Made by a program: the position numbers and the translations under genes | Notes under the pieces: generated by a model | Told to the model about the DNA's origin: nothing | The model's database searches: none | What the model saw: only the letters and a program-made list of their open reading frames with translations | Shown: one piece after another, positions 1 to 28,512 of the stretch | Layout of the letters: each line of letters begins with the position of its first letter | How positions within the stretch are numbered: the first letter of the stretch is position 1 | DNA from: an uncultured virus (IMG/VR IMGVR_UViG_3300042560_002070) | Taxonomy: Duplodnaviria > Heunggongvirae > Uroviricota > Caudoviricetes | IMG/VR virus record: IMGVR_UViG_3300042560_002070 | Strand: one strand, 5' to 3' | DNA length: 28,512 nucleotides

Positions 1-339
1 GATGCGGTTGGGCAACTGCTTCGTGTGCCGGAGGTGGAACAATTGAGTGGAGCCATCACGGTATCGACGATTCACCAAGCCAAAGGTCTTGAGTGGCCTG
101 CTGTGGTGATAGCTGACTTGAAAGAGGGTGTTTTCCCAAGCAAAAAAAGCCTTAAGAGCGAGGCGGGCATTATCGAAGAGCGACGGCTTATGTATGTCGC
201 GATGACTAGGGCGAAGGACTCGCTAACCCTGTGCTATGACGCTTTGGCTCCGAGTCAATTTGTGTTCCCTAAGGAGGTGTATCGTGCTGGAGAGAATGAG
301 GGATTGGCTCAAGAGACGATCCGAGAAGCAGGATGGTAG
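1..339 (+). CDS. UvrD/REP (SF1) helicase, C-terminal part (5'-truncated by window)
   Basis: Frame is open from base 1; motif V (STIHQAKGLEW) and motif VI (EERRLMYVAMTRAK). Confidence 0.92.
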   Translation, partial: DAVGQLLRVPEVEQLSGAITVSTIHQAKGLEWPAVVIADLKEGVFPSKKSLKSEAGIIEERRLMYVAMTRAKDSLTLCYDALAPSQFVFPKEVYRAGENEGLAQETIREAGW

Positions 340-373
340 TAAACCGATTCGTAGGTTTCGACCGCTGCGAAAC

Positions 374-532
374 ATGAAGGCATTCGTAGCTTCCGTGTTG
401 CGCAAGATATCGAGCGGCATACCTAAGTGGTTACTGCCGTATTTAGTGCAGGGTGCGTTGATTCTATTGGGTGCGCCGTGGTGGGTGTGGCCCATTATTG
501 CAATAGCTGCATGGCTGCTTCTAGGTCGTTAA
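374..532 (+). CDS. Small membrane protein (~52 aa)
   Basis: ATG 374 within ORF 236..532; hydrophobic LLPYLVQGALILLGAPWWVWPIIAIAAWLLL; fills the gap between two genes. Confidence 0.55.
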   Translation: MKAFVASVLRKISSGIPKWLLPYLVQGALILLGAPWWVWPIIAIAAWLLLGR

Positions 533-542
533 TAGGAGGTAC

Positions 543-1409
543 ATGATGAATAGAGACTTGCAGATCGACGAAGAATTTAAGAATTTACTTGGCTCTCATA
601 GCTCCGAGGAGTTTGATCAGTTAAAGCAAAATCTAATTGCTGATGGTCGAGTGATCGATCCAATTATCGCTTGGGAAGGTCACGATATCGTGGTAGATGG
701 TCACACACGATATCAGATCGCGATTGCGGAAGGCATACCATTCCAGGTGATCGACTTGCCGTTTAGTGATCGGGAAGCGGTTAAGCAGTGGATCTATGGT
801 CATCAATTTGGTCGTCGTAACGGCAACGGATTTGAGCTGGCTCGCTGGCGATCGATGCTGGTCGACATGATTGCGAGAAAAAACTCAGCACCAACGAGCC
901 GTCACAAGGCCGTAAAGGAAGTTTCACAAAAGACTGGCGTAAACAAACGAGTCATTTATAGCGATCAGGCAGCAACTCGCGTGCTCGATTCGATCCCAGA
1001 GCAAGCAAGACGAAACATCGAAACAGGAGTCATCCGAGGTTCCGTCGAGTCGGTGGCCAAGATTGCCTCTTTACCTGAAACACAGCGATCTCAGGTCGTG
1101 GAGATTCTTGAGAATTTGCCTACCAGTGTGGAAGAAGAGGTGACATTTCGTTCGGTGGATGAAGTGATTCAAGCGGTGGCAGAACATCAAACCAATCAAG
1201 CGCCTCCTCCCAAAAAGGCAAGCAAGGAAGTCGAGCAAGCAGTGGCTCGAATCGAAAAGGCGATCGCTGAATTACCGAAGAGTATTGACGTGGTAGCGAG
1301 TGGCAAGAAGCTACATCGCTCACCTTGGAAAGAAAGAACGCAGGCTGCGTTTGCTAATTTCGTTAGCCTGTGGAGGGAGCAATGCAAGAAGCCAACACAC
1401 AGCAAATAA
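543..1409 (+). CDS. ParB/Srx N-terminal domain protein
   Basis: DPIIAWEGHDIVVDGHTRY motif, then QFGRRN and an HTH-like segment; AGGAGGT SD just upstream. Confidence 0.85.
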   Translation: MMNRDLQIDEEFKNLLGSHSSEEFDQLKQNLIADGRVIDPIIAWEGHDIVVDGHTRYQIAIAEGIPFQVIDLPFSDREAVKQWIYGHQFGRRNGNGFELARWRSMLVDMIARKNSAPTSRHKAVKEVSQKTGVNKRVIYSDQAATRVLDSIPEQARRNIETGVIRGSVESVAKIASLPETQRSQVVEILENLPTSVEEEVTFRSVDEVIQAVAEHQTNQAPPPKKASKEVEQAVARIEKAIAELPKSIDVVASGKKLHRSPWKERTQAAFANFVSLWREQCKKPTHSK

Positions 1410-2995
1410 GGAACTGCTTTACTCGTGAGCCTTGGCCTCATCAGCTTGAGGCAGCAACTCGTGTGGTTGAGGAGCTTCGGACGCACAACGCAGTAACGCT
1501 TTGTAGCGCAACTGGTGCCGGAAAATCAGATGTGATGTGGGCACTGGTTCAACATTACCTCAACATTGGTGCCAAGATTTTGATCTTAACCAACAGGCGT
1601 ATGTTGACTCGTCAAACTATGGCAAATGCTCAGGTGAAGGGGATTGGTTTTGGTGTTCGTGCAGCGACACTGGCCGAGCACTTTGATGCGAGCCAGGATG
1701 TGCAGATCAGTAGTGTGCAGTCGGAGATCGCCAGGACTATCAATAGTTCCAGGTGGGAGCGATTTGGAGCGGACATTGTGCTTGTCGACGAAGGACATCT
1801 ACAAGCTAGTGGTGAGTCCGAGAAGTTCCTTCGATCGTACCTGCATGATCGAGCCAAGATCGTCGGTATTACAGCAACTCCGATAGGTATGAGTCATCTG
1901 TATCCGAGGCTAATTGTGGCAGGTAAGCCATCGGATTGCCTTAGGTGTGGTGCTCATGTACGAGCGATTATCAAGGCTCCGTTTGAGTTCGACTTATCGA
2001 AGGTCAAGCGAGTCAAGACGGGTGAGTATTCGCTTGGTGACATACGCAAGCATGTTTGGAGTCAGCAGATTGTGGGGCGAGTGGTGCAGAGCTGGCGAGA
2101 GGAGAATCCTAACGCACGACCAACGCTTGTGTTTGCGCCTGGAGTGGAGGAGTCGATCGGACTGATGAACGACTTCAATAACGCTGGATTTCGTGCGTGC
2201 CATATCGACGCGACGAAGGTGTGTGTTGATGGGCAGCAGTACACAGACACCGATGGTTCGATCCGAGAAGATGTTCTTGGTCGCTGGCGCAGTGGTGACA
2301 TTAAGGTGATCTGCAATCGGTTCGTATTGAGGGAAGGAATCGACTTGCCACAGATGTATCAATGCGTTCTCGCCACTCCTTTTTCCAGTATCAAGACGTA
2401 CTTGCAATCGACGGGCAGGGTTATTCGTTATTCGCCTGAGACACCAGACCATGTGCTGATTACTGATCATGCTGGTAGCTACTATCGTTTCAACGGAGGC
2501 CCTAATCGCGATCGAGATTGGGAGCAACTGTACTATCAGGATGAAGCCACGATCGAGAAGAAGATTCGCGAGCAAGCTCAAGAGCAACCAGAGCGAGATC
2601 CCATTGTGTGTCCGTACTGCCATACAGTGCGACATCACTCGATACCTGCTTGCCCTGCGCCTCCAGTGGGCTGTGGCCGAGAGGCTGGTCGTCGTGGCAA
2701 GTTCATCGTGCAGCAGAGTGGTGAGCTGCGACGAGTCAACGAACCAAACTTTCGGGCACCTCGCATTCGTCAGACACCACAAGATCAAACACGTTGGGAC
2801 TCGCTCTTTTATGCAGCGAGAAACAGCAAGTCCGATCGCCCCATGTCCTTTAATCAGGTCATGGCTTTCTTCCGGCGAAAGTATGGCTACTACCCGCCCA
2901 AAAACTTACTGCGTATGCCGGTGGAGGAAGCCACTTGGAGTCGCAAAGTTAAACACACAGAGGTCACAGCATTAAGGACAACCCATGAAAAGTAA
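1382..2995 (+). CDS. SF2 DEXH helicase (RadD/YejH-like) with C-terminal Zn finger
   Basis: Walker A ATGAGKS, DEGH, TATP, REGIDLP, QSTGRVIR, then CPYC...C...C. ATG 1382 (GGAGGG upstream) preferred over GTG 1370. Confidence 0.9.
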   Translation: MQEANTQQIRNCFTREPWPHQLEAATRVVEELRTHNAVTLCSATGAGKSDVMWALVQHYLNIGAKILILTNRRMLTRQTMANAQVKGIGFGVRAATLAEHFDASQDVQISSVQSEIARTINSSRWERFGADIVLVDEGHLQASGESEKFLRSYLHDRAKIVGITATPIGMSHLYPRLIVAGKPSDCLRCGAHVRAIIKAPFEFDLSKVKRVKTGEYSLGDIRKHVWSQQIVGRVVQSWREENPNARPTLVFAPGVEESIGLMNDFNNAGFRACHIDATKVCVDGQQYTDTDGSIREDVLGRWRSGDIKVICNRFVLREGIDLPQMYQCVLATPFSSIKTYLQSTGRVIRYSPETPDHVLITDHAGSYYRFNGGPNRDRDWEQLYYQDEATIEKKIREQAQEQPERDPIVCPYCHTVRHHSIPACPAPPVGCGREAGRRGKFIVQQSGELRRVNEPNFRAPRIRQTPQDQTRWDSLFYAARNSKSDRPMSFNQVMAFFRRKYGYYPPKNLLRMPVEEATWSRKVKHTEVTALRTTHEK

Positions 2996-3914
2996 GAGTC
3001 TAACGGAATGGCAGAGAGATCAGATCGCTCTTTATAAAGATGATCTATCAAAGTGTGAGACGCTTGAGGAGCTGGTCAATAAGTCTCGTGAGATGGTGCA
3101 GCTAAGTAGCCAGACTTGGTTTTTAAAGGGCTGCATGCCAACTTATAACTACAAGCTTAAACAGATCAAGACTCGACCAAGCAGAAATGTTGTGGCCATC
3201 GATTTAAAGGCATTGTGCTGGCTGGCATGGAGTAGGGCCAAAGGAAGTGATCAATCCAGTAACGAGTTCCTTAGTCTAATGAAGGGAATAAAGGCGCGGT
3301 TTGCTAGCTCTCCGATCGTGTTTGCTGATGAGTGTGAGCAAGGTGGCTGGCGATACCAGTACGATGCGAGATGGAAGAGTAAACGGATCGAGGTTGACCC
3401 TGGCCTGCTGCGATTTGTAAATCGCGTTCGTGAGATGCTAGCGAAGTGGGAGTGTCAAGTTTGTAAGGTCGAGACGTTCGAGGCAGATGACGTACTTGCA
3501 TCACTGGCTACGTCGTATGCGTTGGCAGGCGACAAGACGGTCATTATCTCTCAGGATCGAGATCTGTTCCAGTTGTTAGGCCCACAAACGACGACGTTCT
3601 GGGTGAGCGAGTTTTTCTCGCGAGAGAATCTATTTAGCCGCTACGCACTGGTTCCGCAGTCGTGGATCGATTGGCTCTGTTTGGTAGGCAAGAACGACAT
3701 CCCAGGTGCACAGGGTATTGGCGAGATCTATGCGAGCAAGCTGCTGGCAATGTTTGGGAACTACGTTAACTGTCTGGATGCACTACCGCAGATAGCATCA
3801 CAGTTCAGCGAAAAGGTTGCTGCTGCGATTCAAGAATTTGACGGTGAGTATCTTAGGGTGCGACGGTTACATGCTTTAGAAAAGTCGTTGCGACTAGAGG
3901 TGAGTTATGAATGA
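2985..3914 (+). CDS. 5'-3' exonuclease / flap endonuclease (PolA N-terminal, phage RNase H-like)
   Basis: EADDVLASLA, IISQDRDLFQLL and H3TH-like NDIPGAQGIGEIYASKLL. Confidence 0.88.
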   Translation: MKSKSLTEWQRDQIALYKDDLSKCETLEELVNKSREMVQLSSQTWFLKGCMPTYNYKLKQIKTRPSRNVVAIDLKALCWLAWSRAKGSDQSSNEFLSLMKGIKARFASSPIVFADECEQGGWRYQYDARWKSKRIEVDPGLLRFVNRVREMLAKWECQVCKVETFEADDVLASLATSYALAGDKTVIISQDRDLFQLLGPQTTTFWVSEFFSRENLFSRYALVPQSWIDWLCLVGKNDIPGAQGIGEIYASKLLAMFGNYVNCLDALPQIASQFSEKVAAAIQEFDGEYLRVRRLHALEKSLRLEVSYE

Positions 3915-4380
3915 TTTTGCTTGGAAGCAGGGGCCACTTGTGTTTGCTGATGGTCATGCGTTTCTCACTCGACCACCTGAACTACAAGAACTGGAGGAGC
4001 CGCTGTCGAAGCTTGCGTGGCTTCAGCGGCATGTGTACTGGTGGATCGGTGATACGCTGCTGACTGGAGAAAAATTCTTTGGTGATGAGATGTATCAGAT
4101 TGTTGATCCAGATATCAGTGCTGATCTATTGCAGCGATGTGTCGCCGTCAGTGCAAAGTTTCCAATGTCGCAGCGAAATACCAATCTTTCATGGAGCCAC
4201 CATCTAGCGGTGATCAAGCTAGACCCGAGGATTCGAGTTGTTGCACTTAAGAAAGCGGAGACGGAGAGATGGACGAGTCAGGAGCTTCAGAAGTACGTCA
4301 GGTCGAAATGGGGGAAGCAGGAGATGCTGGATCAATTCGAGACATCGCCGGAAGAAGATTCTGCTGGCTCACAGGGTTAA
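3907..4380 (+). CDS. LmbU-like DNA-binding protein
   Basis: WWIGDTLLTGEKFFG...R..NLSWSHHLAV...AETERWTSQELQ resembles the LmbU pattern as recalled from memory. Confidence 0.6.
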   Translation: MNDFAWKQGPLVFADGHAFLTRPPELQELEEPLSKLAWLQRHVYWWIGDTLLTGEKFFGDEMYQIVDPDISADLLQRCVAVSAKFPMSQRNTNLSWSHHLAVIKLDPRIRVVALKKAETERWTSQELQKYVRSKWGKQEMLDQFETSPEEDSAGSQG

Positions 4381-4739
4381 CTAAGGGGACTCGCCCCAAA
4401 AATTGGTACGGTGATTGGTGGCTTCAGGTGGCTCATATAAGCAGTGGATCTGGAGCGATGCACCGAGTCAACGACAGACGAGCTGTTGTCCTTTTGTGTC
4501 CACTGGCCCATGAGTGTCATGTGCATGATCGAGTAGCGATACCAACGAAACATATTAATGGTCGAGAGTACCCGACGATCGATGCTGCAAACTTAATGTG
4601 GATCAAGCAGATCATGGACCATGCGTATTACGATCGGGATTATTTGCGTCATATATGGACAGGCATGCCGCCAGAGCCTGCCCGACCAAGCAACTTCTGG
4701 CTCAACATGCTATTCGAAAATACAGGGATGAGTTTATGA
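4269..4739 (+). CDS. Hypothetical protein, possibly HNH-like nuclease
   Basis: CWLTG...VAHI...VVLLCPLAHECH His/Cys spacing; start uncertain (4269 or 4308); stop overlaps next ATG (ATGA). Confidence 0.5.
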   Translation: MDESGASEVRQVEMGEAGDAGSIRDIAGRRFCWLTGLTKGTRPKNWYGDWWLQVAHISSGSGAMHRVNDRRAVVLLCPLAHECHVHDRVAIPTKHINGREYPTIDAANLMWIKQIMDHAYYDRDYLRHIWTGMPPEPARPSNFWLNMLFENTGMSL

Positions 4740-4963
4740 GCCGAAAGAAGGATGGAGTGTCGTTGATACTCAGCATGATATATCAGGAGTTTCCGACTCG
4801 TCGTGAGTTGGGTGATGTTTATCACGAGATGGCAGATCTTTTACGCAGCCAAGATCTACCGCAGCGTGATGTAGAGAGAGTCTTACGTCTGCTACGAGTC
4901 AAATGTCAGACGTGGGGCAATGTATCGGCTGCGCTAGAAAGATGGAGCAACGAACGTGGGTAA
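4736..4963 (+). CDS. Hypothetical protein (75 aa)
   Basis: ATG 4736 overlaps the upstream TGA; its end overlaps the ssb start. Confidence 0.6.
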   Translation: MSRKKDGVSLILSMIYQEFPTRRELGDVYHEMADLLRSQDLPQRDVERVLRLLRVKCQTWGNVSAALERWSNERG

Positions 4964-5381
4964 AACAGCTATTGCAACAGTGCAGGGGCGGGTAAGTAGT
5001 GATCCGAGGATTACAGTGGCGAAGTCCGGAACAAAAGTCGCCAACATAACGCTCGGCTGGTCACACAAGGATCGAGAGGGTGAGACGAAGTGGTCAAATA
5101 TCGATGTGGTCTTCTTTGGGAAGACGGCGGAAACGGTGGAACAATATGTAGAGAAGGGTGGTGAGGTGTTTGTTTCCGGAGACCTGCAAGCGGAGAGCTG
5201 GGTCGATAAAGAGGGTAATCCGCGCTCGAAGCTATCAATCATCGGTAGTACGTTGACGCTTATGGGAAAGCGAAGTGATGACTCGGAGAGGAAGACTGAG
5301 ACCCGACCAGCCAAGCCAGCCGCTAAGACATCCAAGCCTGAAAAGCAGGAAGATGACTTTCCCGATGAAGTGCCGTTTTAG
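4956..5381 (+). CDS. ssb: Single-stranded DNA-binding protein
   Basis: OB-fold motifs VVFFGKTAE..EQYVEKGGEVFVSGDL and acidic tail DDFPDEVPF. Confidence 0.95.
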   Translation: MGKTAIATVQGRVSSDPRITVAKSGTKVANITLGWSHKDREGETKWSNIDVVFFGKTAETVEQYVEKGGEVFVSGDLQAESWVDKEGNPRSKLSIIGSTLTLMGKRSDDSERKTETRPAKPAAKTSKPEKQEDDFPDEVPF

Positions 5382-5670
5382 AGTCGGCAAGGAAGATGTT
5401 GTCGAGGTGACTCAGCATGCCCTGCTCCGTTTCTGGTTGCGGATTGACCCGCTTCCGAGCAGGGCGGATGTTGAGAAACGCATTAAGGACGAGCTTCGTA
5501 GAGGCTTTTACTTAACGCAGTGGAAACTGACTAGCGATGGACAACCTATTCTTTGTGCACACTGTAGCGGACTCAAGCTTGTTATCGCCCCCGAGGAAAG
5601 ATGTTGGATGATCTTGACTTTGATGGAGGGTAGGAAACGTGGAAGCTCCGCTAGGCGATTCCAAAGATGA
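5365..5670 (+). CDS. Hypothetical protein with TxHAxxR motif (DUF4258/RelE-like fold possible)
   Basis: VEVTQHALLRFWLR...LKLVIAP...MILTLM; start uncertain (5353 or 5365). Confidence 0.55.
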   Translation: MKCRFRVGKEDVVEVTQHALLRFWLRIDPLPSRADVEKRIKDELRRGFYLTQWKLTSDGQPILCAHCSGLKLVIAPEERCWMILTLMEGRKRGSSARRFQR

Positions 5671-6133
5671 TGTGAAGCAAGCGATCAAGGTGCTACAGAC
5701 TTGCTACCCGAAGTTGATAGTGGGGCATGAGGTGCTTGATGCACTGAAGAACAACTGGATAGTTCATGTGGCGAAGACTGGCACCAAGATCATTGCAGTG
5801 TTAGTGGCTGAGCGTGAGATGAAGGAAATCTACATTCGGCGTATTGCAGTATTACCAGAGTTCCGAAGAAAAGGTTTTGCTCGTGGTCTGGTTGGTTCTG
5901 TAGCTAGGCTCGATCATGTCGATGTGGTCACGCTGGCAGTGCCAGGATGGGATCCAGCGTCAGTTGCTTTCGCCCATCGCTGTTTCTTTCATTTGTTCGG
6001 CATAGATGGTGATTGTGATGGTCATCAGCTCTGGCGACTAAGTGCGCGAGCTAGCAGTGACACACGCAATAGGCTTGAGGAGTACTTCGCTAATCGTGTT
6101 AGTCGAAAAGGCGATTTTGGTCGCCGCTGCTAG
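5639..6133 (+). CDS. GNAT acetyltransferase (RimI-like)
   Basis: Acetyl-CoA binding motif A: IYIRRIAVLPEFRRKGFARGLV. Confidence 0.85.
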   Translation: MEAPLGDSKDDVKQAIKVLQTCYPKLIVGHEVLDALKNNWIVHVAKTGTKIIAVLVAEREMKEIYIRRIAVLPEFRRKGFARGLVGSVARLDHVDVVTLAVPGWDPASVAFAHRCFFHLFGIDGDCDGHQLWRLSARASSDTRNRLEEYFANRVSRKGDFGRRC

Positions 6134-6881
6134 CTATGTCGAAGAGTTGACCTATCTTAGATCCCGGCACCCAGGATTCGAGCGGTATGTCTCGTCTGAG
6201 CAGTTCACGGAGTATCTCGCGTCGAATGGCGTGAAGGGTAAGCATGATGTTAGACGGTTCGGTGATTCTACCTAGCCTGTTGGATTTCAGGTTAATCATG
6301 GTTTCTTCGTTGGCGATCTCCTCGGCAGTCTTGCCTTCGATTCTTTTTGCCACGATCCATCTTGACCTTTGCTCCATGTCCGATAGTATGGATATCACTA
6401 CGGCTGCTAGATCATCGATGTCGTCGTAGTAGCTGTCCTCGTAGACGTTAGATTCTTTGAGTTCAGCGACAATCGACTTAACGCCATCCTCGTCAAGCAG
6501 AAATGAATTTGCGTCCGAGATGTATTCCGCTGGGGCTCGCTTGCCAAACGTGCTGCACGTTTTGACAACAAAGTCAGAGCACTTTCTTGGGATTACTCGT
6601 GAGAGAAAAGAGGAGAGACGACCGCGATCTGGATGGAAGTTTTTCATCGCCAGATAAGCCTGCGAAATTGCCTCGTGGAATAGATCGTCTGTGGTGAGTT
6701 GTTTTGGTTTATGGTGCCTGTGGCAGAGTGTCCATATCCAGTGAGCCTGAGAACATATCAGCGTTTCCATGGATTGAGCGTCACCAGCCAGGGCTTTTTC
6801 GTGACAATCCTTCTCTTGTTCGGCGGTTAGGCGTGGTGCTTTCCTGCCAGCTAGAAACTCAGCAACCGGATCTTTCTTCAT
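6099..6881 (-). CDS. RNA polymerase sigma70-family factor
   Basis: Region 1.2 (DPVAEFL...RLTAEQE), region 2 (DDLFHEA...AMKNFHPDRGRLSSF), region 4-like (MEQRSRWIVAKRIEGKTAEEIA). SD GGGAGGT (complement of 6891-6897) lies inside the recombinase gene. Confidence 0.88.
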   Translation of the reverse strand: MKKDPVAEFLAGRKAPRLTAEQEKDCHEKALAGDAQSMETLICSQAHWIWTLCHRHHKPKQLTTDDLFHEAISQAYLAMKNFHPDRGRLSSFLSRVIPRKCSDFVVKTCSTFGKRAPAEYISDANSFLLDEDGVKSIVAELKESNVYEDSYYDDIDDLAAVVISILSDMEQRSRWIVAKRIEGKTAEEIANEETMINLKSNRLGRITEPSNIMLTLHAIRREILRELLRRDIPLESWVPGSKIGQLFDIASSGDQNRLFD

Positions 6882-8484
6882 GTCTAAGCGACCTCCCTGC
6901 GTGTTTGTGTATTGTCGCCAGTCGGATTCCAGTTCCGTCGCAACGTCAATGAGTATCGAAGCTCAGATCGATCGAGCTATACAGTACAAGCATTATAAGA
7001 TCAAAGATGTTCAGTGGTCAACCGATTGCTATCCAGAGGGTACTCCTGGCTTTTTTGTAGATCGTGGTGTGAGCGCCTACGGAAACAGTAAGCTTGCCAA
7101 GCGACCTGCTGGCTCACGATTGCTAGAGAAGCTTCAAAAGGGAGATCATTTATTAGTGTGGTCGGTGGACAGGATGTTTCGAAACCTCGGTGACTTCGGC
7201 ACTGTGATGGGGCAATTCGCTAAGCGTGGAATCATTGTTCACTTCATTCACGAGGGTATCGACCTCTCGACAGCTTCAGGGCAGCTCAAGGCTGCGATCT
7301 GTGCAGTGCTGGCTGAGCACTGGTCTAGGATGATCTCCTTCCGTACTAGGGAAGCCAATGCTATTAAGGCAGCTCGTCAGGGTAAGGCGATCCCGCCCAA
7401 GCCTAAGGCTCCAGTTAACATGAATGTCGATGAGGTGGTGGAGTTTCGTGAGCACGACCAGATCGCAAGTCTTGTGGCTGCTACACCTAGCCGTAAAAAG
7501 AAACGTAAGGAGGCTCAGCAGGTGACCCGTACCTGGGGTTATATCCGTGTGTCGAGTACTGGTCAGGTGGAATCCGGATTGGGACTCCAGTACCAGCGAG
7601 AGAGAGTGGAAGAGGACCTTAAGGCGATTGGAGGTGAGTGCCTGGGTATTGTGGCAGACGAAGCGGTGTCGAGTTTTAAGGTGCCATTTGCGGAACGCCC
7701 TGGCGGTAAACGTATCCTCGGTGAGGCTAAGCGTGGCGACTGCGTGGTGGTGTATCGCTTCGATCGTATCTTTCGTTCTCTTCAGGACATGGTCAATACG
7801 CTGAAGGAGTTTCATCGCAGGGGAATCATCCTGCGATTGATTGAGGAGGGGATACGCACAGACCAAAATGACGGTGACTGGTATCTGGGTTTACTGGGTA
7901 CATTTGCAGAACTTGAGAGCACAATGAAGGGTGAGAGGATTTCTGAAGCAAAGATGAAGATGAAGAGGGAAGGGCTTAAGTACACAAAGCATTTGATGTG
8001 CTACAAGTCTATGTGCGTGGAGGGACAAAACCGGTTTGTCCTAAGCGGCAGCAATATGGTTCGTTTCCGAATGTCTCATATACTATGGAAGGAAATGAAG
8101 TTCAGCAAGAACGACTGTGCTCATATCGTTAACGCATTGTTTTCTCAGAATCGTCGCAAGCAATGGGCTAATCACGTCTTTGAGGATCGCCGCGAAAAAC
8201 GTAAGGGATTGCTTGTCCCCAATCAGATTGGTGTCACCTACTACGCTTGGCCGAAGATGATCGAATCAATCGGTCTCGTCGCCATTAATCGCTTCGATAA
8301 GATAGCCAGAAAGGAATTGGCAACAGACATCTCGGAGCTGACTCTCCTCAGGCTCAAGCGTGCGGGGGTATCTCTTGACCGACTCAGAGATTGGTTCGTG
8401 ATCATGGGTACTGACCGACGAATCCCCGCCGCGCTTCATCTCCGAGAAGGTGACGATCTTTTGGCTTCGATGGAGAATCTTTAG
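6880..8484 (+). CDS. Serine recombinase with two tandem resolvase/invertase catalytic domains
   Basis: Domain 1: YCRQS (Ser15), DRGVSA, RP, VWSVDRMFRN. Domain 2: GYIRVS (Ser225), DEAVSS, ERP, VYRFDRIFRS. Each is followed by a helix-E-like segment; ~160 aa unrecognised C-terminus. Confidence 0.92.
   Translation: MSKRPPCVFVYCRQSDSSSVATSMSIEAQIDRAIQYKHYKIKDVQWSTDCYPEGTPGFFVDRGVSAYGNSKLAKRPAGSRLLEKLQKGDHLLVWSVDRMFRNLGDFGTVMGQFAKRGIIVHFIHEGIDLSTASGQLKAAICAVLAEHWSRMISFRTREANAIKAARQGKAIPPKPKAPVNMNVDEVVEFREHDQIASLVAATPSRKKKRKEAQQVTRTWGYIRVSSTGQVESGLGLQYQRERVEEDLKAIGGECLGIVADEAVSSFKVPFAERPGGKRILGEAKRGDCVVVYRFDRIFRSLQDMVNTLKEFHRRGIILRLIEEGIRTDQNDGDWYLGLLGTFAELESTMKGERISEAKMKMKREGLKYTKHLMCYKSMCVEGQNRFVLSGSNMVRFRMSHILWKEMKFSKNDCAHIVNALFSQNRRKQWANHVFEDRREKRKGLLVPNQIGVTYYAWPKMIESIGLVAINRFDKIARKELATDISELTLLRLKRAGVSLDRLRDWFVIMGTDRRIPAALHLREGDDLLASMENL
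6881..6898 (+). repeat. Left inverted site flanking the recombinase gene
   Basis: TGTCTAAgcgacCTCCcT matches the reverse complement of 8470-8487 (TGTCTAAagattCTCCaT) at 12/18 positions, the first 7 exactly. Confidence 0.7.
7506..7524 (+). promoter_or_regulatory. Internal SD and in-frame GTG before recombinase domain 2
   Basis: TAAGGAGG (7506-7513), 8 nt spacer, GTG (7522), reading M-T-R-T-W-G-Y-I-R-V-S. Confidence 0.55.
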
Positions 8485-8628
8485 ACACTCCATTGCTACC
8501 GTTACTCGGGCAGGCAGAACGGACTCTGCTTGCTCATTCATTAGACCTTCGATCATCTCTTGCGTCTCATTGACGCTTCCCATTACGGCATCCATTGCTT
8601 GCAGCAGGTAATCTTCATTAGCACTCAT
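8266..8628 (-). CDS. Hypothetical protein crossing the right recombination site
   Basis: Start overlaps the HTH gene stop; acidic N-terminus; last 219 nt are antisense to the recombinase. Confidence 0.55.
   Translation of the reverse strand: MSANEDYLLQAMDAVMGSVNETQEMIEGLMNEQAESVLPARVTVAMECLKILHRSQKIVTFSEMKRGGDSSVSTHDHEPISESVKRYPRTLEPEESQLRDVCCQFLSGYLIEAINGDETD
8468..8495. repeat. Right inverted site; imperfect palindrome around a TT core
   Basis: CgATGGAG-aa-TCT-[TT 8481-8482]-AGA-ca-CTCCATtG; contains TTAGACA at 8481-8487. Confidence 0.7.
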
Positions 8629-8830
8629 TAAGAGTCTCCAAAAAGCGATAATAGGCTTCTACTGTCGTCTTCATTCCTTGAGGCGTAACAAATGTCTCCA
8701 GCGTATGTACCTTGCCATCGACACCCATAACGCCATCTTTGACTAGGCGATAGACGGCATTGGTGCTGTACCCAATCTCTTTAGCTACTTGGCGAATCGA
8801 GAGCAGCTTTTCCTGTCGCGGATTGATCAT
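8618..8830 (-). CDS. DUF1580-like / excisionase-like HTH protein
   Basis: E.LLSIRQVAKEIGYSTNAVYRLVKDGV.G...LET....G..TTVEA..RF; GGGAGG SD upstream. Confidence 0.75.
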   Translation of the reverse strand: MINPRQEKLLSIRQVAKEIGYSTNAVYRLVKDGVMGVDGKVHTLETFVTPQGMKTTVEAYYRFLETLNEC

Positions 8831-8951
8831 TGTTGTAGTTTTCCTCCCATTATTGTTCCGCTTTACCCAGAACTGATTTTTCTTGCCATCAAAAAAAATG
8901 TAGTTGCTGAATCATGCGGTAGAGGATCACCCCTACCCCCAAGGAATCAGT
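8831..8951. promoter_or_regulatory. Divergent intergenic control region
   Basis: Non-coding gap between the leftward HTH/sigma unit and the rightward structural genes; SDs on both sides; no convincing -35/-10 pair. Confidence 0.5.
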
Positions 8952-10151
8952 ATGTCTACAGACCTGCAAAAGATGATCGAGGAGTCGCTAGCCAAACGGC
9001 AAGCGGCTGCGCTGGCCAGTCAGTCGTCAGATGAAAACGAAGATGTAAGTGAGGTTGAGCAGATCGAGGAAGTGCAGGATGTCGAGCAACCTGCCGCCGA
9101 GGAGCCCGCTGAACAAGCTGCTCCTATGTCTCCGCTTCGCGAAGCACTAGCTAAGCATAACGTCGCTGCCGATCAGTTGTCTGATGACGATCTATCAAAA
9201 CAATTGGCTGCTTTAATAGCCGAGCGAGACGCTGAAAAGAAGCGAGTCGCTGAGCTGGAGGAGACTGCACGCCGAGCGCAGGAAGCTGCCGAGCAACTGC
9301 GATATCAGGTGTCACAGCCACAGGCACCACAGCAACCTCAGTCGCCAGAGAATAACGCACAGAAGCTTAAGAAGTGGGAGCGGGTCGAGATAGATCCCCA
9401 GCTTACTAAGCTCTGCAAGTATGACGATGCTACCTCGCGATTTCTGCCAGCACTAGACGGTGATGCAGATTCGATTCGAGCAGCTCAGTCGCTTAACGCA
9501 GCGGTTGCCGAGCAGCAGCGTCGTAGTCAGCTTCTGATAAACGATCCAGTATCGGCGTTTAGTGAAGCTGGTCTGATGGATCAGTTCAGTCAGCTTGTTG
9601 AGTCGCGATTTAAGCAGTTTCAAGAACAACTTGCGACCACGCTTACACAGCGGCAGCAGCAGGCTTTGCAGGCTCGTCAAGAACAGGAATCTGAGCTAAG
9701 GGCACAGAAGTTTTTTGATGATCACAAGGCTGAGTTTTTTAAGCTCGGTGCTGACGGAACGATCATGAAGGGTCTTGATGGTCGTGATGTTGTGAGTGAA
9801 CGAGGCGAACTGTTTCGTCAGAAGGCTCAAGAGATTCGTCAGCAGTATGGTAATGCGATTGCTGATGAGTTGGTGATTGCAGACTTGGCTTACAAGCTAA
9901 TGCCCCCACTGCCCAAGGAGGCAACTCCTGAGGAAGCAGCGAAGACCAAGAAAGAAAAAGTTCAAGAAAAGAAGAACCAGTTTGTTGAGAAGGCTCGGCA
10001 AACAACCAATTCGGAACGGAAGTCAATCGGTGTGTCGCAGGCGTTGGTACGTCCAGCACCTCAGTCTGATCGTCCAATGTCTTTTCGAGAGATGCTGTTG
10101 ACGGATCCGGACAACGCTGAAGCGCTTGGGGAATTTTATCAAGGCAATTAA
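8952..10151 (+). CDS. Putative capsid scaffolding protein
   Basis: Acidic N-terminus, Q/E/A-rich coiled coils, directly upstream of the capsid gene; AAGGA SD before ATG 8952. Confidence 0.65.
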   Translation: MSTDLQKMIEESLAKRQAAALASQSSDENEDVSEVEQIEEVQDVEQPAAEEPAEQAAPMSPLREALAKHNVAADQLSDDDLSKQLAALIAERDAEKKRVAELEETARRAQEAAEQLRYQVSQPQAPQQPQSPENNAQKLKKWERVEIDPQLTKLCKYDDATSRFLPALDGDADSIRAAQSLNAAVAEQQRRSQLLINDPVSAFSEAGLMDQFSQLVESRFKQFQEQLATTLTQRQQQALQARQEQESELRAQKFFDDHKAEFFKLGADGTIMKGLDGRDVVSERGELFRQKAQEIRQQYGNAIADELVIADLAYKLMPPLPKEATPEEAAKTKKEKVQEKKNQFVEKARQTTNSERKSIGVSQALVRPAPQSDRPMSFREMLLTDPDNAEALGEFYQGN

Positions 10152-10170
10152 GGACAGGAGTTAAAGTGCA

Positions 10171-11283
10171 ATGCCTGAGGCAACACTAGCAATTCGTAAC
10201 ACAGCGCCAAAGTTTCTTAAAGGCGCTTCGGACCAGACGATCCGCAATCGTTTCTGGTTAGCTTATCTGCAAAAAGAGGGTCGCATTCTTTATAACCAGG
10301 GTGGTGTCGCCTGCAACTGGAATGTTCGCGCTCGACAACCAGACACTCGTAACCATGCGTCTGGTGTGGGTGTTATCTATTCGCAAACTAACTCGTTCGA
10401 ACAGTTGACGGTTCCTGTCGCTGGCATCATCGGCACTCAGGCTTTGGACCTCAAGGTTCAAATGATGAACAAAGAGCCTTTAGCTATTGTTGATCTTTAC
10501 AGCGATGCGATGGAATCGTTGCTTGCGGCAGTTGGTCATCGATTGTCGTCGGAGTTGTTTATTCGCAATACGGGTAACGAAAATCAGCTCATTGGTATCG
10601 ATACCCCAATGGTTCCGGATGGATCAGTTTCTGTTAACGATTTAGTGGCACTGCCCTCATCGTCAGCAGCCTACGGTGGTAAGTTGGTTCGTCCTGGTTC
10701 CATCGGTGGCGCTTGGAGTGCTAACCTTGCTGCTGCGGATCGTCCTTCGAGCCTGCTAACCAATGACTGGCCTCTCGGATCTGGCACACCTGACTTCGAT
10801 TACATTACGCCAAAACTCCTCAATTATCGATCTAACAGATGGGGTACTGGTGGTTCTACTTGGTCAGATAACTGCGAGCACGTTATGCGTCGCGGAAAGT
10901 CGTGGATCATGAATTTGAGTGGGGCTACCAAAACCCCTACGCTGCACATTTTGTCGCAGGAGTTGTACGACCAGTTTCTTGATCGCTTGAGCGTTCGTGA
11001 GCGATTGATGGTGAGTGATTACGGCAAAGCTCTTGGCTTCGGTGACAACGTACTTACCTATGGTGGTGCGATGGTTATGCCGGATTACGACTGTCCAGCA
11101 GGTTCTGGATACGCCGTCAACGCAGCCGAGATGAGTTTGTTTAGTTTGCACTCGGACTTGTTCTACAGCGTTGGACCCGACTTCAATAACACCGCTTTGG
11201 CTACCGAAGTCTTGGTGGGTTTTTGGGGTAACATGCGTTTCAATCCAAAACATGTTGCTAAATACGGCGCTTTTGGAACCTAA
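10171..11283 (+). CDS. Major capsid protein
   Basis: 370 aa; follows the scaffold; capsid-like C-terminus (TPTLHILSQELY...TYGGAMVMPDYDCP...FWGNMRFNPK); AGGAG SD. Confidence 0.8.
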   Translation: MPEATLAIRNTAPKFLKGASDQTIRNRFWLAYLQKEGRILYNQGGVACNWNVRARQPDTRNHASGVGVIYSQTNSFEQLTVPVAGIIGTQALDLKVQMMNKEPLAIVDLYSDAMESLLAAVGHRLSSELFIRNTGNENQLIGIDTPMVPDGSVSVNDLVALPSSSAAYGGKLVRPGSIGGAWSANLAAADRPSSLLTNDWPLGSGTPDFDYITPKLLNYRSNRWGTGGSTWSDNCEHVMRRGKSWIMNLSGATKTPTLHILSQELYDQFLDRLSVRERLMVSDYGKALGFGDNVLTYGGAMVMPDYDCPAGSGYAVNAAEMSLFSLHSDLFYSVGPDFNNTALATEVLVGFWGNMRFNPKHVAKYGAFGT

Positions 11284-11333
11284 TGATCTAACAAGTTAAT
11301 AACGCTGAATAAAACAAATAAGGAGATTTTATC

Positions 11334-11861
11334 GTGGGCATGGTTCAAATGAATTTTTATCCTCTCGGGCGGACGGCACCTGCTACCGAATTGCCTGAGT
11401 TGGTTGGTGGTGTTCACACTTTTCAGCATGTCGACTACAGCTTGCCTGAGTCGCAACGAACGATCATTTCCAACCAGGAAATTATTGCGATCTGGGTGAA
11501 GAATGATTCGGGTGGAACATTGAGCGCCAGCCAGATTGTTACCTGGAAATCTGGTTCTGCCGGTACTCTTATCGGTGGTGTTACGGCTGATGCTGCTACA
11601 GGCTGTGGTGCAGTCGATCCGTTCCTAACCACGACTGTTGCTAACGGTGAGTTCTTCTACATCATCGTGCGTGGTCCTGGCCGAGGAATCTCGGCTGGTT
11701 CTGTTTCCGCTAATGCCATCATCATTCCGGCAGCTTCGGGTCGCTTTAATACAGTTACCAACGATGCAGCAGGTTCTCTAAATGCTTGCGGCAGGCTTAA
11801 TGTCGCTTCCACGGCTGCTGCTCAGGTTCGCGATGTTATTTGGGCATTCCCTGGTTACTAA
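11334..11861 (+). CDS. Putative capsid decoration/cement protein
   Basis: G/A/T-rich beta protein right after the capsid gene (VANGEFFYIIVRGP); AAGGAG SD. Confidence 0.6.
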   Translation: MGMVQMNFYPLGRTAPATELPELVGGVHTFQHVDYSLPESQRTIISNQEIIAIWVKNDSGGTLSASQIVTWKSGSAGTLIGGVTADAATGCGAVDPFLTTTVANGEFFYIIVRGPGRGISAGSVSANAIIIPAASGRFNTVTNDAAGSLNACGRLNVASTAAAQVRDVIWAFPGY

Positions 11862-11881
11862 CCTGCGAACGCTAGTGGAAC

Positions 11882-11920
11882 GCTAGTGGGTGGCATGGAT
11901 GCCGTCCACTAGCAGCTTTT
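11882..11920 (+). terminator. Probable intrinsic terminator
   Basis: Stem GCTAGTGGGTGGCA...TGCCGTCCACTAGC (11882-11913) followed by AGCTTTT. Confidence 0.7.
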
Positions 11921-11952
11921 CTAAAACAATCAAAAGTAAAGCGAGGTGATCT

Positions 11953-12141
11953 GTGTCAGAAATCAAAGGTATCACGCCAAAAGGTGATGCTCTTACAAGT
12001 CCGACCTTCAAGGTAACTGGCAAGGGCTACGGCTCAGAGCCAACCGTACCGAATGTAGTTAGTGAGAAAGCAGCCTTTCAGAACGAGCCACCAGTAGGAA
12101 ACGCTTACAAAAGTATGGTGTCTCCTCTGAAGAAGAAGTAA
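11953..12141 (+). CDS. Hypothetical protein (62 aa)
   Basis: GAGGTG SD with GTG start; fills the gap. Confidence 0.65.
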   Translation: MSEIKGITPKGDALTSPTFKVTGKGYGSEPTVPNVVSEKAAFQNEPPVGNAYKSMVSPLKKK

Positions 12142-12161
12142 CCCAATCTTTGACGATGGGG

Positions 12162-12223
12162 GGTGGCTTGCGCCGCTGGGGTTGGGGCCGGTGAGACGTT
12201 CTAAATCTTACTGGCCCCGCTTC
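12162..12223 (+). other. Two intergenic RNA hairpins
   Basis: GGTGGC-TTGC-GCCGCT (12162-12177) and GGGGCCGGTGAGA-9nt-TCTTACTGGCCCC (12184-12218). Confidence 0.6.
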
Positions 12224-12236
12224 GTTGAGGTACTTG

Positions 12237-12854
12237 ATGACTTCAGGACTACCTGTCACTCGCACTACATCACAGTGCTACGAATGCAAGCAAGTGTTTT
12301 CTAATCGGCACATCGTTGGCGGTTATTGCCAAGAGTGTCACGAAATACGGCGAGATCGAATCGCTAGGGAGCTAGAGATGTCGGATCGTAGACAGACGGC
12401 ACAATTTTCCAGAGAGCTTCTCTCTCGTATCAAGAACGTCGGTTCCGATAAGCAAGTTCTTGACCAAGTGTTCGCCAAGTTTACTGAGTTGATTGGTGGC
12501 CCTGATGGATTGGCTACCAAGCTAAAAGAAGACTTTGATAAGGTGCGTGGCGACAACCTGTCTCCTAAGGAGCAAGTGATGTTCGAACGCAAGGACTCAG
12601 TGATCGTCAAGTATTGGCAGCTAATCCTAAGTCTACAGGAAAAATTAGACGACCGGAATAATGTGGATGCAAGTGGTCTGACCGACGAAGACCTCCAAGC
12701 AACCTTGGCTCAGCTCGCTGCTCAGCTCATCCGTACTGATGCTGATTTTCGTACACAGGTCTTGAGTATTACGAACAACGCTCAAGAGGAAGAACCTGAG
12801 GATGTACCTTTTGAGACTCGTCCAGCTACGGACGAAGAACCTAGCTGGGATTGA
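12237..12854 (+). CDS. Zn-finger protein, candidate terminase small subunit
   Basis: CYEC...CQEC; C-terminal DASGLTDEDL; immediately upstream of terL; GAGGT SD. Function is assigned by position only. Confidence 0.5.
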   Translation: MTSGLPVTRTTSQCYECKQVFSNRHIVGGYCQECHEIRRDRIARELEMSDRRQTAQFSRELLSRIKNVGSDKQVLDQVFAKFTELIGGPDGLATKLKEDFDKVRGDNLSPKEQVMFERKDSVIVKYWQLILSLQEKLDDRNNVDASGLTDEDLQATLAQLAAQLIRTDADFRTQVLSITNNAQEEEPEDVPFETRPATDEEPSWD

Positions 12855-12856
12855 CT

Positions 12857-14599
12857 ATGAGCTTAAACCAACTTTCGAGTCGAGAAGCCGCAGCACTGGT
12901 TGAAGCGGCACGCAGAAGAACAACCGGACTCGAACTGTTTCGGGCTCAGCCTCATCAGGATCCTATTTTTGAAAGTAACGCCAGAGAGCTTCTAGTGCGT
13001 GGTGGTGTGCGAGCAGGCAAGAGTCTTTCACTCGCTGTTCTGACTGCTGCAATAGCAACGGATACGTATATCACGCTGTCAGATGGTCGTCAGATAAGGG
13101 CTAGGCGACCTCATCAAATTGGTAGACCACTCACAATATGGATCATTGGCTACGATCAGCGACATATCGGTGAGACAATCTTTCGGCTTCTGTTTCGTCC
13201 TGGCTTGTTCAAGATCATACGCGACCGTTCTACAGGACAATGGCGAGCGTTTAATCAGGATGATCCTGACGATGCTGCTCGATCGGAGCAGGTGCAGCCA
13301 AGCTATCCGATCATCCCTAATAGGTACATTAAGCCAGGATCTTGGGATTGGGAAAACAAAGGCAACCACGAGTTTAAAAAGGTTGTTATCTGGAACCCTG
13401 TCACAAAAGAGACTCTTGCTGAGATTTACGCCTACTCAAGTAAAGCAGAACCAAAACAGGGCGACCCAATAGATTTATGCTGGATCGACGAGGCAATCAA
13501 ATATCCTCAACACTATTCAGAGTGGCAGTCTCGTTTGGCTGACCGTCGAGGAAGGCTGTACTGGTCTAGCTGGCCTAGAGCCAATAATGCTGCCCTGAGA
13601 GCGCTGACAGCGAGAGCCAAGGAACAGGATTCGAACGACCCTAATCCGATGGCCGGAGAGGTCATCTTGCAGACCAGCCAAAATGCTCAGCTTGACCCAC
13701 AGGGTAAGAGAGAACTTCTGTCGGGGTTCACAACAGAAGAACTGGCTTCTCGCGATCGTGGTGAATACTCCCTCGACCAGCTCAAGATGTACCATCTGTT
13801 TGATCGCAACTTCCATTGTGCGATTTACCCAGAAGGTGTCGACGATGAAATCTCCAAGGTGCTAAGGGCTACTAATGGCCAGCCGCCCGTGGACTGGACT
13901 AGAGAAATGATTCTCGATCCAGGTACTAACAATCCTGCTGTGCTTTTTTGCGCAATACCGCCACCCAGGTTTGGTGAGTTTTATGTTGTGTACGACGAGC
14001 TTTACCCTGGTCGTCGTGATGCCGATCAACTTGCTCCTATGATCAAAGCCAAGATGCAGGGTTATCCGTTCTATCGGTTTATTATTGACCAAAGAGCCGG
14101 TAAGCAGACGACAATGGGATTCTCGATGACGGTGGCAGACAACTATGCCAGAGCTTTCAAGAACCATCACATACAGTCTGTTGTGACGGGCAATCACTTT
14201 GTGTGGGGCAATGCAAACGTCGAATCAAGAATCATGCGTTTGCAGTCGTGGATGCACATCAATGAAAAGTCCGGATCCTATCCGTACTTAAGGATCGTCA
14301 CCGATCGATGTCCGGTTCTGTGCAAGCAACTGGAGGATTATGTCAAGGAAGAAAAGCAAGACAACGAAATAGGCGATCGACCGGCCAAAGGTCAGAAGAT
14401 CGACTTAAGTGTCGGGCTCGAATACTGGGCTGGAAGTTTTCCAAAGTGGTTCCCGGTTGCCGGGAAGAATATAGGGGGAGGCTCAGCTTCCCTTCAATTG
14501 TTCAATCAGTTGCGAGCTATAGAGAGAAGCAAGAGCAAGAAGGCGGACAACTCGATTGAGCTTGGTAATAGTTACTCCCCATATAAGGTGCAAGTATGA
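12857..14599 (+). CDS. terL: Terminase large subunit
   Basis: Walker A GGVRAGKS, Walker B LCWIDEA, RNase H-like nuclease start ILDPG. Confidence 0.9.
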   Translation: MSLNQLSSREAAALVEAARRRTTGLELFRAQPHQDPIFESNARELLVRGGVRAGKSLSLAVLTAAIATDTYITLSDGRQIRARRPHQIGRPLTIWIIGYDQRHIGETIFRLLFRPGLFKIIRDRSTGQWRAFNQDDPDDAARSEQVQPSYPIIPNRYIKPGSWDWENKGNHEFKKVVIWNPVTKETLAEIYAYSSKAEPKQGDPIDLCWIDEAIKYPQHYSEWQSRLADRRGRLYWSSWPRANNAALRALTARAKEQDSNDPNPMAGEVILQTSQNAQLDPQGKRELLSGFTTEELASRDRGEYSLDQLKMYHLFDRNFHCAIYPEGVDDEISKVLRATNGQPPVDWTREMILDPGTNNPAVLFCAIPPPRFGEFYVVYDELYPGRRDADQLAPMIKAKMQGYPFYRFIIDQRAGKQTTMGFSMTVADNYARAFKNHHIQSVVTGNHFVWGNANVESRIMRLQSWMHINEKSGSYPYLRIVTDRCPVLCKQLEDYVKEEKQDNEIGDRPAKGQKIDLSVGLEYWAGSFPKWFPVAGKNIGGGSASLQLFNQLRAIERSKSKKADNSIELGNSYSPYKVQV

Positions 14600-14931
14600 G
14601 CAAGCTGAATGAGAAGTTTAGTGGATTGGCTCCGGTCGGATTTACGGTGCTTTATTGTCCTGCTGGTCAGTTGGATGATGCACTCCCAGCTATTGTAACT
14701 GAGTCTTACCACGAAGGTGTAGTGTCTCTTTTTGTGCCTCCTTGCCAGCGTCGTCGAGAAGGTCAAATTGTAAACCGAACCTACCATGTTTCGGACGAAA
14801 GGCTGTTCAGTATCGATGGCAGTCCAACTGATTTAGCCATGCGAAACGGTTTCTGGATTTTTCCTGATTGGGCTGCACCGCTTCTGAATCCTGTTCTACG
14901 AAGCAAAACGCAAGCAAAGGATAACGGCTAA
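14596..14931 (+). CDS. Hypothetical protein
   Basis: Start and stop overlap terL (ATGA) and portal (TAATG). Confidence 0.75.
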   Translation: MSKLNEKFSGLAPVGFTVLYCPAGQLDDALPAIVTESYHEGVVSLFVPPCQRRREGQIVNRTYHVSDERLFSIDGSPTDLAMRNGFWIFPDWAAPLLNPVLRSKTQAKDNG

Positions 14932-17021
14932 TGCTTGAGGCTGAGGGGCGACTGCGTAAGCTGGTTAGCGTATGGTTGCGGAAGCTTGAGCAGGCACGTA
15001 CTGCGCGTGAACCGTTTAGGAAGACGGCAGATATCTGTAGAAACTTCTATCAGGGCTCCTGCGGTTTTATGTGGGAGGAGGGGTTTCGCAGTAGATACTT
15101 TGCCAATCTCCCTGCTCCTAGATTTAAGTTGACTATAGCGAAAGCTTTTGAATTAGTTGCTGTGGTCGCCCCTTCATTGTATTGGGATTATCCTGGTAGG
15201 ACGGCCAGACCTTACGCGAGGCTTAATATCCAACCTGATGTGTTTGGTGATCCTAACGATCCCAACACTCAGCAGGCTTATCAGGAGTTCATGCAGCGTT
15301 ACGAGAGTCAGCGAAGAGTCGACGCAACTCGCTGCTCTCTTATGGAGCAATATCTCAACTACAGTCAGCGTGAGCAGCCCAATGGTGGCTTAATTGCTGA
15401 GAGTCGTCTCGCTATTACCGAGGCATTGATCACAGGGCGTGGCTGTTTGTGGACGGAATCCTATAGGTATCCTGGCAGCGACCGTGTGCTGACTCGATCG
15501 ATATTTGATAGTTGTCTGCGATTGTTTATTGATCCTCAGTGCACTAAGCCTAACCTGTCAGATTGCGGCTGGATTGCTAGACAGCATATTGATGACTATT
15601 GGGAAGTGGAGCGTCGGTTTAATTTGCCAGAAGGATCGCTGAAGACCGCAGTGTCCTCGGGTGCAGTGGGTAGTACTGACTCGGCGGACTTCAATAACTC
15701 GTCCCGAGATGAGTATCACACAGCCAAGTTATCAGCAGGTGGCAATGAAAATAAGATTGTGTGGTATGAAATTTTCAGTCGAGTTGGTGTGGGTACTCGC
15801 CTTGAGTCTTTCGATGATGCGCTTCATCAAGCGTTCGAAACCGTCGTGGGTGACTTCGCCTATTTGTGTATTGCCAAGAACGTCAACTTTCCACTTAACT
15901 TTCCTCCTAGCACAGTTAATGAGGGGGATGACGTTATTAGGTCGTCGCTGGACTGGCCGGTTCCTATTTATCGAGATAATCGCTGGCCGGTGTCATTGCT
16001 TGATTTTTACGAAGCAGCCAGTGGTCCTTGGCCTTTAGCTCCTGTTGCTATGGGTTTGGGTGAGCTAATCTTCCTCAATGTCATTATGAGCTGCTTGTGC
16101 GATCGAGTGTACATGAACTCTCGCAATATCTGGGCAGTTCTCAAAGAGGCTGGCGACGACATTATGCGTCAGATTAAGTCGGATGACTTCAATCTGGTGC
16201 TAGAACTCAATGGTCAGATTCATCAGAACGTAAAAGAACTGGTGTCGATGATCGAGTCACCTGCCGTCAACTTCGATGTGTTTCGAATGATCGATTACGT
16301 GTCGATGTTGTTCGATAAGCGTACTGGCTTATCTGAATCGCTATACGGAATGAACGTCGGTGGTAAGGTTGCTAGGACTGCTGCGGATATTAACTTCAAG
16401 GAGGCAGCTACTTCGATTCGTCCAGATTGGATGGCAAGGCGAGTTGAGGATTGGCAGACCAGCGTAGCGAATGTTGAGAGAATTTACGCTGGGTGGAATG
16501 TGCAGGGTAAGGATCTGATTCCTTTGTTTGGTCCTGATGCGTCTCAGTTATGGGATACGCTAGTTGCCAATGAAGATCCTGAAGTGTATGTGCGTGAGAT
16601 GAATATGACGGTGGAGGCGAACTCTATTCGCAAGCCGAACAAGTTCCGCGATAACGAAAATCTTGCACGCTTGGCTCAGTATTTGATACCTGAGCTATCG
16701 AGAGTGGCGCAGCAAGGAGATCCCACGGCGCTCAATGCTTTTATCAAGTCGCTGGGTGATGCTATGGAGCAGGATGTCACGGAATGGTTAGTTCCCTCAC
16801 CGCCACCACCACCTGCTCCTCCTCCGCAACAGCAGGAGCAGGGGCCACCGCAAATTCCTCCCGAAGCAGGGATGCCTCCAGAACCGCCTATCCAGCAGAT
16901 GCCTCCAGAGATGGCTATGCCCGAACAGATGCCGATGGGCTCTGGTGATGAGTTACCGATGTCTCCTGAGCTGATGGCGGCAATGGAGCAGTTACCCCCA
17001 GAGATGATGATGGAGATGTAG
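14931..17021 (+). CDS. Portal protein
   Basis: 696 aa after terL; EALITGRG, TGLSESLYG...RTAAD; Pro/Met/Gln-rich tail. Confidence 0.82.
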   Translation: MLEAEGRLRKLVSVWLRKLEQARTAREPFRKTADICRNFYQGSCGFMWEEGFRSRYFANLPAPRFKLTIAKAFELVAVVAPSLYWDYPGRTARPYARLNIQPDVFGDPNDPNTQQAYQEFMQRYESQRRVDATRCSLMEQYLNYSQREQPNGGLIAESRLAITEALITGRGCLWTESYRYPGSDRVLTRSIFDSCLRLFIDPQCTKPNLSDCGWIARQHIDDYWEVERRFNLPEGSLKTAVSSGAVGSTDSADFNNSSRDEYHTAKLSAGGNENKIVWYEIFSRVGVGTRLESFDDALHQAFETVVGDFAYLCIAKNVNFPLNFPPSTVNEGDDVIRSSLDWPVPIYRDNRWPVSLLDFYEAASGPWPLAPVAMGLGELIFLNVIMSCLCDRVYMNSRNIWAVLKEAGDDIMRQIKSDDFNLVLELNGQIHQNVKELVSMIESPAVNFDVFRMIDYVSMLFDKRTGLSESLYGMNVGGKVARTAADINFKEAATSIRPDWMARRVEDWQTSVANVERIYAGWNVQGKDLIPLFGPDASQLWDTLVANEDPEVYVREMNMTVEANSIRKPNKFRDNENLARLAQYLIPELSRVAQQGDPTALNAFIKSLGDAMEQDVTEWLVPSPPPPPAPPPQQQEQGPPQIPPEAGMPPEPPIQQMPPEMAMPEQMPMGSGDELPMSPELMAAMEQLPPEMMMEM

Positions 17022-17024
17022 TTA

Positions 17025-17588
17025 GTGGCTACAAAAGTAAAGATCAACGGAGTTGTTCACACGATGACAATTAGTGATCGCGGTGAGGCAATTTACGACC
17101 CTCCTCTTTCGAAAACTGAAATCGATCGAGGACAGAAGAATATGAGGGAGATGCTTGCTGAGCGTAAGTTCCCTGGAGTCAAAACTGAAAGCACGTTCTT
17201 TAATGGACGTGGGACCTTGGATCAACAATTCAAGGACGACCCTTGGTATCTGGAGAGGATTATCGAGGGAGCTAGAGCAAGAGGCTATGAGCCAAACCCC
17301 AACGATGTGTACCTGACTCAGCTTGCGGATGGAGATGGCGATCCGGCTGCGTTTATTTCGCAGGCAGATGGCATGTCTAAGATTCGAAAGGTTTGTGAGT
17401 CGAAGAGGCTTTACTGTGAGGACGTTGGTACAGAGCGTTATGACGTAACGCCTGCACCTCCAATTCGGTTGGCTGAAGAATTGGTACAGGAAAAGATGAC
17501 CGAGTATAGGTCAGATCCTGAGCATTCAATGATGAGTGATCAGGAACTTAGGGAGTTTGTTGTGGATAAGCATGGAGCGAGGATTTAG
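17025..17588 (+). CDS. Hypothetical protein
   Basis: 187 aa ORF tightly packed after the portal. Confidence 0.75.
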   Translation: MATKVKINGVVHTMTISDRGEAIYDPPLSKTEIDRGQKNMREMLAERKFPGVKTESTFFNGRGTLDQQFKDDPWYLERIIEGARARGYEPNPNDVYLTQLADGDGDPAAFISQADGMSKIRKVCESKRLYCEDVGTERYDVTPAPPIRLAEELVQEKMTEYRSDPEHSMMSDQELREFVVDKHGARI

Positions 17589-17590
17589 AA

Positions 17591-18037
17591 ATGCCCCTTA
17601 CTGGAACTGAAAGAACTGCGTTAATTAGCTCGGTAGCTATGCCAGCACCTGGAAGAAAGCTTGCCGATGCTTTGGATGTCTTGGTTGATGGCGGTATGCG
17701 TATCGCTTATTCGATCAGCGCTGAAGTTACTAACGTCATTACGGTGACTATTACGGCGACTGGCCTTGATGGTGCGCCTCTAGCCAATCGTGTGTGGTTG
17801 GATATTTTGCTTATTTCGAGTACGTCAACCTTTGCGCCTAACGCTGCCGACTACACGATCGCTGCCACCACGGGGCAGGTTCTTGAGAAGATTGCGGACA
17901 AAGAGATTTCGGTTATTACGAACGCTGCTGGTGTTGCAGTGCTGACCTTCTCGATTGCTACGGCAGCAACATCGTTTCTTGCGACTAAGCTTCCTGGTGG
18001 CGAAATGGTTGTCTCGGCTGCAATGACTCACGTTTAA
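17591..18037 (+). CDS. Hypothetical virion protein
   Basis: A/T/I/V-rich, beta-strand-like; in the structural operon. Confidence 0.65.
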   Translation: MPLTGTERTALISSVAMPAPGRKLADALDVLVDGGMRIAYSISAEVTNVITVTITATGLDGAPLANRVWLDILLISSTSTFAPNAADYTIAATTGQVLEKIADKEISVITNAAGVAVLTFSIATAATSFLATKLPGGEMVVSAAMTHV

Positions 18038-18051
18038 TCTGGAAATAGCCC

Positions 18052-19248
18052 GTGATAGTAGATCAAGTCGATTGGAACAACGTATTTACGTTTTACGATA
18101 TCGTTCAGCGATTGCTCCTGCGTAACGGGCTTTCTGGATCTGTGTCTGATGTGACAAGATTAAGAGTTGCGATTGACGATGCGTATCGGGAATTGCCTAC
18201 TTTGCATAAGTGGAGATTTTTTAATCGTAAGCTAATGCTTAGGACAGATGCTTCGTTTTCTGTAGCTTCGTGCTCGTATGATCATACAGGCGGGGCCAAT
18301 GAAAGACAGCTAACGATTTTATCGGCAGAGTCTTGGCCCGCAAATGCTCATCTAGGTGAAGTGCATGCCGGTGACGCGACTTATCAGATAGAGCGTCGCA
18401 TAAGTGACAAGATCGTGACTCTTACCACAGAGCTTAACCCTGGTGCAGATGAGAGCTTTGTTTCTCTCGTGTGGTTTAGGTCGGCATATTCCTGGCCTTC
18501 GCCAATACGCGAGGTACGAGAAATGTGGCGAGCTACGAGTTTGGTTAGGTTGCAGCCTGCTAGTCAACTAGAGGTTCCTCGAATCCAAAAGACTCTTCGG
18601 AGTCCAGGTGTTCCATTGAGGTACGCTCTGCTTCCTAGTCGTAATAGGTTTGGTGCTGTTGATGTCGTGCTTATTCCACCTCCGAGCGAATCTGAGGTGT
18701 ATGAGGCAACCGTCACGGTTCGTCCTGTGCCTCTGAGGAACTATGAGGTGTCAGGTAGTGATGCGGCGATTACGAGCGGAAGCACTACGGTGACATGCTC
18801 GGGAGCGTCGTTTAGTCAAAAGCTGGTGGGCACTTTGTTTCGCCTCTCGCCAAATAGTTACCTGCCTAAAGGCAATCATCAAGATAATACAGACCGAGAA
18901 GAGTATGTCTATCAAGCTTTTGTTAGGCGAGTTATTAGTTCAACGCAGCTAGAACTTACTGAAGCTGCGAGCGAGACAGCTTCTGGTCGAGGATACTCGA
19001 TCAGTGATGTCTTAGATATCGAGCCAGCGACAATGCTCAATGTAATTGAAGCGTTGGCTATGGAGAGGTTTGCTATGAATGCAGACCACGCAAAGTTAGC
19101 TGAGTCTAAGGAGTTGACACGGCAAGCTTTGCGACAGGCTGTGGCAGCGGAATGCTCAGCTAATTATGACCAGGAGGCGACTCCAATGACGCCATTCTGG
19201 TTAGGTGATCAGTATTGGCGCTATTCGAAAGTCAATGCACCTGTTTAG
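18052..19248 (+). CDS. Putative head-tail adaptor protein
   Basis: N-terminal helices ending AIDDAYREL...WRF; GVPLRYA...LIPPPSE..VY; helical C-terminus. Confidence 0.55.
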   Translation: MIVDQVDWNNVFTFYDIVQRLLLRNGLSGSVSDVTRLRVAIDDAYRELPTLHKWRFFNRKLMLRTDASFSVASCSYDHTGGANERQLTILSAESWPANAHLGEVHAGDATYQIERRISDKIVTLTTELNPGADESFVSLVWFRSAYSWPSPIREVREMWRATSLVRLQPASQLEVPRIQKTLRSPGVPLRYALLPSRNRFGAVDVVLIPPPSESEVYEATVTVRPVPLRNYEVSGSDAAITSGSTTVTCSGASFSQKLVGTLFRLSPNSYLPKGNHQDNTDREEYVYQAFVRRVISSTQLELTEAASETASGRGYSISDVLDIEPATMLNVIEALAMERFAMNADHAKLAESKELTRQALRQAVAAECSANYDQEATPMTPFWLGDQYWRYSKVNAPV

Positions 19249-19274
19249 TTTTTTCACCCTCCAAGGAGATTATT

Positions 19275-19577
19275 GTGAGTCCCGATGTAAAAATGCAACT
19301 TGAAGAAGGAGTAGCTACGTTTGCTGCTTCGGCAGGATCAACGAAGGGTTCTGCTATTGGAGAACTGGCTAAGTTGATTCTCGATATTGTAGAGAAGCAG
19401 GCTGGTATAGATGCTGACGCTATGGCTGCGTTCGTTGGTCAGCTTTATGACCGATACATTTCGCCACTGGATCTGCCAGGGGTGCCTGATGCTTTCGAGG
19501 CAATGACTGATCAGGTTCTGAAGGCGGCTTTGATGTCGCTTGTAAAGAAGGCTATTCAGAGCGTGAGGGCAGTGTAA
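19275..19577 (+). CDS. Hypothetical protein
   Basis: AAGGAG SD with GTG 19275; stop overlaps next ATG. Confidence 0.7.
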   Translation: MSPDVKMQLEEGVATFAASAGSTKGSAIGELAKLILDIVEKQAGIDADAMAAFVGQLYDRYISPLDLPGVPDAFEAMTDQVLKAALMSLVKKAIQSVRAV

Positions 19578-19966
19578 TGCGACGAGATTGTATTGTTCTG
19601 CCGTTCGTAGGCTTGGTTGTGGGGACGATTTTCTCATGCCTGTTTCCTGACAATAGACAGCCTCTTCCAGCTCCTGTAGCTCAGGATCAGCTTGCGGAGC
19701 CAGTAGTTGAGGAGACTGGCAAAGAAGACGAGCCAGTGACGATGGACGGAACAATCGTCATGTATACCAGCCACAATTGCGTGTGGTGTAGCAAATGGAA
19801 GGCTAGTGAGCTTGCGAAGATTAAGGCTGCTGGTTGGAAATTTGAGGAGACATACACTGCCGATGGACCTTGGCCGAGATTTGATATTTACGGACGGGGT
19901 AAGGTGGTTCGACATGTAGGCTATATGTCAATGTCGGCTTTGAAGCAGATAGTGGAAGAGATGTAA
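19577..19966 (+). CDS. Membrane-anchored thioredoxin/glutaredoxin-like protein
   Basis: N-terminal hydrophobic segment; MYTSHNCVWC (CxxC); cis-Pro-like WPRF; VGYMS. Confidence 0.75.
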   Translation: MRRDCIVLPFVGLVVGTIFSCLFPDNRQPLPAPVAQDQLAEPVVEETGKEDEPVTMDGTIVMYTSHNCVWCSKWKASELAKIKAAGWKFEETYTADGPWPRFDIYGRGKVVRHVGYMSMSALKQIVEEM

Positions 19967-19978
19967 GGATGCTCGCCT

Positions 19979-20611
19979 ATGGCGCTCACGGATCCCGTTT
20001 TGGGGCCAGTCACCATAACGCAAATGGGTGCCGTCAGGTTGTGCTCAGACATGCCAATCGGGATGGCGGCTGTCAGCAAGGAAGGTAAGTTTTTATGGGT
20101 AAATACTTCTATCTGTCGATTTCTCGAATGCACCGAGGGGCAACTGCTGTCACTCACTCTGGACGAAATTACGCACGACAAGTATCGGACGATCGACAAG
20201 GATCTACTGATCAATCTGAGCAGTGGCGACCTGACGAGCTATACCGTAGTGAAGGCGTACCACAAGAGCGGATCAAGGCCCGAGAGACCTCGGTATGCGT
20301 GGGGCAGCTTGACGGTGTTTCGGGAGCCGGTAGTGGGGAAAGTGGAGTTTTACTGGATATTCTTCGTGCCGCACAACGACATCAGGGAATCAGGTGGAAC
20401 GACATGGAAGGACATGGTGATTCTTCTAAAGGACAATTACAAGTGGATTGCCACGGTCATCGCCATTGCATTCGCGCTAGCTACAGGGAACTTTACTGCA
20501 ATCTCCGCAATCCTGAACAAGCAAGCCGTGATCGAGCAAGAGCTGCACAGTGGGCAGCAGCCATCCTCATCGGGATCGGCTTTGCCGCAACCGCATACAA
20601 CTTCACAGTGA
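19979..20611 (+). CDS. PAS-domain protein with C-terminal transmembrane helix
   Basis: PIGMAAVSKEGKFLWVNTSICRFLECTEGQLL...EITH...SGDLTSYTVVKAY; TM WIATVIAIAFALATG. Confidence 0.85.
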   Translation: MALTDPVLGPVTITQMGAVRLCSDMPIGMAAVSKEGKFLWVNTSICRFLECTEGQLLSLTLDEITHDKYRTIDKDLLINLSSGDLTSYTVVKAYHKSGSRPERPRYAWGSLTVFREPVVGKVEFYWIFFVPHNDIRESGGTTWKDMVILLKDNYKWIATVIAIAFALATGNFTAISAILNKQAVIEQELHSGQQPSSSGSALPQPHTTSQ

Positions 20612-20654
20612 CTTATCGTGTTTCGACGCGACTAAATGAGATTGTGAGCCGCTA

Positions 20655-21095
20655 GTGGCACAGCTAGATCGTCATCAGGAAATTGTTGATCGAATTCTTC
20701 TATTGCTGAGGGCGGAGTCTTTTCCTCCTCATCGAACTGATGAGATACGTTATGAGGATCCGCCTGAACTCAAGCCGTCATTAGGAATAGTCCTATCTCC
20801 CATGGAAGAATCAGAAGGGATAGGCACGAACCTTCAAGATGATATTCGATATACCTTTCGGCTAACTAGGTCAACAGGCCGAATGAAGACCCAGGAAGGT
20901 TTGGCAAGCAAAGCCTATTTTCGAAATCGTATCAGAGATGTATTCCACCGTAAGCGTATAGGTGGCATCGAGTGTGAGGTGATTACTACAGTTAGGTTTG
21001 CAGACTTTACGTCGATTCCAAAGTGGCGAGACAAAAACCTAGACGTAACATCCATGCTTATAAGTGTCCTAGTTAGAGAGAGAAGAAATGCCTAA
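20655..21095 (+). CDS. Hypothetical protein, possibly tail completion/terminator-like
   Basis: 146 aa alpha/beta ORF; function guessed from size and context. Confidence 0.55.
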   Translation: MAQLDRHQEIVDRILLLLRAESFPPHRTDEIRYEDPPELKPSLGIVLSPMEESEGIGTNLQDDIRYTFRLTRSTGRMKTQEGLASKAYFRNRIRDVFHRKRIGGIECEVITTVRFADFTSIPKWRDKNLDVTSMLISVLVRERRNA

Positions 21096-21318
21096 GAAAG
21101 CAGCAAGTCAGCCCGCCAAAGGTAAGGCCGTCGCAGTTAATGTTGACGGCAAAAAGCGTAGTGTTGGTCAAGCTGGTGTTACGCCTAAGCCTGGGACAGC
21201 TAAAGGTGACTCTTATTGCGCCCGATCAGCAAAGATTCCCAAATGCGACAATCCTCCTTGCCCCAATGATATTTCACGTAAGCGATGGAAATGTCGGGGA
21301 AATAAAAGCATGAAATAG
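21088..21318 (+). CDS. Small basic phage protein (SYCARS...WKC motif)
   Basis: PGTAKGDSYCARS...SRKRWKC, a motif recalled from aquatic phage proteins (DUF6321-like). Confidence 0.7.
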   Translation: MPKKAASQPAKGKAVAVNVDGKKRSVGQAGVTPKPGTAKGDSYCARSAKIPKCDNPPCPNDISRKRWKCRGNKSMK

Positions 21319-21358
21319 TTTAGCGTTGTCGCTTCGGTTTCTTTCTGGAGGGCTTCGC

Positions 21359-22345
21359 ATGAAGCGGCGAGATAAATTAGTTGATGAGATTGTCGATCGG
21401 TATCCTAATGTTGGTAATAGAACACTGGCTCGCCTGCTAGTCGAGCAGTATCCAGAGTTGTACACCACTGAGTCTGCACGAAGTCTCATTCGCTATCGCT
21501 TTGGGGTTATGGGGAATGGGAATCGAAAAAAGAAAGGTGCGGTAGTAGCTCGTAAGCAGCCCTCCAAGCTAATACTACCTAAGGGCATCCATCAGGTTTT
21601 ACCTCCTGCCAAGTACACCAAGAAAGGTGATTGGCTCATTACTGGCGATTGGCATGTGCCGTATCACGATGAGGTTTCGATCGAGTCGATGATACGGTTT
21701 TGCTTCGATAACAAAATAACCAACATCTTGCTTAACGGCGATGGCGTAGATTTCTATCGACTATCTGATTACGTCTCAGATCCGAGGATGGCGAGTCCCT
21801 CTGATGAGCTTAATACGATGCACGAAATCTTGAAAGGATTGAGAAAGTACTTTCGTGGCCATCGAGTTTACAAGATTGGAAACCACGAAGATCGCTATGA
21901 GAGATATCTATACCAGCGGGCTAGTGCGGTAGTGGGCATATCGGCATTCCAGCTTGATCAGGTGTTGAGGCTTAATGAGCTGAAGTTTGATTACATAACC
22001 AGCAAGCAGCATGTAATTATCGGTGACCTGCCTGTGTTCCATGGACACGAGCTACCCAAAGGTGCTGGTTCACCGGTAAATCCTGCTAAGACGCTTTACG
22101 GAAAAATCGGATTCAGTGGAGTGGTTAGTCATCATCACTTTTCCAGTGAGCATGTTTCTACGGAGGGGCTTAGCAAGAGGATTCATCGCTGCTTCTCAAT
22201 TGGCTGTATGTGCCAAATGATCAAGGGTTATTCACCAATCAATAACTGGAATCACGGTTTTGGTCGGGCGCGTGTTGATGCGAATGGCAGCACAGAGTTT
22301 CGCAACTACATCATTGATCGCGGCAAGATTGTGTGCAACGTATGA
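21359..22345 (+). CDS. Calcineurin-like metallophosphoesterase
   Basis: GDWH, NGDGVD, GNHE, FHGHE, SHHH; GGAGG SD before ATG 21359. Confidence 0.9.
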   Translation: MKRRDKLVDEIVDRYPNVGNRTLARLLVEQYPELYTTESARSLIRYRFGVMGNGNRKKKGAVVARKQPSKLILPKGIHQVLPPAKYTKKGDWLITGDWHVPYHDEVSIESMIRFCFDNKITNILLNGDGVDFYRLSDYVSDPRMASPSDELNTMHEILKGLRKYFRGHRVYKIGNHEDRYERYLYQRASAVVGISAFQLDQVLRLNELKFDYITSKQHVIIGDLPVFHGHELPKGAGSPVNPAKTLYGKIGFSGVVSHHHFSSEHVSTEGLSKRIHRCFSIGCMCQMIKGYSPINNWNHGFGRARVDANGSTEFRNYIIDRGKIVCNV

Positions 22346-22383
22346 AACCGATGGAGCGGGAACAATTCTAGGGGAAGTTTATT

Positions 22384-22635
22384 ATGCAGTACTTGCCGTT
22401 CGCTATCGCCTGTATTGGTCTTGTCTTGGTTGCGTATTCACTGGGTTGTTTCGACTTGATTGCGAAGATTGTGCCCAGAAAAGTAGCTAGCTCTGGTGTT
22501 GCATCCAATGATGTGATCGGCAAGTTCGTTGAGATTCGAAAGATGCTAGTTGGTGAGGTGGATGATTCCACGCTGGCCGCTGTAGACAAGGTAATCTTAG
22601 ATGCTGTGTCAGGAGTCAAGAAAGATGAAAAGTAA
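22384..22635 (+). CDS. Small membrane protein
   Basis: N-terminal hydrophobic helix LPFAIACIGLVLVAYSLGC. Confidence 0.7.
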   Translation: MQYLPFAIACIGLVLVAYSLGCFDLIAKIVPRKVASSGVASNDVIGKFVEIRKMLVGEVDDSTLAAVDKVILDAVSGVKKDEK

Positions 22636-23029
22636 AGAAGCGTCTTTCTTGGGCGGGCTGCTGCTGGTAATAGCGGCTGTGCTGATGCTCAGCAGTGGGG
22701 GTGACTTCAGTGTGTTTCCGCCTAAGGTCTATGACGAGGTTTACTTTATCCTTTTGGATGAAACTAGCCAGACAAGCGCCGATGTAGCGATCTTGGTTAA
22801 TAGTGAGCAGTGGCAGGGCTTAGCTGGTAGAGGTGTCACGACCAGGCGTTATGACGTAACAGTCGATGCGAAAAAACCTGAAGTTGAGAGATACCTCAGG
22901 GAATTGGGGGCGGTTAACCCTCCAGCCATTTTGGTGATTGACAAGAAGACAAATAAGTCTGTCGGAGTTGAGGCGAACCCAAGCATCGAGAGCATTGATT
23001 TGATCGTAAAGAAGTACACAGGGAAGTGA
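22625..23029 (+). CDS. Exported/membrane-anchored protein (thioredoxin-like fold without CxxC possible)
   Basis: MKSK then hydrophobic segment; NPPAILVID. Confidence 0.7.
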   Translation: MKSKEASFLGGLLLVIAAVLMLSSGGDFSVFPPKVYDEVYFILLDETSQTSADVAILVNSEQWQGLAGRGVTTRRYDVTVDAKKPEVERYLRELGAVNPPAILVIDKKTNKSVGVEANPSIESIDLIVKKYTGK

Positions 23030-23030
23030 C

Positions 23031-23849
23031 ATGTCAAAAGAGCTGATTGAAGTGAATGGTCAGTTCTATGGAACTGGCTTGATTGTGCCTGAAGTTCGAG
23101 AGAGTGGCTTTCGTTTGTTTGCAGATGCTAAGCCCATGCTGAATCGTGAGCAGGTTAATAAGATCATCACGGATTCGCGTCGTAAGAGCGGTCGCAAGCG
23201 TTTTGGTCTTGATTGGGTTATGAATCAAAAATCGCTTGGAGCATGTAACGGCTTTGCTTGTGCAGGAGCTGGTGCTCGCGCTCGCGTACGGCGTGGATTG
23301 CCGCGACGGATGCTGAGCGGCTTTGCTATGTACGCTGCGATCAATGGTGGTGTCGATCGAGGCTCGCTCTTGAAAGATGGTATGGAGTGGATGACAACTC
23401 GTGGCATTCCCGCTGCGATTGCCAATGAGCGTCCTGAGTATTTGTGGGGGCGAATCCCGCAGTCGCAAAAGGACTCAATGAAAAACAATATCATGCTGGA
23501 GTGTTATGTGCTGGAGGAGGAGCTAGACCTCGCAGTAGCAAATGCTCTTGGTTACGACTGTGTGGTGGCAGTTCATGCGTCTAATGCGTGGAGTCGCTTG
23601 GACGCTAATGGTGTGTCTGGTGAGTCTGCTGGCGTGGGTAATCATGCGGTACTTGTCGATGATGTAATCCTGTCTCCCAGTGGAGAGTGGCTCTTTGATA
23701 TGTGTAATAGCTGGGACGTGACCTGGGGGCAAGAAGGTCGTTCGTATCAGACATGGAATCGACACTTCCGGCACACGATTAAGTACCATCAATTCTTTGC
23801 TATTCGATCAACCATTGACGGGGATGACATAGCCCCTGTCTTAGCGTGA
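23031..23849 (+). CDS. Papain-like (C1) cysteine peptidase
   Basis: NQKSLGACNGFA (Gln, Cys), GNHAV (His), NSWDVTWGQEG (Asn). Confidence 0.9.
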   Translation: MSKELIEVNGQFYGTGLIVPEVRESGFRLFADAKPMLNREQVNKIITDSRRKSGRKRFGLDWVMNQKSLGACNGFACAGAGARARVRRGLPRRMLSGFAMYAAINGGVDRGSLLKDGMEWMTTRGIPAAIANERPEYLWGRIPQSQKDSMKNNIMLECYVLEEELDLAVANALGYDCVVAVHASNAWSRLDANGVSGESAGVGNHAVLVDDVILSPSGEWLFDMCNSWDVTWGQEGRSYQTWNRHFRHTIKYHQFFAIRSTIDGDDIAPVLA

Positions 23850-23859
23850 AGGATTAACT

Positions 23860-24228
23860 ATGCCAAGTGAAGTTAGAACATTTAGTGATTTGGGTCCAAA
23901 GCAAAAAACGTCAATCTTTCGGGATTACGGTTGGGCTAGCGTTACGATTGCCAATGCCGGTGTCACGAGCGGGTCGATTGATATAGGGCCAGCGGACTCT
24001 GTGATGTTGGTTCTGCCTGCCGGTGTCAACACAAAGACCATCACGATGCAGACAACCTATGATGGCACGACCTGGATTGATCTGGTTTCGTGGACGGCAG
24101 CGACTGGCATTAAAGTGTTCACGGATGCGACAGAGCTTGCGAAGATCCGTCATGCTCAGGTTACTCGTTTTACGGTCAACTCCGCAGTGGGCGCGGACTC
24201 AAAGATATGGATATCCCTCAAGGGTTAA
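23860..24228 (+). CDS. Hypothetical virion protein
   Basis: Beta-rich; QTTYDGTTW motif; AAGGA SD. Confidence 0.65.
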   Translation: MPSEVRTFSDLGPKQKTSIFRDYGWASVTIANAGVTSGSIDIGPADSVMLVLPAGVNTKTITMQTTYDGTTWIDLVSWTAATGIKVFTDATELAKIRHAQVTRFTVNSAVGADSKIWISLKG

Positions 24229-24426
24229 CTCGCTTCGATCATATTCAAATTGCAGTGAGTAGGCTGCTGGCGGCTATTGTGTTTGCAGAATCACAATGGA
24301 TGCTTTCAAGTCTTGCTTACAGTCGCAACGCTGTTTTATTGAGAGTCTCTATTGATACGCTTTTCTGGCTACTGTTCAAGCAGTCTTGCCATTGTCAAGA
24401 AAACTACAAATGGGAATTAGAGTTCA

Positions 24427-24726
24427 ATGATCGATCTAACCAAGCTAACAAGTGAACAACTCTGGGGTTTGCAGTTCGTTGTACTGCAAGCCAACGCACC
24501 TATTCAAGCAGCAAACGAAGCCCTGCCAGAAGGTGAAGAACCCAAGCCATTATTTACCGATGCCAGCTATGCCGAAATGATTTTCAAATCGGCCTGCGAT
24601 TCGTACTACCAGCAACTTGTTGAGCACAAAAAGAAGTCTGCTTTGCAGATGTTTGATTCTCTGACACTAGAGCAACAAGCGGCACTTGTTCAGCAACTTC
24701 AGATTCCAGACGTATTGCCTCAATAG
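24427..24726 (+). CDS. Hypothetical protein (tail-fibre associated)
   Basis: 99 aa ORF directly before the tail fibre. Confidence 0.7.
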   Translation: MIDLTKLTSEQLWGLQFVVLQANAPIQAANEALPEGEEPKPLFTDASYAEMIFKSACDSYYQQLVEHKKKSALQMFDSLTLEQQAALVQQLQIPDVLPQ

Positions 24727-24736
24727 GTATTAAGCT

Positions 24737-27700
24737 ATGTCGCTTGGCGTTATCTCTCCGATCCGCAACAAAGGTCTGTACTCTGATTGGCTGTCTGCTG
24801 CACCGTTGGCTACGTCGATGCTGACTATCGATACCAGTGGTAACGTGGGTAGCCAAGCTATTCCTGTTGCGGCATGGGGGAGTATCACTGGAACGCTAAG
24901 CAGTCAAACTGATTTGCAAAATGCGTTAGATGCGAAGTTGTCGCTTTCGGGCGGAACGATGACGGGGGCTTTAAGTGGGACAAGTGCTACGTTTAGCAGT
25001 ACCGTAACCATTCCAGCTATCACTGGCTCTAGCAATCTTATCTACGTTGCACAAAACCAAACATTTAGTTGGGAGTATGACTCAACCAATACCAATCCAG
25101 CACTGCGATTTACTTGGGGTGGTGCTGCTACAACTCTTTGGGGTAGTAGTTCAGCAGTCAACATATCTGTTCAAGGCACTAACGGTTTTCGAGTAGCGGC
25201 AGGAACAACCAATTTAGCCGGAACGCTTGGTCTGGGATCTGTATCGTCACCAACTGCATTCCTGCGTTCAGATGGTAGTAATACCATAGACATTCGTAAT
25301 AGCACCAACGCCCAACGCCTCAATCTCTACGGCACTTACACAGACGCTTCTAATTATAGAAGATTACATCTTTCTTCTACAACTGCCGGAGCGTTTACAT
25401 TAGGTGTTGAAGGATTGGGAACTGGGGCAAGTGGCAATACTCTAGCTATCGGTAATAGCTTAACTGTAAATGGTATTGTGACTCCAACAGTAGGAACCAA
25501 TACTAGTGGTATAAATATTATCTCTAGTAGTTATCTAAATAATGAATGGAGCGATATTCGTTTTGAATCTTCTTTTACATCTGGCTGGAAGATAGCAAGA
25601 TTAAGAGCCATAGCTAGAAATGGATATGCTGGTGCCTTAGCGTTTCATTATAAATCCGGGGACGGTAATCCAAATACAGACACTACAGAAGGTATGCGAA
25701 TAACAGAAACTGGGTTGGTTACCTTTGGTGGAACCACCTCATCTTTTCCAGCAATTAAACGCAATGCTGCTGCAATCAATTTTCGCCTTGCCGATGATAG
25801 CGGAGATGCAGAAATTACGGCTGGTACAGGCAGATTTAGTGGTGCGATTTATAATGTAGGGCCAATATATAATACGAGTAGTGCAAGTAGCAATGTTTAC
25901 GCTATGTATGCTAGTCAGTATGGCTATGCATTTATGCGTTTTGATAATTGGAAAACAATTACTTTCAATGCTGGTGAGTCTACTGCCTACGAGCATTCAA
26001 TAAGTATTGCAGGCTGGAGATTAAATACAAATAGCAATGGAAGCGCTTATTTACATACTGATGCCGCTAATATATTTGCACAACGCAATAGCACCAACGC
26101 CCAAACGCTTCGTATCTACGGCACCTACACCGATGCCAGCAACTATCGCAGATTATACATATCCTCTACTACAGCAGGTGCGTTTACTCTCGGCGTAGAG
26201 GGAGCAGGAACGGGTGCGAGTGGGAATACGCTTACGGTTGCTAATGCAACTACGTTTAGTAGTACGGTAACTTTTATTGGTGGTGATTATTTCACCCCAA
26301 GCTGTTATCTGGGTTCCAATATACGTCTATATGGGCCGAGTAATTTTACAGTAGCAATACTTGGCGAGAACTGTTCTTCATTAGATCAATCAAATTTCAA
26401 ATTTAGACAACAAGTTGGATTGGGTTGGAGTAGCACAAGTGATGCAACAGCATCAGCAGATGTTTATTTAAGGAGAAACGCTGCCGGTCAACTTGATGTT
26501 CGCGGCGACAGTGGATTGCGTGTTCGTAATCTTGCCAACACAGCCGATGCCGCAATAACAGCAGGGGCGGGGACGTTTAGTAGTTATGTCTACACGACTG
26601 CCGATGCTGCCGCTACTTTGCCTTTGAGGATTCGCGGTGCTGCTTCTCAATCAGCAAACTTAACAGAGTGGCAAAGTAGCACTGGGGGAGTTTGGATACG
26701 TGTTACATCGAATGGTACGATAAGAAGTGCAACGGGAGATCAATACACACCAACGATTTCTAATGCAAGTTGGGGGCCGGGACATGGTATTATTGTAAAT
26801 GGTACGGCTTCGTGTGCTTTTGCCCAAAACAATGACGTTGTCGCTCAAGTAAATGGTTCTAGCGGTGTTTTTGAATTTTTTAGACCGATGCAAGTATACG
26901 TCCAGGGCACGGGTACTTTTGCAACTATTACTGCTGATACTTCCGATACACTTGCATTTCGTCGCAGCACCAACACCCAACGCTTTAATCTTTACAACAC
27001 CTTCACCGACACCTCCAACTACATCCGTCAATCACTCTCTTTCACAACCTACTCCTCCACCGTCCATGCACAGCTAGCAGCAGAAGGTGCTGGCACAGGA
27101 GCAGTAAACGTACCGTTTGTAATTACGCCAAGGGGAACAGGTGCGTTTATCGTTGGGCCAATGCCTGATGGTACTGCAACAGGCGGGAATGCTAGGGGTG
27201 CCGGTGCCGTTGATATACAAACTGAAAGAAATGCTGCGACTCAAGTTGCTAGTAATAGTTATTTGATAGCAATTGGTTCTAGGTGTACTGCAACGGGGAA
27301 TAGTTCCGGTGGTACAGTTGCAATTGGCAGAAACGTAAACGTATCTGATTCCCTTGGTGGAGCTTTTGGTGCGGGTCTTAATACAACTGTAACAGGCTAT
27401 AGAGGCGTAGCTATCGGAGCAGGTGCAACTGCCGGTGCTGATAGTATTGCTATTGGAACCGGCAGTTACGCAAGCAACAATAATGCAATTTGCATTGCAG
27501 GTTCCACTAGTAGATGGAATGGTACAACTTACTGGAAATTGGAAAACAAAACTATCGGCCAAAGTTACCTTAATTCTTTATCAGGATCAGGTTTTCTTTC
27601 CACAACTCCAACAATAAGAACAACAAATAGTTCATCGCAAATCCTAGATGTATCAATCACATCATCGTTTATTGCATCAAGACAAAGACATCGTGGTGCT

Positions 27701-28246
27701 ATTATTTATGCTAAATTTTCAGTTTTTGCTGTTAGATCAGATGGTGCTATAAATAAATATGATCGTCGTGTTGTGATAAAAGATGTTGCCAGTCTTGATG
27801 GAACAACTTCTACATTAAGTATATTAGCAACAGATACTATTGGTACTGATATAACAGAAATAAGTGGAGCAAGTATAAGCATTGTTGCTAACTCTGGAAG
27901 TAAAACACTCCAAATAAATGTAACTGGTGAGCCTTCATATGTTGTAACAGGTAATTCAACAACTGATGTTTTAACTGCTGTTGGTCATCCGTTTGCAAAC
28001 AATGATATTGTCGTCTTTACAGCGATAACTGGTGGTGCTGGTTTATCGACAAACATAAATGGAGTGTATTATGAACCGCAATATAAAGTAATCAATGTTT
28101 CTGGAAACGACTTCCAATTGACAGCGGTTGGTTCTGGAACCACCCCTATAAATTTTACAACAGATATAACCGCCGGAACAATATGTAGGCCAATTGTTTG
28201 GTCATCAGAAGGTGCTGAGTTTCATGTAATTGCAGGTGGATACTAG
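24737..28246 (+). CDS. Tail fibre / receptor-binding protein
   Basis: 1169 aa, G/S/T/A/N-rich; WGSITGTLSSQTDLQNALDAK; GGTMTG; internal repeats; YadA-head-like AIG repeats. Confidence 0.85.
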   Translation: MSLGVISPIRNKGLYSDWLSAAPLATSMLTIDTSGNVGSQAIPVAAWGSITGTLSSQTDLQNALDAKLSLSGGTMTGALSGTSATFSSTVTIPAITGSSNLIYVAQNQTFSWEYDSTNTNPALRFTWGGAATTLWGSSSAVNISVQGTNGFRVAAGTTNLAGTLGLGSVSSPTAFLRSDGSNTIDIRNSTNAQRLNLYGTYTDASNYRRLHLSSTTAGAFTLGVEGLGTGASGNTLAIGNSLTVNGIVTPTVGTNTSGINIISSSYLNNEWSDIRFESSFTSGWKIARLRAIARNGYAGALAFHYKSGDGNPNTDTTEGMRITETGLVTFGGTTSSFPAIKRNAAAINFRLADDSGDAEITAGTGRFSGAIYNVGPIYNTSSASSNVYAMYASQYGYAFMRFDNWKTITFNAGESTAYEHSISIAGWRLNTNSNGSAYLHTDAANIFAQRNSTNAQTLRIYGTYTDASNYRRLYISSTTAGAFTLGVEGAGTGASGNTLTVANATTFSSTVTFIGGDYFTPSCYLGSNIRLYGPSNFTVAILGENCSSLDQSNFKFRQQVGLGWSSTSDATASADVYLRRNAAGQLDVRGDSGLRVRNLANTADAAITAGAGTFSSYVYTTADAAATLPLRIRGAASQSANLTEWQSSTGGVWIRVTSNGTIRSATGDQYTPTISNASWGPGHGIIVNGTASCAFAQNNDVVAQVNGSSGVFEFFRPMQVYVQGTGTFATITADTSDTLAFRRSTNTQRFNLYNTFTDTSNYIRQSLSFTTYSSTVHAQLAAEGAGTGAVNVPFVITPRGTGAFIVGPMPDGTATGGNARGAGAVDIQTERNAATQVASNSYLIAIGSRCTATGNSSGGTVAIGRNVNVSDSLGGAFGAGLNTTVTGYRGVAIGAGATAGADSIAIGTGSYASNNNAICIAGSTSRWNGTTYWKLENKTIGQSYLNSLSGSGFLSTTPTIRTTNSSSQILDVSITSSFIASRQRHRGAIIYAKFSVFAVRSDGAINKYDRRVVIKDVASLDGTTSTLSILATDTIGTDITEISGASISIVANSGSKTLQINVTGEPSYVVTGNSTTDVLTAVGHPFANNDIVVFTAITGGAGLSTNINGVYYEPQYKVINVSGNDFQLTAVGSGTTPINFTTDITAGTICRPIVWSSEGAEFHVIAGGY
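25295..25444 (+). repeat. Tail-fibre module copy 1
   Basis: RNSTNAQ...YGTYTDASNYRRL...GASGNTL; 44/50 aa identical to copy 2. Confidence 0.9.
26084..26233 (+). repeat. Tail-fibre module copy 2
   Basis: Shares exact AATAGCACCAACGCCCAA (25298-25315 = 26087-26104) with copy 1. Confidence 0.9.
26960..27030 (+). repeat. Tail-fibre module copy 3 (diverged, partial)
   Basis: RRSTNTQRFNLYNTFTDTSNYIR. Confidence 0.75.
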
Positions 28247-28254
28247 GAGTTTTT

Positions 28255-28419
28255 ATGTCTGAACTTGTTTTGAAATTGTCGAAAGCCCAAGTCGAAGTAG
28301 TCCTAAAGTCTCTCAATCAAGTTTGTCAGGGTGTTGAAGCGGCAAGCGTTATCTTGCCAGTCTTTGCGGAAATCCAGAAGCAAACCAATGAGCAACTTGA
28401 ACCCAAGCAAGGTGAGTAA
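28255..28419 (+). CDS. Small hypothetical protein (54 aa; not in ORF track)
   Basis: AGGAG SD; MSELVLKLSKAQVEVVLKSL...KQGE*. Confidence 0.75.
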   Translation: MSELVLKLSKAQVEVVLKSLNQVCQGVEAASVILPVFAEIQKQTNEQLEPKQGE

Positions 28420-28421
28420 CC

Positions 28422-28512
28422 GTGGCAAACAAAACCGTTGTTTTCAACAATCAAGTTTACAGTGGCACGGCAGGACTAACGCTCTTGCTCATTTCACCGA
28501 CCGATGGAAGCA
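28422..28512 (+). CDS. Hypothetical protein (3'-truncated by window)
   Basis: GTG 2 nt after the previous stop; open to the window end (MANKTVVFNNQ...). Confidence 0.55.
   Translation, partial: MANKTVVFNNQVYSGTAGLTLLLISPTDGS

Follow-up and report, generated by a model that had tools for sequence, protein, structure and literature searches.

The window analyzed here, i.e., the whole 28,512-nucleotide stretch of an uncultured lake-water phage (IMG/VR record IMGVR_UViG_3300042560_002070), carries on its plus strand an open reading frame (6880..8484; 534 aa plus stop) for a serine recombinase with tandem catalytic domains, matched in two stretches by the Pfam family PF00239 (E = 8.4e-53 for the whole protein). 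Divergent from it on the minus strand is a sigma-70-like gene (6099..6881; Sigma70_r2, E = 1.4e-07; phrog_351), whose ATG overlaps that of the recombinase on CATG 6879-6882; a sigma-like gene adjoins the recombinase in three related loci as well (L002, L003, and L006). On the other side, and convergent with the recombinase, a minus-strand gene (8618..8830) encodes a 70-aa helix-turn-helix protein with weak matches to HTH_17, HTH_3, and others (E about 0.003-0.007, all below cut-off), which is kept in the same three loci and in L030 and is a possible regulator or directionality factor. A 120-aa ORF taken from the ORF list (8266..8628, minus strand) runs antisense to the recombinase gene over its final 219 nt and has no family match; ORFs of similar length (118-133 aa) are present in these four loci. 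Throughout the 14 tandem loci compared (the window, L001-L011, L030, and L036), the recombinase gene directly precedes the head genes and lies upstream of a capsid-gene homologue.

Integrity of the reading frame and its start

The original prediction treated the protein as the product of one gene, and so it appears in every assembly at hand. Contigs of four independent lake-water runs from four studies carry the ORF unbroken and with 0 indels, including one 7421-bp contig that covers 4291-11711 with 0 gaps and thus the entire recombinase gene, and the ORF is likewise unbroken in 8/8 related viral loci. A 23.5-kb fragment, G001, is the record closest to the window, and because its recombinase gene is 99% identical to the one in the window, it adds no independent evidence.

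The N-terminus needs separate consideration, as public gene calls begin this protein at Met24 (511 aa), the Atlas entry likewise starts from residue 24, and ATG 6880 is not preceded by a Shine-Dalgarno motif. These points would fit an artefact, in which an error of assembly or a frameshift fused two adjacent recombinase genes, or in which translation from Met24 leaves domain 1 outside the true gene. Such an artefact is scarcely credible and is already contradicted by the contigs, by a single frame across both domains that stays open through the nucleophile motif in 10/11 viral loci (the remaining one, L011, is mis-anchored), by four loci (L003, L004, L005, and L008) whose sole start codon lies upstream of the nucleophile, and by 137 relatives with both full domains. 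Further, among the 24 codons of the N-terminal segment compared with L003, 4 were identical, 11 differed only synonymously, and 9 changed the amino acid, and these mostly synonymous changes, along with the open frame, argue that the segment bearing the nucleophile is coding. The motif itself reads YCRxS across the viral loci and YxRVS in L009 and L010. This exposes an annotation pitfall, as public calls for this protein and many of its relatives begin at an internal Met and so lose the first nucleophile.

Two catalytic domains and one C-terminal domain

Scanned separately, residues 1-200 matched PF00239 over residues 8-167 (E = 3.2e-24, 86.1 bits, profile 1-143 of 145) and residues 201-380 over residues 220-365 (E = 3.7e-28, 98.9 bits, profile 3-143 of 145), i.e., two nearly full-length matches, as had been anticipated, against a cut-off of 23.3 bits. 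Catalytic domain 1 (residues 8-167; 6901..7380, plus strand) and catalytic domain 2 (residues 217-365; 7528..7974, plus strand) share 30% identity (47/158; E = 2e-19). The motifs described from the initial reading (the R-x-S nucleophiles Ser15 and Ser225, D-x-x-V-S, RP, and DRxFR) can all be read in the sequence, as YCRQS15, DRGVS65, R75-P76, and DRMFR101 in domain 1 and as YIRVS225, DEAVS264, R273-P274, and DRIFR299 in domain 2, with the putative nucleophiles encoded at 6922..6924 and 7552..7554 (both plus strand). Hence, the claim of one polypeptide that keeps all catalytic residues in two domains is borne out, as Y11/R13/S15, R98, and R101 are present in the first domain and Y221/R223/S225, R296, and R299 in the second.

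In the AF2 model (full-length pTM 0.41), made as a check suggested at the outset, both catalytic cores fold, and each runs into a long helix E (residues 132-166 and 332-363); the 10-residue block means of pLDDT in domain 1 are mostly 71-93. The Pro/Lys-rich linker noted earlier spans about residues 168-216 (7381..7527, plus strand) and is basic and modelled as disordered (pLDDT < 50 for residues 174-209), and across the family it measures 24-70 aa (median 36) with a median net charge of +3. The model holds one single folded non-catalytic domain, at the C-terminus (residues 366-511; 7975..8412, plus strand), in which a beta-hairpin with helices is followed by a helical extension, the part after the hairpin being all helical. 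As modelled, this domain looks like the recombinase domain of large serine recombinases. The zinc ribbon of those enzymes was said to be missing, and this stands: the query had no match to the zinc ribbon PF13408, to PF07508, or to HTH_7, residues 371-534 alone found nothing better than E 0.1 in Pfam, and a 24-sequence alignment shows no cysteine conserved in all or almost all members.

Serine recombinases exchange DNA strands through a covalent 5'-phosphoserine intermediate, and all characterized members known to us have one catalytic domain per chain and use four chains per reaction. All PDB sequence matches at E ≤ 0.001 (11/11) were serine recombinases, led by Tn3 and gamma-delta resolvases, Gin, and TP901-1 integrase, whose matches fall on domain 2, and Foldseek matches of the model comprised resolvase, Gin, Sin, and TP901-1, with Bxb1 (9iu2_A) ranking first in structure both when the whole model and when the C-terminal model was compared. 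Small serine recombinases (gamma-delta/Tn3 resolvase, Gin/Hin) thus share the catalytic fold, YxRxS, DRxxR, and the long helix E, provide the best sequence matches to solved structures, and occupy rank 2 onward among the fold matches of the full model, but fit a single catalytic domain and a C-terminal HTH_7 into about 180-200 aa, whereas the tandem protein has two catalytic domains and no HTH_7 in 534 aa. Large serine recombinases (Bxb1, PhiC31, A118/LI, and TP901-1) are also phage-borne, and what follows the catalytic domain in the tandem protein resembles their recombinase domain. In contrast to them, the tandem protein lacks the zinc-ribbon/coiled-coil domain, which in large serine recombinases controls direction, has no PF07508 match in sequence, and carries an extra catalytic domain in front.

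The cassette recombinases CcrA/CcrB offer another likeness, in that two non-identical serine-recombinase subunits cooperate, but each Ccr protein is a full-length large serine recombinase in its own right and brings DNA-binding domains of its own. NCBIfam matches to CcrB, CcrC, and CcrA were weak (74, 72, and 26 bits) and far below cut-offs of 900, 900, and 700, which rules out Ccr membership. Across the NCBIfam equivalogs (CcrA/CcrB, XisF, Mpi, and IS607 TnpA), bits against cut-offs were 74.1/900, 72/900, 66.6/375, 48.7/272, 26.2/700, and 18.8/110, so that every score, including those for XisF, Mpi, and IS607 TnpA, lies below its curated cut-off. Among shorter proteins, the closest single-domain relatives are metagenomic, uncharacterized proteins of ~227 aa with a Resolvase and a Recombinase domain (P0182 and others), to which profile alignment extends from domain 2 on through their PF07508 region (columns 216-439, probability 99.96). 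With a single catalytic domain each, they reach identities of ≤42% over 27% of the query, and none is a split half; no close split forms of the tandem protein were found among shorter proteins.

The tandem family and the conservation of its active sites

Sequence catalogues yielded 117 representatives at E ≤ 1e-30, and of the best 98 cluster representatives scanned, 97 showed two stretches of Resolvase without any further DNA-binding family, with no match to PF13408, PF07508, or HTH_7 in any of the 98. Locus searches with two smaller alignments returned 3 loci and 1 locus. Among the 137 family members with both full domains, domain 2 sequences formed one clade (137/137, support 0.91) and never mixed with domain 1, which argues that the fusion of the two catalytic domains is old. 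As to whether the architecture is already common and characterized, the two halves of the question part ways: it is common in sequence catalogues, and InterPro and Pfam architecture tables very probably list a Resolvase-Resolvase pair already, but the literature, judged on titles and the starts of abstracts, gave no account of two catalytic domains in one serine recombinase chain. From its sequences, then, the family is to be regarded as large, phage-borne, and uncharacterized.

Residue conservation was counted in a 170-sequence alignment, using only the sequences that fill each column. In domain 1, R13 (134/134), Ser15 (139/139), R75 (165/165), R98 (166/166), and R101 (167/167) are invariant and D61 (158/163), S65 (163/165), and R155 (166/169) nearly so, Ser15 and the arginines being kept across the family down to about 25% identity. 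In domain 2, R223, Ser225, Q239, S264, R273, and R296 are each found in 168/168, with D295 in 166/168 and E346 in 164/167. R13, R98, and R101 in domain 1 and R223, R296, and R299 in domain 2 presumably correspond to gamma-delta R8, R68, and R71. Since selection has kept both active sites, the most probable reading is that each of them cleaves DNA.

Two conserved positions, D97 and W148, which we take to be gamma-delta D67 and E118, vary more in domain 1 than their counterparts do in domain 2: the former is Asp in only 123/166, and the latter is E in 43, K in 41, Y in 23, and W in 11 of 169. In the lineage of the window, helix E of domain 1 has also lost two acidic residues of the AExER...ER pattern (W148 and F154). 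This relaxation, together with a domain 1 that lacks a DNA-binding domain of its own and is followed by a disordered linker, would suit an enzyme whose first domain does not cleave in vivo and is instead an internal partner serving to regulate or scaffold domain 2, with the working enzyme still made of four chains. By analogy with resolvase dimers that sit at accessory sites without cleaving, such a domain might lock domain 2 in a dimer that is inactive before synapsis. We consider this unlikely, as a Ser15 and arginines that are invariant in the filled columns are hard to square with a purely structural domain.

The recombinase gene is a marker of a group of uncultured freshwater phages; GenBank phages include no relatives of this group. 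Four related uncultured phages (L013, L014, L016, and L025) have a recombinase with a single Resolvase domain and share a homologous terminase-like protein, and the capsid-gene homologue is found in L013, L014, and L025 (about 2-3 kb from the recombinase gene) and the portal in L014 and L016. Where the tandem gene has two Resolvase domains, the gene of these four phages has one and points the other way with respect to the head genes; in L014, the protein aligns with domain 2 and the C-terminal domain (query 217-464). This context bears on another reading, in which one chain cuts both strands at a single site, stays covalently attached, and generates or processes the ends of the genome as a double-strand nuclease with site specificity or as a protector of those ends, rather than recombining DNA. 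Two active sites per chain would suffice for a double-strand cut, the gene precedes the capsid-gene homologue in 14/14 tandem loci, and one related record has direct terminal repeats, though its recombinase is single-domain. Yet related phages with the same head genes manage with a single-domain recombinase, neither molecule ends nor loose ends pile up near the gene in the contigs of the four runs, and we know of no precedent for a single-chain nuclease or end protein of the serine-recombinase type, all of which leaves this reading very improbable.

The search for recombination sites and a proposed model for the tandem enzyme

The four differing half-sites originally proposed did not survive scrutiny: the strings exist (6877-6896 and 8472-8491), but they are at chance level, with an equally good 16-nt inverted match in 79/200 random 80-mer pairs from the window, and they are not conserved, the match being absent at the homologous positions in L002, L003, L006, L007, and L030. 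One of the strings, GCGACCTCC, is codons 4-6 of the recombinase ORF and also the reverse complement of the GGAGG (Shine-Dalgarno) that lies 10 nt upstream of the ATG of the divergent sigma-like gene. The two places from which the pattern TGTCTAANNNNNCTCC was derived are its sole matches, and its count is therefore circular.

In the 28.5-kb window, no inverted or direct repeat stands out near the recombinase gene, and neither tRNA nor tmRNA genes, whole or fragmentary, were found. The inverted pair of greatest length (8881-8907 with 22302-22328, 74% complementary) was set aside, being no more than chance yields for 10-nt seeds in 28.5 kb. Alignment of 8821-8960 with relatives showed conserved stretches (TATTGTTCCGCTTT) and no evident palindromic site. 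Recombination joints were absent from the contigs of the four runs, a kind of data in which rare inverted or excised forms would be lost. Among five related viral records, one of them 100% complete, there was no tyrosine integrase. Of five viral records compared for their ends, four are classed as "linear," one has terminal repeats, and none is classed as a provirus, and integration is still conceivable. Separately, a tandem gene occurs on one GTDB contig, from a Porticoccaceae MAG, whose two outer stretches, the first with numerous short ORFs and the second with an array of genes on one strand, are conceivably bacterial flanks; among 400 sampled genomes of the class of that MAG, the only tandem match at E ≤ 1e-35 was the MAG itself.

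These searches also weigh on a parallel pairing of chains, in which domain 2 would pair with domain 2, gripping a symmetric specific site by two C-terminal domains, and domain 1, which has no DNA-binding domain, with domain 1 on a loosely specified target, so that a two-chain unit is a ready-made tetramer and the enzyme is transposase-like or a low-specificity integrase. It would keep an ordinary symmetric site for the part with DNA-binding domains, both domains have a full helix E, the basic linker could hold non-specific DNA, and low target specificity is possible in the superfamily, as in IS607-type serine transposases. Against this, the genomes gave no evidence of insertions or multiple insertion sites, the surroundings of the gene showed neither terminal repeats nor ends like those of transposons, and the gene holds a fixed place in the phage genome; we rate such pairing as quite improbable.

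The reading that we prefer, and which we regard as evenly poised between right and wrong, is that of a real phage serine recombinase in which one chain would be a covalent dimer with one DNA-binding domain and two chains would form a tetramer with four active sites. One chain would give both subunits of the usual site-bound dimer, and two chains, not four, would build the tetramer with its four serines, in which all four strands would be cut and exchanged by rotation. One half-site would be read by the C-terminal domain and the other held solely by domain 1 and the basic linker, and one DNA-binding domain per chain would imply an asymmetric reading of the site. The covalent pseudo-heterodimer on asymmetric sites that was first suggested is hence plausible, as one DNA-binding domain per two catalytic domains fits it. 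Counting against the covalent dimer are the looser D97 and W148 in domain 1, the lack of repeats that stand out near the gene and of joints in the contigs, the absence of a provirus among the five records compared for their ends, and the single tandem match among the 400 sampled genomes. We infer that the enzyme probably serves the phage's own site-specific recombination, i.e., integration and excision or the resolution of replicated genomes.

A further difficulty for the covalent dimer is that, if its two linked domains lie on either side of the plane of rotation, the tether between them would have to reach across the tetramer. More tentatively, and on balance with some doubt, we propose a natural single-chain recombinase with a two-chain synapse and one-sided site reading, whose tether would restrict rotation to one half-turn.

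Serine recombinases belong to the textbook repertoire and rank among the main tools of genome engineering, and a conserved family in which each chain has two active sites under selection but half the customary number of DNA-binding domains would represent a natural "single-chain dimer." It raises the questions of how the second half-site is held, whether the tether restricts rotation, and whether the sites are asymmetric. If the proposal is true, the family would constitute a serine recombinase class not seen before, in which the rotation model is put to the test by the protein's own design, and genome engineers would gain a scaffold of compact size.

Two catalytic domains in one reading frame

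On its plus strand, the window carries a 534-codon ORF (6880-8484) whose product matches the Pfam family Resolvase (PF00239) in two stretches (E 8.4e-53), as expected from the original prediction of two intact catalytic domains in one serine recombinase. Each domain also scored alone when the thirds of the protein were run separately against Pfam: residues 1-200 gave 86.1 bits (E 3.2e-24; residues 8-167 on PF00239 positions 1-143 of 145) and residues 201-380 gave 98.9 bits (E 3.7e-28; residues 220-365 on positions 3-143 of 145), while residues 371-534 had no match better than E 0.1. All motifs previously read from the sequence are found in both domains, including the nucleophile motifs YCRQS15 and YIRVS225, the pairs DRGVS65/DEAVS264 and DRMFR101/DRIFR299, and RP at 75-76 and 273-274. 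The two domains are only 30% identical (47/158) and so do not stem from a recent duplication.

An assembly or frameshift artefact as the source of this ORF is excluded, because the frame is open upstream through the YCRxS motif in all eight close viral loci (L001-L008), N-terminal codons carry synonymous changes, and contigs from independent runs lack indels. Specifically, over the 24 codons after codon 2, the window and L003 share 4 identical codons, with 11 differing only synonymously and 9 changing the amino acid, and the YCRQSDSSSVATS stretch differs only synonymously between L002 and the window. Contigs of four lake-water runs (four studies) show a single recombinase gene, not two, without insertions or deletions; one 7421-bp contig covers 4291-11711 with 0 gaps, and a second bridges 6483-8006 without a difference.

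The same results strongly favour a translation start ahead of the first nucleophile, even though ATG 6880 has no Shine-Dalgarno motif before it; in L003, L004, L005, and L008 the sole ATG, GTG, or TTG lies upstream of the YCRxS motif. The catalogued public version of the protein is 511 aa long and starts at Met24, which would drop Ser15; its entry in the Atlas likewise begins at residue 24, and starts of this type recur in the gene calls of many relatives. Such an internal-Met start is a systematic annotation error for the tandem recombinase family, and these calls (window 6880-6948; 511 versus 534 aa) leave catalogue sequences without their first nucleophile serine. ATG 6880 shares one CATG (6879-6882) with the ATG (6881, minus strand) of a divergent sigma-70-like gene. 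In L003, L004, L005, and L008, no recombinase start codon occurs at the CATG position; translation there could begin only at a TTG lying 45 nt farther upstream, with which the divergent genes would overlap at their 5' ends, each promoter lying inside the other gene.

Family conservation and predicted structure

A word-based search with the recombinase returned 36 proteins at E ≤ 0.001, and the aligned top 24 of these (444-554 aa) span both domains, some with truncated N-termini. Exhaustive phmmer searching of 1.84 billion cluster representatives yielded 117 proteins at E ≤ 1e-30. Pfam detected two Resolvase stretches in 97 of the 98 best phmmer proteins scanned, the exception (P0077) being a 214-aa C-terminal fragment, and found PF07508, PF13408, or HTH_7 in none of the 98; the lack of a large-serine-recombinase Zn ribbon (PF13408) noted for the query holds for these 98 relatives too. 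No close split form was found below a length of 293 aa, where the best match reached 42% identity over 27% of the query (E 4e-20).

Conservation was counted in a 170-sequence alignment (the query, the first 24 word-search matches, and 145 new phmmer proteins), using only sequences that fill a given column, and the catalytic residues of both domains proved invariant or nearly so. In domain 1, these are R13 (134/134), S15 (139/139), D61 (158/163), S65 (163/165), R75 (165/165), R98 (166/166), R101 (167/167), and R155 (166/169); in domain 2, R223, S225, Q239, S264, R273, and R296 are each kept in 168/168, D295 in 166/168, R299 in 162/168, and E346 in 164/167. Conservation in domain 1 is relaxed at two positions, which we take to correspond to gamma-delta D67 and E118: Asp fills the D97 column in 123/166 sequences, and the W148 column holds E (43), K (41), Y (23), or W (11) among 169. 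In a tree of 137 domain-1 and 137 domain-2 sequences with 7 single-domain outgroups, restricted to proteins in which both domains are complete, the domain-2 sequences all fell in one clade (support 0.91); domain 1 was not recovered as a clade, and sequences of the two domains never intermixed, so the fusion is older than the family's spread.

Relatives carry generic database names ("DNA invertase Pin-like site-specific DNA recombinase"), and titles and abstract openings in the literature yielded no description of two catalytic domains in one serine recombinase. Since domain-architecture databases very probably list the Resolvase-Resolvase pair, what is new is the recognition of a conserved, seemingly doubly active family and of what follows from it, rather than the sequence as such.

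An AlphaFold2 model built on 24 relatives (mean pLDDT 74.0, pTM 0.41) folds both catalytic cores, with long helices E at 132-166 and 332-363, leaves residues 174-209 between them unstructured, and forms a C-terminal domain from residues 366-511. Across the family the linker is basic and flexible (24-70 aa, median 36, median net charge +3). Foldseek gave 46 matches to the model at E ≤ 0.001, including Bxb1 and TP901-1 integrases, gamma-delta and Tn3 resolvases, Gin, and Sin; solved structures related by sequence are Tn3 and gamma-delta resolvase, Gin, and TP901-1.

The phage group and the gene neighbourhood

The phage is present in many lake-water metagenomes, with the stretch or part of it in 23 of 24 listed runs (22 studies), and the group appears to have no cultured relative. 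A tblastn search of 50,697 GenBank phage records matched neither the major head protein (10171-11283) nor a highly conserved 582-aa protein (12851-14599); the latter, without a Pfam or PHROG match, is probably the large terminase. The recombinase matches 464 GenBank phage records, none covering 80% of the protein. Elsewhere, a 162-nt direct repeat (25295-25456 and 26084-26245; 71% identical, 789 nt apart) within a 1169-aa ORF without family match (24737-28246) points to an internally repeated, probably tail-fibre-like product.

In the window, which is phage DNA, the recombinase gene is preceded by genes for a helicase, exonuclease, SSB, and GNAT protein and then the divergent sigma-70-like gene, and followed by two small opposite-strand genes and then the major head and portal genes. 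Three related loci (L002, L003, L006) keep the order sigma-like gene, recombinase, 120-aa ORF, 70-aa HTH gene, scaffold-like gene, and capsid gene, which is partly kept in L030. Distant loci L009, L010, L011, and L036 each have two Resolvase stretches, their tandem gene lying 1.4-1.8 kb upstream of a capsid homologue on the same strand. Among related uncultured phages, L013, L014, and L025 have homologous head genes but a single-domain recombinase near the capsid gene in opposite orientation, and L016, also with a single-domain recombinase, shares only the terminase-like and portal genes. These four single-domain proteins are 296-363 aa long, accompany head homologues (capsid, terminase-like, portal) in varying combinations, and in three of four cases are extended at the N-terminus by 70-136 unassigned aa.

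The 120-aa ORF (8266-8628, minus strand; no family match) shares 219 nt with the 3' end of the recombinase gene, and ORFs of 118-133 aa (30-52% identity) occupy its place in L002, L003, L006, and L030; either it is a genuine gene, convergent and overlapping, or it merely mirrors recombinase conservation. The 70-aa protein (8618-8830, minus strand) has weak HTH_17, HTH_3, and AbiEi_4 matches below cut-offs (E 0.003-0.007) and is a candidate regulator or directionality factor; its gene has a strong GGAGG ahead of its start and adjoins the recombinase in the same four loci. Between it and the scaffold-like gene, whose start is more likely ATG 8952 than TTG 8904, the intergenic stretch 8831-8951 contains TATTGTTCCGCTTT and GAACCATA..GC.AGAGA.CCCC, conserved in four diverged relatives and probably promoter or leader elements. 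One lake-water run (X7) gave a contig nearly identical to the window except for 16 differences within 330 nt (8338-8669), a stretch that takes in the 3' end of the recombinase gene, the 120-aa ORF, and the beginning of the 3' end of the HTH gene and that suggests a local patch of mosaicism or recombination.

Four recombination half-sites had also been proposed at the recombinase start (6877-6896) and stop (8472-8491) codons. The strings exist, yet of 200 pairs of 80-mers drawn at random from the window, 79 equalled or bettered their best 16-nt inverted match (11/16), and homologous places in L002, L003, L006, L007, and L030 gave best matches of other sequence, no better than controls; they were therefore rejected. 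Within them, GCGACCTCC encodes recombinase codons 4-6 (R-P-P) and is conserved because its other strand is the GGAGG that precedes the sigma-like gene's ATG by 10 nt.

Proposed chain arrangement and possible role

The enzyme may be an integrase, a resolvase, or something else. Its fixed place beside a small HTH gene is reminiscent of an integration cassette, and there is no other recombinase; five related viral records, one judged 100% complete, yielded no tyrosine integrase. At limited depth, repeats, tRNAs, intergenic alignment, viral record ends, and sampled genomes revealed no att site or integrated copy.

Serine recombinases act as tetramers in which each subunit's serine cuts one strand, and half of the tetramer then turns 180 degrees before religation. 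Each chain described here combines two active sites kept by selection with two helices E, a single folded domain of the DNA-binding type, and a flexible, basic linker. We propose that a single chain serves as a covalent dimer on one crossover site and two chains as the tetramer, the site being read mainly at the C-terminal-domain side, with domain 1 positioned by its partner and the linker. The data fit either of two arrangements. If the linked domains sat on the same side of the rotating interface, each chain would bridge both DNA partners; if they sat on opposite sides, the tether would cross the tetramer after one half-turn, and repeated rotation would be limited.
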